A stretch of DNA of 64,000 nucleotides from the NCBI GenBank assembly GCA_023539395.1, contig JAKCEX010000002.1:2680-66679 (forward strand), given 5' to 3'. Numbering within the stretch: the first letter of the stretch is position 1; each line of letters opens with the position of its first letter. Of this stretch, positions 1 through 64,000 are shown in pieces. Position numbers and translations under genes: made by a program. The notes beneath the pieces were generated by a model. That model worked only from the letters and a program-made list of their open reading frames with translations, did no database searches and had not been told where the DNA came from. This DNA comes from Candidatus Geocrenenecus arthurdayi (GTDB taxonomy: Archaea > Thermoproteota > Nitrososphaeria_A > Caldarchaeales > Wolframiiraptoraceae).

Positions 1-541
1 TAACAATCTTAGGTTTTACCAGGGCTACTGCTAATGCTGCTTCTCTTGGTCCCATAGTGTAGAATCCACCGATTGGTAGTAGAGCTATTGAAGGCTTGTA
101 TAATTGTCGGATAATCCTCATATCATGAAAAACTGTTGTATCTCCTGCATGATATATGCTGGTCTTACCATCCGATAACACTGCTCCACATGGATTAGAA
201 GACATAGAATGGAATGCTGGAGTCAAGGTTATAGATAGCCCATCTATCTTAACGGTTCCACCTATATTCATTCCAATGCAATTTTGTACTCCTTCGCTTG
301 AAGCTTTATTGGCTGTTTCATATACCGATACTACTGTAGAGTTATGCTTTTTCGCTATCTCAATAGAATCTCCAAAATGGTCTCCATGGTCATGTGTAAT
401 AACAATGATATCTATATGTTGAAGGTCCTCAGGCTTCAATGGGGACAGCGGATTCTCTTTCAAGAATGGATCAATTAAAACTCTTTTATCAGCTATCTCT
501 ATCTCGAAAGCTGCATGACCCAACCATTTAACAGAAACCAT
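1..541 (-). CDS. Metal-dependent hydrolase, metallo-beta-lactamase fold (UPF0173-like); C-terminal end runs off the window
   Basis: Not in the ORF track because there is no stop inside the window. My translation of the minus strand from the ATG at 541..539 gives MVSVKWLGHAAFEIEIADKRVLIDPFL...VITHDHGDHFGDSIE, which carries the HxHxDH zinc motif. The frame stays open to position 1. Track ORF 156..422(+) is its antisense shadow. Confidence 0.8.
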   Translation of the reverse strand, partial: MVSVKWLGHAAFEIEIADKRVLIDPFLKENPLSPLKPEDLQHIDIIVITHDHGDHFGDSIEIAKKHNSTVVSVYETANKASSEGVQNCIGMNIGGTVKIDGLSITLTPAFHSMSSNPCGAVLSDGKTSIYHAGDTTVFHDMRIIRQLYKPSIALLPIGGFYTMGPREAALAVALVKPKIV

Positions 542-675
542 ACATAAAAATCTATTAAAGAAATTATTAATACTTTCTTTAGAGTAAATGAAATTTATCT
601 TAAAATAAGAGGATGCAGAATGGAGAGTGAGAGATTTATCTTACTTTTATCCTCTCTAGAATAGGGAGGGCTGAG

Positions 676-2043
676 ATGGCGTTAACAGATATTACAGATT
701 ATGCAAGTAGAAGAATTACTAGAGTAGGTGCTCACAGCCATATTAAGGGTCTTGGGTTAGATGGTTTAAGAGCTAAGCCTATAGCTGATGGCCTTGTAGG
801 ACAGATTGAAGCACGTGAAGCTGCTGGAATAGTCGTTAAGATGATCAAGGAAGGGAAGATGGCTGGTAGAGCAGTATTATTTGCTGGCCCTCCAGGAACA
901 GGTAAGACAGCTATTGCTTATGGAATTGCTAAAGAGCTTGGTAAAGATGTACCTTTTGTTGCTTTGAGCGGTTCAGAGATTTATTCTTCAGAATTGAAGA
1001 AGACTGAGGTTCTTACTCAAGCTATGAGGAAAGCTATCGGTGTTAGATTGAGAGAGCAGAGACACGTATACGAAGGTGAGGTAGTCCAGCTGGACATAAA
1101 GACCCGGAAGCATCCCTATAACCCATATCAAGAAATTCCAGACCATGTTGTTCTCGGTTTAGCAACTAAGGATGATAGGAGAGTGTTTAAAGCAGGTCAG
1201 AGCATCGCTATCCACCTTATCCAGCAGGGAGTAACACTCGGTGACATAATAATGATAGATGCAGAAACAGGGAAAGTAACAAAGCTCGGTAGGTCTGAGG
1301 AAGCAGCTGAGAAATATGAGATAACTACATGGGAGGAGAAGCCTATACCTAGACCAACTGGACCCGTAGAGAAGAATAAAGAGTTTGTCTATGTCTTGAC
1401 ACTTCACGACCTTGACCAGATATCTGCACAACATCGAAGTGGAGGATTATTCAGTCTACTGTTCGGTGGTACGCCATCAAAGGAGATAGATTCAGAGATA
1501 AGGAAAGATGTTGATGAAATGGTTAAGAAGAGGCTTGAAGAAGGTACTGCAGAGATAATTCCAGGAGTACTCTTTATAGATGAAGTTCACCTACTCGATA
1601 TAGAAGCATTCTCATTCTTGAATGCAGCTATGGAGAGCGAGCTTGCACCGATACTCATATTTGCAAGTAATCGTGGAGTAACAAAAGTTAGAGGCACAGA
1701 TATAGAATCACCGCATGGGATCCCCCTAGACCTTCTAGATAGACTACTAATAATCAGTACTAGACCATATACTAGGGATGAGATTAAGAAGATTCTAGAG
1801 ATAAGAGCAGCTGAAGAGAAAGTAAAGATATCGAGTGAAGCTTTAGAAGCTTTAACAGATATTGGTGTTGAATCCACACTTAGATATGCTGTCCAACTTC
1901 TTAGGCCAAGCATGGAGATAGCGAAGGGAAATGGAAAAGAAGAAATAACAGTTCAAGACGTTATTGAAGCTAAGAAGCTATTCTCTGATATAAAGAGGAG
2001 CGTAGAAGAACTTAAAAGATTTGAGGAGTTAATGTTGAAGTAG
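676..2043 (+). CDS. RuvB-like AAA+ ATPase (TIP49/TBP-interacting protein homologue)
   Basis: RVGAHSHIKGLGLD signature, Walker A GPPGTGKTA, Walker B FIDEVHLLD. The 455 aa length is typical of the family. GGAGGG lies upstream of the ATG. Confidence 0.9.
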   Translation: MALTDITDYASRRITRVGAHSHIKGLGLDGLRAKPIADGLVGQIEAREAAGIVVKMIKEGKMAGRAVLFAGPPGTGKTAIAYGIAKELGKDVPFVALSGSEIYSSELKKTEVLTQAMRKAIGVRLREQRHVYEGEVVQLDIKTRKHPYNPYQEIPDHVVLGLATKDDRRVFKAGQSIAIHLIQQGVTLGDIIMIDAETGKVTKLGRSEEAAEKYEITTWEEKPIPRPTGPVEKNKEFVYVLTLHDLDQISAQHRSGGLFSLLFGGTPSKEIDSEIRKDVDEMVKKRLEEGTAEIIPGVLFIDEVHLLDIEAFSFLNAAMESELAPILIFASNRGVTKVRGTDIESPHGIPLDLLDRLLIISTRPYTRDEIKKILEIRAAEEKVKISSEALEALTDIGVESTLRYAVQLLRPSMEIAKGNGKEEITVQDVIEAKKLFSDIKRSVEELKRFEELMLK

Positions 2044-2044
2044 A

Positions 2045-2704
2045 ATGGGTAAGCTTATCTGTGGAATAGATGAAGCTGGAAGAGGCTCCGTAATAGGACC
2101 AATGGTTATAGCTGGAATTCTAATAAATGAAGAAAAAATAAACGAATTGACCAACTTAAAGGTTAGAGATTCTAAAGAAGTCAAACCAGAGGAAAGAGAA
2201 AAACTCTACGATGAGATTTTGAAGATAGCTAAGACGTGGAAGATAATAATACTAACTGCTAAGGAAGTAGATTCAGAAACTAGAAGAAATAAGATGATGG
2301 GAATAAACCATCTAGAAGCAAGGAAATTCATCGAGATAATAAATGAGCTTAAACCAGACATAGCTTACATCGATTTACCATCTAGAAACCCTGAAAAATT
2401 CAGGTCGATAATATATCAAATGCTGAAGCATGAATGTCAACTCATCTTAGAGCACAAAGCAGATAAAAAATATCCAGCTACGTCTGCAGCATCTATAATA
2501 GCCAAGGTTACTAGAGATAGAGAGATAAAGAAGCTTAAAGAAAAATTTGGAGATTTCGGGTCAGGATACCCCCACGACCCTAAAACAAGAAGGTTCATTA
2601 GAGAAATACTTAAGTCGAGTAGTGAAGCACAAGAATACATTAGATTGAGCTGGCAAACAATAAAAAGAGTTATGCAGACGAGGCTAGAAGAGCATGGGGA
2701 CTAG
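2045..2704 (+). CDS. rnhB: Ribonuclease HII
   Basis: N-terminal GIDEAGRGSVIGPMVIAG catalytic motif, 219 aa. It starts 1 nt after the TIP49 stop. Confidence 0.92.
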   Translation: MGKLICGIDEAGRGSVIGPMVIAGILINEEKINELTNLKVRDSKEVKPEEREKLYDEILKIAKTWKIIILTAKEVDSETRRNKMMGINHLEARKFIEIINELKPDIAYIDLPSRNPEKFRSIIYQMLKHECQLILEHKADKKYPATSAASIIAKVTRDREIKKLKEKFGDFGSGYPHDPKTRRFIREILKSSSEAQEYIRLSWQTIKRVMQTRLEEHGD

Positions 2705-3257
2705 TTTGAGGATACTCTATGCTTTAACGGGGCCACCTGGATGTGGTAAGACTACAGCCATTCTAAAAATTAACAATATACTGAAATCATCGAATGTAAA
2801 GATTGATGGAATGTATACTGAAGAGATCAGGATTTCAGGGAGACGTGTAGGGTTTAGAGTAACTAGGATTGCTACTGGAGAGAGCGGGGTCATGGCCCAC
2901 GTAGATTTCAAGAGTTCTTATAGAATCGGTAAATACTTTATTGATATCAAGACTCTAGAAACAATTGGTGTTGCAGGGATACTGAATGGGCTAGACTCTG
3001 CAGAAGTAGTAATCATTGATGAGGTTGGACCGATGGAACTCTACAGCAATAGCTTCATTAATGCTGTCAGGAGGCTCTTATCACGTGATATTCCCGCTAT
3101 ATTAACAGTCCACTATAGAGCATCCCACCCCATAGTCTATGATGTTAAGAAGACTGCAGGTGATAGATTAATAACTTTAAATGAGAGTAATAGAGATAGA
3201 ATCCCCTACGATGTATCAAGAGAGATTCTAGAAACCCTAGGGAAATCAGCTTCTTAA
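2694..3257 (+). CDS. Nucleoside-triphosphatase, THEP1/NTPCR family
   Basis: Walker A GPPGCGKTT, Walker B VVIIDEVGPMEL, 187 aa. It overlaps rnhB by 11 nt. Confidence 0.8.
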   Translation: MGTSLRILYALTGPPGCGKTTAILKINNILKSSNVKIDGMYTEEIRISGRRVGFRVTRIATGESGVMAHVDFKSSYRIGKYFIDIKTLETIGVAGILNGLDSAEVVIIDEVGPMELYSNSFINAVRRLLSRDIPAILTVHYRASHPIVYDVKKTAGDRLITLNESNRDRIPYDVSREILETLGKSAS

Positions 3258-3499
3258 AGAATAGCTTTAATCTAGCATTCTTAAAATCAAATCCATCCAT
3301 CTATCTTGAAGAATCTTCTACGATACCGTATCATTATTATGATTTCTTGATGGTTGGTAATGGAGTATTCCAAGAATCCTTTCTTTAACGATACACCATA
3401 TAACAGGTTCTCTCTAATTACCATATAGACTAAAACTGAGAATACTCAAGATATTCAGGGTCATTTAAATTCAATGAGGAAACATATTGTTGAGATCTT

Positions 3500-3856
3500 C
3501 TATAGAGCTAGTAAACCAATGTATTCTAATTCTCCTGTAATTGGGTTTACTCTATAACCCATACTCTCTAGAGCTACTACTCCTAGGACTGCTGAATCTC
3601 CTTCTTCACCCATTACGACTTCAACAATCGCTTCAGCTTCTCTGTATCTTACTCTAGCAAATGATACATCACGGTCAATTAATTCACCACTTATAGTCTT
3701 GAACTTCTTTCTCCCAATAGGTTCTAGACCTATTTTTTCTAGTATCTTCTTAGGTATCCAAGGTAGTGTAGCTCCAGTATCAACTAGTAATTCAACTTCT
3801 TCTCTTAAAAGCTTGATCGGGTTTTCTATAATTATCTTCACGTATGTTAAGCCCAT
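3500..3856 (-). CDS. Retropepsin-like (clan AA) aspartic protease domain protein
   Basis: A 118-aa protein with LLVDTGAT, the D-T/S-G-A aspartic protease signature. The size fits a single-lobe retropepsin fold. Confidence 0.65.
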   Translation of the reverse strand: MGLTYVKIIIENPIKLLREEVELLVDTGATLPWIPKKILEKIGLEPIGRKKFKTISGELIDRDVSFARVRYREAEAIVEVVMGEEGDSAVLGVVALESMGYRVNPITGELEYIGLLAL

Positions 3857-3943
3857 GGTCTTAAAATCCTCTACTCGATAGATTATAATCCCAACTTAAT
3901 AACAGTTACTACTATTGTTATCCGATTTCGGTATGGTTTTCTG

Positions 3944-4816
3944 CTAAAGTCTTTGATGGAAAATTATATAGGAGATAAGGTGAGCTCCATGAGATGCTGA
4001 TACTCCTCTATCGATTAATGGATTCGCTTCTACAACATCTAGCCCTATGATTTTCTCTATAGGTATCTTGTTAAGAAACTTGTTTATCTGTATGTATGTT
4101 AAACCTCTAGGGGATGGATTGGATACTCCGATAATACCTTGCTGTTCCAGTACGTCTAAGTCTATGCTGACATAGATTTTCCCAGAATCTTTCAAGAAGT
4201 TATTAAATCTGTCTACTGCTTCATCAATATTCTTTTCTATACTCTCAGTTGAGATAAGTAGGTCAACATTCTTCTCAGCATATTCTAATTCTTCTCTTGA
4301 GAAGTCTCTACACCCTACTACTGCTACCTTGCCTGTCTTCTTCTCTAAGAATCTTCTAAGCCATGTTGCATGGTTTATTCTTGTATCCATAAACTCACTA
4401 CGTAAATCTAAATGTGCATCAAAAATTATTACTGTTGGTTCAACATGCTTGGCTAGAGCTTTTAATGAAGCTAGTGTCAAGGTATGCTCCCCACCCAATA
4501 TAATGGGCTTCTTCTCATCTCCGATTATCTTCTCTACGACTCTGTACACTCTCTTCAACATCCATCTAACATTAACAGTAGGTACTAAGTCTCCAAGGTC
4601 AGCGATCCTAAGACATACTTCATCCATATCTGGATAATCTATATTCTCTGAGAATATTCGGATAGCAAGTGGACCAAATCTACACCCTGGGATAAAAGTA
4701 GTAGTAGAATCAAATGGGACTCCAAATACTATGTATTCTGCATTTTCATAATCTTCTCCAACGCTGAACAAGCTTAACCTACTCTTAAGATACAATCTTA
4801 GAATATCATTCTGCAT
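3944..4816 (-). CDS. speB: Agmatinase / ureohydrolase family
   Basis: Arginase-fold metal motifs GGEHTLT, DAHLDLR and SIDLDVL, 290 aa. Confidence 0.85.
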   Translation of the reverse strand: MQNDILRLYLKSRLSLFSVGEDYENAEYIVFGVPFDSTTTFIPGCRFGPLAIRIFSENIDYPDMDEVCLRIADLGDLVPTVNVRWMLKRVYRVVEKIIGDEKKPIILGGEHTLTLASLKALAKHVEPTVIIFDAHLDLRSEFMDTRINHATWLRRFLEKKTGKVAVVGCRDFSREELEYAEKNVDLLISTESIEKNIDEAVDRFNNFLKDSGKIYVSIDLDVLEQQGIIGVSNPSPRGLTYIQINKFLNKIPIEKIIGLDVVEANPLIDRGVSASHGAHLISYIIFHQRL

Positions 4817-4900
4817 GGTTTTTCTACATTGAATGTAAGAATGAGCCTATAAAGATTATGCCTAGAGAATGTTTATCAGATATTCTAGATCTGACTCAGT

Positions 4901-7138
4901 ATGATGTACCGTAGACTCGTAGCTACACTCTTACTAGCGTTTGTTTCACGTATTGTTCTTTCACCCTTTTTCGGTCATCCTTGGGACATGTACATCTGGT
5001 TTAAGTCTGGAGAACTCGCCTTATCTAATATAAACATATATCTACTGGAGAACCCTGTTGATTATCCTTGGGGTTTCTATGCTTATCCACCTACATGGTT
5101 ATACTGGCTAGCAATCGTAGCTATGATTGGAAGAGTAATCGAGAATCTATACTTTACCGTCTTCATGATAAAACTCCCAATAATCGTATCAGACATATTA
5201 GTAGGGCTTGTAATTTTCAGGATTGCTAAGAAGCTTGGATATGGTGAGAAGAAAGCATTTATTATCTCATGTATCTGGTTGTTTAATCCAATTACATTTT
5301 TTATTTCATCGATTTGGGGGATGTTTGATTCCATAGCAGTACTCTTCATGCTTGCAGCTCTCTCATCAATACTGGATAGGAAGTATACCCGAGCAGGCGT
5401 TCTAACAGGTATAGGCATCTCCATAAAACTTTTACCTGCTCTACTTATCCCACCTTCAATAATATACCTCATTAAGTCTAAGCAGGAAAGAAAGTGGAAT
5501 GTCTTGGCGAACCTCTTAATTATTCCATCAGCAGTCTTCGTACTATTCTCTCTACCATTCTTAAACACCCCAGTCCAATACTTAACACATATACTACAGC
5601 ATGCAGAGAGTGTCGGAACATTTACCTACTGGACAGCTTTATCTACAGTAATCAATACATCCATTTTCTGGTTTGTGCCTATACTAGTATACAGCATCGT
5701 TTTAGCTTCATCTTTTAGAAAGCTTAAAAATGGAGTGCATGAATATATTAGGACTCTGGGAGCAACAGTCTTAACATTCATAGCTATGTCGCCTAAGGTC
5801 AATATACAGCATACATTAACATTTATCCCCTTAGTCCTATTGTATTACAGGTTCCTAGACCATAAAGATGTAATTTACAGGTTTACATATCTAGTAGCTG
5901 CTGGAGCCGTCTGGCTAGCTTCCTCTCTAACAATATTATCAAATTATAGCTTAGAGTATATTGGTAGGATCTATACTCCAGATACATATGATTTCGGAGT
6001 AGGAGCCATAGCTCTTATCGTTAGCTCTGTATTAGGTGGAGTATTCATGGTTAGATTAATGCTTGAGATGCTGGGACTAAGAAATATAGAATATAGAATC
6101 ATTAATAAGAGATGGGGAATAATAGGTATATTGGTATCCTTCCTACTCATGTTTTCAGTATCTGCAACCCCTTCTGGAGTATCTCTACCTGAAGCTGAGA
6201 TTAGAATAGGTATCCCGGAAAGTGTTGATTCAGCTTTCACCCCTAGAAGCAGTATAAGCATCGACTCTTATCTTAAACACTACGATGTAAACTACGTTGT
6301 TTTAGCATGGTCCCCGGACTTCGTAAACACCTATGAGAAGCTTAACTATAGTAAAGATATAACAGAATATGCTAGATTCCGAGCAGGCTCAAATAAATGG
6401 ACGATGGGTGATGTTATATGGTTAATTAATGAGCTACATTTTAGGAGGGTGAAAGTACTATTAGGAGTCTATCTTAAAATTGAAGAGATTAAACCTCATT
6501 ATGGTGTACAAGGATACTCTGTAGAGTGGGTTAAACGACACCCAGAAGTAATCAGTGAAGCAGACATCCTACTATTCAATAATACTATAAAGATTGATAA
6601 TTCCAGCGTCCGTCCTTATTCAAGGTATTTTGCTGAAAAGATTGGAAAAATAATTAAAGATATGGGGTACGATGGAGTCTACTTAATGGGTTGGAGTAAT
6701 TGGAAGAAGAATACTCATGGTTTATCTCACATTATTCCTCTTATCAATGAATTAAAGAAGAGGGGGGAAACAGTATTCATTGAGGGTCCAGAATCAACAT
6801 ACTGTATAGAGGAGACTGTAAATCTCGTAGAATTATCTGATTATGTTATCTTAAAGACTGCTCCATGGGTATATACAGTATACTATGCTAGAACTGATAA
6901 TGTAACTTTGACAGATTACAAAAATTATATTAGCGAGTTATTTTCAAGACTTGATGAAGATAGCAAGAAGAAAGTCTTGTTCAGCTTATATCTACTAGAT
7001 TTCGTAGATGGATGGACTACTCCTGCAACTCAACTCTATATAGAAGCTAGAGAATTTCACAATATGGGATTAACGACAGGATATGCATTATATTACACAA
7101 GTAGATATGTCCCCTACAGAATCTCAATTGAGCGGTAA
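4901..7138 (+). CDS. Polytopic membrane protein with a GT-C-like glycosyltransferase N-terminal half and a large soluble C-terminal domain
   Basis: The first ~430 aa hold more than 10 hydrophobic helices and start FFGHPWDMYIW...YPPTWLYWL, resembling DUF2029/PMT-type GT-C enzymes. The last ~310 aa are hydrophilic. The AglB WWDYG motif is absent. Confidence 0.5.
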   Translation: MMYRRLVATLLLAFVSRIVLSPFFGHPWDMYIWFKSGELALSNINIYLLENPVDYPWGFYAYPPTWLYWLAIVAMIGRVIENLYFTVFMIKLPIIVSDILVGLVIFRIAKKLGYGEKKAFIISCIWLFNPITFFISSIWGMFDSIAVLFMLAALSSILDRKYTRAGVLTGIGISIKLLPALLIPPSIIYLIKSKQERKWNVLANLLIIPSAVFVLFSLPFLNTPVQYLTHILQHAESVGTFTYWTALSTVINTSIFWFVPILVYSIVLASSFRKLKNGVHEYIRTLGATVLTFIAMSPKVNIQHTLTFIPLVLLYYRFLDHKDVIYRFTYLVAAGAVWLASSLTILSNYSLEYIGRIYTPDTYDFGVGAIALIVSSVLGGVFMVRLMLEMLGLRNIEYRIINKRWGIIGILVSFLLMFSVSATPSGVSLPEAEIRIGIPESVDSAFTPRSSISIDSYLKHYDVNYVVLAWSPDFVNTYEKLNYSKDITEYARFRAGSNKWTMGDVIWLINELHFRRVKVLLGVYLKIEEIKPHYGVQGYSVEWVKRHPEVISEADILLFNNTIKIDNSSVRPYSRYFAEKIGKIIKDMGYDGVYLMGWSNWKKNTHGLSHIIPLINELKKRGETVFIEGPESTYCIEETVNLVELSDYVILKTAPWVYTVYYARTDNVTLTDYKNYISELFSRLDEDSKKKVLFSLYLLDFVDGWTTPATQLYIEAREFHNMGLTTGYALYYTSRYVPYRISIER

Positions 7139-7180
7139 CCTTACCCAGACTATAAGATCTAGAATATTGTAGTGGATAGG

Positions 7181-7651
7181 TTATTCTTCGGGAATCCGTC
7201 TCCATACTGCGATTTGAGGATAAAGTTTTCCATCTCTTGAGACCCTAGCAGATCCAAGATAGATCTTGTCTATCTTACCTACAATATATCGACTGTCAGT
7301 ATTGATGGATAGATGGATAGGTGCTCCACGCATCCATTCTCTACATTCTTCTTCACTCAATTCTACTACATTCTTAGTTATTTGATTGTTTAATAGCTGG
7401 CTCCCCTCGATAGATAAGAAGACATCATTCTTATTCCTTCTATATTTTGCTACATACAATCCTATCTGTAAAACTTTTCTAAGTTTTCTAGCAACTTCAA
7501 TTGTTTCAAGAGTTGTTGCTCTTATCTTGCTATCGCCTCCCATTACTAAGATGAATTCTTCAAAGGCCTCCTTAACCCCATGCTGCTGATATAATAACTC
7601 CTGTAATATTTTCTTCTCAGAATCGTTTAGAATCTTCATATCTTTAACCAC
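7181..7651 (-). CDS. Nip7-like PUA-domain RNA-binding protein (UPF0113-like)
   Basis: A 156-aa protein whose C-terminal half (VVELSEEECREWMRGAPI...YIVGKIDKIYLGSARV) resembles a PUA domain. It lies directly downstream of the NOL1/NOP2 methylase and overlaps it by 8 nt. Confidence 0.6.
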   Translation of the reverse strand: MVKDMKILNDSEKKILQELLYQQHGVKEAFEEFILVMGGDSKIRATTLETIEVARKLRKVLQIGLYVAKYRRNKNDVFLSIEGSQLLNNQITKNVVELSEEECREWMRGAPIHLSINTDSRYIVGKIDKIYLGSARVSRDGKLYPQIAVWRRIPEE

Positions 7652-8579
7652 CTTTCCTAATCTTTACGATGTAGAAACCTTCTGCATTATTATGATATGG
7701 ATATATTCTCAAACTCTTAGATAATTCATCACTCAGCTTCATATTATTCCACTCCGTTAATCCTTCTTCATACCTTAATCCATTCAGCTTAATTTCTTCA
7801 ATATACGCATTACTTCTAGACCTAAGTAATTTGTGGACTACGAGCTCATTTTCTTCAACTGTTAATGTGCAGGTCGAATATACTAGGGTTCCACCTAGTT
7901 TTAAACAATCGAATGCAGCTCTAAGAAGCTGGAATTGTAGTCTAGATAGCCTAATAACATTATGGATAGACCAGTTTTTTACTACACTCCAATCTTTACT
8001 CACTATCCCTAAAGAGCTACAAGGTGCATCCACGAGGACTCTATCAAAGAATTCTCTAGCTATCTTTGGAAAGACTCTCCCATCCAATGTAGTTACTACA
8101 ACATTGTATACTCCAAGCCTCTGAAGGTTTGATGATAATGCTTTACACCTATCTATCACTGGGTCATTCGCTATGAGTACCCCTCTACCTTGAAGGATCT
8201 GGGAGATCTGGGTACTCTTACTTCCAGGTGCAGCACACATATCAAGTATTATCTCACCTGGCCTTGGATCTAGGGCTTCTACAGAGGCCATGGATACTGG
8301 ACCTTGGAGATAGATTAATCCAAGCATATGCTCTATGGTAGTGCTAAGCTCGAATTCCTCCTCCAAGATGTAGCCATACCTAGCCCATGGAATCTTCCTG
8401 AAGAGAATATTCTTCTTTCTCAACCTCTCCAATATGTATTCTTCTGGAAGCTTCAAAGTATTCACTCTGAAACCCTCGGGAAGAGGCCTACTCCAAGAAT
8501 CAATTAAAAGATCATACTCTAGACTAGGTATCCTCGCTAAGTAATCTCTCAGTTCATCTTTCATAAATGATTCAATCAT
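7644..8579 (-). CDS. NOL1/NOP2/Sun-family RNA (cytosine-C5)-methyltransferase
   Basis: SAM motif DMCAAPGSKSTQ and catalytic-Cys motifs DAPCSSLG and TLVYSTCT. Confidence 0.88.
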   Translation of the reverse strand: MIESFMKDELRDYLARIPSLEYDLLIDSWSRPLPEGFRVNTLKLPEEYILERLRKKNILFRKIPWARYGYILEEEFELSTTIEHMLGLIYLQGPVSMASVEALDPRPGEIILDMCAAPGSKSTQISQILQGRGVLIANDPVIDRCKALSSNLQRLGVYNVVVTTLDGRVFPKIAREFFDRVLVDAPCSSLGIVSKDWSVVKNWSIHNVIRLSRLQFQLLRAAFDCLKLGGTLVYSTCTLTVEENELVVHKLLRSRSNAYIEEIKLNGLRYEEGLTEWNNMKLSDELSKSLRIYPYHNNAEGFYIVKIRKGG

Positions 8580-8882
8580 TCCCTACATAGATTCAATAAG
8601 AAATGAGAATATAACTCTAAGATGCTTCTTCCCAGCTGAGATTAAGATACTCTTTCAAGAACTCAAACTTAATGTGCTCTCCCTACAGCATATTCATACA
8701 TGTCTCATCCTAACCATCCTATACAAAGAACTTTCAGATACTCTATATCCAACTTAGACAGCACACTTCATATATTGGCATATTTCAGAAAGAGGTCAAC
8801 CCCTCTGAGACATCTATATTCTTATTTCCTCCCTGAAAACTGAGAAGATACATTTATAGACAACTATTACCTTATCTTAACC

Positions 8883-9344
8883 ATGGGTTCTCATTGGGTA
8901 TTCATTGTTAAGGACCATAAGTTAATGGGTAGGACTATACCTGCCATGGAGGTTTTGAAGGACCGTGTTAAGAATAAGTTCTGGTCTCTAAGTTCAAAGG
9001 CAAGAAATGTTAAGAAAATTAAGCCTGGAGATTACGTACTCTTCTATATAACTGGGAAAGATGAGAGAGGATTTGGAGGATATGGTGTTATAGCTACGGA
9101 ACCTCACCCAGTAACCCCTGAGCAGAGGTTTCATATAGTTGGTATGCCTTCAGAAGCTTTTGATTACGCAGTTGATTTCTCAGAAGCAGTAGTATGGGAT
9201 AAACCTATAGCTTTAGAAGAATTAGGAGATAAGCTGTCTATACTGAAGGGTAGGCGCTCCCTGAAAATACCATTTCGTGGAAGCATAATTAAGATAACTG
9301 AAGAAGATTTTCAAACAGTAATACAATACGAGAAACCTCCATGA
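8883..9344 (+). CDS. EVE/PUA-like (ASCH-superfamily) domain protein
   Basis: HWVFIVK...IKPGDYVLFYITG...GFGGYGVI matches the EVE-domain pattern (W near the N-terminus, GD-x-hhhY, G-h-G). 153 aa. Confidence 0.5.
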   Translation: MGSHWVFIVKDHKLMGRTIPAMEVLKDRVKNKFWSLSSKARNVKKIKPGDYVLFYITGKDERGFGGYGVIATEPHPVTPEQRFHIVGMPSEAFDYAVDFSEAVVWDKPIALEELGDKLSILKGRRSLKIPFRGSIIKITEEDFQTVIQYEKPP

Positions 9345-9402
9345 TCATCTACGCCTAGATGATTCAATCATTTTTAGATGAATAGTGTTCGGCTTTATTC
9401 TT

Positions 9403-10209
9403 CTAGATAATGGGGGGCAGATGCTTTATCTCAAGAAGGGATGGTGGCATCTTCCTCTTATGCTCAGTTTCATAATACCTTCTACAAACCCATACAGCTA
9501 TATCAATAGGTAGCTCAGCCCTCTTAGCTGCTTCTTCAATCCCTAATCCTTCATCAAATATATTAAATAATAATATGTCTAGCTTACTATAATCTACTGG
9601 TAGTTCATTTAATGCAACATGTCCAGGGAAGAGCCTAGGAGCTGAAGGTTTAGTATATATTCGTCTCGGTAAATCTAGGTATGCAGCCAGCTGACGTAGC
9701 TGCGTTTTGTATAGATGTGCGATAGGTAGGAAATCAACTCCTCCATCTCCATACTTTGTATAGTATCCTATCAAGATCTCACTCTTATCTCCTGTTCCAG
9801 CGACAAGCCCACCTATAAGATTTGCATAAAAATAAAGGAGGCACATCCTAATCCTTGCTCTTAGATTACCAAAAGCCATCCTATACTTTTCATCTTCTGG
9901 GTTCAGTTTTAGTGACTCTGCATAACTATCAAGTATCCGGTCTATAGAGATGACCTTGTAGTTTATGCCTAAATGGTTGGCCAGCCATATAGCATCTTCA
10001 ATATCTTCTTGAGGTGTAAAGTATGTAGGCATAATTAATCCTTGAACCCTCTCTGAACCTAGAGCTTTAACTAGTAAAGCAGATGTAACACTACTATCGA
10101 GACCGCCGCTCAGCCCAACTACTACATCCTTCTCCCCTACAATCTTCTGAATAAACTCAACTATCTCCTTAACAACTTTTTGAAAATCAAGTTTCAAAAA
10201 ATCCATCAA
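9403..10209 (-). CDS. nadE: NH3-dependent NAD+ synthetase
   Basis: PP-loop GLSGGLDSSV plus GTGDKSE and YTKYGDGG motifs, 268 aa. Confidence 0.9.
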   Translation of the reverse strand: MMDFLKLDFQKVVKEIVEFIQKIVGEKDVVVGLSGGLDSSVTSALLVKALGSERVQGLIMPTYFTPQEDIEDAIWLANHLGINYKVISIDRILDSYAESLKLNPEDEKYRMAFGNLRARIRMCLLYFYANLIGGLVAGTGDKSEILIGYYTKYGDGGVDFLPIAHLYKTQLRQLAAYLDLPRRIYTKPSAPRLFPGHVALNELPVDYSKLDILLFNIFDEGLGIEEAAKRAELPIDIAVWVCRRYYETEHKRKMPPSLLEIKHLPPII

Positions 10210-10285
10210 GTAAGATTACGCCTACAGCTTCAATTAAAGCAGCCAATATTAATATTTTATTTAAAGTTTAATACAGTATGTAACG

Positions 10286-10373
10286 GGGCCCGTAGCCTAG
10301 AATGGATATGGCGCCGGCCTTCGGAAGTATTGGAGAAAGCCGGAGGTCGAGGGTTCAAGTCCCTCCGGGCCCG
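10286..10373 (+). tRNA. tRNA-Arg (anticodon UCG) with a 13-nt intron after position 37
   Basis: Hand-folded cloverleaf. Acceptor GGGCCCG/CGGGCCC, D arm GCCT..TGGC with GG in the loop, anticodon stem CCGGC/GCCGG, loop CUUCGGA, variable loop AGGTC, T arm GAGGG-TTCAAGT-CCCTC, discriminator G. There are 20 nt between the anticodon-stem strands, implying an intron at about 10325-10337. No CCA is encoded. Confidence 0.85.
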
Positions 10374-10595
10374 ATTATGAATTACCGTGTGTCAACATTC
10401 TTAGATAAATCTACATCTCATAAGTGATAGTGTTTTACATCATCATGTATTCAAGGGATTTTCCTAGTAATCTTTAGTACCGGTTCTCTATTAAGTATTG
10501 TCTCTAGGATTTTACAGGATTATTCGTAGTATTATTTTTATTGTTTTCGAGATACAACATTTATCTATTGACTATTCCATAGGTAAATCCTGGTC

Positions 10596-11330
10596 ATGGT
10601 TACTGCTAGGAGTACTGGAAGAGAATTATTTCAAATTAACAATGGTGTTAGCCATATAGTAGTTGATTTACTTAAAGTTCTTAAAGATAGGTATAATTAT
10701 AAGAAGCTTTCAAACTTAACGGGTATCCCTATCTCTACATTAACAAGATACTTAACCGGGAAAACTATCCCAAAAGGTAGTAAAGCTAGGCGGCTTCTCA
10801 AAAATCTCGTCTTGAATCTGAATCTTTCATCTCTTATATCCCAGTTAATTAGAGATGGTGATTCAATCGATCTATTCAAGGTAATGTTTAATCCAAATAT
10901 GATTAAGATTATAGGAGCACATGTTATAAACGAGTATGTAGGAATGAAGATTACTTCTTTCATGGCTTTAGACTTATTAAGTATTCCATTAACAGCTTAT
11001 CTATCCACTGTTACATCACGCCACTTCTATATAGTTGCTAGAGAACCATTACCCGTAGATAACCAAGAACTCTTCACTATATTCTTAAATGATTCTAGGA
11101 GCATCTGGCCAACATGCTACTGGGTTTATTTCAATCAAGCTAGGAAGAAAGAAAGTATATTGATGGTCTCTGCAAAAACCCCAGAGTATGAATTCTTCAA
11201 TAAGCTTATCGAAGTACTTGAGAAGAAGAATGTTGAGATAGCTGGTTTATTCTCACTGATAGGAAGTGAGGAGGAATTCTCAATGCTAAGCTTAAAACCT
11301 GGATGTAAGAGATACTGTATCTTATCATGA
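10596..11330 (+). CDS. HTH-domain protein with a degenerate phosphoribosyltransferase-like C-terminal domain (putative regulator)
   Basis: KKLSNLTGIPISTLTRYLTGKTIP reads as a helix-turn-helix. The C-terminal part has a PRTase-like strand/helix pattern but no acidic PRPP loop. Confidence 0.4.
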   Translation: MVTARSTGRELFQINNGVSHIVVDLLKVLKDRYNYKKLSNLTGIPISTLTRYLTGKTIPKGSKARRLLKNLVLNLNLSSLISQLIRDGDSIDLFKVMFNPNMIKIIGAHVINEYVGMKITSFMALDLLSIPLTAYLSTVTSRHFYIVAREPLPVDNQELFTIFLNDSRSIWPTCYWVYFNQARKKESILMVSAKTPEYEFFNKLIEVLEKKNVEIAGLFSLIGSEEEFSMLSLKPGCKRYCILS

Positions 11331-11337
11331 TAGAAGA

Positions 11338-11676
11338 TTAACCATACTCTCTCCAAGTGTGGTTACACTTAGTACATCTAAAGAATAATGTCATGGGCTC
11401 ATCTGCAGCCCTCGTCTGTATAGACCACCAATAGGCTTCTCTATTCCCGCATCGGGGGCATACGACATCACTAGTTGTTGGAAGGACTTTTTCTTCCTCA
11501 CTCTCTATCATGACTAAATTAGGTCTAGAACGCTTCTTTACAAGATTTGTTACTATGACTTCTTCTGCTCTCTTCTCGTATCCACACTTTGGACATACCA
11601 GTGTAGAATTACTCGACTTCTTCTTCAAAACCATGACTTTCCCACACTTAGGGCAGAACTCCATGGACTCCTCCAC
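11338..11676 (-). CDS. tfs: Transcription factor S (TFIIS-like cleavage factor / RpoM family)
   Basis: N-terminal ribbon CPKCG...CPKCG. C-terminal TFIIS ribbon CPRCG...QTRAADEPMTLFFRCTKCNHTW carries the acidic DE loop. Confidence 0.88.
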   Translation of the reverse strand: MEESMEFCPKCGKVMVLKKKSSNSTLVCPKCGYEKRAEEVIVTNLVKKRSRPNLVMIESEEEKVLPTTSDVVCPRCGNREAYWWSIQTRAADEPMTLFFRCTKCNHTWREYG

Positions 11677-11827
11677 TAAACTATAGCTGTATCTACTTGT
11701 TAATTAATCTTCAGCAAGATTAACGATAGATCTCATGGATAAATTTGTTTTCTCTATTCTCTGCTCGTAATACTAGAATACTAGACAGGTATCTTAGAAC
11801 CGTTTTGTAATCGTCTTGATAATTATT

Positions 11828-12565
11828 TTATGTTCTTAGATTTAGTATCTGGAGTAACGTTCTAAAGAATGTATATGATATGTCTCCCAGGAAGATATAG
11901 TATAGGAAGCCAGCTGTGATGAATATTATGAGGGGTATGCCTGGTGTAGCCCATACATCGTCTCTATCTATCTCTGAAAGCTCTAGGGAGAATAATCCAA
12001 ACTTGAATCTCCTAGTATGGTCTGCCTCTTCCATTAAGAACCAGAATCTCCTATTCCTAGCATTCTTTAATCTTACACCAAACATTAATGCGAGGAGCTT
12101 CCTTATAGTAGATTCATGGTGGAATCCTTCAAATATATCTCTCTTCTTGATTAATTGTGTTAAGTTGTATATGAGGATAGTGAGGGGGAGTATGAGGGAG
12201 AATATTAAACCGTTCGTTAAGGTTGCTAAGCCTGTGAATGGGTGGAGGCTTCTATCTGTCTGGTGTAATGGTAGTCCTAGAGACACTATAAGGATAGCTT
12301 TAGCATCAGCTCCACCATACAATCCTAGGAAATAGAACCCGAATGCTAAGCTACTTGAAAACCCAATAGAGAGTATAGATAGGAGTAGCTTATCCATAGA
12401 CCATCTATGGGCTAGATCAAATACTGTTAGAATAGTAGCTAGTACGCCTGAGATTATCCAAGCTTTATCATCTACTTCACGGTACTTCCAGTCGAGGTAC
12501 GATGTATAGAGTAGGGTTGCGGAGACCAAGCCTATCCTAGTAATTAGGAGGGATTCTTGAAGCAT
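11828..12565 (-). CDS. Type IV prepilin/preflagellin peptidase (A24 family, PibD-like)
   Basis: Polytopic membrane protein with the two catalytic Asp contexts YREVDDKAW and LYGGADAKAIL. Confidence 0.75.
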   Translation of the reverse strand: MLQESLLITRIGLVSATLLYTSYLDWKYREVDDKAWIISGVLATILTVFDLAHRWSMDKLLLSILSIGFSSSLAFGFYFLGLYGGADAKAILIVSLGLPLHQTDRSLHPFTGLATLTNGLIFSLILPLTILIYNLTQLIKKRDIFEGFHHESTIRKLLALMFGVRLKNARNRRFWFLMEEADHTRRFKFGLFSLELSEIDRDDVWATPGIPLIIFITAGFLYYIFLGDISYTFFRTLLQILNLRT

Positions 12566-12567
12566 AT

Positions 12568-13485
12568 TTATTCAACCACTACATCAAAGGTTTTCATTAC
12601 TTTAGGGATAAACTCTATAACGTCTGTCGCAGTTATATGTAATCCATAGATTGATGTAGCTTCTTCACCTGCTCTCCCATTAATCCATGCGCCGGCAGCC
12701 GCTGCCTCAAAGGGTTCTGCACCCTTAGCTAATAGAGCAGCTACAACTCCTGTTAGTACATCTCCTGTTCCCCCGGTTGTCATAGCGGGAGTACCAGTCT
12801 TGTTTATAGCTGTCTTCTCACCATCAGAGATTATATCTATCATTCCTTTTAGAAGTATAGTTACTTTAGATTCTGAAGCTTTCTCTCTAACTTTATCTAT
12901 TCTCTCACTTAGTTCTCCACTTAATTCTTCTCCGAAGACTCTCTTAAATTCTCCTGCATGAGGGGTCATAACTACTTTTCTTCCAAGGATTCTTGGAAGT
13001 ACTCCAGGGTATAGTGCAGTAGCATCTAGGACAAGCTTCTTATTTAGAGCTAAAGCTTCCCCTATAACGAATTCTATTCCTTTCTCACTTCCTTCAGCGA
13101 GACCAGGCCCAATCACGACTGAATCTACTGATGGTAGAATCTTTAATATTCTTCTTGATGCACCTCTAGTAAGCTTTATGTCTGTTAGAGGTATTACTAT
13201 AACGTTGGGTGAGAGAGCTCTAATAGATAATGCAGTCTTCTCGGGTGCAGCTATATAGGCTAGGTCTACACCTGCTCTTAGAGCAGCCATAGCTGATAGG
13301 AATGGTGCTCCATGATACATCCAGCTACCTCCTACCACAAGTACCACGCCATTCTGACCTTTATGAGATGATGCTTTCCTCGGTTTTACAGCTTTCCTAA
13401 CAATCTCCTCGTTAACTTCTATAAAATGCATCATGAATGAATTATTGTGCCTCAATATATAAGTAAAGCCTTGGTCTAGAAGCAT
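12568..13485 (-). CDS. ADP-dependent NAD(P)H-hydrate dehydratase (YjeF C-terminal / carbohydrate kinase family)
   Basis: HKGQNGVVLVVGGS...GAP, MTPHAGEF and the GGTGDVLTG motif. The true start is probably an internal Met (MMHFIEVN...). Confidence 0.85.
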   Translation of the reverse strand: MLLDQGFTYILRHNNSFMMHFIEVNEEIVRKAVKPRKASSHKGQNGVVLVVGGSWMYHGAPFLSAMAALRAGVDLAYIAAPEKTALSIRALSPNVIVIPLTDIKLTRGASRRILKILPSVDSVVIGPGLAEGSEKGIEFVIGEALALNKKLVLDATALYPGVLPRILGRKVVMTPHAGEFKRVFGEELSGELSERIDKVREKASESKVTILLKGMIDIISDGEKTAINKTGTPAMTTGGTGDVLTGVVAALLAKGAEPFEAAAAGAWINGRAGEEATSIYGLHITATDVIEFIPKVMKTFDVVVE

Positions 13486-13553
13486 CCATCCAACTGTATA
13501 CTTGATGATAGTATATTTTAGAGAATAACAAAAATAAAATGGTGTGGAGGGTT

Positions 13554-13859
13554 TTACTTCTTCTTGCTTGGTGCTGGTGGTGCTAGGATTATCTCTATGG
13601 TGCTGACGTTTCTTGGTCTCCCATCGTTTCCAACTCTTCCTTCCTCGGTTCCAATCTTAACGTTTTCTACTTGTGCATCGTGGATGAATCTTCTTCTAAC
13701 GACTTCAACTACGTCTACAGCTTTACTTATTGCTCTTCCACGTGCTTTTAGTACTACTTTTCTTCCTTCGGTTAATGGTAGAGTCGTTGCAAGAACGTAG
13801 TTCATCGTTGGCTTCCTACCAACCAAGATTATGGCTTCACCGGATGGTCCTACGCTCAT
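13554..13859 (-). CDS. albA: Chromatin protein Alba (Sso10b family)
   Basis: A 101-aa protein, ...ILVGRKPTMNYVLA...VLKARGRAISKAVDVVEVVRRRF..., with a basic C-terminal tail. Confidence 0.92.
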   Translation of the reverse strand: MSVGPSGEAIILVGRKPTMNYVLATTLPLTEGRKVVLKARGRAISKAVDVVEVVRRRFIHDAQVENVKIGTEEGRVGNDGRPRNVSTIEIILAPPAPSKKK

Positions 13860-14009
13860 CTAAATCCCCTCAATTATACGGAGATTCAAAGGTTAAGGTT
13901 CCTAAAAACTTTTACATTAAAGATATTGGCTTATATTGGGTGGAGGGGTTAAAGGATAATAGGTATCTTTATTACCTATTATGGGGGTCTCATATTTTCT
14001 ATTGATATT

Positions 14010-14387
14010 TTAATTTTTCATAGAGTATGGCTTACCTTCTAGTAGTATTTTCTCTGGTATTCTTGTTCTCCATTTTGCTAGGAACTGGGTGTCTTCGTTC
14101 TTGTTTCTAAGTTCATCTGGTAGCATTCTAGGTATTTCTTCTTCTATTGGATACCATCTTCCACAGTTGCTGCATATTATTATTCCATCTCTTATCTCGA
14201 TGCTGTAGCATTTTAAGCATTCTGTAGATACATTGCTTGAGAGTTCTATGTTATGGTAGGCACAGTATAGCTCGCATCTATTAATCTTCTGGGGAGGCTG
14301 GATCTCCGACTCCCTGAATACTTTTAGCTCAAGCGGGAACTTCTTACATATTGGGCATGCGAGGAGGTCCATCAGCCTGTACTTCAT
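14010..14387 (-). CDS. Trm112-like zinc-ribbon protein with a Cys-rich insertion
   Basis: N-terminus LLACPICKKFPLEL and C-terminus CSNCGRWYPIEEEIPRMLP match the Trm112/UPF0434 pattern. Four extra Cys sit in the insert. Confidence 0.6.
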   Translation of the reverse strand: MKYRLMDLLACPICKKFPLELKVFRESEIQPPQKINRCELYCAYHNIELSSNVSTECLKCYSIEIRDGIIICSNCGRWYPIEEEIPRMLPDELRNKNEDTQFLAKWRTRIPEKILLEGKPYSMKN

Positions 14388-14471
14388 GTCTCTTCTTCGA
14401 TTGTTGTCATGTTCTAAATCTTTAATTAAGTTTTCTAATGTTATGGTTTTTATTCTTGATGATTTTAGTTT

Positions 14472-15338
14472 ATGGTTGAGTTGGAGGCTGCGAGGGTAAG
14501 TAATTTTTTGAATTATGTTCCTGTATTGCTTACTGTGTGCTTGACATGGTTTTTCTCATATATTGTTCTTTCTCTTAATGTTAAGCTTGATAGACCATTC
14601 ATCACACCTCTTGAAGAGCCTGAGCCTACCGCGCCTCCTTCTGAAGCTTTGGTAAACCCTGCACCATACCTTAACACCTTAATAGTAATACTTGTTATAA
14701 CTGTTGCTGGAGTAGTCTTACTCTATATGGCTAGGAGGATGCCTAGAGTATTCAAGAGCTTGATAACTTCTTTGATATGGATTGTATCCTTCGGTATATC
14801 AATGCTATACCTATTCCTAGGGATGATACTAATCAATACATATATATCTGAAACATTATTCATATACTCAGCTATCCTCGCATCAGTAATCACATACTTT
14901 ACAGTGAAAGGTGGAGAGCTTAAATCATCTATTTCTTCATCATATATTGCATCGGGTGCAGGAAGCATACTAGGTGTAAGCATACCATACTGGACATTCC
15001 TAATACTCATTATAGGTATCTCGATATACGATATAATCGCTGTCTTTAAGGGGCATCTATCATCTATAAGCAAGTCTGATGCACCACTACTAAGAGGGTT
15101 AGTAGTAGAGATAGGTGATGTAGCACTAGGGCTTGGAGACCTCTTCTTCTACTCTCTCACAATCTCAGCAATACTATTCAATTATAGTATAACTCCAGCA
15201 ATAACAGCATCAACTTCAATCATAATAGGGTATATGATAATCATCTATACGTTAAACAAGAGAAAACAACTACCAGGACTACCAATACCACTACTCCTAG
15301 CATTAGCAACAGCACTAATAATCTACTACATGCTTTAA
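14472..15338 (+). CDS. Presenilin/signal-peptide-peptidase-like intramembrane aspartyl protease (A22 family)
   Basis: About 9 TM segments with the YD motif (ISIYDIIAVF), the GLGD motif (ALGLGDLFFYS) and a PAL-like LPGLPIPLL near the C-terminus. Confidence 0.7.
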   Translation: MVELEAARVSNFLNYVPVLLTVCLTWFFSYIVLSLNVKLDRPFITPLEEPEPTAPPSEALVNPAPYLNTLIVILVITVAGVVLLYMARRMPRVFKSLITSLIWIVSFGISMLYLFLGMILINTYISETLFIYSAILASVITYFTVKGGELKSSISSSYIASGAGSILGVSIPYWTFLILIIGISIYDIIAVFKGHLSSISKSDAPLLRGLVVEIGDVALGLGDLFFYSLTISAILFNYSITPAITASTSIIIGYMIIIYTLNKRKQLPGLPIPLLLALATALIIYYML

Positions 15339-15460
15339 AGATGCTTGCATACTCATATAAAATTAGGTTTTGAAGAGATTCACCATAGGATAATAGCCTG
15401 AACTCTATACTAGCATCTGTGTTTACATAAACTTTATTTATAAGTCTTCTTTTATATCTT

Positions 15461-18055
15461 TTGATGAACGTGAAAAACATGTTCTTCTTCGCGGGAGTAA
15501 TATTAGCATTGATGCTGCTTCTATCGCCATTAGCTGTATATGCAGAGTATACCCCGCCACATACAAAGCCTGGTCCAGCAGCGGAAACTTTAATCTATAA
15601 ATCTGTTGCTGTTGATGTTGCTCCAGCAGCTCTAGAAGCAGGAGAAATTGATGCATATCTTTTTGGTTTACGTTCTGCTGTTGCTGCAGAATTAATAGGG
15701 AAGCCTGGAATAAAATTGATGAGCGCCCCATCTGGATTATATAGTATTATATTAAATCCCGCTCCAGCTCCTACTGGACAGCTGAACCCACTATCGATTC
15801 CCGAAGTAAGAATTGCACTCCAATATATTGTGAACAGAGACTATATAACTAAAGAGATATTCAGGGGATTTGCTGCTCCAATGGTTACATTCCTAAGCGC
15901 ATACGACCCAGACTACATAACTATATTCGATATAGTTAAGAAGTATGACTTTAGATATGATCCAGAGTATGCAAAGAAGCTGGTTACAGAAGCGATGACA
16001 AAAGCTGGTGCAGTAATGAGGGAAGGTAAATGGTTTTATGGAGACCAACCGGTCAAGCTAAAATTTATAATTAGGATTGAAGATGAGAGAAGACAGATAG
16101 GAGACTCGATAGCTACAGACTTAGAGAGGTTAGGTTTTGAAGTTGAAAGACTCTATCATCCATTTGGGGTAGCAATACAAAAAGTATACCTAACAGATCC
16201 CAAAGACTTTGAGTGGCATCTATATACAGAAGGTTGGGGTAAGGGTGCACCCGAAAAATATGACTCTTCTACGATAAATCAAATGTGCGCGCCATGGTTT
16301 GGGTACATGCCTGGGTGGCAGGACCCTGCATACTGGAACTACGTTAACGATGAGATAGATGATCTAGGAAAGAAGATATCTTTAAGTGAGTTCCAAGATC
16401 TTGAAACAAGAAATAAATTGTATAGAAAAGCAACCGAGCTATGTATCCATGATTCTATAAGACTTTGGGTTGCTACGCGTCTTGATGCTTACATGCTCAA
16501 TCCAAACATTAAAGGCGTAACAAATGATGTTGGAACAGGTCTTAGGGGAACGTGGAATATGAGAGAAGCATGGATTCCAGGTAAAGATACATTAGTATTT
16601 GGACACTTATGGGTCTGGACTGAGACAACAACATGGAACTGGATTGGAGGATTCCAGGACGTTTATAGTGTGGATGTGAGAAAAGCAACTTATGACTCAC
16701 CAGTCTATAGACATCCATTTACAGGTCTACCTATGCCATTCAGAGCAAGTTATAAAGTTGAAACAGCTGGACCATTCGGTAAACTAACAGTACCCGAGGG
16801 AACATATACTTGGGATGCTAAGGAGGATAAATGGGTATCTGTAGCAGGTAAAGAAGCCACAAGCAAGATCACGTGGGATCTAAGTAAATACTTTAACTCG
16901 AAATGGCATCATGGTCAGCCGATAACTATTGCTGATGTACTCTTCTTCTTAGCATCACAGATAGAGAATACTTATGATGAAGATAAAGCAGCAATGGAGA
17001 GCGCCATAGCTGAGACTGTAAAAGTAACACTTGATAAATTTGTTGGAATAAGGATAGTTGATGAAAAAACTGTAGAAACATATGTTAATTACTGGCACTT
17101 CGACCCCAACTACATTGCTGAATTCGGCTCCCCACTCGGCGTAGATTACGCAATGTATTACAGCGAGACACCTCCCTGGGAGCTGATGGCCGCTATGAAT
17201 GAACTCGTATTTACTAAGAAGCAGGCAGCATATGGTCAGACGACAGCTGAGAAACTCGGCGTTCCATGGCTCTCAGTCGTTTTAAGAGATCATGCAGAAA
17301 TGGTAAAGAACATACTGGAAGAATTCATACAGAAAGGGTATTTCCCCGAAAACTACTTTAAGCTCGGAGACAAGGTATACGCTACTAAAGACCAAGCATT
17401 AGCTAGGTATCGTGCAGCAGTCTCATGGTTTAACGAGCATGGACATATGCAGATTAGCAATGGACCATATTATCTAAACAAATTTGACTCAGCAGCTCAA
17501 TATGCTGAATTAAAAGCTTTCAGAGACCCAACATACCCGTTCAAGCCGGGAGACTGGTACTATGGAGAACCAGAAATAGTTGAAGTCATAGATGTCAGAG
17601 TAAGTGATGTAACAGCTGGTGATGAAGTAGTCTTTACAGCGGAACTCTCAGGGCCTGGAACACTTGGAGCAAAATACCTCATAGTTAATCCAGCTACGGG
17701 GCAGGTCCTAGGATTCGGTGAAGCAGAAAAGATTTCTCCAACAACCTTCAAGGTTAAACTAACTAAAGGATTTACTTGGGAGATAGGTCCAGGAACGTAT
17801 AACCTAGTCATAGGAGCATACAGCGACCAAGTAGCATTCGTATCAGAAGCTATTGAATCATTTAGCGTATTAAAACGTGAAGTAGCTCCTGCAACTGTAA
17901 CAACAACTGTAACGAAATCCCTCGTAGAGACAACATCAATAGTATCAACGGTAACAACAACGCCACCAGAGGTTATTGGAATATTCGCAGTTATCCTTAT
18001 AATTGCAGTTGCTTTAACAGCTATACTCTCTAGAAGAATGAGGAAACCAACTTAA
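15461..18055 (+). CDS. ABC transporter substrate-binding protein, family 5 (oligo/dipeptide type), membrane anchored
   Basis: Signal peptide, then an ~800-aa SBP_bac_5-like body, then a Thr/Val-rich stalk (TVTTTVTK...TVTTTPPE) and a C-terminal TM helix with a basic tail. It is the first gene of the permease/ATPase operon. Confidence 0.85.
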   Translation: MMNVKNMFFFAGVILALMLLLSPLAVYAEYTPPHTKPGPAAETLIYKSVAVDVAPAALEAGEIDAYLFGLRSAVAAELIGKPGIKLMSAPSGLYSIILNPAPAPTGQLNPLSIPEVRIALQYIVNRDYITKEIFRGFAAPMVTFLSAYDPDYITIFDIVKKYDFRYDPEYAKKLVTEAMTKAGAVMREGKWFYGDQPVKLKFIIRIEDERRQIGDSIATDLERLGFEVERLYHPFGVAIQKVYLTDPKDFEWHLYTEGWGKGAPEKYDSSTINQMCAPWFGYMPGWQDPAYWNYVNDEIDDLGKKISLSEFQDLETRNKLYRKATELCIHDSIRLWVATRLDAYMLNPNIKGVTNDVGTGLRGTWNMREAWIPGKDTLVFGHLWVWTETTTWNWIGGFQDVYSVDVRKATYDSPVYRHPFTGLPMPFRASYKVETAGPFGKLTVPEGTYTWDAKEDKWVSVAGKEATSKITWDLSKYFNSKWHHGQPITIADVLFFLASQIENTYDEDKAAMESAIAETVKVTLDKFVGIRIVDEKTVETYVNYWHFDPNYIAEFGSPLGVDYAMYYSETPPWELMAAMNELVFTKKQAAYGQTTAEKLGVPWLSVVLRDHAEMVKNILEEFIQKGYFPENYFKLGDKVYATKDQALARYRAAVSWFNEHGHMQISNGPYYLNKFDSAAQYAELKAFRDPTYPFKPGDWYYGEPEIVEVIDVRVSDVTAGDEVVFTAELSGPGTLGAKYLIVNPATGQVLGFGEAEKISPTTFKVKLTKGFTWEIGPGTYNLVIGAYSDQVAFVSEAIESFSVLKREVAPATVTTTVTKSLVETTSIVSTVTTTPPEVIGIFAVILIIAVALTAILSRRMRKPT

Positions 18056-18160
18056 CCAGTCGAACATTAACATCAAGACTAGAAAAAGTTTTCCCTTATC
18101 TAAACTTCCTCTTTTTTGTTGAAAATTTATTAAAACGTAATATATTAGGCGATAATCGGG

Positions 18161-19207
18161 ATGGGATTAACTAGAACACTCTCAATAAGAGCCTTAACAC
18201 TAATTACTGTACTCATACTGGTTGTTTTCTTCATAGTAATAATACTTGGTGCAACAGGAACATCCGACAAGATCCTTCAAGCTATGGTTAATGAAGAAGT
18301 AATGATGCTGAGACAGTCTCTAGCGAAAACTATTAAAGACCCCCAGGAGCTTGAAAAAGTCATCGAGATAAGGAAACAGGGGTTGATGGAGTTTTATGGT
18401 CTGACTAAGCCATGGTATGTACGTTTGCCAGATATGGCTTGGAGAGTATTAACTCTCGACCTGGGGAAAGCAAGGACATTGAAAACCTTCGCAGGTGGAA
18501 ATAAAGTTTCAGACATAGTTATGGAGAGGCTTACAAACACAATAATCCTAGTAACCTCGGCTACAGTTATCAGTGCCATAGTAGGCTTAGTTCTAGGCGT
18601 AAGAATAGCTACAAGGGTTGGAGGAATCCTAGACAGGATATCATCATACCTTTCAGCCATCTCGTACGCTATCCCCACATGGTGGATAGGGATAATACTA
18701 ATACTCGTATTTGCTTTTCTTCTCAGACTTTTCCCATTTGGTGGTCTATATAGCACACCTCCGCCCTCAGACTTTTACATGAAGCTTCTGGACATACTAT
18801 GGCATGCAGCCCTTCCAGTAGCAACACTGGTAATAGCATCGGTTGGAGTATGGATATATACTACCAGAACCATAGTATTGAACACTGCTCAAGAAGACTT
18901 CGTAAATGCTGCGAGAGCTAAAGGTCTGCCGGAAGAATTAGTTAGAAGGAGATATATAATGAGGGTTGCAGCACCACCTATCCTTACAAACGTAATCTTA
19001 GGACTTGCAACCTCAATCTCTGGAGCTATTCTAACAGAAACGGTTTTTAATTGGCCTGGGCTCGGTAGGCTCTTCTATGATGCTGTATTAGTAATGGATG
19101 AAGTAGTAGTTATCGCTTTGACATACATATTTACACTGGTCTACGTAGTTGCTAGATTCCTCCTAGAAGTCTTATACGTAATTCTAGACCCCAGGGTGAG
19201 GTACTAG
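18161..19207 (+). CDS. ABC transporter permease (OppB/DppB type)
   Basis: Six TM segments and the EAA-like loop QEDFVNAARAKGLPE...RRYIMR. Confidence 0.88.
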   Translation: MGLTRTLSIRALTLITVLILVVFFIVIILGATGTSDKILQAMVNEEVMMLRQSLAKTIKDPQELEKVIEIRKQGLMEFYGLTKPWYVRLPDMAWRVLTLDLGKARTLKTFAGGNKVSDIVMERLTNTIILVTSATVISAIVGLVLGVRIATRVGGILDRISSYLSAISYAIPTWWIGIILILVFAFLLRLFPFGGLYSTPPPSDFYMKLLDILWHAALPVATLVIASVGVWIYTTRTIVLNTAQEDFVNAARAKGLPEELVRRRYIMRVAAPPILTNVILGLATSISGAILTETVFNWPGLGRLFYDAVLVMDEVVVIALTYIFTLVYVVARFLLEVLYVILDPRVRY

Positions 19208-20643
19208 TGTCAGAAAGGTTTAAGGAAGCACTCCAAGAATTCTGGAGGTTAAACGTCTCAAAAATAGGAGTAGCATTCTTAACAATACTGGTGATCTTGA
19301 GTATATACGTCATCGCAACATACCCGCTTGATTTCGGAGTGAGATACTGGAATAACCCAGTATACTGGGCTGATTATCCTAAATCTGCTCCACCAAGCTG
19401 GATTAACTACTTCTCACATGAAAAGATTCCTGAACATCATGTCTTCTCCTCAGATAAACCATCAAATACATCGGTTACAGAATCAGGGAAACGCTTAATG
19501 TATCTCTTCAAGTTAGATTTCCAAGCAGATAGGACGCCGACTTTCCTTTCACTTAGTATAAAAAATGTAACGTATTACGGAAAACCAGCAATGATCCGAT
19601 TAAATGTTACAAGACCTGATGGAAAAAATATTGAATTGTATAGGTATACTGTCCCAGCCCCATATGGAGATGAATCTCCACCCTATAGAAGATTTTATGA
19701 TCAACCAAAAAGGATCTCACTAACTGGAGACATGTCGGTGGCCAGTACTTTAGCAAGATTCCTACTAAGAGAATATAACGTAACTGTCAAACCAAGTGAA
19801 GTCAACTCTATAGGCCAGCATACGGTAATATTTAGCGTACCGAAAAATAATACTCAATTCAATGTATTAAAAGGAGGCTACGTATTCTACATCATAGTAG
19901 ACACTTATGATCCAAGAGACACAATCGGAGAAGTAAAATTAGTTGTTGGGGGAGACGTTTACGGGTTTATGGGGACGGACTCTCTTGGGAGAGACCTCTC
20001 GGTTGGATTACTTTTCGGCTTCCCCATCGCTTTATTCATAGGCGTAGTAACGTCAACGATAACAACTTTGCTAGGTGCAGGCCTAGGGATTGTAGGTGGA
20101 TATGTTGGAGGAAAACTCGATGAAGTTATACAGAGGACGGCTGATTTTGTTAACAACATCCCATTACTACCTCTACTAATATTCTTGGCATTTATACTCG
20201 GCCAAAATATATGGATAATTGTATTTCTGTTGATAGTATTTGGTTGGCCAACCTTGACGATTATTGTCAGGTCTATGGTGCTCCAGCTAAAGTCAGGTCA
20301 ATTTATAGAAGCAGCTATCGCTATAGGGGCACCTAGATGGTGGATCATGTTTAGACATATATTTCCACAGGTCGCTCCATTCGTTTTCGCTCAACTCATC
20401 TTCTTTACACCGACATTCATACTTCTTGAGGCTGCATTAAGTTTCCTCGGGCTGGGAGATCCAACTATGCCCACTTGGGGTCAGATACTTGAATACGGTT
20501 TTCGAAGTGGAGGAATATACGTAGGGTTATGGTGGTGGATTATACCTCCAGGTCTACTCATAATATGGACAGCTATAACTTTCGTACTTATAGCACTTGG
20601 AATGGAACCTGTAGTAAACCCGAGGTTAAGGAGAATGAAGTAG
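19207..20643 (+). CDS. ABC transporter permease (OppC/DppC type) with a large extracytoplasmic insert after TM1
   Basis: C-terminal core LGTDSLGRDL...IEAAIAIGAPRWWIMFRHIFP. A GTG start overlaps the upstream stop. Confidence 0.85.
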   Translation: MSERFKEALQEFWRLNVSKIGVAFLTILVILSIYVIATYPLDFGVRYWNNPVYWADYPKSAPPSWINYFSHEKIPEHHVFSSDKPSNTSVTESGKRLMYLFKLDFQADRTPTFLSLSIKNVTYYGKPAMIRLNVTRPDGKNIELYRYTVPAPYGDESPPYRRFYDQPKRISLTGDMSVASTLARFLLREYNVTVKPSEVNSIGQHTVIFSVPKNNTQFNVLKGGYVFYIIVDTYDPRDTIGEVKLVVGGDVYGFMGTDSLGRDLSVGLLFGFPIALFIGVVTSTITTLLGAGLGIVGGYVGGKLDEVIQRTADFVNNIPLLPLLIFLAFILGQNIWIIVFLLIVFGWPTLTIIVRSMVLQLKSGQFIEAAIAIGAPRWWIMFRHIFPQVAPFVFAQLIFFTPTFILLEAALSFLGLGDPTMPTWGQILEYGFRSGGIYVGLWWWIIPPGLLIIWTAITFVLIALGMEPVVNPRLRRMK

Positions 20644-20662
20644 CTGAGAGGTATGAAAACCT

Positions 20663-21628
20663 ATGGTATTACTGGAGCTTAACCACTTGAGACTCTACTA
20701 TAAGACTGTTAGAGGTATTGTTAGAGCTGTTGATGATGTAGATCTTAATGTTGAACCTGGTGAAGCTGTTGGGGTTGTAGGTGAATCTGGATGCGGTAAG
20801 ACTAGCATGGCTAACGCTATCATAAAGATGCTTCCAAGCAATGTAGCTCTCTACGATGGTAGGATAATTCTAGATGGATTAAATATTGTTGAACTACCTG
20901 AAGACGAGGTTAGAAGGAAGGTTAGGTGGAGGCAGATATCGATTGTTTTCCAGGGAGCAATGAATGTATTAAACCCTGTAATCAAGGTTGGTCATCAAGT
21001 TGCAGAACCACTAATAATCCATGCAGAGATGGATAGAGATGAAGCATACAAGATAGCTATGGAGAAGATGAAGCTAGTCGGATTACATGAAGAAGTATTC
21101 AATAGGTATCCACATGAGCTAAGTGGAGGTATGAAGCAGAGGGTTGTGATAGCTATGGCCTTAGTCATGAACCCTAAGATAGTTATACTAGATGAACCTA
21201 CATCAGCGCTTGACGTAAGCATACAAGCTCAGATAATGAATCTACTAAAGAAACTGAAGAGAGAACTAAACATCTCTATGATTTTCATAACCCATGATAT
21301 AGCTCTAGCAAGCGATATAAGCGATAAGATAGCAGTAATGTATGCTGGACAGGTCGTAGAGATAGGCTCGGCTGAGCAAGTCCTACTATCCCCAAAACAT
21401 CCATATACTCAAAAACTCTTAAAAGCAACACCTAAACTAACAGGAGAAGAAAAACCAGAATTTATACCAGGTACACCTCCAGACCTGGTGAATCCACCGA
21501 GTGGATGTAGATTCCATCCAAGATGCACCTACGTCATGGATATTTGTAGAGAAAAAGAACCTGGAAGATTTGAACCTGAGAAAAGTCAGAGAGTAATGTG
21601 CTGGCTATACGGTGGAGAAAATGAGTAG
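20663..21628 (+). CDS. ABC transporter ATP-binding protein (OppD/DppD type)
   Basis: Walker A GESGCGKTS, signature LSGGMKQR, Walker B ILDEPTSALD. The C-terminal Cys motif is PPSGCRFHPRC...C...C. Confidence 0.9.
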   Translation: MVLLELNHLRLYYKTVRGIVRAVDDVDLNVEPGEAVGVVGESGCGKTSMANAIIKMLPSNVALYDGRIILDGLNIVELPEDEVRRKVRWRQISIVFQGAMNVLNPVIKVGHQVAEPLIIHAEMDRDEAYKIAMEKMKLVGLHEEVFNRYPHELSGGMKQRVVIAMALVMNPKIVILDEPTSALDVSIQAQIMNLLKKLKRELNISMIFITHDIALASDISDKIAVMYAGQVVEIGSAEQVLLSPKHPYTQKLLKATPKLTGEEKPEFIPGTPPDLVNPPSGCRFHPRCTYVMDICREKEPGRFEPEKSQRVMCWLYGGENE

Positions 21629-22595
21629 CGAGCTTATCAGGCTAGAGAATGTAAAAATGTACTTTGAGTCTAGAGTCGGCTTATTTAAGACTATACCTGT
21701 AAAAGCTGTAGATGGAGTTGATGTAAGAATATTGAGGGGGGAAGCCTTAGCACTCGTAGGAGAATCTGGATGTGGAAAAACAACTCTTGGGAGACTATCT
21801 CTAAGATTACTAAAACCAACAAGTGGGAGAATAATCTTCGATGGAGTAGATATAACAGATAAAGATGAGAAAGAATTAAAATGGTTTAGGAGGAGAGCTC
21901 AAGCAGTCTTCCAAGACCCATACTCAAGCATAAACCCATTCATGACAGTAAGAGAAATAATTGAAGAACCGCTCATCCTCCACCGTATAGGAAACAATGT
22001 AGAAAGACTAGAAATGATAGCTAAAGCCCTGACAGATGTAAAACTTACACCAATAGAAGAATTCATGGGGAAATACCCCCACATGCTGAGTGGAGGGCAG
22101 AGGCAGAGAGTAGGTATTGCCCGTGCATTAATCCTTAAGCCTGAATATATAGTCGCCGATGAACCCGTCTCAATGATAGATGCATCTAGTAGAGCAGAGA
22201 TACTATACCTTCTGAAGGAACTCCAAGAAAAATATAAGATCTCATTCCTCTATATTACCCACGATATTGCTACAGCTAAACACTTCAGCGATAAGATAGC
22301 AGTAATGTATCTAGGAAAAATAGTTGAACTAGCCGAAGCCCGAGAGCTAGTCAGAAACCCCCTACACCCATACACTAAAGGATTAATAGAAGCAGTACCA
22401 GAACCAGACCCATCCAATAGGCTAAGAGAAAGAAAAGTTATACTAGGTGAACCTCCAAGCCCAGTTAATCCTCCCAGTGGATGCAGGTTCCACCCAAGAT
22501 GCCCCTACAGATTTGAGCCATGCGATAAAAATGAACCAGAATTAAAAGAAGCGAAAACAAACCACTATGTTGCATGCTATCTATACCATAGGTAA
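21612..22595 (+). CDS. ABC transporter ATP-binding protein (OppF/DppF type)
   Basis: Walker A GESGCGKTT, signature LSGGQRQR, Walker B VADEPVSMID, C-terminal PPSGCRFHPRC motif. It overlaps the previous gene by 17 nt. Confidence 0.9.
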   Translation: MEKMSSELIRLENVKMYFESRVGLFKTIPVKAVDGVDVRILRGEALALVGESGCGKTTLGRLSLRLLKPTSGRIIFDGVDITDKDEKELKWFRRRAQAVFQDPYSSINPFMTVREIIEEPLILHRIGNNVERLEMIAKALTDVKLTPIEEFMGKYPHMLSGGQRQRVGIARALILKPEYIVADEPVSMIDASSRAEILYLLKELQEKYKISFLYITHDIATAKHFSDKIAVMYLGKIVELAEARELVRNPLHPYTKGLIEAVPEPDPSNRLRERKVILGEPPSPVNPPSGCRFHPRCPYRFEPCDKNEPELKEAKTNHYVACYLYHR

Positions 22596-22679
22596 TAGAT
22601 AAATTGAACATATCTTGATAAGATGGGTTTATAGATAACAAAATAATTTAGGGAGAATAGCTGGCCTATGAGTTAAAGT

Positions 22680-22752
22680 AGCTGCAACTAACGGGGACTA
22701 CCCCTCACTGATGGGTATGGGAGCATAGATGGCATCCTACCAGCCGGCAGCT
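22680..22752. ncRNA. Candidate small structured RNA (unknown family), tRNA-sized GC-rich island
   Basis: Closing stem AGCTGC/GCAGCT (22680-22685:22747-22752). Hairpin GGGG-ACTA-CCCC (22693-22704). Imperfect hairpin GGTA.GGG.GC/GC.TCC.TACC (22714-22741). T4 follows at 22752-22755. By my hand count it is clearly more GC-rich than its flanks. No family motif was recognised. Confidence 0.3.
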
Positions 22753-22800
22753 TTTACCATGAGGAAACAATTAATAAATCCGTAAACATAGCTAACATCT

Positions 22801-23079
22801 GTGAGCGAGCCCCTAACACTACTCTTGATCACGCTTATTTCAATATTCATAGCAACTACTTTCTCTTTCATCTTAATCTACCATGATACATTAAAACATC
22901 TTGAAAAGAGAGTAAAGAAGAAGCCAACCAAACATGGACTTGATCCACAAACAATAGAAAGATTAAAAAATAAATTAATAGAAAGAGAAGAAATACAGAA
23001 TCTTGAAGAAATAATCCATAGATTAAGGATACTGAGGAGAGAAGCAGAGGAGGTCCTAAATGATTCAGGAAGAAATTAG
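22801..23079 (+). CDS. Small membrane-anchored coiled-coil protein (unknown function)
   Basis: GTG start. An N-terminal TM helix (LLLITLISIFIATTFSFILIY) is followed by a charged helical tail. It overlaps the rpiA start by 20 nt. Coding status is uncertain. Confidence 0.35.
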   Translation: MSEPLTLLLITLISIFIATTFSFILIYHDTLKHLEKRVKKKPTKHGLDPQTIERLKNKLIEREEIQNLEEIIHRLRILRREAEEVLNDSGRN

Positions 23080-23767
23080 GAAAGCTAGAGAGAAAGCTAT
23101 CCTAAAAGCTCTCGATTATATTGAAGATGGAATGATAGTAGGGTATGGTACAGGTTCAACTATGGCTCAATGTATAGGCTACGTAAAGAAGCTAATCCAA
23201 GACAAGAAAATGAAATTATTATTCATCCCTACATCATTCCAGTCTCGGCAACTGCTTTTAGAGAATAATCTTCCAGTAACAAGTTTATATGAGTACCCTG
23301 AACCTGACTTAATGATCGATAGCTTCGACCAAACAGATAGAGAAGGAAACGTTATCAAAGGAGGTGGAGGAGCAATGTTAATGGAGAAAATAGTTACACA
23401 AGCATCTAGAAAAGTAATATTCATAGGAGATTACGTTAAACTAGTAGAAAAATTAAGTAGACCAGTACCTATCGAGATTCTTGAAAAAGCATACCCACAT
23501 GTCAAGAAAATACTTACAAAAGCTGGGTTCAAACTAACATTAAGGGAATCCGCTGGAAAGATGGGGCCACTTGTAAGTGACAATGGAAACCTCCTAGGAG
23601 ATGTAGATGCAGGAGTAATAGAAGACCCAGAGAAACTAGATAAACTATTAAGGTCTATAGCAGGGGTGATCGAGACAGGCTTATTCCCAAAGCTAGCTGA
23701 CAAGATAATTATTGGAGAGATGAATGGAAGCATAGAAGAAATAAATGTAGATAGAAAGAAGCTTTAA
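23060..23767 (+). CDS. rpiA: Ribose-5-phosphate isomerase A
   Basis: GYGTGST motif, IKGGGGAMLMEKIV, and GVIETGLF near the C-terminus. Confidence 0.88.
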   Translation: MIQEEIRKAREKAILKALDYIEDGMIVGYGTGSTMAQCIGYVKKLIQDKKMKLLFIPTSFQSRQLLLENNLPVTSLYEYPEPDLMIDSFDQTDREGNVIKGGGGAMLMEKIVTQASRKVIFIGDYVKLVEKLSRPVPIEILEKAYPHVKKILTKAGFKLTLRESAGKMGPLVSDNGNLLGDVDAGVIEDPEKLDKLLRSIAGVIETGLFPKLADKIIIGEMNGSIEEINVDRKKL

Positions 23768-23953
23768 TACATAATGCCACACAAGGAAAAACCTAGACTG
23801 CCTATCTATACATCTACTCTACACCTTTACATAGCAAGTAGTATTTTTAGATTTATTAGGGAGGATAGAATAATCAATATACAGAATAGATTGAGTTATC
23901 GCCTAGATATGAGCTTGATATGGAGTATTGTTCTAAGCGGATAACCGAGGTGT

Positions 23954-25750
23954 TTGCTCTTGGCTACTTTAAGAGTAGCAGTTCTGGATAGGGAGAAATG
24001 TGATTCACGTAAGTGTGGGATACCATGCATTAGGTTCTGCCCCCCTGTAAGAAATGAGATTGAAGCTATAAAGATGGGTGGAGACGGGTACCCAATCATA
24101 GTTGAACCACTCTGTATTGGATGCGGTATATGTTCTAATAAATGCCCATTCAACGCTATCTCCATCGTTAATCTTCCACAAGAATTAGCTGAGGACCTCG
24201 TACACCAATATGGTGTTAATGCGTTCAGACTCTACAGACTCCCACATCTTGAAAGAAACACGATAATAGGGTTGATAGGGAAGAATGGAATCGGAAAGAC
24301 TACTGCAACCCAGATACTTGCAGGGCAGCTTAAACCCAACCTAGGAAGGCTAGACTCCCCCGAAGTTGATTTAATAGAAGTTGCAAGATACTTTAGAGGG
24401 TCACTAATACAAGAATATCTTACTCTCCTCTCTCAAGGCATGGTCAAGGTAAGCTATAAGCCCCAATACATAGATAAGATACCTAAAGTTGTTAAAGGAA
24501 AAGTTGGAGAACTTTTAAGGAAAGTTGTATCTCCAGGTAAGCTACATGAGATAATCGAGTTGTTTGAGCTATCCCATCTTCTAGATAGAGATGTATCTGT
24601 TTTAAGTGGAGGAGAACTCCAAAGACTTGCAATCGCAGCCTGCATTGGGAGAGACGCAGATGCATTCTTAATTGATGAACCGAGCGCTTATCTAGATATA
24701 AAGCAGAGGTTTAGGATGGCTTCAGTTATTAGGTCGTCATGCAATGAAGATTCTAGAATCCTCGTAGTAGACCACGACCTAGCAGTCTTAGATTACCTGG
24801 CTGACAAGATATTCGTATTGTATGGAAAACCATCTGTATATGGTATTGTCTCCGGACCATTCAATATTAGAGAAGGAATAAACATATTCCTTCAAGGATA
24901 TATTCCTTCAGAGAATGTTAAGTTTAGACGAGACAAGATAATCTTTCAGGTTAGACCACCTTCCTCGGAATTCGAGGTGGAGGGTTCCGAACCTCTATAC
25001 TGGCCTAACATGTCTAAGACTTATGGTGATTTTAGACTTGAAGTTAGAGAAGGTAAAGCATATAGAGGTGAAGTAATAGGTATTGTAGGAGCGAATGGTA
25101 TAGGAAAGACTACGTTCATAAAACTACTTGCAGGATTAGAAGAAAGTGATGAAGGCTTCAAACTCTCATACAAGTCTATAAGCTATAAACCCCAGTATCC
25201 AGTACCTAGAGACATACTTGTAGAACAAGCTTTAAGGGAAGCTGCAGGAAAATACTTCGACTCCGACCTTTATAGAGAAGAAATCATAGAGCCTCTTAGG
25301 ATAGGTGAGATACTTGATAGAAACCTTCTCGAGCTTAGTGGTGGAGAGCTCCAGAAAGTAGTAATCGCTGAAGCATTATCTAGAGATGCTGAAGTATACC
25401 TTCTCGATGAACCTAGCGCCTACTTAGATGTTGAAGAAAGATATGCTATATCGAAGATACTGAAGAGAATCACGAGGGAGAAGAAAGCATATACATTCTT
25501 GGTTGAGCATGACCTTATGGTTTTAGACTTTTCATCAAGTAAGTTAATGGTCTTTACAGGAGAACCTGGAAGATATGGAGTAGCTAATCCACCAGTAGAC
25601 CTACATACGGGATTCAACCAATTCCTCAAAGAAATGAATATAACTTTTAGGAGAGATCCTGAAACAGGTAGACCTAGAGCTAACAAGCCAGGCTCCCAGC
25701 TAGATAGAATACAGAAAGAGCTAGGAGAATACTACTATTTAGCAGCATAG
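23954..25750 (+). CDS. ABCE1 / RNase L inhibitor-type ribosome recycling ATPase
   Basis: N-terminal Fe-S domain (CIRFCPP..., CIGCGICSNKCPFNAI). Two ABC cassettes (GKNGIGKTT and GANGIGKTT, each with LSGGELQ and DEPSAYLD). TTG start. Confidence 0.92.
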   Translation: MLLATLRVAVLDREKCDSRKCGIPCIRFCPPVRNEIEAIKMGGDGYPIIVEPLCIGCGICSNKCPFNAISIVNLPQELAEDLVHQYGVNAFRLYRLPHLERNTIIGLIGKNGIGKTTATQILAGQLKPNLGRLDSPEVDLIEVARYFRGSLIQEYLTLLSQGMVKVSYKPQYIDKIPKVVKGKVGELLRKVVSPGKLHEIIELFELSHLLDRDVSVLSGGELQRLAIAACIGRDADAFLIDEPSAYLDIKQRFRMASVIRSSCNEDSRILVVDHDLAVLDYLADKIFVLYGKPSVYGIVSGPFNIREGINIFLQGYIPSENVKFRRDKIIFQVRPPSSEFEVEGSEPLYWPNMSKTYGDFRLEVREGKAYRGEVIGIVGANGIGKTTFIKLLAGLEESDEGFKLSYKSISYKPQYPVPRDILVEQALREAAGKYFDSDLYREEIIEPLRIGEILDRNLLELSGGELQKVVIAEALSRDAEVYLLDEPSAYLDVEERYAISKILKRITREKKAYTFLVEHDLMVLDFSSSKLMVFTGEPGRYGVANPPVDLHTGFNQFLKEMNITFRRDPETGRPRANKPGSQLDRIQKELGEYYYLAA

Positions 25751-25795
25751 CTGGATGCTAAAAGACACGGATTACCTATCTAGGTTAAACCGTTT

Positions 25796-26425
25796 TTATT
25801 CAATTATCTTAAGTATTTCTGTTATATCTTTGAGATAGAAGTCTGGTTTACCTTTTCTTGAGTAAACGAGTGCTGTAATCATGCCGAGTTCTTTAGCAGG
25901 CTTAACTTCAACTTCCCATCTATCCCCTACGTATAGTATCTTGTTAAATGGTACCCTGAGTAATCTCGACAAGAGTATATACCCATTCTTCAGAGGTTTT
26001 GGGTCTGCATCATCGCTTGTAACTATAACATCAAAGTCGCTAACTGAGAGATTGATTGCCCTGATCACTTTCAAGTATAATCTTCTACCAGAATTTGTGT
26101 GACATCCAATCTTCACATTTTTCTCTCTAAGCTTTGATAAGAGATTCTTGACTTCCAGTCTAGGCTTAATATATATGGATGGTTCAACTCTTTCAGCTAG
26201 AAGCTCGTAGAATCTTCTTCTATCTACACCCATGGCTTCAACGCTCAAGCTAACAGTTTTCAGATTCTTCTTTAGGGATTCAAGCTTCATACCTGCTTCA
26301 CGATAATCTATCCCTAACATCTCTCCGAGAACCATATAGATAGATTCTCTAAGATATCTTTCATATTCTGCAGACCTATAGAGCGTCCCATCAACATCGA
26401 AGACTACTGCGTCAACTCTTACCAT
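25796..26425 (-). CDS. HAD-superfamily hydrolase
   Basis: Motif I VVFDVDGTL, a T/S motif (CHTNS), and C-terminal YVGDRWEVEV. Confidence 0.8.
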   Translation of the reverse strand: MVRVDAVVFDVDGTLYRSAEYERYLRESIYMVLGEMLGIDYREAGMKLESLKKNLKTVSLSVEAMGVDRRRFYELLAERVEPSIYIKPRLEVKNLLSKLREKNVKIGCHTNSGRRLYLKVIRAINLSVSDFDVIVTSDDADPKPLKNGYILLSRLLRVPFNKILYVGDRWEVEVKPAKELGMITALVYSRKGKPDFYLKDITEILKIIE

Positions 26426-26567
26426 GCAGTATAAATTATGAAGTACTCCTACTTTATATTTACGCTACTCCATAATTACCTCTGCTAAAGTATTATGGCA
26501 TCTTTCTCCAACTCGGTTAGGAGGATGTTTATCAAGAAGTTTTGATAACTAGGTATGAGGCGTTAAC

Positions 26568-27785
26568 ATGAGTGTAGATGCTGCTGTCACAGGCATGGAC
26601 CCTATAATGAGAGCAATAGTAACTATCAGTGTACTAGTCTTCTTCGCAAAAGTTCTAGGAGGTGTATTTTCAAGCTTTAAGCTGCCTCCAGTTATTGGTG
26701 AGCTGATGGCTGGAATCCTGCTTGGTCCTTCAATGCTTGGTACAGCTATAATCATCTTTGGAGAGCCACTAGTAGTCTTAAATGAATTTGTTGATGCATT
26801 TGCAGAGATAGGTGCGATAATGATTCTATTCTCCGCAGGGTTAGAGATGGGTACTACTAGTTTGAGGAAAGCTGGATTATGGGCTTTCATCGTAGCATCT
26901 GGCGGAGCATTATTACCATTCATTGGAGGATATTATCTCTTTAAATGGTTAGGTTACCCTCAAGGTTCTGCTCTAATAATTGGAGCGATAATGGTTGCAA
27001 CAAGCCTAGCTATCACAGTTAGAGTTATGGAGGATTTCGGAGCATTAACTACAGAAGAAGGGGTATTACTTGTGAATGCAGCAGTAGTTGATGATGTACT
27101 TGGAGTTGGAATTCTTGCAGTAGTTTCTTCAGCATTATCAGAACATAGTGGACGCTTAGACTTCATGAACGCTCTGCGGACAACCTCAATATTCTTCATT
27201 ATATGGCTTCTCATGCTTCTCATAGGAGTCTACATTATTCCAAGATTTATTGAACGTGCATCATTAATAAGAGCTGAAGGAGCTGTTGAAGCAGCTGCGA
27301 TAGGTTCAGCATTCATATTATCTGCAATAGCCGCGGGTCTAGGTCTTTCACCAATAATAGGATCATATGTTGCAGGATTATCTGTTGCTGAATCTAAAGC
27401 ACTAGTTAGAGTTAAAGATTTCGTTAAACATTTGAACCAAGTGTTTAGCCCACTCTTCTTTACAGTCGTAGGCGCAAGGATACATGTAACAGTATTTAAC
27501 GAGAATGTATTGCTTGGTCTACTGATCCTCACTGGGATTGCATTTGCTACAAAGTTTCTAGGGTCAGCTCTCACTGCATTACCTAAGCTTAGAAGCTGGG
27601 GTAAGACTATAAGACTAGGAGTGGGAATGGTTCCTAGAGGTGAGCTTGGATTAGTTATAGCAAGCCTGGGGCTTAGCAGAGAGTTAATAGACCAGCCTAT
27701 CTATATACAAGCAGTTGGAATGATTATCTTAACATCATTTATCACACCTATCATTCTCTCAAGGCTATATAGAGAGTCCGGCTAA
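26568..27785 (+). CDS. Monovalent cation:proton antiporter (CPA2/Kef-NapA type)
   Basis: About 12 TM segments and Na_H_exchanger-like motifs (PPVIGELMAGILLGPS, FSAGLEM, MVPRGELGLVIA). Confidence 0.85.
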   Translation: MSVDAAVTGMDPIMRAIVTISVLVFFAKVLGGVFSSFKLPPVIGELMAGILLGPSMLGTAIIIFGEPLVVLNEFVDAFAEIGAIMILFSAGLEMGTTSLRKAGLWAFIVASGGALLPFIGGYYLFKWLGYPQGSALIIGAIMVATSLAITVRVMEDFGALTTEEGVLLVNAAVVDDVLGVGILAVVSSALSEHSGRLDFMNALRTTSIFFIIWLLMLLIGVYIIPRFIERASLIRAEGAVEAAAIGSAFILSAIAAGLGLSPIIGSYVAGLSVAESKALVRVKDFVKHLNQVFSPLFFTVVGARIHVTVFNENVLLGLLILTGIAFATKFLGSALTALPKLRSWGKTIRLGVGMVPRGELGLVIASLGLSRELIDQPIYIQAVGMIILTSFITPIILSRLYRESG

Positions 27786-27828
27786 TTCCATCAATAAACT
27801 TAAATCAAACGTCCACTCTATCCTCTAC

Positions 27829-28092
27829 ATGAAATTAACTCTAAGAGCGGTCATCTTCTATCTTATGTTCATCTTAGGATTGGTCGTTCTCGTAACAGGG
27901 TTAATTCTATACGTGTGGCCTAAGGGGCCGCATTCTGGTAGAATAGATTTCTTCGGTTTAAGAAAAGACGATTGGAGAGACTTGCATATGCAAACATCAA
28001 TACTCTTAACCTTCACCTTAATCATTCACTTACTTGAAAATAGGAATTGTGTAAAAACATATGTTAAGACTACTCTCGGAGGATCAGCTTGA
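27829..28092 (+). CDS. Small membrane protein, DUF4405-like
   Basis: Two TM helices with the pattern GLILYVWPKG...W..LH......IHLLxN. Confidence 0.45.
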   Translation: MKLTLRAVIFYLMFILGLVVLVTGLILYVWPKGPHSGRIDFFGLRKDDWRDLHMQTSILLTFTLIIHLLENRNCVKTYVKTTLGGSA

Positions 28093-28217
28093 TAGCTTTA
28101 CTTAACTCTAAAAATAACTAATGCCTCCGACATATTTGGGAGTATTGAGAGGGGAAAACTCCAGAAGCATAGAGAGACACCGGATTAATAGTCGAAAACG
28201 TCTAGAAACCTAGTGGT

Positions 28218-29030
28218 CTATTCTTCCTTACCGACTACTTCGCAAACTTTCTTTAAATTATCAAATAATAGTGGACCGTAATGGGTTAGAGTATTTGGGG
28301 GGAGAATGTATATTTCTTCCTTTCTTACTGCATCTAGGTTACTCCATCCACGTTTATTAAATATCTCGATTATTCCTTCATAATCCTGCTTACCACCGTA
28401 TCCTAACTCATATATTATCAAGTCCGGGTTAGCTCTAGCTACTAAATCGAATTCAGGCTCAAAGTATGCTTTCTGAATATTCATGAATATATTCTTTAAT
28501 CCTAAATGATATAATGCAGAAGTTATATATGCTGCTGAGCCGATTGTTATTGGTCCACCTAAATCTACCTCGAAATACACTGTTGCAGAAAATTTATTCT
28601 TAATATCATTTAGGAGTTTATTGCATCTATCTATAACATTGTATGCATTCTCCGTCATATTTAGTAGTGCACCGATGATAGCGATATTTTCAAATATACC
28701 GTAGAGTGAGGATGGTACCTGAGTTGGGAATACATTAAATCCCTTATTCTTCAATTCATGTGTTAACGCTCTCTGCACACCAGTTGTTGTTAAGATTAGG
28801 TTTGGATTAATCTCGTATAGCCTGCTGTATATTGCTTTTGTATATGAGCCAGCTTTAGGCTTATTCTTCGCTTCGGGTGGATAATCACAGTAAACACTAA
28901 CACCGTAAACATACTTCCATGCACCAATCTGGTAGAGTATATCAGTAATTGATGGAGCTAAACTAACTATTCTAGGCTCACTAGGAACCTCAACATAATC
29001 ATTAATGAGCTCATTAAACAATTTGACCAT
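28218..29030 (-). CDS. BtuF/FhuD-type (class III) periplasmic-binding-protein-fold protein without a signal sequence
   Basis: RIVSLAPSITDILYQIG....VYGVSVYCDYPPEA is the typical cobalamin/siderophore-binding N-lobe. The N-terminus is hydrophilic. Confidence 0.7.
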   Translation of the reverse strand: MVKLFNELINDYVEVPSEPRIVSLAPSITDILYQIGAWKYVYGVSVYCDYPPEAKNKPKAGSYTKAIYSRLYEINPNLILTTTGVQRALTHELKNKGFNVFPTQVPSSLYGIFENIAIIGALLNMTENAYNVIDRCNKLLNDIKNKFSATVYFEVDLGGPITIGSAAYITSALYHLGLKNIFMNIQKAYFEPEFDLVARANPDLIIYELGYGGKQDYEGIIEIFNKRGWSNLDAVRKEEIYILPPNTLTHYGPLLFDNLKKVCEVVGKEE

Positions 29031-29143
29031 TACAGCCTACCCTCGCCTTCAAAGATATTTTAAGATTTACTTAAAGCTCCACGATACATGAGTTAACTTT
29101 TTATTTCTACTACAAATAACATCATATTAGGTGTAGATCTGTA

Positions 29144-30841
29144 TTGAGATTGTTTGATGAGAAAGCTCTCAGTGAGATAGAAGATAGAATTAGAAGATGG
29201 GAGAAGACTACTCTAGTTAAGAGTTTAGAAAGGTTTAAAGAGAGGATGGAAGAGTTTACAACATTATCAGATATCAAGGTTAAGAGAGTCTACACTCCGA
29301 CCGATATAAGTAATATGGAATATTTTGAGAAGCTTGGGCTTCCCGGGGAGTATCCTTTCACTAGAGGGATTCATGCAACGATGTATAGAGGTAGGCTCTG
29401 GACTATGAGGATGTTCTCAGGATATGGTTCTCCTGAAGATACGAATAGGAGGTTAAAATACTTGATAGCTCATGGAGAGACGGGGCTAAGTCTTGCTTTC
29501 GATTATCCAACCCTAGTAGGTATAGATGCTGATGATCCTGCGGCATCTGGTGAAGTAGGTGTATGCGGTGTATCTGTATCTTCACTAAGAGATATGGAGA
29601 TAATCTATGATGGGATCGATATGGGTAGCGTAACTACTAATATGACTATCAATCCACCCGCTCCAATACTCTTATCAATGTATGTGGCTACAGCTGAAAA
29701 ACAAGGAGTAACTTACGATAAGATTGGTGGAACGACTCAAAATGATCCTCTAAAAGAATTTATTGCTCAGAAGAGTTATGTATTCCCACCTGAGCCTGCT
29801 GTTAAGATTAGCATGGACGTTATTGAATGGAGTGTTAAGAACCTACCATTATGGAATCCCATAAGCATTAGTGGATATCACATCAGAGAAGCAGGAGCAA
29901 CAGCTGTTCAAGAACTAGCATTTACGTTAGCTGACGGCATAGAGTATGTTAGACAGTTAATTAATAGGGGGATGGATATAGATGACTTCGCACATAGGTT
30001 AAGCTTCTTCTTTGATGCACACATTAACTTCTTTGAAGAAATCGCAAAGTTTAGAGCTGCGAGGAGAATGTGGGCAAAGATAATGAAAGAATGGTTTAAT
30101 GCTAAGAAAGAAAGGTCTCTATGGATGCGGTTCCACACTCAGACAGCCGGTGTATCATTAACAGCTCAGCAACCATTCAATAATATTGTGAGAACAACAA
30201 TAGAAGCATTAGCAGCAGTGCTTGGAGGTACTCAAAGCCTTCATACTAATGCATTAGATGAACCATTCAGAGTACCATCTGAATTTGGAGCTAAGATAGC
30301 GTTAAGAACGCAGCAGATAATAGCATACGAGACTGGAGTTGCAGATGTAGTTGATCCTCTAGCAGGATCATACTATGTAGAATGGTTAACAGATGAGATT
30401 GAACAACAAGCATGGAGATACATTGATAGAATTGAGAAGATGGGTGGAATGCTTGAAGCAGTAAAGAAAGGTTATCCTCAGAGAGAAGTTACAGAAGCCA
30501 GTTATAGATTTCAGAGAGAAGTAGAAGAGAATAAGAGGTTTATTGTAGGCGTAAATATATTCATAGAAGCCGAGCAGGAAGAAATTAGGAATGTACCTCT
30601 ACTAGATATAAACCAGGAAGAAATTGAGAGAAAGCAGATTGAGAGATTGAGAAAGCTGAGAAGTGAAAGAAATAACGAAGCAGTATCATCTGCATTGAAT
30701 GAGTTAAGGAGAGCTGCAGAGAGAAGCGAGAATGTTATGCCATACATCCTAGAAGCAGTAAAGAAGTATGCTACACTTGGCGAGATAATGAATACATTAA
30801 AAGAAGTCTACGGTGTATGGATAGAGCCACCCATTTATTAA
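29144..30841 (+). CDS. Methylmalonyl-CoA mutase, large (catalytic TIM-barrel) subunit
   Basis: PGEYPFTRGIHATMYRGRLWTMRMFSGYG, GETGLSLAFD and TQTAGVSLTAQQPFNN are typical MCM motifs. TTG start. The B12 domain is absent and is encoded separately. Confidence 0.92.
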   Translation: MRLFDEKALSEIEDRIRRWEKTTLVKSLERFKERMEEFTTLSDIKVKRVYTPTDISNMEYFEKLGLPGEYPFTRGIHATMYRGRLWTMRMFSGYGSPEDTNRRLKYLIAHGETGLSLAFDYPTLVGIDADDPAASGEVGVCGVSVSSLRDMEIIYDGIDMGSVTTNMTINPPAPILLSMYVATAEKQGVTYDKIGGTTQNDPLKEFIAQKSYVFPPEPAVKISMDVIEWSVKNLPLWNPISISGYHIREAGATAVQELAFTLADGIEYVRQLINRGMDIDDFAHRLSFFFDAHINFFEEIAKFRAARRMWAKIMKEWFNAKKERSLWMRFHTQTAGVSLTAQQPFNNIVRTTIEALAAVLGGTQSLHTNALDEPFRVPSEFGAKIALRTQQIIAYETGVADVVDPLAGSYYVEWLTDEIEQQAWRYIDRIEKMGGMLEAVKKGYPQREVTEASYRFQREVEENKRFIVGVNIFIEAEQEEIRNVPLLDINQEEIERKQIERLRKLRSERNNEAVSSALNELRRAAERSENVMPYILEAVKKYATLGEIMNTLKEVYGVWIEPPIY

Positions 30842-31177
30842 ACGGGAGAATAGAATCAATGTGATAACTAAGTCTAAGCGAGGAAGCTCACTACTAGATT
30901 TGTTAGACTATCTACCTACAGATTTTTAATCTTAATTGAAGATTGTTATTAAGGTTGAGGATAAATTAAGAATGTTGTCAAGATAGAGTTTAAAGATGTA
31001 ATGTAAAGCTTCTCAATGCTAACTTATAGTATTTTAAAGATATGGCAATGCTAAAAACGGGGGACGATCACCATGAAGATATAGCTATTATGATGTACAT
31101 AATACATTCTGGATAAGTATTGAATACTGGAAATGTTTAAATTCCGTATTGATGAGTTTTAAAATAGTCTCGGTAAA

Positions 31178-31624
31178 TTGATTGATGGAGGTGGCATCAT
31201 CAAGAATTCTTCTAGGCCTATTAAAGTATTGGTTGCGAAGCTAGGATTGAATGGGCATGATAGAGGTGCAAAAATTGTTGCTAGAGCTTTAAAAGATGCT
31301 GGCATGGAAGTTATCTATACAGGTATTAGGCAGACCCCTGAGCAGGTTGTTGAAACAGCTATTCAAGAAGATGTGGATGTAATAGGTGTAAGCATATTGA
31401 GTGGAGCTCACATAAGCTTGATGAAGAGGCTAATAGAAAACTTAAAAGAAAAAGGTGTAGAATATATCCCCGTATTCCTGGGCGGAACAATACCTTTACC
31501 AGATATACCTGAAATAGAAAAGATTGGCATAGGCAAAGTATTCTTACCAGGAACATCATTAAATGAGATTGTGAAATACGTATATGATGCCGCAATAAAG
31601 AAAAGGATGAAAGTACGTGATTGA
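31178..31624 (+). CDS. Methylmalonyl-CoA mutase, small B12-binding subunit
   Basis: DxHxxG cobalamin motif (LNGHDRGAK), plus SILSGAH and GG motifs. 148 aa. The TTG start is uncertain by a few codons. Confidence 0.9.
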
Positions 31625-32582
31625 AGAATACATCTATGAATATATTGAGAAAGCGAAAAAGAATGATAAAGGGTCTATAGGGAGGCTACTAACATTTCTA
31701 GAATCATCACCTTCTCAAGCTTTTAAAGTTCTCAATATAATCCTGAGAAATAATGTGGGTAAAGCACATGTAATTGGTTTCACAGGTATACCAGGCTCTG
31801 GGAAAAGCACGTTAATTTCCAAGCTGATACATCAATACATTAAAGATAATCATAAGATAGCTGTTATAGCGATTGATCCTACAAGCCCACTATCTAGAGG
31901 AGCTTTTCTAGGTGATAGGATCAGGATGCAGGAGCACTCACTGAATCCAAACGTGTTTATTAGGAGTGTATCTACGAGAGGTTTGAAAGGAGGTTTATCA
32001 TTCGCAGGAGTGGCAATGGTAGAATTATTCGACTATCTTGGATATGATAAGATATTTATTGAAACAGTAGGTGTAGGTCAAGCTGAAACCGATATAATGA
32101 ATATTGCTCATACAGTTATTGTAGCAACTATGCCTGGAGTTGGAGATGAGATACAGGTATTGAAAGCAGGGGTTATGGAGATAGCTGACATCTATGTATT
32201 AAATAAATCTGATAAAGAAGAAAGCCTTAAGACATTTGAATACTTAAGCTTCATCATTGAGTCAGGGGAGATTGGAAGCAGAGTTGGATGGAAACCTAGA
32301 CTTCTGAAGACTTCAGCATTAATGGGGCAGGGGATTCAAGAGCTTAGGAAAGCTATTGAAGAACACCTAGAATACTGTACTAGCCAAGGTTATTTCAACC
32401 ATAAGATTAATCTAAGGAGGAAGACGCTAGTTAAATTATTCTTAGAGAAAACATTGTTGGATAAACTGAGTGAAGAATTCGAAGAATTAAAATCTATGGA
32501 TATTGAGGATTTTAGCAGCCAATTAGACATTCTAAGAAAGAAGATAGAAAACTTCCTGAGAGAATTCGATAAATATACTTGA
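31617..32582 (+). CDS. meaB: MeaB/ArgK-type G-protein chaperone of methylmalonyl-CoA mutase
   Basis: P-loop [16 protein letters not shown], and NKSD specificity motif. It overlaps the upstream gene by 8 nt. Confidence 0.9.
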
Positions 32583-32860
32583 ACCTGCTTATTCCAGTAA
32601 AAGTGATGATTCTAGAACATCTCTAATAGCATATATAGGTAGCTGCATTCAAAAGTCTATACTTGGGTTGAGCATCCCATAGAATAGATGGGAAATCATG
32701 TTATATTCTAGTACAATTTTAATATAATCTACAGATAGCGTATTAGTGAAGCATCCACCATAGATTAAATGAAACCTCAAAGATTTCAGTCTTCTATAAG
32801 ATTAATCCTAAAAATAAGAATATAGTGTTTAGAGAAAAATTGGAAAGTTTTAGTATTGCC

Positions 32861-34198
32861 TCATCCTACCTCTTGGTCGGAGATTTTCAGTGCTTCATCT
32901 AATGCTTCTACACCCTTATCTATGTCTTCTCTTGTAGCTATCAAGGGTGGAGCAATCAGTAGATTATTTACCCATCCGATAACGAATACTCCTAGTTCAG
33001 AAGCTCTTGAAGCTACTTTCTCGACAACGATAGGTCTACCATATAGTTTATCCTTAGGAGTATTCATTGGTTTCCTAGTTTTTCCATCTCTCGTGAGGTC
33101 GATTGCCCAGAACATCCCAAGCCCTCTAACTTCACCTACACTTGGATGATTTTCTTTAAGTTCCCCAAGTCTCTTACCTAGATATTCTCCTACAATTTTG
33201 ACGTTCTCTTTAATTTTTAATCTATTGTATTCGTTTATAGTTGCTATACCAGCTGCAAGCGTTACAGGGTGAGCTTCATATGTATGTCCATGAGCGAATA
33301 GATGTTCTTCAAAATAATCTGATATTTCTTTTGATACACCTGTCACCCCTAAGGGTAAGTAACCTGAGGTAACGCCTTTAGCTGTTGTTATAATGTCTGG
33401 TTCAACACTCCAATGTTGAACAGCGAACCACTCGCCTGTTCTAAGCCATCCACTCATGACTTCATCAGCTATCAATAATACATTATGTTCTCTCGTTATC
33501 TCTCTTAGACGTGGTAGGTATTCGGGTGGGGGTACAATTACTCCATTTGTACCGACTACAGGCTCAACTATGACTGCTGCAACATCATCTTCATGTTGAA
33601 GCATATAATCTATATACTCTGCGCAGGTTATACCGCACTCGGGATAACTTAACTTGAATGGGCATCTATAACAATAGCATTCTGGAGCAAACTGTGTTCC
33701 TGGAACAGTATGATAGCCATCTATAGGTATTCTACGTAATTCTCCAGTAACTGATATTGAAGCAGCGGTAGAACCATGGTAGCTCCTGTAACGGGAGATA
33801 ATCTTGTGCTTCCTAGTATACATCCTAGCAATCTTTAATGCTGCTTCTACAGCTTCTGTACCAGAAGTAGAATAGAAGAACTTTATGATATTCCCTGGCA
33901 TAATCTCTAGAAGCATCTTGCTTAACTCAGCTCTAACATCACATGTAAAAGCAGGAGTAAGATATTGAAGCTTCTTCATGTACTCGTATATCGATTCAAT
34001 AATGTTTCTATTTCCATGACCAATGTTTATACATATCAATTGAGATGAAAAATCTAGATATTTCTTGCCACTTGAATCAGTAAAGTAGCATCCTTCAGCT
34101 GAAACAACATTTATAGGCTTCCAAGTCTTCTGGATTCTCCAAGTCCCGAAGATGTGTTTCCTCGATAACTCTATAACATCTTCAGACATGTCTGACAA
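32861..34198 (-). CDS. Class III (omega) PLP-dependent aminotransferase
   Basis: GSTAAS..., ADEVMSGW and the PLP lysine context TTAKGVTSGYLPLG. 445 aa. Confidence 0.88.
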   Translation of the reverse strand: MSDMSEDVIELSRKHIFGTWRIQKTWKPINVVSAEGCYFTDSSGKKYLDFSSQLICINIGHGNRNIIESIYEYMKKLQYLTPAFTCDVRAELSKMLLEIMPGNIIKFFYSTSGTEAVEAALKIARMYTRKHKIISRYRSYHGSTAASISVTGELRRIPIDGYHTVPGTQFAPECYCYRCPFKLSYPECGITCAEYIDYMLQHEDDVAAVIVEPVVGTNGVIVPPPEYLPRLREITREHNVLLIADEVMSGWLRTGEWFAVQHWSVEPDIITTAKGVTSGYLPLGVTGVSKEISDYFEEHLFAHGHTYEAHPVTLAAGIATINEYNRLKIKENVKIVGEYLGKRLGELKENHPSVGEVRGLGMFWAIDLTRDGKTRKPMNTPKDKLYGRPIVVEKVASRASELGVFVIGWVNNLLIAPPLIATREDIDKGVEALDEALKISDQEVG

Positions 34199-34298
34199 GT
34201 ATACTTGAAGCTAAATAACTTTTTTGTTGAAAAATTAAATTTATTGGATACCCTTAAGAGATTGTTTTATGAAACCGGCTAATAGAGTTGATTGATGT

Positions 34299-34853
34299 AT
34301 GGAATCCGGCCTCTTAAAACTCTTCATTAATAGATTAGAAGATCTAGGAGCGAAAACATACATATGCCACAGCATAGAAGACTTACTTCAACATGTAAAT
34401 GATTTAATCAAGGAAGTGAAAACGCAGATACTCATAACAGGCTCAGAGACAGAATATATGAAGCAGCTAATCGAAAGATTGAGAGAAAATAACCAGGACA
34501 TACGAGTCATAAGAGTAGACTCTACTACTCCAATATATGATGCAGAGTTATCTATAGGTTTCCCTGAGCTAGCTCTTGCTAATACAGGTACGGTTATTTA
34601 TAGGGCTTCTTCAGGAATAGAGGAAGCATCCATCTATTTTCCAGAAATACATGCCTCAATAATATCGAAAAACAAGATATTATATGACGTTGAGGATTTG
34701 GAAGATTATGTTGATGATTTTCTAAGAAGAGGTGAATCTCTCTATTTTATAACTGGTCCAAGTAGTACCGCGGATATAGAGGGGGAGATAGTTAAAGGTG
34801 TTCATGGCCCCAGAAGATTCTATGTATTCATAATTAATGGTGAATCTGCATGA
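34299..34853 (+). CDS. LUD-domain protein (LutC-like)
   Basis: C-terminal ITGPSSTADIEGEIVKGVHGPRRFYVFII matches the LUD/LutC signature. Confidence 0.65.
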   Translation: MESGLLKLFINRLEDLGAKTYICHSIEDLLQHVNDLIKEVKTQILITGSETEYMKQLIERLRENNQDIRVIRVDSTTPIYDAELSIGFPELALANTGTVIYRASSGIEEASIYFPEIHASIISKNKILYDVEDLEDYVDDFLRRGESLYFITGPSSTADIEGEIVKGVHGPRRFYVFIINGESA

Positions 34854-36940
34854 GATTAGAAGAACAAGTACTTGAGAAGCTCTCCCTCTACAAAGATACC
34901 TGGCCTATGTTAAAGAACAATCTAAGGATTAGAGAGAGGAGAGAAAAGATTATCTCAGAGGTTAGCGCAGAACTTTTAAGAGAAGTTAGAAAGATTAAGG
35001 AAGAATCGATAGAAAACTTGGAGCAAAATATTGAACGTTTAAGAAAAGCTCTACAAGAAAGAGGAGCTGAATTAAGGATTGCTAGAGATGGTGCAGAAGC
35101 CTCAAGGATTGTTTTAGAGGTCTGTAAACAGTATGGTGTTAAGCTTGTTGTTAAGTCTAAGTCCCTAACAACAGAAGAGATAGAATTAAACAAGGTTCTA
35201 GAATCAGAGAATATAGAGGTTATCGAGACAGACCTTGGAGAGAGAATAGTCCAGCTTGCAGGGCAAAAGCCTTCACATATTCTCGGCCCAGCATTCCATA
35301 TGACGAAGAATGAAGTAGCAGAGATATTCACAAAATATTATGGTAGACCAATACCTCCAGATCCTCAGCAGATAGTACTAGAAGTTAGAAAAGAATTTAG
35401 AGAAAAATATCAGAGAGCTGGGATGGCTATTACTGGAGCAAACTTTATCATTGCAGAGAATGGAGCTATGGTTCTAGTAACTAATGAGGGGAACGATAGA
35501 TTAGCCTTAGCCTTCGCTCCAATCCATATAGTTGTAGCAGGTGTAGAGAAGATCGTATCATCAACTAGAGATGTATTAAAGATTCTAAAGATTCTACCTA
35601 GAAATGCTACTGGTCAACGCTTAAGCTCATATGTATCCTTCCATCTTCCAAATATGACTGCATATCCTAGAGAAGCTAAACTAAGCCCTCGTAGAACAAT
35701 CTACATCCTCATAGATAATGGGAGGATGGAGGCACGTCAAGACCGAGAAATAAAAGAGATACTATACTGTATTAGATGTGCTTCTTGTTTACAGGTTTGC
35801 CCACCATATAACATGGTTGGAGGCCACGTCTTCGGATACATATACAGTGGTCCCATGGGGATACCCTGGACGATGATAGCTCATGGGCTTGAGAAGACCT
35901 CCTTCTCACAGCTCTGCAATACATGTGGATTATGTAGAGAAGCATGCCCACTCGATATAAACCTCCCATACATAAACTCCATAGTAAAAGAAAGATACGG
36001 TAAGAGATTTGGTTATCCATCACTGAATAAATTATTAAAAAGATATGAAAGATTAATCACATTAGCAAGTAGAGCTCCAAACCTATCTAATAAATTGCTA
36101 AACTCCAATTTTGCCAGGAAAGTTATGGAGAAATTTATAGGGATAGATTCAAGGAGGCCTTTACCTAGATTATCAGAGAAGAACCTAGGGGAAATCTTTA
36201 CTGAGTTAGGGCTACCTGAGAAAGGCAACATAGTACTATACACAGACTTATTAATCTATTACATGTATCCCGATTGGGCGGTTAAAGCAGCTAAGATTCT
36301 ATCATCTCTAGGTTATAGAATCATTATACCATCTTTGAAGAGTTGTGGTATGCCTCTAATCCAGTATGGCTTCATGGATGATGCAAGAAGAATAGCGGGA
36401 TACAATGTTGAATATCTTTACAGCTTAATTGAGCAAGGCTACATCGTAGTCTCTCTAGAACCTACAGCTCAGGAATGTCTAACAAATTATTATCCTAAAC
36501 TTTTAGCAAGCGAGAAATCTAGAATAGTAGCTGAGAATAGCTATGGGTTCTTCGAGTTCTTAAAGAAGATAGGCTGGAAGGAGGTTACAAAAGTATTAAA
36601 GAGTTTAGGAGGAGTACACGTTACATATCATCTACCATGCCATTCAAGAGCTAGAGATGGAAGCATAGTCGTAAAAGAATTCCTTGAAGCTTTAGGAGCT
36701 AAAGTCTACTTTAAGAAGATTGGATGCTGTGGGCTTGCAGGAACTTGGGGGATGAAGAAAAATGGACACGGCTACGATGTCAGTATAGAGATCGGTAGAT
36801 ACTTAGTAAAAGAATATGAAAAACTAGGTGGAGAATTTATCGTAACGGAGTGCAGTATATGTCTTCTCCAGTTCCAGCATCTCTCTAATCTACCATGTAG
36901 GCACCCACTCCAACTAGTACAACTAGCATCCATTGAATGA
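34850..36940 (+). CDS. Iron-sulfur oxidoreductase: LutB-like domain fused to LutA/GlpC-like CCG domains
   Basis: KSKSLTTEEIELN...ETDLGERIVQL...PSHILGPAFH matches LutB. Two 4Fe-4S motifs are present (CIRCASCLQVCPP, CNTCGLCREACP). The C-terminal half has two Cys-rich CCG-type repeats (CHSRA..., CCGLAG, CSICLLQ). It overlaps LutC by 4 nt. Confidence 0.75.
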   Translation: MRLEEQVLEKLSLYKDTWPMLKNNLRIRERREKIISEVSAELLREVRKIKEESIENLEQNIERLRKALQERGAELRIARDGAEASRIVLEVCKQYGVKLVVKSKSLTTEEIELNKVLESENIEVIETDLGERIVQLAGQKPSHILGPAFHMTKNEVAEIFTKYYGRPIPPDPQQIVLEVRKEFREKYQRAGMAITGANFIIAENGAMVLVTNEGNDRLALAFAPIHIVVAGVEKIVSSTRDVLKILKILPRNATGQRLSSYVSFHLPNMTAYPREAKLSPRRTIYILIDNGRMEARQDREIKEILYCIRCASCLQVCPPYNMVGGHVFGYIYSGPMGIPWTMIAHGLEKTSFSQLCNTCGLCREACPLDINLPYINSIVKERYGKRFGYPSLNKLLKRYERLITLASRAPNLSNKLLNSNFARKVMEKFIGIDSRRPLPRLSEKNLGEIFTELGLPEKGNIVLYTDLLIYYMYPDWAVKAAKILSSLGYRIIIPSLKSCGMPLIQYGFMDDARRIAGYNVEYLYSLIEQGYIVVSLEPTAQECLTNYYPKLLASEKSRIVAENSYGFFEFLKKIGWKEVTKVLKSLGGVHVTYHLPCHSRARDGSIVVKEFLEALGAKVYFKKIGCCGLAGTWGMKKNGHGYDVSIEIGRYLVKEYEKLGGEFIVTECSICLLQFQHLSNLPCRHPLQLVQLASIE

Positions 36941-36995
36941 AAAGAAGATTTCTAATAGTAAAGATTGAAATCAACCCAAAATAATAGATATAAGG

Positions 36996-37547
36996 ATGAG
37001 TAAGATGGGGAAGTATGGTCGAGGAGATACTGGGGAAACATACCTCTTAACTGGTGAGAAGGTCTGGAAAGATGACCCAAGACTTGAAGTTATTGGTGGT
37101 CTAGATGAACTCTCATCAATTATTGGTTTAGCAAAATCATTTATTGAAGATGAAGATACCTGTAGGATTCTAGAAGCAATCCAAGGACATTTATTCACTA
37201 TAGGTTATAGGATCCAGTTTACCTCAGAAAGTTTAGAAGATATCAACGGGGAGATTAAGAATTCACTTGAAGATTTAGAGTCTTGGGTTAAAGATTATGA
37301 ATCTAAATTACCCATCCTTAAAAAATTCATACTTCCAGGAGGCCATGAATCTGCTGCAATACTCCACGTTGCAAGAGCTATAACTAGAAGAGTAGAACGT
37401 AGAATAATAACGCTATCTAGAAGAGAACCTATCCAGTCGGAGATCTTGGCTTACATAAATAGACTATCAACACTATTATTCCTACTAGCCAGATACATGA
37501 ATTTGAAGAGAGGGTACAAAGAGAAGGAGTGGACGCGTAAAATCTAG
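36996..37547 (+). CDS. ATP:cob(I)alamin adenosyltransferase, PduO/MMAB type
   Basis: GDTGETYLLTGEKVWKDDPRLEVIGGLDELSS and FILPGG...AAILHVARAITRRVER. Confidence 0.88.
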   Translation: MSKMGKYGRGDTGETYLLTGEKVWKDDPRLEVIGGLDELSSIIGLAKSFIEDEDTCRILEAIQGHLFTIGYRIQFTSESLEDINGEIKNSLEDLESWVKDYESKLPILKKFILPGGHESAAILHVARAITRRVERRIITLSRREPIQSEILAYINRLSTLLFLLARYMNLKRGYKEKEWTRKI

Positions 37548-37660
37548 TAATACATGAGGATAATTAAATCTACATCCACCTTAGACCGACTACTAGTCGA
37601 GATATTAGAGAAGGAAGTAAAACTCTTTTAATCTCTCTTGACAATTAATAGATAGGCGTC

Positions 37661-39088
37661 ATGGAAGAAGAATACAGACGACTAATGGCTAGGATTCTAA
37701 AAGCAGTCCCAGGATTAACCATAGAAGAATTAGAAGCACTAGTAAATGAGAAGGTTAAAACTCATCCATATCTTAATAAGGTTGGTGCGATTCTACTAGT
37801 AGCTGAAGAACTAAATGTTTTAGAATCTAGAGAAGAAGTTCCAGAAGAAGTTTTAGAAGAGTTAGCGTATGCTAGGATCGGAGACTTAGTTCCAGGGCTT
37901 AGTAACGTATATGTTAGAGGTGTAGTCTATGCAGTCATTGGACCTAGAGCTGCTGGAGAACATAGACTGCTTAGATTGAAGATAGGTGATAGGTCTGGGG
38001 TAACTGAAGTTTACGCGTGGAATGAGAAGATAGATGAGATTAGTAAGCTTTCAATAAAGATTGGTGATAATATTGCTATCATAAATGCATATACTAAAGA
38101 GAGGATTGAAACAGGGACTGTTGAGGTCCATTTAGGTAGAAACAGTATTGTGAAGAAGCTACCGCAAGACTCATCTCAACCACAGCCTCACTCATTCTAT
38201 AAGACTCTAACTCAGGTAATGGAAGAAGGTGATGGAGTCTATGATATAAGAGGATATCTAATATCAATAAGTGAAGAGAAGAAGCTTCTTACTAGATATG
38301 GGGAAGCCTCCATCATTGAGATAACTCTATCTGATGGATCTAGCCTAGCAAAAATAACTGTATGGAGGGATATGGTTGACCAGTTTAAGAACCTCTCACC
38401 AGGCATGGAGATATTCATTACAGATGTTAGGTTGGAAGATAATAAATTCTATCTAACTTCTAGGAGTACTCTATCAATGATTCATGAGGCTGGATTAGAG
38501 AAGATTAAAGAGATTAAGGAAAAGCTGGGTGAGAAGAAGATTGCAAGAATAATTGATATAGAGGCTCTTCCAAATTATACTATAATAACAGCTACAGATG
38601 GTGTAAAGATATTTCAATTAACATGCCGTGAAGAATTAGATTTGAAGCCTGGAGAGTATGTTGAAGTATATGGTATAGTTGATGATATGCGGACTCCCAG
38701 GAGGATGATAATGATAGATAAGGAAACACTTAAGAAGATTGAGAACCCCACTATAGATATATCTATACCAAGTAGATTAATCAGTTTAAAAGAAATAGCT
38801 GAGAAGAAAACTCTAACGGGGGAAGATGTAATCGTTGAAGGAATACTATATACTAAAACGAATATTGTAAATGTTGAGACGAGATATGGTATTGCAGAAA
38901 AGATCCTATTCTGGCTTAAAGATGAAGACATAGCAGTACAAGGAGTAGCATGGAGGTCTAAAGCACAAGAAGTCTCTATAATCCCCGAAGGAGCTAGAAT
39001 AAGAATAAAATGGGTAAAAATAAAACAAAACATATTCGGAGAACCAGAAATACATCTCAATTCATACTCAAAAATAGAAGCACTATAG
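37661..39088 (+). CDS. Multi-OB-fold ssDNA-binding protein, RPA-like
   Basis: The N-terminal helical domain (GLTIEELEALVNEK...GAILLVAEELNV) resembles euryarchaeal RPA. It is followed by 3-4 segments of ~90 aa with an OB-like pattern (e.g. VRGVVYAV...LKIGDRSG...V..W). No zinc-finger Cys is present. Confidence 0.55.
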   Translation: MEEEYRRLMARILKAVPGLTIEELEALVNEKVKTHPYLNKVGAILLVAEELNVLESREEVPEEVLEELAYARIGDLVPGLSNVYVRGVVYAVIGPRAAGEHRLLRLKIGDRSGVTEVYAWNEKIDEISKLSIKIGDNIAIINAYTKERIETGTVEVHLGRNSIVKKLPQDSSQPQPHSFYKTLTQVMEEGDGVYDIRGYLISISEEKKLLTRYGEASIIEITLSDGSSLAKITVWRDMVDQFKNLSPGMEIFITDVRLEDNKFYLTSRSTLSMIHEAGLEKIKEIKEKLGEKKIARIIDIEALPNYTIITATDGVKIFQLTCREELDLKPGEYVEVYGIVDDMRTPRRMIMIDKETLKKIENPTIDISIPSRLISLKEIAEKKTLTGEDVIVEGILYTKTNIVNVETRYGIAEKILFWLKDEDIAVQGVAWRSKAQEVSIIPEGARIRIKWVKIKQNIFGEPEIHLNSYSKIEAL

Positions 39089-39615
39089 AATCATTAACAA
39101 CTTTAATCATCTTCATCTGGAGGAAAGAATCTAACACTATACATAACATAGTTTATTGATAGAAATATCCAGTTCTCAGGTACATCACCCTAATAGAATT
39201 CTCCTCACAAAATATCTCTAAAGTTTTCAGAAGATCTCTCTCTACTCATTTACCCTAAATTATGTCCAAGATGTGGTATGCCTCCAGACCTAAGCCTAGA
39301 AAGATCAAAAAAGTTCTAGAATGTTAAGCTTCAGCCACTCATGATTTTTACAATCCTTGTCTTAACCCTGGATAATCCTAGTAGTCCAGGGAGTTCTTCA
39401 AGTTTTAGAGTTTCTCATTACATCCTCCATACATATATTTTTAAGCTAATCTATTTTGAAACTGCTAATAATGGGAACCTGTTTTTGAAAATCTTGAAAA
39501 CCGATTATGTTAAACAAAGCGTTTAATAAATATGATGATTATAAATAACTTAAAATTGCATAGATGGGTTTTAGGTATTAATAGTACATTGGGAAATAAT
39601 AATATGTGAGAGGTA

Positions 39616-40869
39616 TTGAGTCTAAGTGGTAAAGAGTTTCTAGATTCAGCTATCCAGCAGTTTGAAGATGCAGCTGACATACTGGGTCTTGAGGATAGCT
39701 TTAGAGAGATGTTGAAGATGCCTAAGAGGACTCTCATAGTTTCTGTACCAGTTAGAATGGATGATGGGTCGATTAAGACGTTTATGGGTGTACGTGTCCA
39801 GCATTCTGATGCTCTTGGACCATTTAAGGGTGGAATAAGGTATTATCCAACAGTGACAGTGGAAGAAGTTACTGCACTTGCTATGCTTATGACGTGGAAG
39901 ACAGCTGTTATGAATCTACCATATGGAGGAGCGAAAGGTGGAGTTAGATGCAATCCAAAACAGATGTCTTTGAATGAACTTGAAAGACTTACTAGGAGAT
40001 ACACGGCCATGATATACAATATAATTGGTCCACACATAGATATTCCAGCACCAGATGTATATACTGATGCTCAGACAATGGCTTGGATAATGGATACTTA
40101 TAGCCAGTTGAGAGGTGAGCCTACTCCAGCTGTTGTAACGGGTAAGCCTGTTAATCTAGGAGGTTGTGAGGGTAGAGCTGAAGCAACATCCTATGGTGTA
40201 GCTGTATGTGTTAGAGAATCTGCTAAAAAATTCGGGATGCCCTTAAAGAATGCAAGGATAGCTATTCAAGGATATGGTAATGTTGGAGCGTATGCTGCTG
40301 AGATACTATATGATTGGGGGGCTAAGATCATCGCTGTAAGCGATTCTAAAGGTGGAATACTATCACAGGATGGGTTAAATCCATATAAAGTTGGTGAACA
40401 TAAGAAGAAGACTGGAAGCGTCGTAGGATTCAATAATACCAAGAAGATTACGAATGAAGAATTACTTGAACTTGAATGTGATTTCCTTATTCCAGCAGCC
40501 TTAGAAGGTCAGATACATAAAGGGAATGCAGACAATATTAGAGCAAAAGTAATCATTGAAGGAGCCAATGGACCTGTTACTCCTGAAGCAGACAAGATCC
40601 TTAACCAGAAGGGTGTAAAAGTCATACCAGATATATTAGCGAGTGCAGGAGGGGTGACAGTAAGCTACTTAGAGTGGGTTCAGAATCTTCAAAGATTCTA
40701 CTGGACTAGGGAAGAAGTCCTTAGGAAGCTAGATGATAAAATGGTTAAAGCATTCAATGAAGTTGCTCAATACCAAGAAAAATATAATATAGATTATAGA
40801 AAAGCTGCAATGGCTCTCGCTGTAGAGAGGGTAGTCAATGCAATCAAATCTAGAGGGCTCTGGCCATAG
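39616..40869 (+). CDS. gdhA: Glutamate dehydrogenase
   Basis: Active-site stretch GPFKGGIRY...LPYGGAKGG, Rossmann motif GYGNVG, 417 aa, TTG start. Confidence 0.93.
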   Translation: MSLSGKEFLDSAIQQFEDAADILGLEDSFREMLKMPKRTLIVSVPVRMDDGSIKTFMGVRVQHSDALGPFKGGIRYYPTVTVEEVTALAMLMTWKTAVMNLPYGGAKGGVRCNPKQMSLNELERLTRRYTAMIYNIIGPHIDIPAPDVYTDAQTMAWIMDTYSQLRGEPTPAVVTGKPVNLGGCEGRAEATSYGVAVCVRESAKKFGMPLKNARIAIQGYGNVGAYAAEILYDWGAKIIAVSDSKGGILSQDGLNPYKVGEHKKKTGSVVGFNNTKKITNEELLELECDFLIPAALEGQIHKGNADNIRAKVIIEGANGPVTPEADKILNQKGVKVIPDILASAGGVTVSYLEWVQNLQRFYWTREEVLRKLDDKMVKAFNEVAQYQEKYNIDYRKAAMALAVERVVNAIKSRGLWP

Positions 40870-40875
40870 ATACTC

Positions 40876-41892
40876 TCATACACCCTGATAAGATGAGCAG
40901 TAGGATGGAGCCCTCAATCTAGTAACGATAGCCAAGCCAGGGTCTGAGTCCAAAACTATTGGAACATAATTTAATACTACAGCCGATGTAGCTAAATCTC
41001 CTGGGGTTCCACCGATACTTCTCCATGCAATTCTCGGAGCCCCATCTATAATTATTTCTTCAAATTCTTCTTCAGCACCAGCAATAGCGGTAAACTCTAC
41101 CCTAATTACTTCTCTCCCTCTTATTAATCCAACACCGTATCCTCTAATGCCTCTAACACTTCCATGCTGAATTACCATATTCTCTATTTTTATTTCTCTA
41201 TCAGCTGTGATTGCATCTTGTTTTTCGTATACTGAGTCTATCTTCAGATGTAATGCATCAGCTAACAAGTATACAGATTCTGCGTAACCCACGTGAGCTG
41301 TAAGTTCTCCTCTCTCAATCTTTTCATTGAATGTTAATTGGTCAAGCCCTAACCCGATCTTCCTCCTAAAAGATTCTCTCCTCTTTGAAGCATCTATAAC
41401 CCTTCTAGCTGTAACCTTCTCTACCTTAATGCATGGAGTTGTAAGAACTGCTGGAAGAAGGTCGAGCAGGAATCCAGGATTTATGCCTACACCAAGTATT
41501 GTTGAATTATTCTTCTTAGCTTCTAGATCGAGTCTACTAGCCAACTCTGGATACCTATAGTATGGATAGGAGAGCGTTTCACATGTAGATATTATGTCAG
41601 AGCCTGCTCTCACAGCATCTAGAATCTGCTCGTATACCTTGTCTAGAAAGCTCCCAGTAGCATGGAGAACGATATCGGGCTTAATAGTTCTTAAAACATC
41701 TATGCTGGGCTTCTCAACGACTACTCCAATCTTCTCACTTAAACCGATAACTTCTCCAACATCTCTTCCAATCTTCAATGGGTCAATATCGAATGCTCCT
41801 ACAAGCTCCATCCAATCTTTCTCTAACCCATATCTAGTGATTAAAGAACCGACCGGTCCAACACCATATACTGCAAACCTAACCCTTTCCAT
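40876..41892 (-). CDS. DapB-like NAD(P)-dependent oxidoreductase (amine dehydrogenase / 2,4-diaminopentanoate dehydrogenase-like family)
   Basis: N-terminal Rossmann motif VYGVGPVGS. The ~338-aa length and layout resemble the DapB N-terminal domain family. Specific substrate is unknown. Confidence 0.55.
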   Translation of the reverse strand: MERVRFAVYGVGPVGSLITRYGLEKDWMELVGAFDIDPLKIGRDVGEVIGLSEKIGVVVEKPSIDVLRTIKPDIVLHATGSFLDKVYEQILDAVRAGSDIISTCETLSYPYYRYPELASRLDLEAKKNNSTILGVGINPGFLLDLLPAVLTTPCIKVEKVTARRVIDASKRRESFRRKIGLGLDQLTFNEKIERGELTAHVGYAESVYLLADALHLKIDSVYEKQDAITADREIKIENMVIQHGSVRGIRGYGVGLIRGREVIRVEFTAIAGAEEEFEEIIIDGAPRIAWRSIGGTPGDLATSAVVLNYVPIVLDSDPGLAIVTRLRAPSYCSSYQGV

Positions 41893-42117
41893 AATTGGAC
41901 CACGTTAAGACCCTTCAAATGCCATTATAAATATCCATTCCAAGGAAGAGATTAAACTAGTACATCAAGCAGTTTCTACTAGTCATTACGTTATTCTAAG
42001 CAGGAAGAATAAGTTAATGGGATATGTTGCCGCCTATTTTAATTCCTACCTTTCCTTTGACTGTTTCATTAATGTTTCATCAAGTTCCTTATAGCGCTCT
42101 TTCTTAATCTATAATGC

Positions 42118-42867
42118 ATGAAACAAGAAATGTCTACGGATGGAAATATTGAAGCTCTTAGTCAAGACATTGTTGATAAGGGAAGCACTATCATTGAATT
42201 AATCGATGTTAAGAAGGTTTACGTTTCTGATGGCGTCCCCACGGAAGCTATGAGAGGCATCTCATTTAAAGTTACAAAAGGTGAATTCATTGCTGTTGTC
42301 GGTCCTTCGGGGAGTGGTAAATCAACTCTTCTACATCTTATAGGTGGATTAGATAGACCTACAAGTGGAAGAATACTAATAGGAGGAAATGATATCAACA
42401 AGCTTTCAGATGATAAGTTAGCTGAACTCAGGAATGAAAAGATTGGATTCGTTTTTCAATTCTATAACTTAGTACCATACCTACCAGTTATCAAGAATGT
42501 TGAGCTACCTCTAATTGTAAAAGGTGTATCTTCCCAGGAGCGTAGGGAGAGGGTTCTAAAACTACTTGAAGAAGTTGGGTTGAAGGATAAGGCTTTCACT
42601 AGACCTACAAGATTAAGCGGTGGAGAGCAGCAAAGAGTTGCGATAGCTAGAGCTCTCATAAATAATCCTGAGATACTGCTTGCGGATGAGCCTACTGGGA
42701 ATCTAGACTCAAAGAATAGTATAATGATTGCTGAGCTCTTCAGGAGACTCAACGATAAAGGTAGAACAATACTCATGGTTACACATAATCTTCTAGTTGC
42801 ATCTTATGCAAAGAGAATACTATACATTAGAGATGGATTAATCGAGAAGGAGGAGAATAAAGCATGA
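42118..42867 (+). CDS. ABC transporter ATP-binding protein, MacB/LolD/FtsE-like
   Basis: Walker A GPSGSGKST, Q-loop FVFQFYNL, signature LSGGEQQR, Walker B LLADEPTGNLD. Confidence 0.9.
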   Translation: MKQEMSTDGNIEALSQDIVDKGSTIIELIDVKKVYVSDGVPTEAMRGISFKVTKGEFIAVVGPSGSGKSTLLHLIGGLDRPTSGRILIGGNDINKLSDDKLAELRNEKIGFVFQFYNLVPYLPVIKNVELPLIVKGVSSQERRERVLKLLEEVGLKDKAFTRPTRLSGGEQQRVAIARALINNPEILLADEPTGNLDSKNSIMIAELFRRLNDKGRTILMVTHNLLVASYAKRILYIRDGLIEKEENKA

Positions 42868-44354
42868 AGCATCAACTAGTATTCATTATCCTATCTACCT
42901 TCATGCTGATGAATGTATTCTATCAATCAACTAATGCTGCAAAAGATATAGAAATAATAGGTGTTTACTGGAGTGATTCTGGAAAAGAATGGGCTGCTAT
43001 GCCAGGTGATGTAGCAACCCTAATAGTAGAATTTAGAAGTTTAATTGAAGAAACTATATGTGGTATAAAAGCAGTATTATGGCCAATAGACTCGTATAGA
43101 CCTTTCCCCTTCAGTAGTATTAGGGGGCAATACATTGAAGCATACACTGACAAGCAGATGAAGTTTGGAGATAAAGCTCAACTTACATTCAATATAAAGA
43201 TTGATGACGATGCTGAACCCGGGATATACGAAGCCCATCTCTACTTCTTTTATTATGATTGCGATAATCCTGAATATCCACAAATGACGACTACGAGAAA
43301 TGTCAATATCAAGGTGTGGCCACCACCTCATTTTAGAATAATCAATATTAGCTGGTTAAGTAATGAAGGCTTCCAAACTTCTGCAGGACCAGGCGATTCA
43401 AATAAGATACTTTCGATAACGTTTGTTGTTCCAAAATACTATGAAGTCTCAAATATTGCTGCAACTCTTTACCTAGGTGAATACTTCAGTAACCTTACGG
43501 GAGGAGACTTAGTAAAGACAAGCTACACAGGGCAAATAAGTGAAAACCAATATTTTACATTGAGATTCCCATTAAGTATAAGACCCGATGCACCCCTCGG
43601 TACACACAACCTAAGTCTTGTCCTAAGCTATTATGATAAATGGTTAACACTACAAGCACAAGAAATCCTCATCCCTGTAACTATAGCTGGTAGCAGCCAA
43701 CTGGATATATCCATACAATCTTCAGTCTTCACTGCTGGTTCTACTTCAAATATAGATATCAAGGTAATGAATACTGGTAGTAGTCCAGTATATTCAGTTA
43801 GAGTTTCTCTTTCTTCGGATGCTCTAGTATTATTCGATAGTGAAGTTAGGATCGCAGAAGTCAAGCCTAATACAGAATTGAGTTATGCTTTTCTCGTACA
43901 TACTCCTGGAGCGCTCTCCGAAGGCTTCTACCCAATTACGATACAAGCTCAATATGTTGATTCAAGCGGCATCATGCAGACATTATTGAAGACTGTAAAA
44001 GTTGAAGTTAGGTCTCCACCGCTACTCAGCTTATCAATCTATATAAAGAACCCTGAAGTAATCGTGGGTGGAAGCCATGAACTATCCATTGTTATAGAGA
44101 ACCCATATAATTCACCTATAACAGATATCAACATAAAGGCAAGTTTTGAGAATCTTCCACTAGCATTAACAGGCGGTGGTAGATTCTACTTCCAAGGGAT
44201 CCCTGCTAAAAGCTCTATAGAATTAAGGATTCCAGTAAAGATTTCACCATCAGCCTCAACTGGAATCTCTTATGGAAAACTATCAATCAATTATCGTAAC
44301 CCTACTGGAGAATTAAAGACAGATGAAGTCTCGATTCCTAGATACCTTCTGTAG
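42864..44354 (+). CDS. Secreted multi-domain CARDB / S-layer-domain-like (COG1361-type) protein
   Basis: Signal peptide MKHQLVFIILSTFMLMNVFYQSTNA. Repeated beta-rich ~100-aa modules follow the h-x-h-x-h-x-N-x-G-x-x-P pattern (IDIKVMNTGSSPVYSV, LSIVIENPYNSPITDI). An ATGA overlap links it to the ABC ATPase. Confidence 0.6.
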   Translation: MKHQLVFIILSTFMLMNVFYQSTNAAKDIEIIGVYWSDSGKEWAAMPGDVATLIVEFRSLIEETICGIKAVLWPIDSYRPFPFSSIRGQYIEAYTDKQMKFGDKAQLTFNIKIDDDAEPGIYEAHLYFFYYDCDNPEYPQMTTTRNVNIKVWPPPHFRIINISWLSNEGFQTSAGPGDSNKILSITFVVPKYYEVSNIAATLYLGEYFSNLTGGDLVKTSYTGQISENQYFTLRFPLSIRPDAPLGTHNLSLVLSYYDKWLTLQAQEILIPVTIAGSSQLDISIQSSVFTAGSTSNIDIKVMNTGSSPVYSVRVSLSSDALVLFDSEVRIAEVKPNTELSYAFLVHTPGALSEGFYPITIQAQYVDSSGIMQTLLKTVKVEVRSPPLLSLSIYIKNPEVIVGGSHELSIVIENPYNSPITDINIKASFENLPLALTGGGRFYFQGIPAKSSIELRIPVKISPSASTGISYGKLSINYRNPTGELKTDEVSIPRYLL

Positions 44355-44635
44355 GATACCTTATTTATACGTTTCTAAACATAAAGGTAGGCATTATGAA
44401 CATGTGAGCCTAGAAGATTATGTTCAATAAGCTAAACGTATCCGCTAGTTATCTAAACCTGTTAAGCCTAGAATTACGGATGAGAAGTGCAAGTTCTATA
44501 ATTTACGGTTTTCTCCTTATTAAGTTATTTCTTCTAAGCACATTATTTCTAATGTGTTTCAGCATATTCCTTATAAGATCCAGTATCGTTATCATTATAT
44601 GCACTCAACCCTCTACCTGAGAGGAGGCAGAATGA

Positions 44636-45868
44636 ATGGATAGAGCATATGTTGTACTGTCTGTAGTAGTCGCAGCTGCTTTAATCCTGTCTATAGGCTC
44701 ATTCCTCTTATATCAATTGTCTATTAATGAAGTTAGCTTAAAACTCTCCCAACTCTCAGGGAAGATTGATGATTTGAAAGCTAAGCTCTCAAACTATGAA
44801 TACCGTTTGATGAATGTTGAGGAGAATCTATCTAACCTTAGCTCAAATCTAACTTCAAAATCCATCTTAACGATAGCTCAATATAATCTTACAGCTCCAG
44901 AGACCGTATACGAGAAAGTTAAGGACTCCGTTGTTCTAATAAAATCTAGAATCATTGTAGAAACAATCTTCGGTAAAACCTATACTTCAGCTGAAGGGTC
45001 AGGCTTCGTATACTCTCCAGATGGATATATTATCACGAATTATCATGTTGTAGAGAATGCTGAAAGCATACAAGTATTCTTTCCAGATAGAAGCATATAT
45101 ACAGCAAGTATAGTTGGAGTAGACCCTCACGCTGACTTAGCAGTATTAAAGATAGAGCCTGGAGGAAAGATTCTACACCCACTATCTTTCAGTGATTCTT
45201 CAAAGCTTAGAGTTGGGCAGCCTGTCATTGCTGTTGGAAACCCCTTCGGATTAACAGCAACCTTAACCACGGGAGTGATAAGCCAGTTAAATAGACTTCT
45301 AGAAAGCCCAGGTGGTAGAGGTATACCAGGAGTAATACAGTTTGATGCAGCTGTAAACCCGGGAAGTAGTGGTGGACCATTACTTGATTATTCTGGGAGG
45401 GTTATAGGTGTTACAACTGCTATAGCATCAACAACTGGAGAGTTTGCAGGTATAGGCTTCGCAATACCTTCCAATATTGTTTTAAGAGTTGTTAAATCAT
45501 TGATCGAGAAAGGGAAATATGAACATCCATGGATGGGTATCGGTGGAATAGATGTTAACATGGAGATAGCTCAATTAATGAATTTAGAGAAAGCCTACGG
45601 ATTACTAGTTACAGCTATTGCTAGAGACAGCCCTGCAGAGAAAGCTGGATTAAGAGCTGGCACTAGAATGGTTACGCTCTCCGATGGTACAAGAGTAAAT
45701 ATTGGAGGAGACGTAATAATAGGTGTTGACAGCATAGTAGTCTTCGGCTTAGCAGACCTACTATCATACATTGAAGAATATAAGAGACCAGGAGATACTA
45801 TAACACTGAGAATCCTGAGAGAAAACCGTGAAATGCATCTAAACTTAACATTGGGAGCAATATCATAG
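44636..45868 (+). CDS. HtrA/DegP-family serine protease with PDZ domain, membrane anchored
   Basis: N-terminal TM helix and coiled coil. Catalytic triad contexts TNYHVV, DLAVLK, NPGSSGGPL. C-terminal PDZ-like region. Confidence 0.88.
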   Translation: MDRAYVVLSVVVAAALILSIGSFLLYQLSINEVSLKLSQLSGKIDDLKAKLSNYEYRLMNVEENLSNLSSNLTSKSILTIAQYNLTAPETVYEKVKDSVVLIKSRIIVETIFGKTYTSAEGSGFVYSPDGYIITNYHVVENAESIQVFFPDRSIYTASIVGVDPHADLAVLKIEPGGKILHPLSFSDSSKLRVGQPVIAVGNPFGLTATLTTGVISQLNRLLESPGGRGIPGVIQFDAAVNPGSSGGPLLDYSGRVIGVTTAIASTTGEFAGIGFAIPSNIVLRVVKSLIEKGKYEHPWMGIGGIDVNMEIAQLMNLEKAYGLLVTAIARDSPAEKAGLRAGTRMVTLSDGTRVNIGGDVIIGVDSIVVFGLADLLSYIEEYKRPGDTITLRILRENREMHLNLTLGAIS

Positions 45869-46008
45869 AAATAAGACAGGGGAAACAATATTAAACATCT
45901 ATAATGGGTCAGTCTCATGGCCAAAACATTGAATGGAAGACATTAACTCTGGATTATCTATGGCCAACCTGTTTCTACGTTAAATTTAACTTATGATAGG
46001 ATGTCTTT

Positions 46009-46713
46009 GTGTCCGCTAACAAGTTTGAAGAAGATATCTTGAGAACTGTTGAGAAAGCTGTTACATTCTATGGTGGCCAGATATACAGTAGGTTGACGAA
46101 GCTAAGTAGTAAGCTTATCGAATTACATAGGATAAACAAGGTTAAGGTAAACCACTCAGTAATGGAGATCGTTATGGGTGCTTACCTAGTAAACCGTGGC
46201 TATGAGGTATATGTAGAAGAAGAAGTAGGAAACTCTCTTATCGCAGATATTGTAGCGTATAGAAATGGGAAGAGAATGATTATCGAGATAGAGACAGGTT
46301 TTGTATCTCCTGAGAATGCATTAGACCCTCAAAGCTACTTAACGGCTAGAATAATTAGCAAGACTGCAAGATACGGGAAACATGCAGATGTATTCTCTCT
46401 TGCAACACCATTACATAACATACTCCAAATACCAGACCTCTACCTAAAACCATTTAAAGAAAGAAGGAAAGAAGAAACGATTATACTAAAAAACCTATGT
46501 GATAGATACTACTCTAACCCTCCAATAACACTTGAAGATATAGAGAAATCAGAGATTAAATCAATCTACCTATTAAACATCGATACATTAGAGGTAAGAA
46601 AACTAACATTAAGAAAATATGTAAAATCTACAATCTCTAAACTAACCCCCAGAAAAATAGATATCAAAAAATATGTAGAGTGGAGCCAACTCTCGGAGCA
46701 GGTAAGAGCTTGA
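46009..46713 (+). CDS. Orphan protein with a possible PD-(D/E)xK (restriction-endonuclease-like) core
   Basis: GTG start. SVMEIVMGAYL...LIADIVAYRNGKRMIIEIETG fits the helix-E ... hhhD ... hhhExx strand pattern of NucS/Hjc-like nucleases, but the usual Lys is not obvious (EIE). The C-terminal ~110 aa are unassigned. Confidence 0.35.
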   Translation: MSANKFEEDILRTVEKAVTFYGGQIYSRLTKLSSKLIELHRINKVKVNHSVMEIVMGAYLVNRGYEVYVEEEVGNSLIADIVAYRNGKRMIIEIETGFVSPENALDPQSYLTARIISKTARYGKHADVFSLATPLHNILQIPDLYLKPFKERRKEETIILKNLCDRYYSNPPITLEDIEKSEIKSIYLLNIDTLEVRKLTLRKYVKSTISKLTPRKIDIKKYVEWSQLSEQVRA

Positions 46714-46715
46714 AG

Positions 46716-46866
46716 CTCACAACCCCACAACTCCCAGGTTGTGGCCCAATGCTCTCATAGTTACACACCCTGGTTAACCGCTTTCGCGGCGTTGTGAGGG
46801 TGTGTAACTATACACTGTGAGTATACATGTCGAGGCTCCCCCCGACATGTCCCTCAACAGTGTACC
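46716..46866. ncRNA. Candidate highly structured RNA or palindromic DNA element (unknown family)
   Basis: Three consecutive hairpins, including a perfect 15-bp stem (46757-46771:46797-46811). By my hand count it is about 54% G+C in an AT-rich context. The GAAA tetraloop reading favours the minus strand. Details are in the findings. Confidence 0.4.
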
Positions 46867-47165
46867 TGATCCTTTTCCTGTTGGCTCCAATATTTTCTGT
46901 CTAGGTCTGGAAAATAAGGTTTTCGATTATTAGGGGTGTTCTGTAATACTCTTAGATTATCCTAAGATATTCATATGCATGTTCATGTTAATACTGCTCT
47001 CCAATACCGGTTTTCCTTATAAGGTACTTAACAAGTCCATCTTCTATTCTAGAACTACCATCCTCCCTAGTTTAATTCCTCTTAAAGCTAAGTACTTTTT
47101 CGGAACAATATTCGTTTTAGGGAAAGCTTATCTACTATTCTAAACAGTTGATTTAATGAAAAGTT

Positions 47166-47399
47166 ATGACGGTGTATGCCTACGTCTTACTAAGATGTAG
47201 AATGGGGAAATTGAAAGATGTAATCTCTGAAGTGCAGAAGATTGAGAATGTTAAAGCTGCTTATCCAGTAACTGGTAGATTTGATGCAGTAATAGAAATT
47301 GAAGCAGAAGATGTAAAAACGCTATCAAGCCTAGTTATTGAACGTATCCAGGTTATCGAAGGAGTTGAGAGAACAGAAACCCTCCTCTCCTTGGGGTGA
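47166..47399 (+). CDS. Stand-alone RAM (Lrp/AsnC ligand-binding) domain protein
   Basis: A 77-aa protein, AYVLLRC..GKLKDVISEVQKIENVKAAYPVTGRFDAVIEIEAEDVKTL, which is the AsnC_trans_reg C-terminal domain with no HTH. Confidence 0.8.
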   Translation: MTVYAYVLLRCRMGKLKDVISEVQKIENVKAAYPVTGRFDAVIEIEAEDVKTLSSLVIERIQVIEGVERTETLLSLG

Positions 47400-47405
47400 G
47401 GAAAA

Positions 47406-47639
47406 ATGCCTATTCAAGCATATGTATTCATAAGAGTATTGAAAGGTAATGCCAATGCTGTATTGAGAGCTGTTTCAAGGATTAAAGGTGTAAAATCTGC
47501 TAGAATGGTAACTGGAAGATACGATGTTGTAGCATTTGTTGAAGTTGAATCAATCGAAGAACTTGGAAAACTTGTTGCTACAAGGATACATAGAGTAAGA
47601 GGCGTACAATCTACAGAGACAGCGGTTGCTATCACATAA
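47406..47639 (+). CDS. Stand-alone RAM (Lrp/AsnC ligand-binding) domain protein, paralogue
   Basis: A 77-aa protein with the same pattern (AYVFIRV...IKGVKSARMVTGRYDVVAFVEVESIEEL). It starts 7 nt after the previous gene. Confidence 0.8.
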   Translation: MPIQAYVFIRVLKGNANAVLRAVSRIKGVKSARMVTGRYDVVAFVEVESIEELGKLVATRIHRVRGVQSTETAVAIT

Positions 47640-47653
47640 CCCCCTATTTTTTA

Positions 47654-48190
47654 TTATAGATAAACAACTTCACCATCATGTAAACACGCATATCTTGGAA
47701 GTTTATGTTTTATTTCTCTACCTAACTCTAGGATGTGTATAACCTGGAATCCTCTAGAAAATAAGTAGTCTGAGATGAATCTTCTATGGCATCTCCATGG
47801 GAATCTTTCCCTACACATTATTACAGTAGTCTTCTGCTCAGCAATAGAGGCTAGCTTCACGAGAGCCTGCTTAGCTCCATTATTAATAGCTAAATATGTA
47901 GCATAAGCTCTAAATCCTTCAGACTTGATAGATTTACCGATCCCTATATCTTCAACATCTTCTCCAAACTTTCTAAACCCACCTAGCTCCTTAATCCAAA
48001 CATAATCTATACTTAACTTCCTCAATGTTTTCAATAGATTATCGTATGAGAAATGCGGTGAGAACCTACTGGATGGAAATCTTCTAACATCAAATAAAAT
48101 CTGAATAGAATAATCCTGGATAATATTGATAAATTCTTTGAGATCACGGTTTGAGTGCCCTAAAGTATATACGTGTACCACCATATCCAT
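47654..48190 (-). CDS. DUF488-family protein
   Basis: VYTLGHSNR....FI..........DVRRFPSSRFSPHF...L...L......Y.....LGG is the DUF488 N-terminal signature. Confidence 0.75.
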   Translation of the reverse strand: MDMVVHVYTLGHSNRDLKEFINIIQDYSIQILFDVRRFPSSRFSPHFSYDNLLKTLRKLSIDYVWIKELGGFRKFGEDVEDIGIGKSIKSEGFRAYATYLAINNGAKQALVKLASIAEQKTTVIMCRERFPWRCHRRFISDYLFSRGFQVIHILELGREIKHKLPRYACLHDGEVVYL

Positions 48191-48261
48191 CTATCATAAG
48201 TACAAAATACTAGATAAATGCTAGTGAAAGTTCAGTCCAGCATACATCCATTCTACACTAT

Positions 48262-49698
48262 CTACTCAATAGGATATACGATTCTAGTGAATGGTGGTTG
48301 ACGTTTTTCTTCACGTAAATATGAAATAACCGCAGCTATAATATTCAGTACTGCTGAAGCTAATAATGAATTTCTTATACCTTGTACAAGGTTGGCAATC
48401 TGAGATAAAGATTCCATACTACTTCTACCGTTATTAATAAGTTTAGATGACTCACTGGAAGGTATAGTTGTAGATATTATAGCTATTGAGAATGGTATGC
48501 TTAGAGCCATACTAGTGTTTATTATAGTACTCCTAACACCTGCAGCTACACCTCTCATTTCGCTAGGCACAGACCCCATAACTGAGCTTGCGTTAGGGCT
48601 ACGGAATAATCCTACACCAAGCCCAGCCATTACTAACCCTATCAAGAGTATGTTATATTCTAGGTTGATAGAAATATTAGATAAAGTTATTAATGCGATA
48701 GCACTAACTATTAAGCCAACTGTACTAAGAATTCTCCCCCCAATCTTATCTGAAAACCATCCACTAACTGGACCGACAAGTATCAATGTTAAGTCGAGAG
48801 GTATCAAGCTTAAACCTGCTTGGATAGGTGAAAATCCTGCGACAATCTCAAGATATGTTGAGATTAGGAAAGCTAAAGATGCAAAAGACAATCCATTCAG
48901 TAGATTAGATATGTTTCCAGCTGTAAATGTTCTAATCTTGAATAGTTTAAAGTCGAGCATTGGGTAAACGATCTTCCTCTCGACAATTATGAATAATGTT
49001 AAGAGGATTAGACTTGTAATGATTAGAGATAATGGTATAGGTGAGGTAATAGCTCCAGAAGTTAAACCAAGCATAAGCAGTGTTAGGGAAGTGGAGAACA
49101 TAATTGCTCCTGTAAAATCGAATCTTTCCACTCTTGTAGATGGATTTGTCCCCTTTAATCTAAGTCTCGCCCAGAATCCACCGAATACTCCAATTGGGAC
49201 ATTTATCAAGAATAGCGCTCTCCAACCATATAAACTAATTATTACACCACTTAGGGTATAGCCGATTACTGTTCCAGCATTTATTGCTATCTGGTTTACT
49301 CCTATACCTAGTCCGAGCCCCCTACCTGCAAAAGCATCTGTAACTATCGCCATAGAATTAACAAACATTAATGCTCCGCCAACCCCCTGTATCGACCTAA
49401 AGAATAGTAATTGATAGATATCTGAGGAAAGCGCACATAGCAGTGAGCTTAAAGCAAATATGAAGTATCCCATAGAGTATAGTCTAACTCTTCCATACAT
49501 ATCTCCTAATCTACCGATAGGTACAAGTAGAATAGTTATTGCAAGCCGATAGATGGTTATAAGCCAGCTTCCAATAGCTAGGTCTGCTCTAAGCTCATTT
49601 ATGACTACTGGTAAACCTACAACTAAGAGACTAGCATCAAGAGAAGCCATAAATATGCCTATAGTAGTAACTGTAAGAACACTCCACCGACCTTCCAT
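48262..49698 (-). CDS. MFS transporter, 14-TM drug:H+ antiporter (EmrB/QacA-like)
   Basis: About 14 hydrophobic segments and the MFS motif A-like GRLGDMYGR after TM2. Confidence 0.85.
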   Translation of the reverse strand: MEGRWSVLTVTTIGIFMASLDASLLVVGLPVVINELRADLAIGSWLITIYRLAITILLVPIGRLGDMYGRVRLYSMGYFIFALSSLLCALSSDIYQLLFFRSIQGVGGALMFVNSMAIVTDAFAGRGLGLGIGVNQIAINAGTVIGYTLSGVIISLYGWRALFLINVPIGVFGGFWARLRLKGTNPSTRVERFDFTGAIMFSTSLTLLMLGLTSGAITSPIPLSLIITSLILLTLFIIVERKIVYPMLDFKLFKIRTFTAGNISNLLNGLSFASLAFLISTYLEIVAGFSPIQAGLSLIPLDLTLILVGPVSGWFSDKIGGRILSTVGLIVSAIALITLSNISINLEYNILLIGLVMAGLGVGLFRSPNASSVMGSVPSEMRGVAAGVRSTIINTSMALSIPFSIAIISTTIPSSESSKLINNGRSSMESLSQIANLVQGIRNSLLASAVLNIIAAVISYLREEKRQPPFTRIVYPIE

Positions 49699-49769
49699 TC
49701 AACTAAAAAATATACGGGCAACTAAAAAATCCTACATAATGATGATTACATTATAGTATACTCTTACTT

Positions 49770-50579
49770 TTAGACCATGGATTCAGGGATACCATTGGGG
49801 CGAAAACTAATCTTTGGCTTCAGCCTCCTCATCTCCAAAAGCCTAATTACATGGGGGTAGAGTATAACATATTCTTCATCAATACATTTTGAGAGAAGTG
49901 GATGAATATTTGAAAGCTTTTCTTGGAGAAGCTCGTAATCTCTCTTTTCACTGAAGCTAAGCATTACAGCTGGATAAACTTGATCACACGGCTTTGCACC
50001 TACCTCGATAAGATTCTCTAGAGCTTTCAATTGTAGGTCAAAAAATTCTGGTCTAGCAAGAGTGATCTTATGGAAATCTTCTCTACAGCATCCTTTAAGA
50101 GAAACTCTAACAACCAAGTAATTATATTGTACTAGTTTTCTAGCGAAATCAGGGTCGTCCCCAATAATTAAACCATTAGTTTCTAAGACGAACTGTAACT
50201 TAGAGTTCTCCAATAATCTTGATAGTTCTAGAATGTGTTCTCTAGAGATTGTTGGCTCTCCTCCACTTAATCTAACCATTCTAAAACCTGAAGAATATGC
50301 AATATTTCTTAATTGCTGAAAAGATTGTCTTGGATTACAGTAGAATCCTTTAGCCATTATATGGCTTGCAGACTTCCAGCTCCAACACATACCACATCTC
50401 AAGTTACATCCTACAACATCCCCCGTAGCTATACCACCATACCATCTATCTTTCCTAAACCTGTAGTACCTCCTCTCTTCCACGTTATCAACCATCCTAA
50501 CAACTTTTTCTCTGATATATTCTGTTAACTTTAATGGATCGTACCCCTTCTCTATGCTTATTCCATTCATCTTTTTCAC
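49770..50579 (-). CDS. Small radical SAM enzyme (archaeal Fe-S oxidoreductase type)
   Basis: CxxxCxxC cluster motif GCNLRCGMCWSW preceded by RWYGGIATGD. The SGGEPT glycine-rich SAM motif is present. A GTG start overlaps the upstream stop (GTGA). An ATG lies 9 nt downstream. Confidence 0.8.
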   Translation of the reverse strand: MKKMNGISIEKGYDPLKLTEYIREKVVRMVDNVEERRYYRFRKDRWYGGIATGDVVGCNLRCGMCWSWKSASHIMAKGFYCNPRQSFQQLRNIAYSSGFRMVRLSGGEPTISREHILELSRLLENSKLQFVLETNGLIIGDDPDFARKLVQYNYLVVRVSLKGCCREDFHKITLARPEFFDLQLKALENLIEVGAKPCDQVYPAVMLSFSEKRDYELLQEKLSNIHPLLSKCIDEEYVILYPHVIRLLEMRRLKPKISFRPNGIPESMV

Positions 50580-51511
50580 CTTCTAAGTATTTTGAATGGA
50601 TCTTTCCCTTTACTCAAATATTTTGCACCGTAAAGATACGTAGCAGTCTGCAGCCATCCAGCAGCCACTCCAAATGATTTATACATCTTGTAAGTAATAC
50701 ATCTATCTATTATCTTACAATCATTGCTAATAAAACACTTTGAATATGCACAAAGGTTCTTCAGCGGTATTTTATCATCGGGATCAATTATGCCTAAAGC
50801 TTCACCGATTCTAAGTAAGTGTCTATCAACTTGGCTTAGACAGGTTAAGCCTAATGAGAATAACCCCCATCCATGAGCTATCTTGGGTCCACAATACTCT
50901 ACTGATAACAGCTTCTTACGAATCTCTAAGAATTTATTAAGAGAGTGAGATTCTACTGATAGATTATCTTTGAGTATAGATGTGAGTTTTCCTCTAACCT
51001 TGTTAAGCTGTCTAAGCTGGTAACTCCTACCTATATTGTTGAATCTTACATTGGATAGTTTATCTTCAGTCTCAGCTATCTTGAATATCTTCTTCACCCA
51101 GATAACCGTATTTCTATAGTAATCTGTATTCCGAGATAAGAAGACTGTATAGAGCATGCCAATCTTATCCCATGGATTGATGGCAATCCCTAGCCCAGGG
51201 AATACTTCTAGAAATTTCTCTAAGATCTTCCTTGCGTTCCTACTAGCATTAGCTATCTCTAAGTGGGGGTTAAACCATGCACCACTAAGCATTAATACTT
51301 CATTAGGGCTACCAAGATTAAATCTTAGAGTATCAGCTTCACATTCTATTCTTAACCCTCTATTCCATCCATAAAATTTTACGTATCCTCTACTATGTTT
51401 CTCAAAGAAAGGTAAAACAAAAGATGCATTAAGAGATTCATCGAGATTAAACTCTCTCCAGACTTCCACATATTGTCCATCTGGATTCAATTGCTTATCG
51501 AATATCACCAT
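50576..51511 (-). CDS. HhH-GPD superfamily DNA glycosylase-like protein (AlkA/Ogg-like) with a C-terminal Cys4 cluster
   Basis: Helix-hairpin-helix YCGPKIAHGWGLFSLGL followed by the catalytic-Asp context SQVDRHLLRIG. FLSRNTDYYRN resembles the SQNT motif. The C-terminus reads CAYSKCFISNDCKIIDRC. Confidence 0.65.
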   Translation of the reverse strand: MVIFDKQLNPDGQYVEVWREFNLDESLNASFVLPFFEKHSRGYVKFYGWNRGLRIECEADTLRFNLGSPNEVLMLSGAWFNPHLEIANASRNARKILEKFLEVFPGLGIAINPWDKIGMLYTVFLSRNTDYYRNTVIWVKKIFKIAETEDKLSNVRFNNIGRSYQLRQLNKVRGKLTSILKDNLSVESHSLNKFLEIRKKLLSVEYCGPKIAHGWGLFSLGLTCLSQVDRHLLRIGEALGIIDPDDKIPLKNLCAYSKCFISNDCKIIDRCITYKMYKSFGVAAGWLQTATYLYGAKYLSKGKDPFKILRR

Positions 51512-51726
51512 ATTCTTCTTTCACTAACCTCTAGAAATAAAAAATATGTGTACTTTGATTTATGCTTTCATGATAATGGATGCACTTAGAGAAATTCTTA
51601 ACAGCATAAATCTTATAGCGCTTAATAATAAGGCGCGCACTCAGAGAGGATAAAATTAATAGGGTAGAGGTCATGGTAAGGTGGCCCTCAAGAAGATTCA
51701 TAATAGATGTATTAGAGGACTCAATG

Positions 51727-52254
51727 TTAAATTCTAGGTATGGTTGGACCCCTCTGGTTTTGGTATCTACCACTATATGGTTTTTGAGTAGGTGAGGATA
51801 GTTTAACAAATACTATCTGAACTATCCTATCACCTCTACGTATCTTTACTGGGAAAGGTCCACCAATCAGCTCTATAGTTAATTCACCTTCAGAGCCTGC
51901 ATTCACTATCGTGGGAGGAATACTTAAGCCTAGCCTAGCATATGTACTCTTCAAGCTTACAAACCCCATAATATCCACTGGGAGTTTAAGATACTCGATA
52001 CTAGATAATAGGAGATGCTCTCTAGGCTTAACAATAAATTCTTTACAATCTTCTTGGATAAAGTATCCATTAATGTTTCCTATGTTCTCCAAGTCTAAGA
52101 CTTTCTTCTTATTTTTCAATCTAACAACTCTTCCATTCACTCTTAAATCTACGCTATTTGGTCCTATGAGGTTATTCTCAAAAACTTCTGAACTAGGTGT
52201 TATCAGCAGACCCCTTGAAACATACTCTATTATATCTCTATCACTAAGGATCAT
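51727..52254 (-). CDS. dcd: dCTP deaminase family (dCTP deaminase or bifunctional dCTP deaminase/dUTPase)
   Basis: MILSDRDI..., NSVDLRV, and C-terminal GDRIVQIVFVKL...PYSGRYQNQRGPT. Confidence 0.88.
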   Translation of the reverse strand: MILSDRDIIEYVSRGLLITPSSEVFENNLIGPNSVDLRVNGRVVRLKNKKKVLDLENIGNINGYFIQEDCKEFIVKPREHLLLSSIEYLKLPVDIMGFVSLKSTYARLGLSIPPTIVNAGSEGELTIELIGGPFPVKIRRGDRIVQIVFVKLSSPTQKPYSGRYQNQRGPTIPRI

Positions 52255-52581
52255 ACACTACACCTATCGTCTCTACCTCTACAAATTCTGTATAGAATAT
52301 AATTTAAAATTAAAGTTGGTCACAGTATTTACTAAAGCTTCTATTAGGTGGGCTTTTAGTAAGTAAGTAAAGAATCAACAAGCTATTAAGCTTAGACTCA
52401 TTAAAATAAAACGTTAAGCTGGGAGCTTCCAAATAGAGTTTTCATGTTTAAGTCTTTATTTATGGATGTTTTAGAAAGCGAGCCTAAACACACAGTTAAA
52501 TTAGATCCTTAACAGAATACTAAACCTCATAAGTATCAGATAGATTAATTTAATAATAATGTGTAGGATTCTTTTAGAGGA

Positions 52582-53493
52582 TTGACCTACACTTACCTAA
52601 TTAGATTGTTTGATCCTTGGAAGAGTAGTCTGTGTACTTGCCCAGTAAAGTATTCATTCGACCCATATACTGGATGTAGTCATAGATGCTTATATTGTTA
52701 TGCATCATCATACATAAAAGAGTTCTACAATTGTAGACCCAAGAAGAACCTCATAGAAATAGTTAGGAAAGATTTAGCGAAGCTTCCCAATAATGCTATT
52801 ATATCTATGTCGAATAGTTCTGACCCTTATCCTCCCTTAGAGAAAGAATTAAGACTTACGAGAAGATGTATAGAGCAATTTAAGAAGTATCCTGTAAGAT
52901 TACTTGTAATAACTAAGAGTGATATGGTTGTAAGAGATATAGATTTATTGGGAGAGATTGGAGCTGCAGTAACTATAACTATAACTACACCTGATGATTC
53001 TCTAGCTAGAAAGATAGAACCATCAGCTCCACCGCCTTCTAGAAGGATCCAAGCTTTAGCTAAGCTGTCTGAAGAAGGAGTTAATACAGGGTTAAGGCTA
53101 GACCCGTTAATACCCTTAGTAAATGATCATGGTTTTAGAGAATTGTTAATTGAAGCAAGAGATGTTGGTGTAAGACATGTTGTATCAAGTACTTTTAAGC
53201 CCAGGTTTGATAGCTGGAAAAGAATAATACAAGCTTTTCCTGAACTTGAAGAATCATTAAGGAAACTCTACATAATTGAAGGAGAGAGGATTGGGAGGTC
53301 TATGTATCTTGAAAAGAGTATTAGGTTTAAGATGATGAGAGAAATTGCTAAAGAATGTGCTAAGCTTGGATTACCCTTTGCAACCTGTAGAGAAGGCTTC
53401 CAAGAACTACATACTTCTCCGACATGTGACGGGAGCCACCTCATTAAAATCAATCAAACCTTAGATAAACAGCATCTAGACTTAATGTATTAA
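52582..53493 (+). CDS. Radical SAM protein, SplB-like (COG1533 'DNA repair photolyase' family)
   Basis: Cluster motif CSHRCLYCYA near the N-terminus. The 303-aa length and ISMSNSSDPYPPLE and RLDPLIP motifs are typical of the family. TTG start. Confidence 0.75.
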   Translation: MTYTYLIRLFDPWKSSLCTCPVKYSFDPYTGCSHRCLYCYASSYIKEFYNCRPKKNLIEIVRKDLAKLPNNAIISMSNSSDPYPPLEKELRLTRRCIEQFKKYPVRLLVITKSDMVVRDIDLLGEIGAAVTITITTPDDSLARKIEPSAPPPSRRIQALAKLSEEGVNTGLRLDPLIPLVNDHGFRELLIEARDVGVRHVVSSTFKPRFDSWKRIIQAFPELEESLRKLYIIEGERIGRSMYLEKSIRFKMMREIAKECAKLGLPFATCREGFQELHTSPTCDGSHLIKINQTLDKQHLDLMY

Positions 53494-54158
53494 GTGACTT
53501 CTATTACGTAGACTTTATACTTTATGAATTCTCTTCCAGCCCACCTCATATCTGGTGGATTCTCTTCATAATCTTCAAATGGATATCTTGCAACATAGTG
53601 TTCCTCCTCCTCAGTAACTGGATTATAGACTTTTTTATCTTCATCAATTATCCAGCCTCTGAAAGATATCTTTACCAAGCCTCTATTTTCTTTGATCTTG
53701 ATTTTAAAATATGACTGCTTAGCTTCACCTCCACTAATATAGTCTGTGAATACTTCAACCATGCAAACGTTAAGTGGTCTAGTTACTTCAAGCTCACTAG
53801 ATATGCCAATAATATGCTTGAAATCTGAAATATTGTATTCAACGATTTCTCCTCCATCAATAATTAATAAGACTCCTGCTGAGAGATCGTAACCCCTAAG
53901 GCTTGGCTCACTACTGTTATTAATTAGTTTTACTGAGAATTCCAAGATTGTACCATCGAGACATCCATCAATTCTTGCATTATTAACAATCTTAACTTTC
54001 CCATTCTTACAATATAATTCAACCTCTACGATTGGTCTAGGGAAGAATTCATCTTCATGTATAAAGATATTTATTGTAAAGTTTTGAGAGAATAGTAAAT
54101 AAATCAGTATTGATGTAAGTATTATGAGTAGTATCAACCTTGCCCTCATCTTTGCCAA
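53490..54158 (-). CDS. Membrane-anchored extracytoplasmic protein, unknown function
   Basis: N-terminal signal anchor (RLILLIILTSILIYLLF) followed by a beta-rich 190-aa domain. No motif was recognised. Confidence 0.4.
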   Translation of the reverse strand: MAKMRARLILLIILTSILIYLLFSQNFTINIFIHEDEFFPRPIVEVELYCKNGKVKIVNNARIDGCLDGTILEFSVKLINNSSEPSLRGYDLSAGVLLIIDGGEIVEYNISDFKHIIGISSELEVTRPLNVCMVEVFTDYISGGEAKQSYFKIKIKENRGLVKISFRGWIIDEDKKVYNPVTEEEEHYVARYPFEDYEENPPDMRWAGREFIKYKVYVIEVT

Positions 54159-54217
54159 CGTATTTAGTGTTGTGTGTTGATTATTTATTTCTTAAGGTTG
54201 TAAGTGTCAACGAGGTT

Positions 54218-55225
54218 TTATATCCATTTTTTCCTTCTAAAGTATAGTATCATCCATAAGCCTATCCCAGCCATAATTAAGAGTACTGCAGGGTACCCCC
54301 AGACCCATTCTAATTCAGGCATATACTTGAAATTCATACCATATATTCCCGCTATGAATGTTAGAGGCATGAAGACTGTAGCTATCATTGTTAAGATCTT
54401 CATAACTTCATTTAATCTATTGCTTACAGCCGAGAAGTATACATCAAGCATATCTGACAGCATTACCTGCAGTGTTTCAGTATTCTCTATAACTCTAACT
54501 GTATGGTCGTACAAGTCTCTAAAGTATGGTATAGTCTGGTTATCGATAAACCGGTGCCCAGTTCTCCCGAGCGTACCGATGACTTCCCTCAGAGGCCACA
54601 TATTCTTATTGAATTGGAGAAGCTGTCTCTTAAATCTATGGATTGCTTGAAGTGTACTTGATGTTGGATTAGTAGTTAACTCATCTTCTAATTCTTCTAA
54701 TCCGTCTTCTATCTCTTCTAAAACTAGAAAGTATCCATCGATTACTTCATCTATTATAAGATAAAGTAGATAATCAATACCCATCCTCCTAATTATGCCT
54801 CTTGAAGATTTTATCCAATCGATAATCTTCTGGATGGCCGTGTTTGTTTTCTCTTCTACCGAGATTAGGAAGTTTTCTCCAACAATTATGCTCATCTGCT
54901 CGGATAATAATTCCTTCTCCAATGGGTCAAACTGGAATATCCTTAGTACAATATATGTATAGTTATAGAATTCTTCAATCTTAGGTCTTTGGTCAGTGTT
55001 TAGGATATCTTCTAGAGTTAAAGGATGGATGTTAAACTTTTCAGCGAGTTTCGTTATTTTTTCTCTATCTAATAGACCACAGACTTTTATCCATGTAACC
55101 TTCGATTTATCAGTTAAAGCTGAAAATTGATTGATATCCTTAATAACATCTTCCCGATAGAAACCTTCACTATACTCTATCACTCTAACCTCCGTATCTC
55201 TAATGGTTGTCTCTCCTCTATTCAA
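54218..55225 (-). CDS. corA: CorA-family Mg2+/Co2+ transporter
   Basis: YGMNF signature between two C-terminal TM helices. A large N-terminal cytoplasmic domain is present. Confidence 0.9.
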   Translation of the reverse strand: MNRGETTIRDTEVRVIEYSEGFYREDVIKDINQFSALTDKSKVTWIKVCGLLDREKITKLAEKFNIHPLTLEDILNTDQRPKIEEFYNYTYIVLRIFQFDPLEKELLSEQMSIIVGENFLISVEEKTNTAIQKIIDWIKSSRGIIRRMGIDYLLYLIIDEVIDGYFLVLEEIEDGLEELEDELTTNPTSSTLQAIHRFKRQLLQFNKNMWPLREVIGTLGRTGHRFIDNQTIPYFRDLYDHTVRVIENTETLQVMLSDMLDVYFSAVSNRLNEVMKILTMIATVFMPLTFIAGIYGMNFKYMPELEWVWGYPAVLLIMAGIGLWMILYFRRKKWI

Positions 55226-55288
55226 CCAGATTACACCTTACGGATTGCTATGAATAATGGTATTAACCTTATTAAAAAGAGTATCCTG

Positions 55289-56152
55289 CTAATATTTCGC
55301 TACAATATAACCTGATAAAATTATCAGTGCGCCTCCTACGACTAGTTGAATAGAAGGTGTCTGACCTAGAAATAGAACACCAAAGATTGTTGCGCTCAAT
55401 GGTTCAAGATATGTTAAGATTACTGCTTTCTGTGCTTCTATCAACCCTAGTCCATGAAAATATATTGTTACAGCAAAAGCTGTATTAATGAAACCAATCA
55501 ACAATAGTAGTGGAAGAGCTTCTTCTCCAATATAAATTGTATGCAATGTTGAATAAACTATGATTGATAAAAATATTAATGTGAAAGAATAAGTGTATGA
55601 AGCTAAAATATAGCTGGGGTATTGCCTGCGGATCTTCTTAGAAATTAAGATAAAAATGGCATAACATAACCCTGATAACAATCCGTAGACTACTCCTAGG
55701 ATACTCATGCTTCCTCCATGAATCTGTTCATGAAATATTAGTATGACTCCTACCATAGATAATGTTAGGGATATGATGGCTGCTACTTTGATCTTTTCTT
55801 TCAGGAAGACTGGAGCTAGTAGCGCTACGAATATAGGAGCTAAGTAGTTTAGTAATACTGAAACTGCAATAGGGATTAGCTTCATTGAAGAGAATAAGAA
55901 TCCCCATCCTAGAGCATTCATAAGTCCATTAAAAATTAGCAGTCTCCACTCAATAGCTGCTTTAATGAATTCACTTCTTTTCACGGTAAAGGTTATCGGT
56001 GTTAATATCAATGTTGCTAGCAAAGTTCTGTAAAAAGCAATTAGAAATGGATCTGCTTGGATAAAATTGACTATTACACCATTCGACCCCCAGATAACTG
56101 CAGCAATACTTACAAATACGAAACCGACCACATTATTAAATCGTTGAGTCAC
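55289..56152 (-). CDS. EamA/DMT-superfamily transporter
   Basis: Ten TM segments arranged as two 5-TM EamA repeats. 287 aa. Confidence 0.85.
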   Translation of the reverse strand: MTQRFNNVVGFVFVSIAAVIWGSNGVIVNFIQADPFLIAFYRTLLATLILTPITFTVKRSEFIKAAIEWRLLIFNGLMNALGWGFLFSSMKLIPIAVSVLLNYLAPIFVALLAPVFLKEKIKVAAIISLTLSMVGVILIFHEQIHGGSMSILGVVYGLLSGLCYAIFILISKKIRRQYPSYILASYTYSFTLIFLSIIVYSTLHTIYIGEEALPLLLLIGFINTAFAVTIYFHGLGLIEAQKAVILTYLEPLSATIFGVLFLGQTPSIQLVVGGALIILSGYIVAKY

Positions 56153-56180
56153 TTTACCTTACCTGTGATGGATATCAAGG

Positions 56181-57146
56181 TTAGCCATTCTTATATTTGT
56201 CTTCGAAGAGTTCTCTATAAGATCTCGCTCTTCTACGTTGAGCTTCCAACTCTAAATCGAACTCTGTTCTGATACCCATTTTATTTAATTTCATGTTAGC
56301 TTCTATAATGTTTCTTGATTCTGAGACAGCTTTTGCAATCGGGCTAAGACTATAGGTTTTCTCCGTATTAAGGTAAAATGTTATCGTTGAGATGACCGAT
56401 GTTTCTACTTTGTAGAGGTCTTCTCTTATACCGATGCTTCCTTTAAACCCTCTAAATGATAATAATGCAATCCTGCTTACTTCACTAACCATGCCATCAA
56501 TTAGCTTTTCAAGCACCTCTACGTCTTCCTCAGTCATCCCATAAGCTCCAAGGTATCCCCCAATAGAAGCAATCTCTGAGAGATAACTCAGTATTTCTTC
56601 TAAAGATAATTCTCCATCACATCCTGCTGCGAATACTCCTATGAGGTTTCTATTCTTCATATAGTATAGTGATGCAAGCATTACTGAATCGCAGAGAGGA
56701 GACCTAAGATTTTTCTCAATTCCTCTAGCGAGTATGTCTCCTCCACCATCTACTCCTATTAGTAGGTTGGCTCCAAGTTTTGAGAGAGCTTCATCAAGCC
56801 CCTTAGCAGTCTTCTTAACACCCTTCGTAATATCTACTAAGACTACTTTTTCACTAAGCCTCTCAGATAAGTATGAAGCTTGGAGTTTTACGCCATCTTC
56901 TGTAACTGTATCTGGACCACCAATACATACAGTCTCAGACAGCTCCTCAATATTTACAAGTTCTTCTAATGGTCTTGGACCTGGTTTAGGATCTAGTATG
57001 AATCTTTCCCAAGCAACACATCCTATATACGCTTCTACCCCTAACCTCCTTAAGAAATTCCTAGTAGGTATAGTAGCGAATATATCTCCCCCTCCTCCAA
57101 TCCCTAGGACTAAAGCTCTATCACATTCCTCTAAATACCTGAACAA
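56181..57146 (-). CDS. Conserved archaeal protein, DUF1152-like
   Basis: LVLGIGGGGDIFA and a second GVDGGGDILA motif. The family name is recalled from memory, not searched. Confidence 0.5.
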   Translation of the reverse strand: MFRYLEECDRALVLGIGGGGDIFATIPTRNFLRRLGVEAYIGCVAWERFILDPKPGPRPLEELVNIEELSETVCIGGPDTVTEDGVKLQASYLSERLSEKVVLVDITKGVKKTAKGLDEALSKLGANLLIGVDGGGDILARGIEKNLRSPLCDSVMLASLYYMKNRNLIGVFAAGCDGELSLEEILSYLSEIASIGGYLGAYGMTEEDVEVLEKLIDGMVSEVSRIALLSFRGFKGSIGIREDLYKVETSVISTITFYLNTEKTYSLSPIAKAVSESRNIIEANMKLNKMGIRTEFDLELEAQRRRARSYRELFEDKYKNG

Positions 57147-57248
57147 TTTAACTCAATCATTTAAGATGTAACGTCTACTCTATAAATTCAATCTTGGTTG
57201 CCTATCCTTATATTTTTATCCTGCTTCATTACTCTTAGAGACTAGGAT

Positions 57249-57728
57249 ATGCGGAGAGAGGGGCGGAGACTTCTACCCTTCGTCCCATCTCCTAGAGACG
57301 TAGTTGAGAAGATGCTAAGTATAGCCGACCCCAAACCAGATGAACTACTAGTTGATCTTGGATCAGGAGATGGTAGAATAATATTATCGGCTGCAAAAGA
57401 TTATAGATGCTGGGCGTTAGGTATTGAGAAGAATGAAAATCTAGTAGAATTAACTAGGAAGAAGATCGCTAGCATGGGTCTAGATAAAGCAACAGTTTTA
57501 AGAGGAGACTTATATAGTTATGATTTTTCAGAAGCAGACGTACTTACACTATATCTACTTCCTGAGGTACTTGAAATACTGGTTCCGAAGTTCAAGAAAA
57601 TGAAGAAGGGTGCAAGAATAGTCAGCCATGATTATATGATTCCAGGTCTCAGCCCCTCCGAAATCTACGAATTAAGATCCATGGAGACTAGTAGACCACA
57701 TAGAATATATGTGTACTTAGTTAAGTAG
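57249..57728 (+). CDS. Small SAM-dependent methyltransferase resembling crenarchaeal protein lysine methyltransferase aKMT
   Basis: FVPSPRDVVEKML...LVDLGSGDGRIILSAAK...ARIVSHDY...HRIYVYLV parallels the ~160-aa aKMT architecture (VPTP...DLGxGDGRI...VSH...YLY). Confidence 0.6.
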   Translation: MRREGRRLLPFVPSPRDVVEKMLSIADPKPDELLVDLGSGDGRIILSAAKDYRCWALGIEKNENLVELTRKKIASMGLDKATVLRGDLYSYDFSEADVLTLYLLPEVLEILVPKFKKMKKGARIVSHDYMIPGLSPSEIYELRSMETSRPHRIYVYLVK

Positions 57729-57805
57729 CTAGGCACAGACTCTTTAGTCGCCCTCATTATGCTAAGGCGATGAAGTTGCAGTAAAGTGAAGAGTAAGAGT
57801 GGAGT

Positions 57806-58492
57806 CTAACGAGCAAATGTCTTCACAATACTTAGTAATGCTTTAATAGCTTCCTCAGCTTCTTCTCTAGATACTTTTCTACTCTTATTAATAATCTCAC
57901 TTAGCTTCTCTGTTAATATTTCTATCGGGTCTCTACCATATAATTCTATTCTTATCTTCTCTACCATGACTGGTTCAGGAGATATGAAAGCTCCTTTTAG
58001 AAGTAGTTCATCGTCTAGTTTAATGGCTTCTAGTAATCCAACATCTAGGTCTCCTAACCTAATCTTGTATAAGCTGTCTCCAGTTAATGTCTTACCAATT
58101 TCTTCTACGATGAGCCTACCTTCGATAATCTCTTTTACATGTCTTACTGCTTCTGCTACAACTTCATCTATCTTCTCCTTCGGTATCCTCTTGTATGCCT
58201 CGATCCTTAGATTATCATAATCCCATCTTAACTCTCTACCATAAACTTCATACTTAATATTTATTCTAACGACATCCAATTTATCTAACTTCAACTTCTC
58301 AACAAGGATATGATAGAGAAAGGTATTCAATTCTCTCGAAGCTCTAGCAACATCTTCCTTACTTAATTCTCCAGACTTAACCTTCTCAGCAAATTGTGCA
58401 AATAAAGCTTTCCTTAATTTATCAGCGTATGCTCCAGCTATCGTAAGCCCTGACCTAACCTCTCCCCTCTCCCCACCGTTTTCCATACCCAC
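57806..58492 (-). CDS. Conserved archaeal hypothetical protein (possibly DUF2258-like)
   Basis: SGLTIAGAYADKLRKALFAQ... Highly charged helical protein of 228 aa. Family assignment is from memory only. Confidence 0.4.
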   Translation of the reverse strand: MGMENGGERGEVRSGLTIAGAYADKLRKALFAQFAEKVKSGELSKEDVARASRELNTFLYHILVEKLKLDKLDVVRINIKYEVYGRELRWDYDNLRIEAYKRIPKEKIDEVVAEAVRHVKEIIEGRLIVEEIGKTLTGDSLYKIRLGDLDVGLLEAIKLDDELLLKGAFISPEPVMVEKIRIELYGRDPIEILTEKLSEIINKSRKVSREEAEEAIKALLSIVKTFAR

Positions 58493-58640
58493 TAAAAATA
58501 TATTGGTAGAAGTAGTAAATAGATTTTACTAAAATATTTTGGCCACTCTGAGGCTTAACTAGATCATCTGTAATCAGCACAACCCTATCGTTGAACTCTA
58601 TGTTGAAATCTTTTTATCTTAAAATGATTGATTTAACTTC

Positions 58641-59678
58641 ATGAATACCTTAAAGTCTCTCATAGAAATACTTGAAAAATCTACAAAAGTTTCAGTTATA
58701 GAAGAAGCAGAAGCTGCAGTAGTAGTATCTGAGAAGGGTGGAAGGATTATAGGAATATTCTTAGATAATTCGCCAAATCTTTTATGGGTTCATCCTAGAC
58801 TTGAAGAAGCTCTAGTTAGAGGTGAATGGAATATCGGGGGTCTAAGATTATGGGTCTCTCCTGAACGCAATTTCTTCTATGCTAACCCAGAAAAATTTGA
58901 AGAATGGTTCTGCCCAACAGGATTGGATCCTGCAGAATATAAATTAATGAAGACAGGCTACATGAGCCTCTTGTTAGAGAGTAGAATATCAGCATACGAT
59001 AATCTCCTGCATAGTAATCTCGAAGGCTTCATCAGGAGGGAGATTAAGTTACTGGAAGTAAGCAGGCGGCATCTTAAACTCTGGATACGTGAAGGAATTA
59101 TAGGAGAATACGTAAGCAGGGTTAATCCGTGGATTCTAGCCCAAGTACCTATAGGATTAAGAAATGTAGGTACTGTTCTTGTACCAGTCAAGAAGAAGTC
59201 TGAACCCATACACTATTTCACAATAATACCTAAAGATAGATTATACGTAGATAGTGACCATATCTCATTTAAGATAGATGGAGAGATGGTTACTAAGCTA
59301 GGTGTAAGACCTGAAGATTTGAGAGAGACTGGCAGAGGGGAGATAGCGTATATCACGTAGATAAGTAAAAAGCTTTGGTCAGCTCTAATCTTGTCATCAT
59401 CCAGCCTACCTATAAGCCAAGAAGATTGTTTAGATACTCCAAAATACAATCCTGAAGGGTATAGAGCAGCAATACAATCATATAATTCTGGACCAGAGTC
59501 TTTTCCAGACGTAAAATTCGGAGAAATAGAACTACAACTCACACCTACAATGAATATTAATGGAAGAATATTTGGAACAGTTGAGTATAACTTGACAGCT
59601 TTAATAGGAAGCCGTGAAGAATTGCTAGGTAAAGTAAAAAGGTTACTGAAGATTAGGAAGCCGAAGATCTATCAGTAG
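58641..59678 (+). pseudogene. Mutarotase/supersandwich-like protein interrupted by one in-frame TAG (59358-59360)
   Basis: Track ORFs 58641..59360 and 59391..59678 are in the same frame. Only the TAG separates them, and no other stop occurs. The N-part has NIGGLRLWVSPE and the C-part has QSYNSGPE...FGEIELQ, which look like two halves of one domain. Confidence 0.6.
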
Positions 59679-59684
59679 TTATTC

Positions 59685-60617
59685 TTATTTCTCAAATCTT
59701 CTCCTTAATTCTGCTAAGACATCACTTAAGCTTCTATAGCTTTCTTTTCTTAACTGTTTTAGGATTACAGACGCTGGAGCCCTCGTCTTCGAATCTACGT
59801 CAATAAGCTTCCACCCATGCTTCTTTACCAGTTCATTTTTAGTTGTTGGGAATACAGCATCACTTAATACTTCTGCAAGGGAGTCTATTCCATAACTACT
59901 CGTAACAGGTGGTAGTTCATCTTTCTTTATGAATCTCTCCATTCTAGCAGCATCAAGGTACATTGAGATTCCATGGAAACTTAGATAGACTTTTCTAGAT
60001 TTTCTTCTATCAGCTCTCTCCTTGATTAGCTTAAGGTCTTCATCTGTAAATTGATATATATTATGTTCACCTAAACCAAATAGTCTACTATATGATATTT
60101 CCTCATCATCATAGGGTGGTTCTTCTCTAGAATAATCTGTTATAGGTATTATACCCATGCTCTGAAACTCATCTAATGATTCTCTACTATCACTATACCA
60201 TCCGCATCTAGGTTCTAGAGCCATCCTAACCTCATTAAACTCAACCTCTCCTAAGATGCTTTTTAGGTTTTGAAGGATATATTGTAGACTTAGATTCTTC
60301 GGTGTCTCTAATACTAGTACTCTAGAATTGAGGATTCTACATATCTCAAGCATTTCTTTTAAAGCTTTTAATGTATTATTTGTTAATCTTAATGCTTCTG
60401 AATGTGTAATGATTCTATTTGCTTTAACCGTGAACTCGAAATCTAATGGGACACGCTTTCTCCATGAAACTATAGTCTTAAGGCTAGGTAATGTATAGAA
60501 AGTTGAATTAACTTCAACGAACTTAAATGCTAATGAATACATTTTCAACGGGTCTTCATTTAATACCTTAAAGTAATGCCACCCACCACACCCAACAACT
60601 ATCTCTGTCCTAGACAT
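59685..60617 (-). CDS. DUF72-family protein with a DUF2795-like C-terminal extension
   Basis: N-terminus VGCGGWHY...FVEVNSTFY fits the DUF72 pattern. The C-terminal ~70 aa (VFPTTKNELVKKHGW...SYRSLSDVLAEL) resemble DUF2795. Confidence 0.7.
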   Translation of the reverse strand: MSRTEIVVGCGGWHYFKVLNEDPLKMYSLAFKFVEVNSTFYTLPSLKTIVSWRKRVPLDFEFTVKANRIITHSEALRLTNNTLKALKEMLEICRILNSRVLVLETPKNLSLQYILQNLKSILGEVEFNEVRMALEPRCGWYSDSRESLDEFQSMGIIPITDYSREEPPYDDEEISYSRLFGLGEHNIYQFTDEDLKLIKERADRRKSRKVYLSFHGISMYLDAARMERFIKKDELPPVTSSYGIDSLAEVLSDAVFPTTKNELVKKHGWKLIDVDSKTRAPASVILKQLRKESYRSLSDVLAELRRRFEK

Positions 60618-60788
60618 CCTCTAATGCTAATATATGAAACTCGTTTTTAAGAAATTTCCTAACAATCATCTCATAATACAAGTAGCCGTATAACCGAGAG
60701 ATTATACCAGTTGTTATAATTATATGCTTTACTCTAGAAAAACTAGAAACCTACATAACCTAGTTATTGATATTACTAGGCTTAGAGA

Positions 60789-61961
60789 TTGTCAAGAGTC
60801 TTCATAGGGACTAGTGGATGGAGTTACTCAGACTGGGAAAACGTATTCTATAAGTCTGAGAAGCATAAGCTAAAGAGATACTGCATGGTTTTCAATACAG
60901 TTGAAGTAGACTCAACTTTCTATTCATACCCCTCACTAGAACTAGTAAAAGGATTAGTGAATTCTACTCCTGATGGTTTTGTTTTTACAGCTAAGTTACC
61001 ATCCTTAATAACTCATGAAAAGAAGCTTGATATCTCAAAAGGAGTAGAGAAAGACTTAGATAGATTCCTAGAGTTTATGCAGCCAATTAATAAAGCTGGG
61101 AAACTGGCTTCCCTACTCATACAGCTGCCTCCAAGATACAGTTATGATAAGTATTCTGAAGTATTCAGAGAATTCCTGAATCTCACAGTTGGGGAATTCA
61201 GGTATGCTGTAGAGTTTAGAGATTTTTCGTGGCTTAGAGAAGATGTCTTGAATCTACTCTCAAAGTATGATGTAGCGTACACTATCGTTGATGAACCACT
61301 CCTTCCACCCTATACCTACGTTACTACAGATTTCGCATACATTAGATGGCATGGAAGAGGTAGAAATCCATGGTACTACTACCATTATAGCTTGAGCGAA
61401 TTAAGTGAGTGGAAACAGAGGATCCTAGAAGTAAGAGATAAAGTCGGAAGAGTATACGGATACTTTAATAACCACTTTAAAGGCTACGCTGTACACAATG
61501 CACTTCAAGTCCTCGAAATCCTCGAAATAATCACACCTACCCAGAGAAAAATCCTCGAAGAAGTAGAGAAGAATCTTCAGGAAGTAAAGATACAGCAACC
61601 TAGTCATATCCTTTATCTTCTTCCAGAGAAGCTTCCTGAGAAAATTGAAGAATTACTTGGAATGCTAACTGATAAGGTAAGGTTGAAGAGAGCAAAAGAG
61701 ATTACAGAAGACTTGATTGAGGTAAGAGAAATAACTGAACAACATCTATCTGCAAAAGTAAAAGATTACAATATCGTAATAGATTTAGAAAAACGTATAA
61801 TAATCCATGATTGTGCTGACTGGTCTAGAACTAGAACTTCATTAAGCTTCTGTAAACATTTAAACGCTTTGATCCTCAACATAGATGAAAGATACGCAAG
61901 GAGAATCCTAGAAGATGTGATTATCAATAGGAGCCTCTGGTCATTTATAGAGAATGTTTGA
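60789..61961 (+). CDS. DUF72-family protein with a C-terminal SWIM-like zinc-finger extension
   Basis: IGTSGWSYSDWENVFY...FNTVEVDSTFY...IQLPP...YIRWHGR is the DUF72 core. The C-terminus YNIVIDLEKRIIIHDCADW...SFCKHLNALIL is SWIM-like (HxC...CxH). TTG start. Confidence 0.72.
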   Translation: MSRVFIGTSGWSYSDWENVFYKSEKHKLKRYCMVFNTVEVDSTFYSYPSLELVKGLVNSTPDGFVFTAKLPSLITHEKKLDISKGVEKDLDRFLEFMQPINKAGKLASLLIQLPPRYSYDKYSEVFREFLNLTVGEFRYAVEFRDFSWLREDVLNLLSKYDVAYTIVDEPLLPPYTYVTTDFAYIRWHGRGRNPWYYYHYSLSELSEWKQRILEVRDKVGRVYGYFNNHFKGYAVHNALQVLEILEIITPTQRKILEEVEKNLQEVKIQQPSHILYLLPEKLPEKIEELLGMLTDKVRLKRAKEITEDLIEVREITEQHLSAKVKDYNIVIDLEKRIIIHDCADWSRTRTSLSFCKHLNALILNIDERYARRILEDVIINRSLWSFIENV

Positions 61962-62059
61962 ACTTATTGACACAATAAAAGTTTGTGAAAGCACATCTTA
62001 CAAGTAGGATTTCTCGAATCAATTTATTAAATGGTTTTGACATAGTTCTTTAGACCTAG

Positions 62060-63232
62060 ATGGCGCTAATAAGCTCGTGGATTACTCTACTCATCTCAAT
62101 AATAATTGTTGTATTCTTAGTTTTCAGAAAAGTGAACGTGGGTATTGCACTAGCTTTAGGTGCAATTCTATATGGTACACTATCATTAGGAGCTGAGATC
62201 TTTAAAGCTACTGTAGATGCGTTCGACTTGAAGATGTTTCAAACATTAGTTGCATTAACTCTCTCAATGTTTCTAGCAGATATATATAATTCTGTTGGAG
62301 CTTCCCGCTTACTTATCGAAAGCTTTGAAGTCATTGGTCCAAGGTTTGCTGCATTTTCAACACCTGCGGTTATAGGTTTACTTCCAATGCCCGGTGGAGC
62401 CTACGTATCAGCTGTAGTCGTTGACCCATTGTACAATAACATGGGGTTAAAGAGTGATGTAAAGACTTTCATAAATTACTGGTTTAGACATCTATGGATA
62501 ACTACTTGGCCTCTCTACCAGGGAGTAATCCTAGCTTCTGGATTGCTAGGTCTCTCATCAAGCTACATAATGATGTTAAATATGCCTATAACCTTAGCAG
62601 CTTTAGTATCGGGAATCATATTTGGGTATAGAGAGATAAACAAAAATACACATAGAGTAAAGAAGGCTCCTGGGAGTGATCTGAAGAAGATGGTGCATGC
62701 TTGGCCTTTCATCTCAATAGCATTGTTATCGATTGTATTTAACTTGAATATTGTTTTATCCATAGCTGTAACTTTGATTATTTTCATCCTAGTATACAGA
62801 CCAATGAAGGAGAAATTAATTCATGCTTTAAAGTATTCAGTTAATTCAACGTTTATACTGATAGTTGTATTCTCATTCATCTTCAGTAAATATATTGAGA
62901 AGACTAATGTAGCCCATTTCCTCGCAGATATCTTATCAGGCTATGCAGACATAGCTGTTTTCTTAATACCACTGGTAATTGTTATTGGAACAGGTGTAGA
63001 GTTTACATATATTGCTTTAGCTTTCCCACCCCTTCTACCATTATTTAATCCTGAGAGGCTTCTACTATCATTCGCTGGAGGGTTCGTTGGAGCAATGCTT
63101 AGCCCTGCACATGCATGCCTCGTGATGTCAGCAGAATATTACAAAACAGAGCTACCAAAAACATATAGGTTAATCTTGCCAGCCACAATTCTAACAGCAA
63201 CGCTTGTGATACTATATGTTCTCTTCAGTTAG
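62060..63232 (+). CDS. DUF401-family integral membrane protein
   Basis: About 10-12 TM segments and the LPMPGGAYVSA motif remembered from DUF401 proteins. Confidence 0.55.
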   Translation: MALISSWITLLISIIIVVFLVFRKVNVGIALALGAILYGTLSLGAEIFKATVDAFDLKMFQTLVALTLSMFLADIYNSVGASRLLIESFEVIGPRFAAFSTPAVIGLLPMPGGAYVSAVVVDPLYNNMGLKSDVKTFINYWFRHLWITTWPLYQGVILASGLLGLSSSYIMMLNMPITLAALVSGIIFGYREINKNTHRVKKAPGSDLKKMVHAWPFISIALLSIVFNLNIVLSIAVTLIIFILVYRPMKEKLIHALKYSVNSTFILIVVFSFIFSKYIEKTNVAHFLADILSGYADIAVFLIPLVIVIGTGVEFTYIALAFPPLLPLFNPERLLLSFAGGFVGAMLSPAHACLVMSAEYYKTELPKTYRLILPATILTATLVILYVLFS

Positions 63233-63336
63233 CTCTAACATCAAAAACGTATAAAGAGAGATCACAGAAAATATGTCCGCTAAATTGTGAATCTTTTAGG
63301 GAAACGGTTATAAAATCATTACTCAACATCATATTT

Positions 63337-63714
63337 ATGAGCTTGAAGCCAGGTTTAATTTTTAGAGAAAAGTATATTGTTACATCTGAGTATACAGCTA
63401 AACATCTCGGTTCAGGTGGAGTTGAAGTTTTAGCTACACCTGCTATGATACTTTTCATGGAGCATACATGTAGAGTTAACTTAGATAACCTTCTTACACC
63501 AGACCAAACAACAGTCGGTATACATGTAGATGTATATCATGTAAAACCTGCACCGATAAATTCTGAGATCCTAGTAGAAGCGAAATTGCTTGAGATAGAT
63601 GGTAGAAGATTAATCTTCTATGTTACAGCATACTGGAAAGATAAATTAATAGGATACGGTATACATGAAAGATACATCGTAGATAAAGAAGATTTCATTC
63701 GGAGAATCAGGTGA
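63337..63714 (+). CDS. Hotdog-fold thioesterase (FlK/YbgC-like)
   Basis: A 125-aa protein. V....TA..LGSGGVEVLATPAMILFME..C is typical of small hotdog thioesterases. Confidence 0.65.
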   Translation: MSLKPGLIFREKYIVTSEYTAKHLGSGGVEVLATPAMILFMEHTCRVNLDNLLTPDQTTVGIHVDVYHVKPAPINSEILVEAKLLEIDGRRLIFYVTAYWKDKLIGYGIHERYIVDKEDFIRRIR

Positions 63715-63931
63715 TTTCATTGCTAGTCTATCTCTTTTCCCAAGAGGAACTATAGAAAAACACAACCACCTAACTATGCATAACGGTAATTCATGATATT
63801 TAATAGGTTCTTAACGATTTTAACTATTAGTAGATTTCATGTTCTATCTAGCAAAACTCCAGAATCAGCTACAGGCGGGCTTAGCGATGAAGCTTTTAAT
63901 GAGAACTTTTATGAAGTTTACTAAGGTAATC

Positions 63932-64000
63932 TTAGAAGAATTTTTCTAAGCTTGTTACTCCGATTATTTTTTCGAAGTCTAGGTCTAATGCATCAAAGAC
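63932..64000 (-). CDS. C-terminal 22 codons of an unidentified minus-strand gene that begins beyond the window
   Basis: My translation of the minus strand from 64000 gives VFDALDLDFEKIIGVTSLEKFF, then TAA (63934-63932). It is too short to classify. Confidence 0.2.
   Translation of the reverse strand, partial: VFDALDLDFEKIIGVTSLEKFF

What the first reader, a model, noticed from the sequence alone, without database searches (positions are those of the whole stretch)
46714..46880. Densely base-paired GC-rich ~150-nt element (three hairpins, perfect 15-bp stem, possible pseudoknot) of no recognisable RNA family
Seen directly: starting 3 nt after the TGA at 46711-46713, the composition jumps to about 54% G+C (my hand count, 46716-46866), and nearly every base can pair. 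H1 is CCACAAC/GTTGTGG at 46725-46731:46738-46744. H2 is a perfect 15-bp stem, ATAGTTACACACCCT/AGGGTGTGTAACTAT, at 46757-46771:46797-46811. H2 encloses the palindrome GGTTAACC and a CCGC-TTTC-GCGG hairpin (46778-46789). H3 is TACACTGT/ACAGTGTA at 46811-46818:46857-46864, and it encloses ACATGTCG/CGACATGT at 46825-46832:46843-46850. CTCACAAC (46716-46723) can also pair with GTTGTGAG (46791-46798). That pairing crosses H2, giving either a pseudoknot or an alternative conformer. On the minus strand the H2 apical loop reads GAAA, a GNRA tetraloop. A TATA-like AAAATATT (46889-46896) sits about 25 nt upstream of the structure on that strand. A T6 tract (46666-46671) lies downstream, inside the 3' end of the ORF. 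A minus-strand sRNA antisense to the ORF tail is therefore at least as plausible as a plus-strand 3' UTR element, for which a T4 tract lies at 46873-46876. GC-rich islands in AT-rich hyperthermophile genomes are an established signature of structural RNAs. I found no tRNA, SRP, RNase P, C/D or H/ACA motifs. This is the strongest unexplained signal in the window.
Basis: partly seen in the sequence, partly recalled or inferred. Interest (0 to 1): 0.75.

Follow-up and report, generated by a model that had tools for sequence, protein, structure and literature searches.

The report
New pseudoknotted archaeal RNA beside nuclease gene
The GC-rich patch is a real gene for a roughly 220-nucleotide, tightly folded non-coding RNA of a previously undescribed family, read from the minus strand and kept directly beside one uncharacterised nuclease-like gene across several major archaeal groups, which suggests an unknown RNA-protein partnership.

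Summary
The hairpins at 46714-46880 are the interior of a closed fold of about 209 nt (46681-46889), sealed by a perfect 10-bp stem. Shuffle z-scores are -9.7 (+ strand) and -12.1 (- strand).

Homologues lie within -76 to +61 nt of the stop codon of the 46009-46713 ORF homologue in 46 loci. These come from Aigarchaeota/Caldarchaeales, thermophilic Nitrososphaeria, Nitrosocaldus and Bathyarchaeia.

Compensatory changes support every helix. They also support a 6-10 bp pseudoknot between the internal loop of the second hairpin and the apical loop of the third.

The RNA is on the minus strand. Evidence: GNRA/UUCG tetraloops only on that strand, G·U far outnumbering A·C, a conserved BRE/TATA box about 22 nt upstream of the closing stem, and an oligo-T just downstream.

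No Rfam 15 family matches in any of three clades, and I found no paper describing it.

The neighbouring protein is a family-less PD-(D/E)xK nuclease fold. In five ammonia-oxidiser-lineage loci the RNA is flipped relative to the ORF but still adjacent.

Best reading: a stand-alone structured ncRNA that probably works with, or is acted on by, that nuclease. The partnership is inferred, not shown.

The parts
46666..46892 (-). Whole predicted ncRNA transcript, about 220-227 nt, running from about 46889-46892 down to the T6 tract.
   Evidence: The CM R1 hit 46677-46893 (-) scores 169.6 bits. The ends are inferred, not mapped.
46911..46925 (-). BRE/TATA-like promoter, CGAAAACCTTATTTT in RNA sense, ending about 22 nt upstream of P1.
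   Evidence: A purine-rich BRE followed by a TATA-like box is found at the same distance upstream of P1, on the RNA strand, in nearly all 29 loci compared, whatever the orientation relative to the ORF. It is less clear in Bathyarchaeia loci L012 and L018.
46880..46889 (-). P1 5' strand (UGGAGCCAAC).
   Evidence: It forms a perfect 10-bp inverted repeat with 46681-46690 (I3). Seven of 10 pairs show double compensatory changes and 94% of cells are paired.
46873..46879 (-). J1/2, a conserved purine-rich internal-loop strand (AGGAAAA).
   Evidence: G16, A21 and G22 are invariant and G17 and A19 nearly invariant across 24 sequences from four clades.
46864..46872 (-). P2 5' strand (GGAUCAGGU). It pairs with 46695-46703.
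   Evidence: The GGAG/CUCC core is nearly invariant.
46812..46863 (-). It is a long irregular hairpin with a conserved G-C-rich apical stem and a GGAG tetraloop.
   Evidence: (I1), and helices 4-5. G·U pairs here would be A·C on the plus strand.
46757..46811 (-). It has a 15-bp stem, a large internal loop, and an apical 5-bp stem capped by GAAA (46778-46789).
   Evidence: (I2) and helices 6 and 8. The tetraloop reads GAAA/GUAA/GCAA/UUCG on the minus strand in homologues.
46791..46796 (-). Pseudoknot 5' arm (CACAAC), on the 5' side of the hairpin B internal loop.
   Evidence: It pairs 6-10 bp with the apical loop of hairpin C in all 16 close homologues, in at least six different covarying sequence versions. 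Cognate score is 7.3 against 4.5 non-cognate.
46726..46731 (-). Pseudoknot 3' arm (GUUGUG), in the apical loop of hairpin C.
   Evidence: An equivalent pairing is seen by inspection in the Bathyarchaeia and Nitrosocaldus-type alignments.
46704..46756 (-). Hairpin C. Lower stem is GAGAGC/GCUCUU and upper stem GGGCCACAACC/GGUUGUGAGCU.
   Evidence: In one search, helix 9 has 12 of 20 pairs with double changes and 85.5% of cells paired.
46695..46703 (-). P2 3' strand (ACCUGCUCC).
46691..46694 (-). J2/1 (GAGA; family consensus GAAAG).
   Evidence: G200 and A201 are nearly invariant and invariant among the 16 closer sequences.
46681..46690 (-). P1 3' strand (GUUGGCUCCA). It lies inside the annotated tail of the + strand ORF.
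   Evidence: (I3).
46666..46671 (-). T6 tract, the likely archaeal oligo-T terminator, starting 10 nt after P1.
   Evidence: T-rich tracts lie shortly after the 3' closing strand in most homologues; they are not evident in the Bathyarchaeia and Nitrosocaldus loci. Inferred as the terminator from general knowledge of archaeal termination.
46009..46713 (+). Linked gene: a 234-aa protein with a PD-(D/E)xK nuclease fold and no Pfam or NCBIfam family. It is convergent with the RNA, and its last ~11 codons overlap the RNA gene.

Best explanation
The element is an independent gene for a structured non-coding RNA of about 220 nt, transcribed from the minus strand. Transcription starts at its own BRE/TATA promoter (46911-46925) and most likely ends at the T6 tract (46666-46671).

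The RNA folds as follows. A 10-bp closing stem (P1) leads to a conserved purine-rich internal loop (GGAAAAG opposite GAAAG). A second stem (P2) opens into a four-way junction carrying three hairpins. The fold is locked by a pseudoknot between the internal loop of hairpin B and the apical loop of hairpin C.

It belongs to a previously undescribed RNA family found in Aigarchaeota/Caldarchaeales, thermophilic Nitrososphaeria, Nitrosocaldus-type ammonia oxidisers and Bathyarchaeia.

The RNA gene stays within tens of nucleotides of one particular PD-(D/E)xK nuclease-fold gene in all these lineages, even where its orientation is flipped. The most likely mode of action is therefore as the RNA partner of that protein: a scaffold, a regulator or gate, or a dedicated substrate. 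This would parallel tmRNA-SmpB or Y RNA-Ro gene pairs.

Shown here: the gene, the strand, the fold, the pseudoknot, the conservation and the linkage. Inferred: the exact transcript ends, and any physical or functional interaction with the protein.
For: Fold: z = -12.1 on the minus strand, 0/200 shuffles as good.

Homologues: cmsearch and nhmmer find full-length homologues directly 3' of the ORF homologue in roughly 50 of 166 fetched loci.

Covariation:
- 32 of 55 pairs are compensatory in 9 sequences.
- In 16 sequences, 78.5% of cells are paired against 38-45% when partners are slid. 49 pairs have double changes, and 0/500 shuffles reach the observed score.
- Independent support comes from Bathyarchaeia (65 pairs, 19 compensatory) and from the Nitrosocaldus type (78 pairs, 20 compensatory).

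Pseudoknot: 6-10 bp in 16/16 sequences, in at least six sequence versions. Cognate score 7.3 against 4.5 non-cognate and 4.2 shuffled.

Strand:
- The hairpin B tetraloop is GAAA/GUAA/GCAA/UUCG on the RNA strand and UUUC/UUAC/UUGC/CGAA on the other.
- G·U versus A·C cells are 123:56, 161:11 and 39:14 in the three alignments.
- BRE/TATA sits at a fixed distance upstream, and oligo-T follows downstream in most loci.

Linkage: the gap from the ORF stop to the RNA is -76 to +61 nt in 46 loci, of which 41 are convergent and 5 co-directional. The other neighbouring genes differ between lineages.

Protein:
- The AF2 model has pLDDT 89.8.
- Its best PDB fold matches are XisH, the CdiA-CT nuclease-toxin domain (4g6v), NucS, Hjc, Bax1 and Cas4.
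- E70, D80, E93 and E95 are invariant.
- All family members found are short (77-286 aa; the complete ones about 200-270 aa), so none carries a large fused domain.

Not a known family: no Rfam 15 hit in three clades.
Against: - No expression data were available, so transcription, the transcript ends and abundance are inferred.
- No test of RNA-protein binding is possible with these tools.
- All loci were fetched through the protein. The data therefore cannot show whether the RNA also occurs away from the protein.
- The protein exists without an adjacent RNA in Nitrosopumilus, Nitrosotalea, Marsarchaeota and some Bathyarchaeia loci. The partnership, if real, is therefore not obligatory, or the RNA has moved or diverged beyond detection.
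- The RNA has no obvious variable guide-like segment.
- The structure used for pair counting was derived from these same sequences, which inflates some measures.
Confidence: 0.55

Rival explanations
1. A real structured ncRNA with a function of its own (housekeeping or regulatory) that is unrelated to the neighbouring nuclease. Adjacency would persist only through ancient synteny or shared use of a bidirectional termination zone.
For: The protein occurs without an adjacent RNA in Nitrosopumilus, Nitrosotalea and other loci and in one Bathyarchaeia MAG. The RNA has its own strong promoter in every lineage. In two loci it lies upstream of the 16S rRNA gene.
Against: Adjacency within -76 to +61 nt holds in 46 loci across class-level clades, while every other neighbour changes. 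It also survives an inversion of the RNA relative to the ORF. Chance synteny rarely lasts over such distances.
Confidence: 0.27
2. A cis-antisense regulator. The abundant minus-strand RNA would pair with the 3' end or 3' UTR of the convergent ORF mRNA and control its stability or termination.
For: The RNA gene overlaps the ORF by 30-76 nt in the Aigarchaeota and thermophilic Nitrososphaeria group. It lies 4-30 nt from the stop in Bathyarchaeia, so the mRNA 3' end must run antisense into the RNA gene. The first plus-strand T4 (46873-46876) lies near the far end of the RNA gene.
Against: Simple antisense action does not need an elaborate covarying four-way junction and pseudoknot. In Nitrosocaldus-type loci the RNA is co-directional with the ORF and 47-61 nt downstream, with no antisense relationship.
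Confidence: 0.1
3. A highly divergent member of a known universal RNA, such as a reduced RNase P RNA like the Pyrobaculum type T, or an SRP RNA fragment.
For: The size (~210 nt), the closing P1 stem, the multi-helix core with a long-range pairing and the archaeal host recall minimal RNase P (from memory). The J1/2 motif GGAAAAGGAG loosely resembles CR-I (GGAAAGUC).
Against: No RNase P, MRP or SRP family appears even at E<=10 in three clades. There is no CR-V-like partner. There are no single-stranded linkers between the hairpins that could form a P4 helix.
Confidence: 0.03
4. A plus-strand element: a 3' UTR structure or terminator of the ORF.
For: It starts 3 nt after the stop codon, and a T4 tract lies at 46873-46876.
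Against: The plus strand would have non-canonical tetraloops and A·C mismatches where the minus strand has G·U. The conserved promoter is on the minus strand. CM scores are 155-193 bits on the minus strand against 37 bits or less on the plus strand of the same loci.
Confidence: 0.02
5. A DNA-level feature: a MITE-like mobile repeat with terminal inverted repeats, or a palindromic protein-binding site.
For: A perfect 10-bp inverted repeat flanks the element.
Against: It is single-copy in 64 kb. It is absent from viral contigs via the linked protein. It sits at the same position across phylum-level distances. The 'terminal repeats' covary as an RNA helix, with G·U tolerated.
Confidence: 0.01

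Closest known systems
Protein-partnered structured ncRNAs whose genes sit beside their partner protein (tmRNA/ssrA-smpB, bacterial Y RNA-rsr (Ro), OLE RNA-oapA). Comparison from general knowledge.
   Same: A compact, highly structured stand-alone RNA with its own promoter, held next to one specific protein gene across wide phylogenetic distances and regardless of orientation.
   Different: There is no sequence or structure homology to any of these RNAs (Rfam negative). The partner is a PD-(D/E)xK nuclease fold, not SmpB, Ro or Oap. The hosts are archaea. Binding is untested.
Minimal (type T) RNase P RNA of Pyrobaculum and relatives (Rfam RNaseP-T).
   Same: An archaeal, G+C-rich RNA of about 200 nt, closed by a terminal P1 stem, with a multi-helix core, a long-range tertiary pairing and an A-rich conserved junction.
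   Different: There is no hit to any RNase P model at E<=10. There is no P4 helix with CR-I/CR-V and no linker segments in which to form it.
Hgc-type RNAs: orphan structured RNAs found as G+C islands in A+T-rich hyperthermophile genomes (from general knowledge).
   Same: It was detected the same way, as the second strongest G+C island in the window after a tRNA. It is an orphan RNA of unknown function.
   Different: No Hgc family matches. This RNA is larger, pseudoknotted, conserved across several classes including mesophilic Bathyarchaeia, and gene-linked.
Archaeal cis-antisense sRNAs that overlap the 3' ends of protein genes (described in Pyrobaculum transcriptomes; from general knowledge).
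   Same: It is convergent with, and overlaps, the ORF 3' end by 37 nt in the window.
   Different: Its elaborate covarying tertiary fold, and the co-directional arrangement in Nitrosocaldus-type loci, are not explained by antisense pairing.

Membership tests
Any Rfam 15 family | Covariance-model score at or above the family's gathering threshold. | tested here: not met
   The only window hit is the tRNA at 10286-10373. At E<=10 only chance-level hits of 22 bits or less (miRNA, snoRNA, Pyrobac-1, hya) overlap the element in three clades.
RNase P RNA (types A, M, T) | A P4 helix flanked by the conserved regions CR-I (AGGAAAGUC) and CR-V (ACAGAA...). | tested here: not met
   The only CR-I-like string (GGAAAAGGAG) is J1/2 plus P2. 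There is no CR-V-like partner, and there are no single-stranded linkers between the hairpins that could form P4.
RNase P RNA (types A, M, T) | Pre-tRNA 5' leader cleavage. | not testable with these tools
   This needs a biochemical assay.
Archaeal SRP (7S) RNA | An elongated RNA of about 300 nt with an Alu domain and helix 6 / helix 8 motifs that match the Archaea_SRP model. | tested here: not met
   The fold is a ~209-nt four-way junction, and no SRP model hits at E<=10.
H/ACA or C/D box sRNA | An ACA box immediately 3' of a hairpin that has a pocket and a K-turn, or C/D boxes (RUGAUGA / CUGA). | tested here: not met
   No conserved ACA follows any hairpin. ACA after P1 occurs in only some sequences. 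No conserved box C or box D motif is visible in the alignments.
tRNA / tRNA-like | A cloverleaf with a T-loop, detectable by ARAGORN or the Rfam tRNA model. | tested here: not met
MITE / mobile repeat | Multiple near-identical copies with terminal inverted repeats and target-site duplications. | tested here: not met
   It is single-copy in the window and occupies a syntenic position next to the same gene in 46 loci. The complete genome was not available.
Riboswitch / cis-regulatory leader | Lies in the 5' UTR of a regulated gene on the same strand. | tested here: not met
   In 41 of 46 loci the sequence downstream on the RNA strand is the antisense of the ORF. An oligo-T tract follows P1 in most loci.
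Cis-antisense sRNA | Complementary overlap with the target mRNA in all members. | tested here: inconclusive
   There is an overlap of 30-76 nt in one clade and a gap of 4-57 nt in others, where only the UTR could overlap. In 5 loci the RNA is co-directional.
Protein-partnered ncRNA (working analogy, not a homology family) | Conserved gene adjacency to one protein family, independent of orientation and of other neighbours. | tested here: met
   neighbouring genes differ. Caveat: the loci were fetched through the protein.
Protein-partnered ncRNA (working analogy, not a homology family) | Physical RNA-protein complex. | not testable with these tools
   This needs co-purification or EMSA.
PD-(D/E)xK nuclease superfamily (for the linked ORF 46009-46713) | A restriction-endonuclease-like alpha-beta-beta-beta-alpha-beta core with conserved acidic residues on strands 2-3. 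| tested here: met
   The AF2 model has pLDDT 89.8. Foldseek probability is 1.00 to XisH (2okf, 2inb) and CdiA-CT (4g6v), with further matches to NucS, Hjc, Bax1 and Cas4, though TM-scores are only 0.3-0.5. D80, E93 and E95 are invariant. No sequence-family hit was found.

The most novel reading that the evidence does not exclude
The RNA and the adjacent PD-(D/E)xK protein form a previously unknown ribonucleoprotein that is conserved from Bathyarchaeia through Aigarchaeota to Nitrosocaldus. In it, a pseudoknotted RNA of about 220 nt gates, targets or is specifically processed by a nuclease. That would make it a new archaeal RNP class, comparable in standing to Ro-Y RNA or SmpB-tmRNA.
Probability: 0.4. 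Interest if true: 0.9.

Novelty: categorically new. Interest (0 to 1): 0.8.

Why it matters
Outside rRNA, tRNA, RNase P, SRP and guide sRNAs, very few large structured RNAs are known in archaea. This one has covariation-supported architecture, including a pseudoknot. It has its own promoter. It spans several class-level lineages that are abundant in hot springs, sediments and soils.

Its tight linkage gives a first functional handle on an uncharacterised nuclease-fold protein family, which has about 246 clusters at 50% identity. It also makes a concrete hypothesis (an RNA-nuclease partnership) directly testable.

There is a practical consequence too. Gene callers currently read the nuclease ORF through into the RNA gene in different frames, producing spurious C-terminal tails. 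The RNA itself is unannotated in every record examined.

Tried and rejected
- Rfam at gathering threshold on the window and on 34 loci, and at E<=10 on the element in three clades: nothing relevant.
- ARAGORN: nothing in the window.
- K-turn and loop-E readings of the conserved P1/P2 internal loop, by inspection: the GA dinucleotides are in the wrong register. Rejected.
- H/ACA, C/D, BHB-intron, group I intron and SRP helix 6/8 readings: their defining motifs are absent or not conserved.
- MITE reading: rejected because the element is single-copy and syntenic.
- Viral or mobile origin: no relative of the protein in IMG/VR.
- Sequence searches for the protein in Pfam, NCBIfam and the PDB: only sub-threshold noise, with DUF5784 at E>=0.023 in 7 of 27 members.
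- The profile search of 1.84 billion representatives found only short stand-alone relatives with no large fused domain.
- Looked for the RNA next to the ORF in Nitrosopumilus and Nitrosotalea: a small Cys-rich ORF sits there instead.
- A broader second covariance model could not be built, because calibration was forecast at 22 min. Iterative nhmmer and a simple descriptor search were used instead.
- Five literature searches found no description of this RNA or this protein family.
- The column-wise count of the pseudoknot on the MAFFT alignment scored poorly (41.7%, helix 7) because the arms are out of register there. Per-sequence analysis was used instead.

Full report
**Observation.**
G+C is 0.527 for 46700-46849, against 0.378 for the window as a whole. 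This is the second highest 120-nt G+C island in the window, after the tRNA at 10286-10373.

The reported span folds much better than dinucleotide shuffles, with z = -6.9 on the plus strand and -8.1 on the minus strand. A perfect 10-bp inverted repeat, TGGAGCCAAC (46681-46690) / GTTGGCTCCA (46880-46889), encloses everything (I3). With it included, 46672-46900 gives z = -9.7 (+) and -12.1 (-), and no shuffle does as well. The element is single-copy in the window.

**Not a known RNA.**
Rfam 15 at gathering threshold finds only the tRNA in the window. At E<=10 the region gives only chance-level hits. The same is true for homologues from three clades and for 34 related loci at gathering threshold. 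ARAGORN finds nothing. Five full-text literature searches found no description of it.

**Conservation.**
The upstream ORF (46009-46713, 234 aa) has no Pfam or NCBIfam family. It does have homologues in Aigarchaeota/Caldarchaeales, Nitrososphaeria and Bathyarchaeota MAGs.

In the protein alignment the C-terminal tails fall into types such as EWSQ[LH]SEQ and RAGLRSRV. These look like one conserved nucleotide sequence read in different frames. That was the first sign that a conserved nucleic-acid element begins inside the annotated ORF tail.

I fetched 80 genome loci and 80 metagenome loci through the protein. blastn and nhmmer then found the element directly 3' of the ORF. A covariance model built from nine sequences found full-length hits in many loci:
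- Aigarchaeota and thermophilic Nitrososphaeria: 155-193 bits.
- Terraquivivens: 52-59 bits.
- Calditenuaceae-like: 28-33 bits.
- Bathyarchaeia: 20-45 bits.
- Nitrosocaldus and two Nitrosopumilales-like contigs: 15-42 bits.

Iterative nhmmer raised the count to 47 loci, and a descriptor search added two more.

**Structure.**
RNAalifold on nine minus-strand sequences predicts 55 pairs, 32 of them with compensatory double changes.

On 16 sequences, 78.5% of cells are paired, against 38-45% when partners are slid by 1-3 columns. 49 pairs show double changes, and 0 of 500 shuffles reach the observed covariation score. Bathyarchaeia (65 pairs, 19 compensatory) and the Nitrosocaldus type (78 pairs, 20 compensatory) independently give the same architecture.

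That architecture is:
- P1, the closing stem.
- A conserved internal loop, GGAAAAG opposite GAAAG.
- P2.
- A four-way junction with hairpins A, B and C.

The 5' side of the hairpin B internal loop pairs with the apical loop of hairpin C over 6-10 bp in all 16 close sequences. At least six different covarying versions occur: CACAAC/GUUGUG, CUACAAC/GUUGUAG, CACGACC/GGUCGUG, UACGGGC/GCCCGUG, CCAUGAA/UUCAUGG and CGUGAGC/GCUCACG. Cognate loops score 7.3, against 4.5 for non-cognate and 4.2 for shuffled loops.

In the window, however, it joins 46791-46796 to 46726-46731, while 46714-46726 pairs with 46736-46747 to form the hairpin C stem.

**Strand.**
Four independent lines point to the minus strand in the window.
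1. The hairpin B tetraloop reads GAAA, GUAA, GCAA or UUCG on that strand. On the other strand it reads UUUC, UUAC, UUGC or CGAA.
2. G·U cells far outnumber A·C cells in predicted pairs: 123:56, 161:11 and 39:14 in the three clade alignments.
3. A purine-rich BRE plus a TATA-like box sits at a fixed distance upstream of P1 on the RNA strand in nearly all of the 29 loci compared, being less clear in two Bathyarchaeia loci. In the window it is CGAAAACCTTATTTT at 46925-46911, ending about 22 nt before P1.
4. An oligo-T tract follows P1 in most loci. In the window it is the T6 at 46671-46666.

**Linkage.**
In 46 loci the RNA lies between -76 nt (overlap) and +61 nt of the ORF stop codon. It is convergent in 41 loci and co-directional in 5 (Nitrosocaldus and Nitrosopumilales-like).

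The other neighbours differ by lineage: an HtrA-like protease and two AsnC-type genes here, a THUMP methyltransferase and 16S rRNA in another lineage, and yet other genes elsewhere. The protein has no relatives in viral contigs.

In Nitrosopumilus, Nitrosotalea, Marsarchaeota and one Bathyarchaeia MAG, the protein is present without a detectable adjacent RNA.

**The protein.**
The AF2 model is confident (pLDDT 89.8). Foldseek places the core in the PD-(D/E)xK nuclease fold, with hits to XisH, the CdiA-CT nuclease-toxin domain, NucS, Hjc, Bax1 and Cas4. Probability reaches 1.00, but TM-scores are only 0.3-0.5. E70, D80, E93 and E95 are invariant.

A profile search of 1.84 billion representatives finds 246 clusters. 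All members listed are short (the complete ones about 200-270 aa), so none carries a large fused domain. The last ~12 residues, which overlap the RNA gene, have pLDDT below 70.

**Interpretation.**
The data establish a new family of pseudoknotted, stand-alone ncRNA on the minus strand. Its function is not established.

Adjacency to one nuclease-fold gene is tight, independent of orientation and conserved across clades. That is the pattern seen for RNAs encoded beside their protein partners (tmRNA-SmpB, Y RNA-Ro). I therefore favour an RNA-nuclease partnership, in which the RNA acts as scaffold, gate or dedicated substrate. My confidence is about 0.55 for the combined statement, and above 0.9 for the RNA gene itself.

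Rivals, in order of likelihood:
- An unrelated ncRNA retained by synteny (0.27).
- A cis-antisense regulator (0.10).
- A divergent known RNA (0.03).
- A plus-strand UTR element (0.02).
- A DNA repeat (0.01).

**Limits.**
- No expression data were available.
- All loci were ascertained through the protein.
- A broader covariance model could not be calibrated.

Noticed in passing
window 10286-10373 (+): A tRNA gene (Rfam, 56 bits) with a 16-nt insertion after the anticodon region, probably an archaeal intron. ARAGORN in bacterial mode missed it.
   Followed up: no
window 46678-46713 (+), and homologous ORF tails in L002-L009, L163 and L165: The annotated C-terminal tails of the nuclease-like ORF are translations of the antisense RNA gene in different frames: EWSQ[LH]SEQ..., RAGLRSRV..., or longer read-throughs. 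They have low pLDDT. Gene callers are extending the ORF into an unannotated RNA gene.
   Followed up: partly
window 46943-46949 (RNA sense GTATTAC, about 55 nt upstream of P1); equivalents in L002-L009, L013, L069, L076 and L163: A second conserved upstream motif (GTATTAC / GTCATAC / GTATGAC) lies about 20 nt upstream of the BRE/TATA of the RNA gene in many lineages. It may be a transcription-factor site.
   Followed up: no
L163 6656-8787; L007 3653-6660: In two thermophilic Nitrososphaeria MAGs the ORF-RNA module lies upstream of the 16S rRNA gene: about 420 nt upstream and divergently transcribed in L163, and 2.3 kb upstream in L007.
   Followed up: partly
L026 3712-3850 and the same position in L030 and L040 (Nitrosopumilus): Where thermophilic relatives carry the RNA, Nitrosopumilus has a small Cys/His-rich ORF (MICAACETRKHFECIDCMNNHK...). 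It looks like a zinc-ribbon mini-protein.
   Followed up: partly
L162 6001-6950 (Bathyarchaeota MAG): Here the nuclease-like ORF is followed 5 nt later by an 88-aa GIY-YIG nuclease-domain gene instead of the RNA.
   Followed up: no
window 47166-47639 (+): Two tandem 77-aa genes that consist only of the Lrp/AsnC ligand-binding domain, with no DNA-binding domain. The pair is conserved in the Aigarchaeota loci L001, L165 and L166.
   Followed up: no
L024 1996-2142 and L071 1991-2137 (Calditenuis, minus strand): Weak covariance-model hits (E 0.49 and 4.7) at equivalent positions about 1 kb upstream of the ORF in two high-G+C Calditenuis genomes. They could be a diverged, relocated copy or just noise.
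   Followed up: no
window 46873-46876 (+): The conserved J1/2 motif GGAAAAG of the RNA reads CTTTTCC on the plus strand. It is the first oligo-T that the convergent ORF mRNA would meet. The ORF transcript may therefore run about 160 nt antisense through the RNA gene before terminating.
   Followed up: no

Follow-up and report, generated by a model that had tools for sequence, protein, structure and literature searches.

The window analysed here, a whole 64,000-nucleotide stretch of a Candidatus Geocrenenecus arthurdayi contig, carries on its minus strand two overlapping genes that are the subject of this analysis. The upstream gene (50576..51511, minus strand, ATG start) encodes a 311-aa protein that resembles the HhH-GPD glycosylase/AP-lyases of Ogg1 architecture, and the downstream one (49770..50579, minus strand) encodes a radical SAM (rSAM) protein of 269 aa when read from GTG, or of 266 aa when read from an ATG at 50570. 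An earlier, sequence-only reading had reported proteins of 311 and 269 aa, the latter with a GTG start, for 49770-51511; both open reading frames are confirmed there, and the motifs that it quoted from them (YCGPKIAHG, SQVDRHLLRIG, CAYSKCFISNDCKIIDRC, GCNLRCGMCWSW) are indeed present. Further genes of the surroundings are a DUF488 protein (47654..48190, minus strand), a Major Facilitator Superfamily (MFS) transporter (48262..49698, minus strand), a dCTP deaminase (dcd; 51727..52254, minus strand), and a protein similar to spore photoproduct lyase (SPL) or PA0069 (52582..53493), the latter encoded by a gene separate from that of the 269-aa rSAM protein.

The 311-aa protein escapes the usual sequence libraries. 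Pfam, NCBIfam, PADLOC and single-sequence PDB searches returned no match, the Pfam gathering scores of PF00730 and PF22175 were not reached, and only four of 64 relatives gave matches to the Ogg-HhH Pfam families, all of them below threshold. The assignment as HhH-GPD and Ogg-like stands nevertheless, because the AF2 model with Foldseek, hhalign, and the family profile agree. The AF2 model (pLDDT 91.7) consists of an N-terminal beta-sheet domain, with DSSP strands at residues 13-65 as in the TBP-like sheet of the Ogg1 family, followed by a helical domain with the two-lobed HhH-GPD fold. Foldseek against the PDB gave 99 matches at E<=1e-3, of which the top 50 listed are all of the Ogg1 type (among these types human and mouse OGG1, Clostridium acetobutylicum Ogg, and MBOgg1, 4ejy), aligned over their full length (about 330 columns of the Ogg1 chains) with TM 0.58-0.65. 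By hhalign the protein matches hOGG1 at E 1.3e-5 over residues 192-293, and the profile of the 64-member family finds in the PDB MBOgg1 (1.3e-9), EndoIII (4e-9) and hOGG1 (6e-8). The HhH-GPD core and the Ogg-like N-terminal domain proposed from the letters are therefore both borne out, Pfam being blind to either. EndoIII and MutY belong to the same superfamily but lack the Ogg1/AlkA-type N-terminal domain. The 311-aa protein is the founder of an unannotated archaeal branch of HhH-GPD proteins with Ogg1 architecture, amounting to about 165 clusters at 50% identity.

The residues on which catalysis would depend are retained. The HhH motif, the Gly/Pro loop and the catalytic Asp span residues 200-235 (50807..50914, minus strand), as placed by hhalign with an hOGG1 query sequence that was checked against 1ko9_A. 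In this alignment YCGPK210...VD229RH pairs with GVGTK249...VD268VH of hOGG1: K210 (50882-50884, minus strand) falls on K249, D229 (50825-50827, minus strand) on D268, and H231, after the Asp, on H270, while the Lys-Asp spacing of 19 residues equals that of the human enzyme. Both K210 and D229 are invariant in 65 of 65 relatives and likewise in 64 distant representatives; G208 is invariant or nearly so. EndoIII likewise has a lysine in its HhH motif, K120. Towards the C-terminus, the 'AGWLQTATYLYG' helix (50621..50662, minus strand) is the counterpart of the hOGG1 base-pocket helix 'AGWAQAVLF' (generally, 'AGWxQ...aromatic'), with Q288 on Q315 and Y292 on F319; Q288 is found in 63 of 65 relatives and is invariant in the alignment of distant representatives (A3). 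Hence both marks of the Ogg1 family, the Lys249/Asp268 pair and the Gln315/Phe319 pocket helix, have their equivalents in K210/D229 and Q288/Y292. The Schiff-base lysine and catalytic aspartate of bifunctional glycosylase/AP-lyases are kept, from which that activity is predicted, and the base pocket of Ogg1 is still represented by its Gln and its aromatic residue. In Ogg1, an 8-oxoguanine DNA glycosylase, the contacts specific for 8-oxoG are those of the Gly42 carbonyl and Cys253.

Before the last conserved helix lies an internal Cys4 site (50699..50752, minus strand) with the pattern C254-x4-C259-x5-C265-x5-C271. It is conserved in the family as C-x4-7-C-x2-6-C-x4-6-C: C254 occurs in 65, C259 in 63, and C265 and C271 each in 64 of the 65 relatives, which supports the significance earlier attached to the motif. 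Its supposed location, at the position of the [4Fe-4S] loop of EndoIII and MutY, does not hold. The site follows the catalytic-Asp helix, precedes the GWxQT helix, and aligns with, and replaces, loop 277-305 of hOGG1 (hhalign), whereas the EndoIII-type motif comes after the GWxQT helix. Such a motif (C-x4-C-x2-C-x5-C) is present as an extra, second one at the EndoIII position in 23 of 63 relatives, and PF10576 is matched by four of 64 family members. The 311-aa protein itself ends in ...GWLQTATYLYGAKYLSKGKDPFKILRR with no Cys and lacks the C-x6-C-x2-C-x5-C loop of EndoIII and MutY. Sequence order and the separate canonical loop of relatives therefore rule out that the Cys4 is the EndoIII/MutY loop; it is a separate insertion, earlier in the chain. 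Ogg1 enzymes carry no metal cluster, and with its conserved Cys4 the protein represents a distinct branch rather than an Ogg1 orthologue. Its identity to Ogg1 is about 14%, and it scores under all Pfam cutoffs. The ligand is presumed to be [4Fe-4S] or Zn.

The two genes meet at AGAAGGTGAAAAAGATG (50568..50584, minus strand), which reads AGA AGG TGA AAAAG ATG. The stop codon TGA of the glycosylase-like gene (50576-50578) lies here within a GGTGA site resembling a Shine-Dalgarno sequence. A GTGA overlap of this stop with a GTG start of the rSAM gene (50577-50579) had been noted before; the overlap is real in the sequence, but GGTGA has the look of a Shine-Dalgarno site for an alternative start, the in-frame ATG (50568-50570), 9 nt downstream. 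From this ATG the rSAM protein has 266 aa, the same length as a database protein (P0044) that is 99% identical to it. Whichever start is used, the two genes are tightly coupled, and 4-nt overlaps occur at 20 related loci (13 ATGA and 7 GTGA). Upstream, a TATA-box-like TATTTTTTATTT (51535..51546, minus strand), about 29 nt before the glycosylase ATG, suggests a separate promoter with a short or absent leader.

The partner has the attributes of the radical SAM superfamily: a PF04055 match (60.2 bits vs a cutoff of 29.5), a match to Fer4_12, Foldseek matches to rSAM enzymes, an invariant LSGGEPT that holds the SAM-binding GGE motif, and a CX3CX2C cluster loop (50385..50408, minus strand). Cysteines C58, C62 and C65 of this loop are the only invariant ones in the alignment (A2), with no auxiliary cysteines among its invariant positions. 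Beyond the superfamily the protein is hard to place. The AF2 model (pLDDT 90.4) gave only generic rSAM matches in Foldseek, and the rSAM profile only weak generic ones in the PDB. No NCBIfam equivalog was matched (best 53.7 bits vs a cutoff of 400), and no family named RaSEA is among the 25 listed of the 42 NCBIfam families that the protein matched; the annotated part of the window has neither an ArcS nor a TGT gene near the pair. In its ca. 260 aa, single CX3CX2C, Fer4_12 match and partial barrel it is like the group of PFL-activating enzyme (PFL-AE), NrdG, QueE and viperin. Its minimal barrel is closest in size to PFL-AE, whose substrate is a macromolecule (a protein), with TM ~0.58 to PFL-AE and ~0.5 to QueE and viperin. 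It differs from the group by scores of 22-31 bits vs cutoffs of 131-260 (QueE 24-25 vs 206-260, NrdG 23.6 vs 131, viperin 27.8 vs 180), and by hallmarks of its own, an invariant N-terminal 'YYRFRxxRWYGGIATGD' hairpin and a C-terminal 'IDEEYVILYPHV' motif. Identity with QueE, viperin, NrdG or MoaA was rejected: scores are far under the NCBIfam cutoffs and structure and profile matches are generic. The 1454 homologues (more than 1400 clusters at 90% identity) are named 'radical SAM protein' only. NCBIfam, the PDB and Foldseek place it in no family of established function, and we regard the protein as a minimal, single-cluster member of an uncharacterised rSAM family. Spore photoproduct lyase (SplB), a single-cluster rSAM enzyme that treats a DNA lesion by radical chemistry of the lyase type, may serve as a functional analogy; the 269-aa protein shows no SPL-specific similarity in Pfam, NCBIfam or Foldseek, and SPL works alone whereas the gene considered here is paired with that of a glycosylase.

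The pairing is found well beyond the window. The rSAM gene is present at 41 of 68 glycosylase loci and, in the reverse test, the glycosylase gene at 55 of 70 informative rSAM loci. In 100 loci with both genes the order is glycosylase to rSAM in 86, rSAM to glycosylase in eight, divergent in four and convergent in two. The pair extends over Caldarchaeales, Bathyarchaeia, Methanomethylicia, Brockarchaeota, Thermoproteales, Thermofilales and Desulfurococcales, and the linkage recurs in Thermosphaera and in the complete Staphylothermus marinus F1 genome. When flanking ORFs were clustered, the rSAM gene emerged as the sole widely conserved neighbour, the remainder being lineage-limited genes and antisense shadow ORFs; such a conserved partner also sets the 311-aa protein apart from Ogg1. 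The adjacency is thus conserved in many archaeal orders and in four arrangements, but to call the two enzymes obligatorily co-expressed, as had been done, is an overstatement: about 29% of the informative glycosylase loci (ca. 17) and 21% of the rSAM loci (15) have no partner nearby. The suggested search for gene fusions gave none between the two families among the best 150 of 165 glycosylase clusters; five long family members are fusions with TFIIB-cyclin/HTH domains and carry no rSAM. Linkage to an rSAM gene holds for nine of 23 relatives that have the canonical C-terminal cluster and for 31 of 40 that lack it. None of the three conditions by which the sequence-only reading would have been refuted applies, as both the adjacency and the Cys motif are conserved and the rSAM family is uncharacterised. 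That an enzyme of base-excision type and an rSAM enzyme are functionally linked is thus well supported. The genes are chromosomal, in a housekeeping context, and sequence identity drops with taxonomic distance (between orders 27-45% for the glycosylase, compared to 50-60% for rSAM). A viral origin or carriage was rejected, no relative being found in IMG/VR and the best match in the viral library BFVD being a generic AlkA-family protein. Literature searches for rSAM with HhH-GPD, DUF488 with rSAM, and Ogg with Fe-S in Crenarchaeota yielded nothing on the pair.

Among the other neighbours, DUF488 is a second recurrent partner. The protein (178 aa, with a C-x-E...CHR motif and a PF04343 match at 1.5e-27) is encoded co-directionally, two genes downstream of rSAM in the window, and 18 of the fetched loci have a DUF488 gene near the pair or near rSAM. 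Ten of these have it immediately downstream of rSAM and contain no glycosylase gene, and six of the ten belong to the 15 loci whose flanks measure 1.2 kb or more on each side. DUF488 is probably a third component of the module. The MFS transporter (PF07690), situated between rSAM and DUF488, probably lies outside it because it is a neighbour solely within Caldarchaeales (six close loci). The dcd gene (TIGR02274, 154.5 bits vs a cutoff of 92.8), co-directional and 215 nt upstream, is a neighbour in eight loci of two lineages (Caldarchaeales and Sulfolobales MAGs) and is taken as context only.

The reading that we favour, at a probability of roughly 40%, is that the two or three enzymes form a module that deals with a lesion or modification of DNA purines. 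The glycosylase and the rSAM enzyme would work on one and the same nucleic acid, most probably at a purine of DNA that is damaged or modified. Lacking an auxiliary cluster, the rSAM enzyme would be confined to reactions that begin with hydrogen abstraction (those of lyases, isomerases or dehydratases, with spore photoproduct lyase, QueE and viperin as examples), and may convert a base or sugar lesion, or release its crosslink, where hydrolytic enzymes fail. Flipping out the lesion, its excision, and a strand nick by K210-dependent beta-elimination would fall to the Ogg1-like protein, whose Cys4 would most likely hold a [4Fe-4S] cluster that helps to bind DNA or stabilises the structure, although Zn could be the ligand. 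DUF488 might then trim the resulting blocked end, a role that reportedly goes back to Burroughs and Aravind in 2023. In favour are the fold and catalytic residues, the conservation of K210, D229 and the Cys4, the linkage in both directions, the minimal single-cluster rSAM, the recurrence of DUF488 next to it, and the chromosomal context with no viral copies. Distant family members in DpdA/TGT-QueC-QueE-FolE-QueT islands also link the glycosylase family in its wider extent with the chemistry of guanine derivatives in DNA. The order of action and the identity of the lesion are guesses. Against this reading stand the loci with adequate flanks and no partner, by which the linkage is not universal, the want of fusions, and the far stronger conservation of the rSAM protein, whose main role could therefore be an independent one.

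The alternative that survives best, though we consider it unlikely, is modification or antiviral defence, the pair installing, removing or policing a non-canonical DNA purine such as a 7-deazaguanine-type or hypermodified base, with the Ogg1-like protein as reader or excision enzyme and rSAM as the enzyme of base chemistry. The distant TFIIB-fused family members sit in islands of TGT/DpdA, QueC, QueE, FolE, QueT and BrxC/D-like ATPase genes. A precedent is provided by the Dag1-type HhH glycosylases, bifunctional defence enzymes directed against 7-deazaguanine (bioRxiv 10.1101/2025.10.29.685425). DUF488 matches candidate-defence families of PADLOC, in which rSAM has a weak pVip match (31 bits) and the glycosylase none. 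Unlike the Dag1/Dpd islands, however, the surroundings of the window pair are free of TGT, Que and restriction genes, and the distribution of the pair looks vertical and single-copy in a housekeeping context rather than island-like. With the QueE of a Dpd-type island rSAM shares only the generic core (hhalign) and it remains under all QueE and viperin cutoffs; neither IMG/VR nor BFVD points to viral homologues.

Rather less probable is the second option of the sequence-only reading, that rSAM acts on the glycosylase itself, by post-translational modification or activation or as maturase of the Cys4. The tight translational coupling would suit it, as would the nearness of rSAM in size and shape to PFL-AE with its protein target, and the lower rSAM linkage of relatives that have the canonical C-terminal cluster. 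But the family alignment of the glycosylase shows no glycyl-radical-type motif or other invariant modifiable loop, rSAM has neither the auxiliary clusters nor the SPASM domain by which protein and cofactor maturases are usually marked, it lies directly upstream of DUF488 in 10 loci that have no glycosylase gene (six of them with flanks of 1.2 kb or more on each side), and its conservation exceeds that of the protein on which it would act.

Slightly more doubtful still is a salvage of nucleosides, nucleotides or nucleobases in which the HhH protein would be a mononucleotide N-glycosidase and rSAM would remodel the released base; analogues are Qng1, which acts on queuosine monophosphate, and QueL, a queuine lyase. 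This would agree with dcd as a neighbour in two lineages, with the MFS transporter inside the window cluster, and with the pair of Desulfurococcaceae, which adjoins genes for a carbamate kinase, an OTCase, an amidohydrolase and a dihydropyrimidine-dehydrogenase-like protein. These metabolic neighbours are confined to particular lineages, however, and the HhH DNA-backbone motif, the lyase lysine and a wedge-like SxNT motif are all retained, while many relatives have the EndoIII-type DNA-binding cluster loop. Mere inherited synteny of an ordinary repair glycosylase with an unrelated (e.g., RNA-modifying) rSAM enzyme, which the loci lacking a partner and the absence of fusions would allow, is very improbable given that the proximity survives four arrangements and seven lineages from Caldarchaeales to Desulfurococcales with all other neighbours changing.

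To return to the repair or editing module, its possible place in DNA metabolism can be outlined only tentatively. To our knowledge, spore photoproduct lyase is the sole rSAM enzyme firmly established in DNA repair, and the base-excision enzymes that we know of are thought to operate without radical partners. The module might constitute a second radical-SAM pathway of DNA repair or editing, a proposal that we put forward with less confidence than the module itself, in which rSAM would supply the radical chemistry on a purine lesion or modification, the Ogg1-like Fe-S protein the recognition, flipping and excision, and DUF488 the end processing. By pure inference, candidate lesions would be C-C-bridged or non-hydrolysable ones typical of anoxia, e.g., 5',8-cyclopurines; we know of no proven nucleotide-excision route for lesions of this type in many of these archaea. 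The Cys4 insertion would be a new metal-site architecture for the HhH-GPD superfamily. If the reading is true, three unannotated families (the glycosylase, the rSAM enzyme and DUF488) would receive their first functions, and the mostly uncultured thermophilic Thermoproteota would possess a new route of repair or DNA editing. With two small proteins, the way in which anaerobic hyperthermophiles cope with non-hydrolysable base damage becomes directly testable.

The two coupled ORFs lie on the minus strand where the sequence-only reading had placed them: an Ogg1-like HhH-GPD protein of 311 aa with an ATG start (50576..51511) and a radical SAM protein of 269 aa with a GTG start (49770..50579). Their junction reads AGA AGG TGA AAAAG ATG. 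The claimed GTGA overlap of the glycosylase stop codon TGA with the radical SAM GTG is present, but this GTG sits inside a Shine-Dalgarno-like GGTGA. Starting instead from the in-frame ATG 9 nt further on, at 50570, the protein would have 266 aa, just as many as P0044, a database protein with 99% identity; the pair is tightly coupled whichever start is used. A TATA-like TATTTTTTATTT about 29 nt upstream of the glycosylase ATG suggests that the pair may have its own promoter. The neighbourhood consists of genes ordinary for an archaeal chromosome: dcd (dCTP deaminase; 51727..52254, minus strand), an MFS transporter (48262..49698), DUF488 (47654..48190, minus strand), CorA, EamA, glutamate dehydrogenase and others. 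The dcd, glycosylase, radical SAM, MFS and DUF488 genes form a co-directional cluster, with DUF488 last. The nearest named relatives are MAGs of Caldarchaeales ('Aigarchaeota', Ca. Geocrenenecus).

The 311-aa protein matched nothing in Pfam, NCBIfam, PADLOC or a single-sequence PDB search, and its close homologues are all named 'hypothetical' (43/43), none with a Pfam domain. For its AlphaFold2 model, built from 42 homologues (pLDDT 91.7, pTM 0.89), the 50 best PDB matches in Foldseek were all Ogg1-type 8-oxoguanine glycosylase/lyases, among them MBOgg1, C. acetobutylicum Ogg, and human and mouse OGG1 (TM 0.58-0.65, E as low as 3e-7, about 14% identity); since the alignments span about 330 columns, the match includes the N-terminal beta-sheet domain. 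A close-family profile found only Sulfolobus Ogg2 in the PDB (3fhg, E 0.005), and a profile of 64 distant representatives found MBOgg1 (1.3e-9), EndoIII (4.4e-9) and human Ogg1 (hOGG1; 5.8e-8). An hhalign comparison with hOGG1 (sequence identical to 1ko9_A; probability 80%, E 1.3e-5) paired K210, D229, H231, Q288 and Y292 with K249, D268, H270, Q315 and F319, respectively. These results back the Ogg/HhH-GPD-like nature first read from the sequence. Invariant in 65 genome-derived relatives are K210, D229, K251, S126, N128, T129, N134, W138 and S163, and 63 of the 65 keep Q288. With its catalytic residues aligned and conserved, the protein carries all the features expected of a bifunctional glycosylase/beta-lyase, which is its predicted activity. 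Divergence is too great for orthology to any described family; within the HhH-GPD enzymes, the protein represents a new branch that has Ogg1 architecture and, in addition, a conserved Cys4 site.

The cysteines of this site (C254, C259, C265 and C271) are invariant in 42 close homologues and occur in 63 to 65 of 65 wider relatives, with a spacing of C-x4-7-C-x2-6-C-x4-6-C that in several Desulfurococcales members is exactly C-x6-C-x2-C-x5-C. They had been assigned to the position of the EndoIII/MutY cluster. In sequence order, however, they follow the catalytic-Asp helix and precede the 'GWxQT' helix, in the place of the 277-305 loop of hOGG1, whereas the EndoIII and MutY cluster comes after the helix equivalent to 'GWxQT'; the C-terminal end of window-type proteins has no cysteines. 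A second motif, C-x4-C-x2-C-x5-C, occupies the canonical EndoIII-type C-terminal position besides the internal site in 23 of 63 relatives (Thermoproteales, Pyrodictium, Zestosphaera and others), and four of 64 representatives weakly matched Pfam EndIII_4Fe-2S. Sequence order and this separate canonical motif rule out the EndoIII/MutY loop, and we predict a family-specific extra metal site, its spacing making [4Fe-4S] more probable there than Zn. Linkage to the radical SAM gene is rarer in relatives with both motifs (9/23 versus 31/40; raw counts, uncorrected for phylogeny and flank length).

In Pfam, the radical SAM protein matched only PF04055 (60 bits) and Fer4_12, and its 42 NCBIfam matches all fell far under their own cutoffs. 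Homologues numbered 1454; the 120 listed, including proteins of Staphylothermus marinus F1, Thermosphaera, Thermogladius and Ignisphaera, bear generic names only. Profile comparison with the PDB gave generic radical SAM matches only, as did Foldseek with the model (pLDDT 90.4; BlsE, LipA, PFL-AE, QueE, viperin and MoaA, TM 0.45-0.58). The sole invariant cysteines are C58, C62 and C65, and the protein therefore has no auxiliary cluster. Single-cluster radical SAM enzymes of about 260 aa are limited to chemistry started by H-abstraction, of lyase, isomerase, dehydratase or activase type. With a striking invariant N-terminal segment, 'YYRFRxxRWYGGIATGD', and a 'IDEEYVILYPHV' motif, these proteins form a new, minimal radical SAM family.

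Scanning one genome per GTDB species, we found glycosylase relatives at 69 loci, all in TACK/Thermoproteota lineages (Caldarchaeales, Bathyarchaeia, Methanomethylicia, Culexarchaeia, Brockarchaeota, Thermoproteales, Thermofilaceae, Desulfurococcales and Sulfolobales MAGs). In 41 of 68 loci the radical SAM gene is no more than 6 kb away; it is missing from about 17 others whose flanks are adequate. Conversely, among 80 metagenomic radical SAM loci, 55 have the glycosylase gene, mostly abutting, 15 are without it although each side has 1.2 kb or more of flank, and 10 are uninformative. Where both occur (100 loci), the glycosylase gene precedes the radical SAM gene in 86 and follows it in 8, and the two are divergent in 4 and convergent in 2; four-nucleotide overlaps occur in 20 (13 ATGA, 7 GTGA). 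The genes abut in Thermosphaera and are divergent, two genes apart, in the complete S. marinus F1 genome. The proposed fusion search yielded no radical SAM fusion among the best 150 of 165 family clusters in an exhaustive representative search; the five long proteins are TFIIB-cyclin/HTH fusions. The general idea of the sequence-only reading thus withstood the three findings it had named against itself, in that adjacency recurs in other genomes, the radical SAM family has no established unrelated function, and the Cys motif is conserved; 'obligatory' co-expression was an overstatement, given the loci without a partner. The pair has no description in the searchable literature, and the observation is real and non-trivial: thermophilic Thermoproteota show a strong genomic association of the two genes, in several arrangements, and DUF488 is often the third gene.

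Other features accompany these loci. The dcd gene adjoins the glycosylase gene in Caldarchaeales and in Sulfolobales MAGs without a nearby radical SAM gene, a proximity that may reflect either a link to the nucleotide pool or chance. Divergent from dcd is a second radical SAM gene (303 aa, 52582..53493, plus strand) of the PA0069/Rv2578c, SplB-like 'DNA repair photolyase' type (NF033668 6e-35, below cutoff; weak spore photoproduct lyase matches); its conservation at this position is confined to Caldarchaeales loci. Also conserved only there is a 234-aa protein (46009..46713, plus strand) without Pfam or NCBIfam match, beside two tandem 77-aa ORFs (47166..47639, plus strand), of which 47166..47399 is a stand-alone Lrp/AsnC ligand-binding domain. 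A few kb from the pair lie two adjacent divergent DUF72 paralogues and a ThermoDBP-related ssDNA-binding protein (59685..61961 and 57806..58492); the window's sole Rfam match is one tRNA (10286..10373). In Desulfurococcaceae, the pair adjoins carbamate kinase, two OTCase-like genes, amidohydrolase, a dihydropyrimidine-dehydrogenase-like Fe-S flavoprotein, DUF711 and Cren7, which looks like a lineage-specific nucleobase or carbamoyl catabolic neighbourhood.

DUF488 is the second recurrent neighbour (18 loci), and that of the window matches PADLOC candidate-defence families (PDC-M45B). Burroughs and Aravind are said to have placed DUF488 in 2023 in the rhodanese-phosphatase superfamily, with nucleic-acid end or sugar-phosphate processing predicted. 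Two TFIIB-cyclin/HTH-fused distant relatives of the glycosylase, P0310 (locus L156, 6001-7746) and P0311 (locus L157, 6664-8370), stand in independent islands that both encode TGT/DpdA-like proteins, a BrxC/D-like ATPase, DUF6884 and QueT; L156 adds QueC, FolE (GTP cyclohydrolase I), a QueE-like radical SAM protein and a PLD nuclease. These islands are archaeal 7-deazaguanine DNA-modification or restriction-type clusters with a glycosylase-like component. In L157, two Cys-rich proteins (383 and 350 aa; 8413-9564 and 9561-10613) follow the fused gene. A 2025 preprint (bioRxiv 10.1101/2025.10.29.685425) shows that HhH glycosylases can serve as bifunctional enzymes in defence against 7-deazaguanine DNA. 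A DNA modification or defence role for the window pair is nevertheless rather unlikely: unlike the fused relatives, it has no TGT/Que-type island genes nearby, and its radical SAM protein resembles QueE in the generic core only.

Maturation of the glycosylase by the radical SAM enzyme is improbable; at 10 of the 18 DUF488 loci, DUF488 lies directly downstream of the radical SAM gene with no glycosylase gene in the locus (for six of the ten, each flank is 1.2 kb or longer). Nucleotide or nucleobase salvage is quite improbable, and mere synteny highly so, the radical SAM gene being the only glycosylase neighbour conserved outside a single lineage. We infer that the two proteins act on the same nucleic-acid substrate. 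Tentatively, with a probability of about 40%, the pair and DUF488 may form a module processing a DNA lesion or modification, in which the radical SAM enzyme would convert, in the manner of spore photoproduct lyase, a purine lesion beyond the reach of hydrolytic enzymes, the Ogg1-like protein would recognize, excise and nick, and DUF488 would trim the ends.
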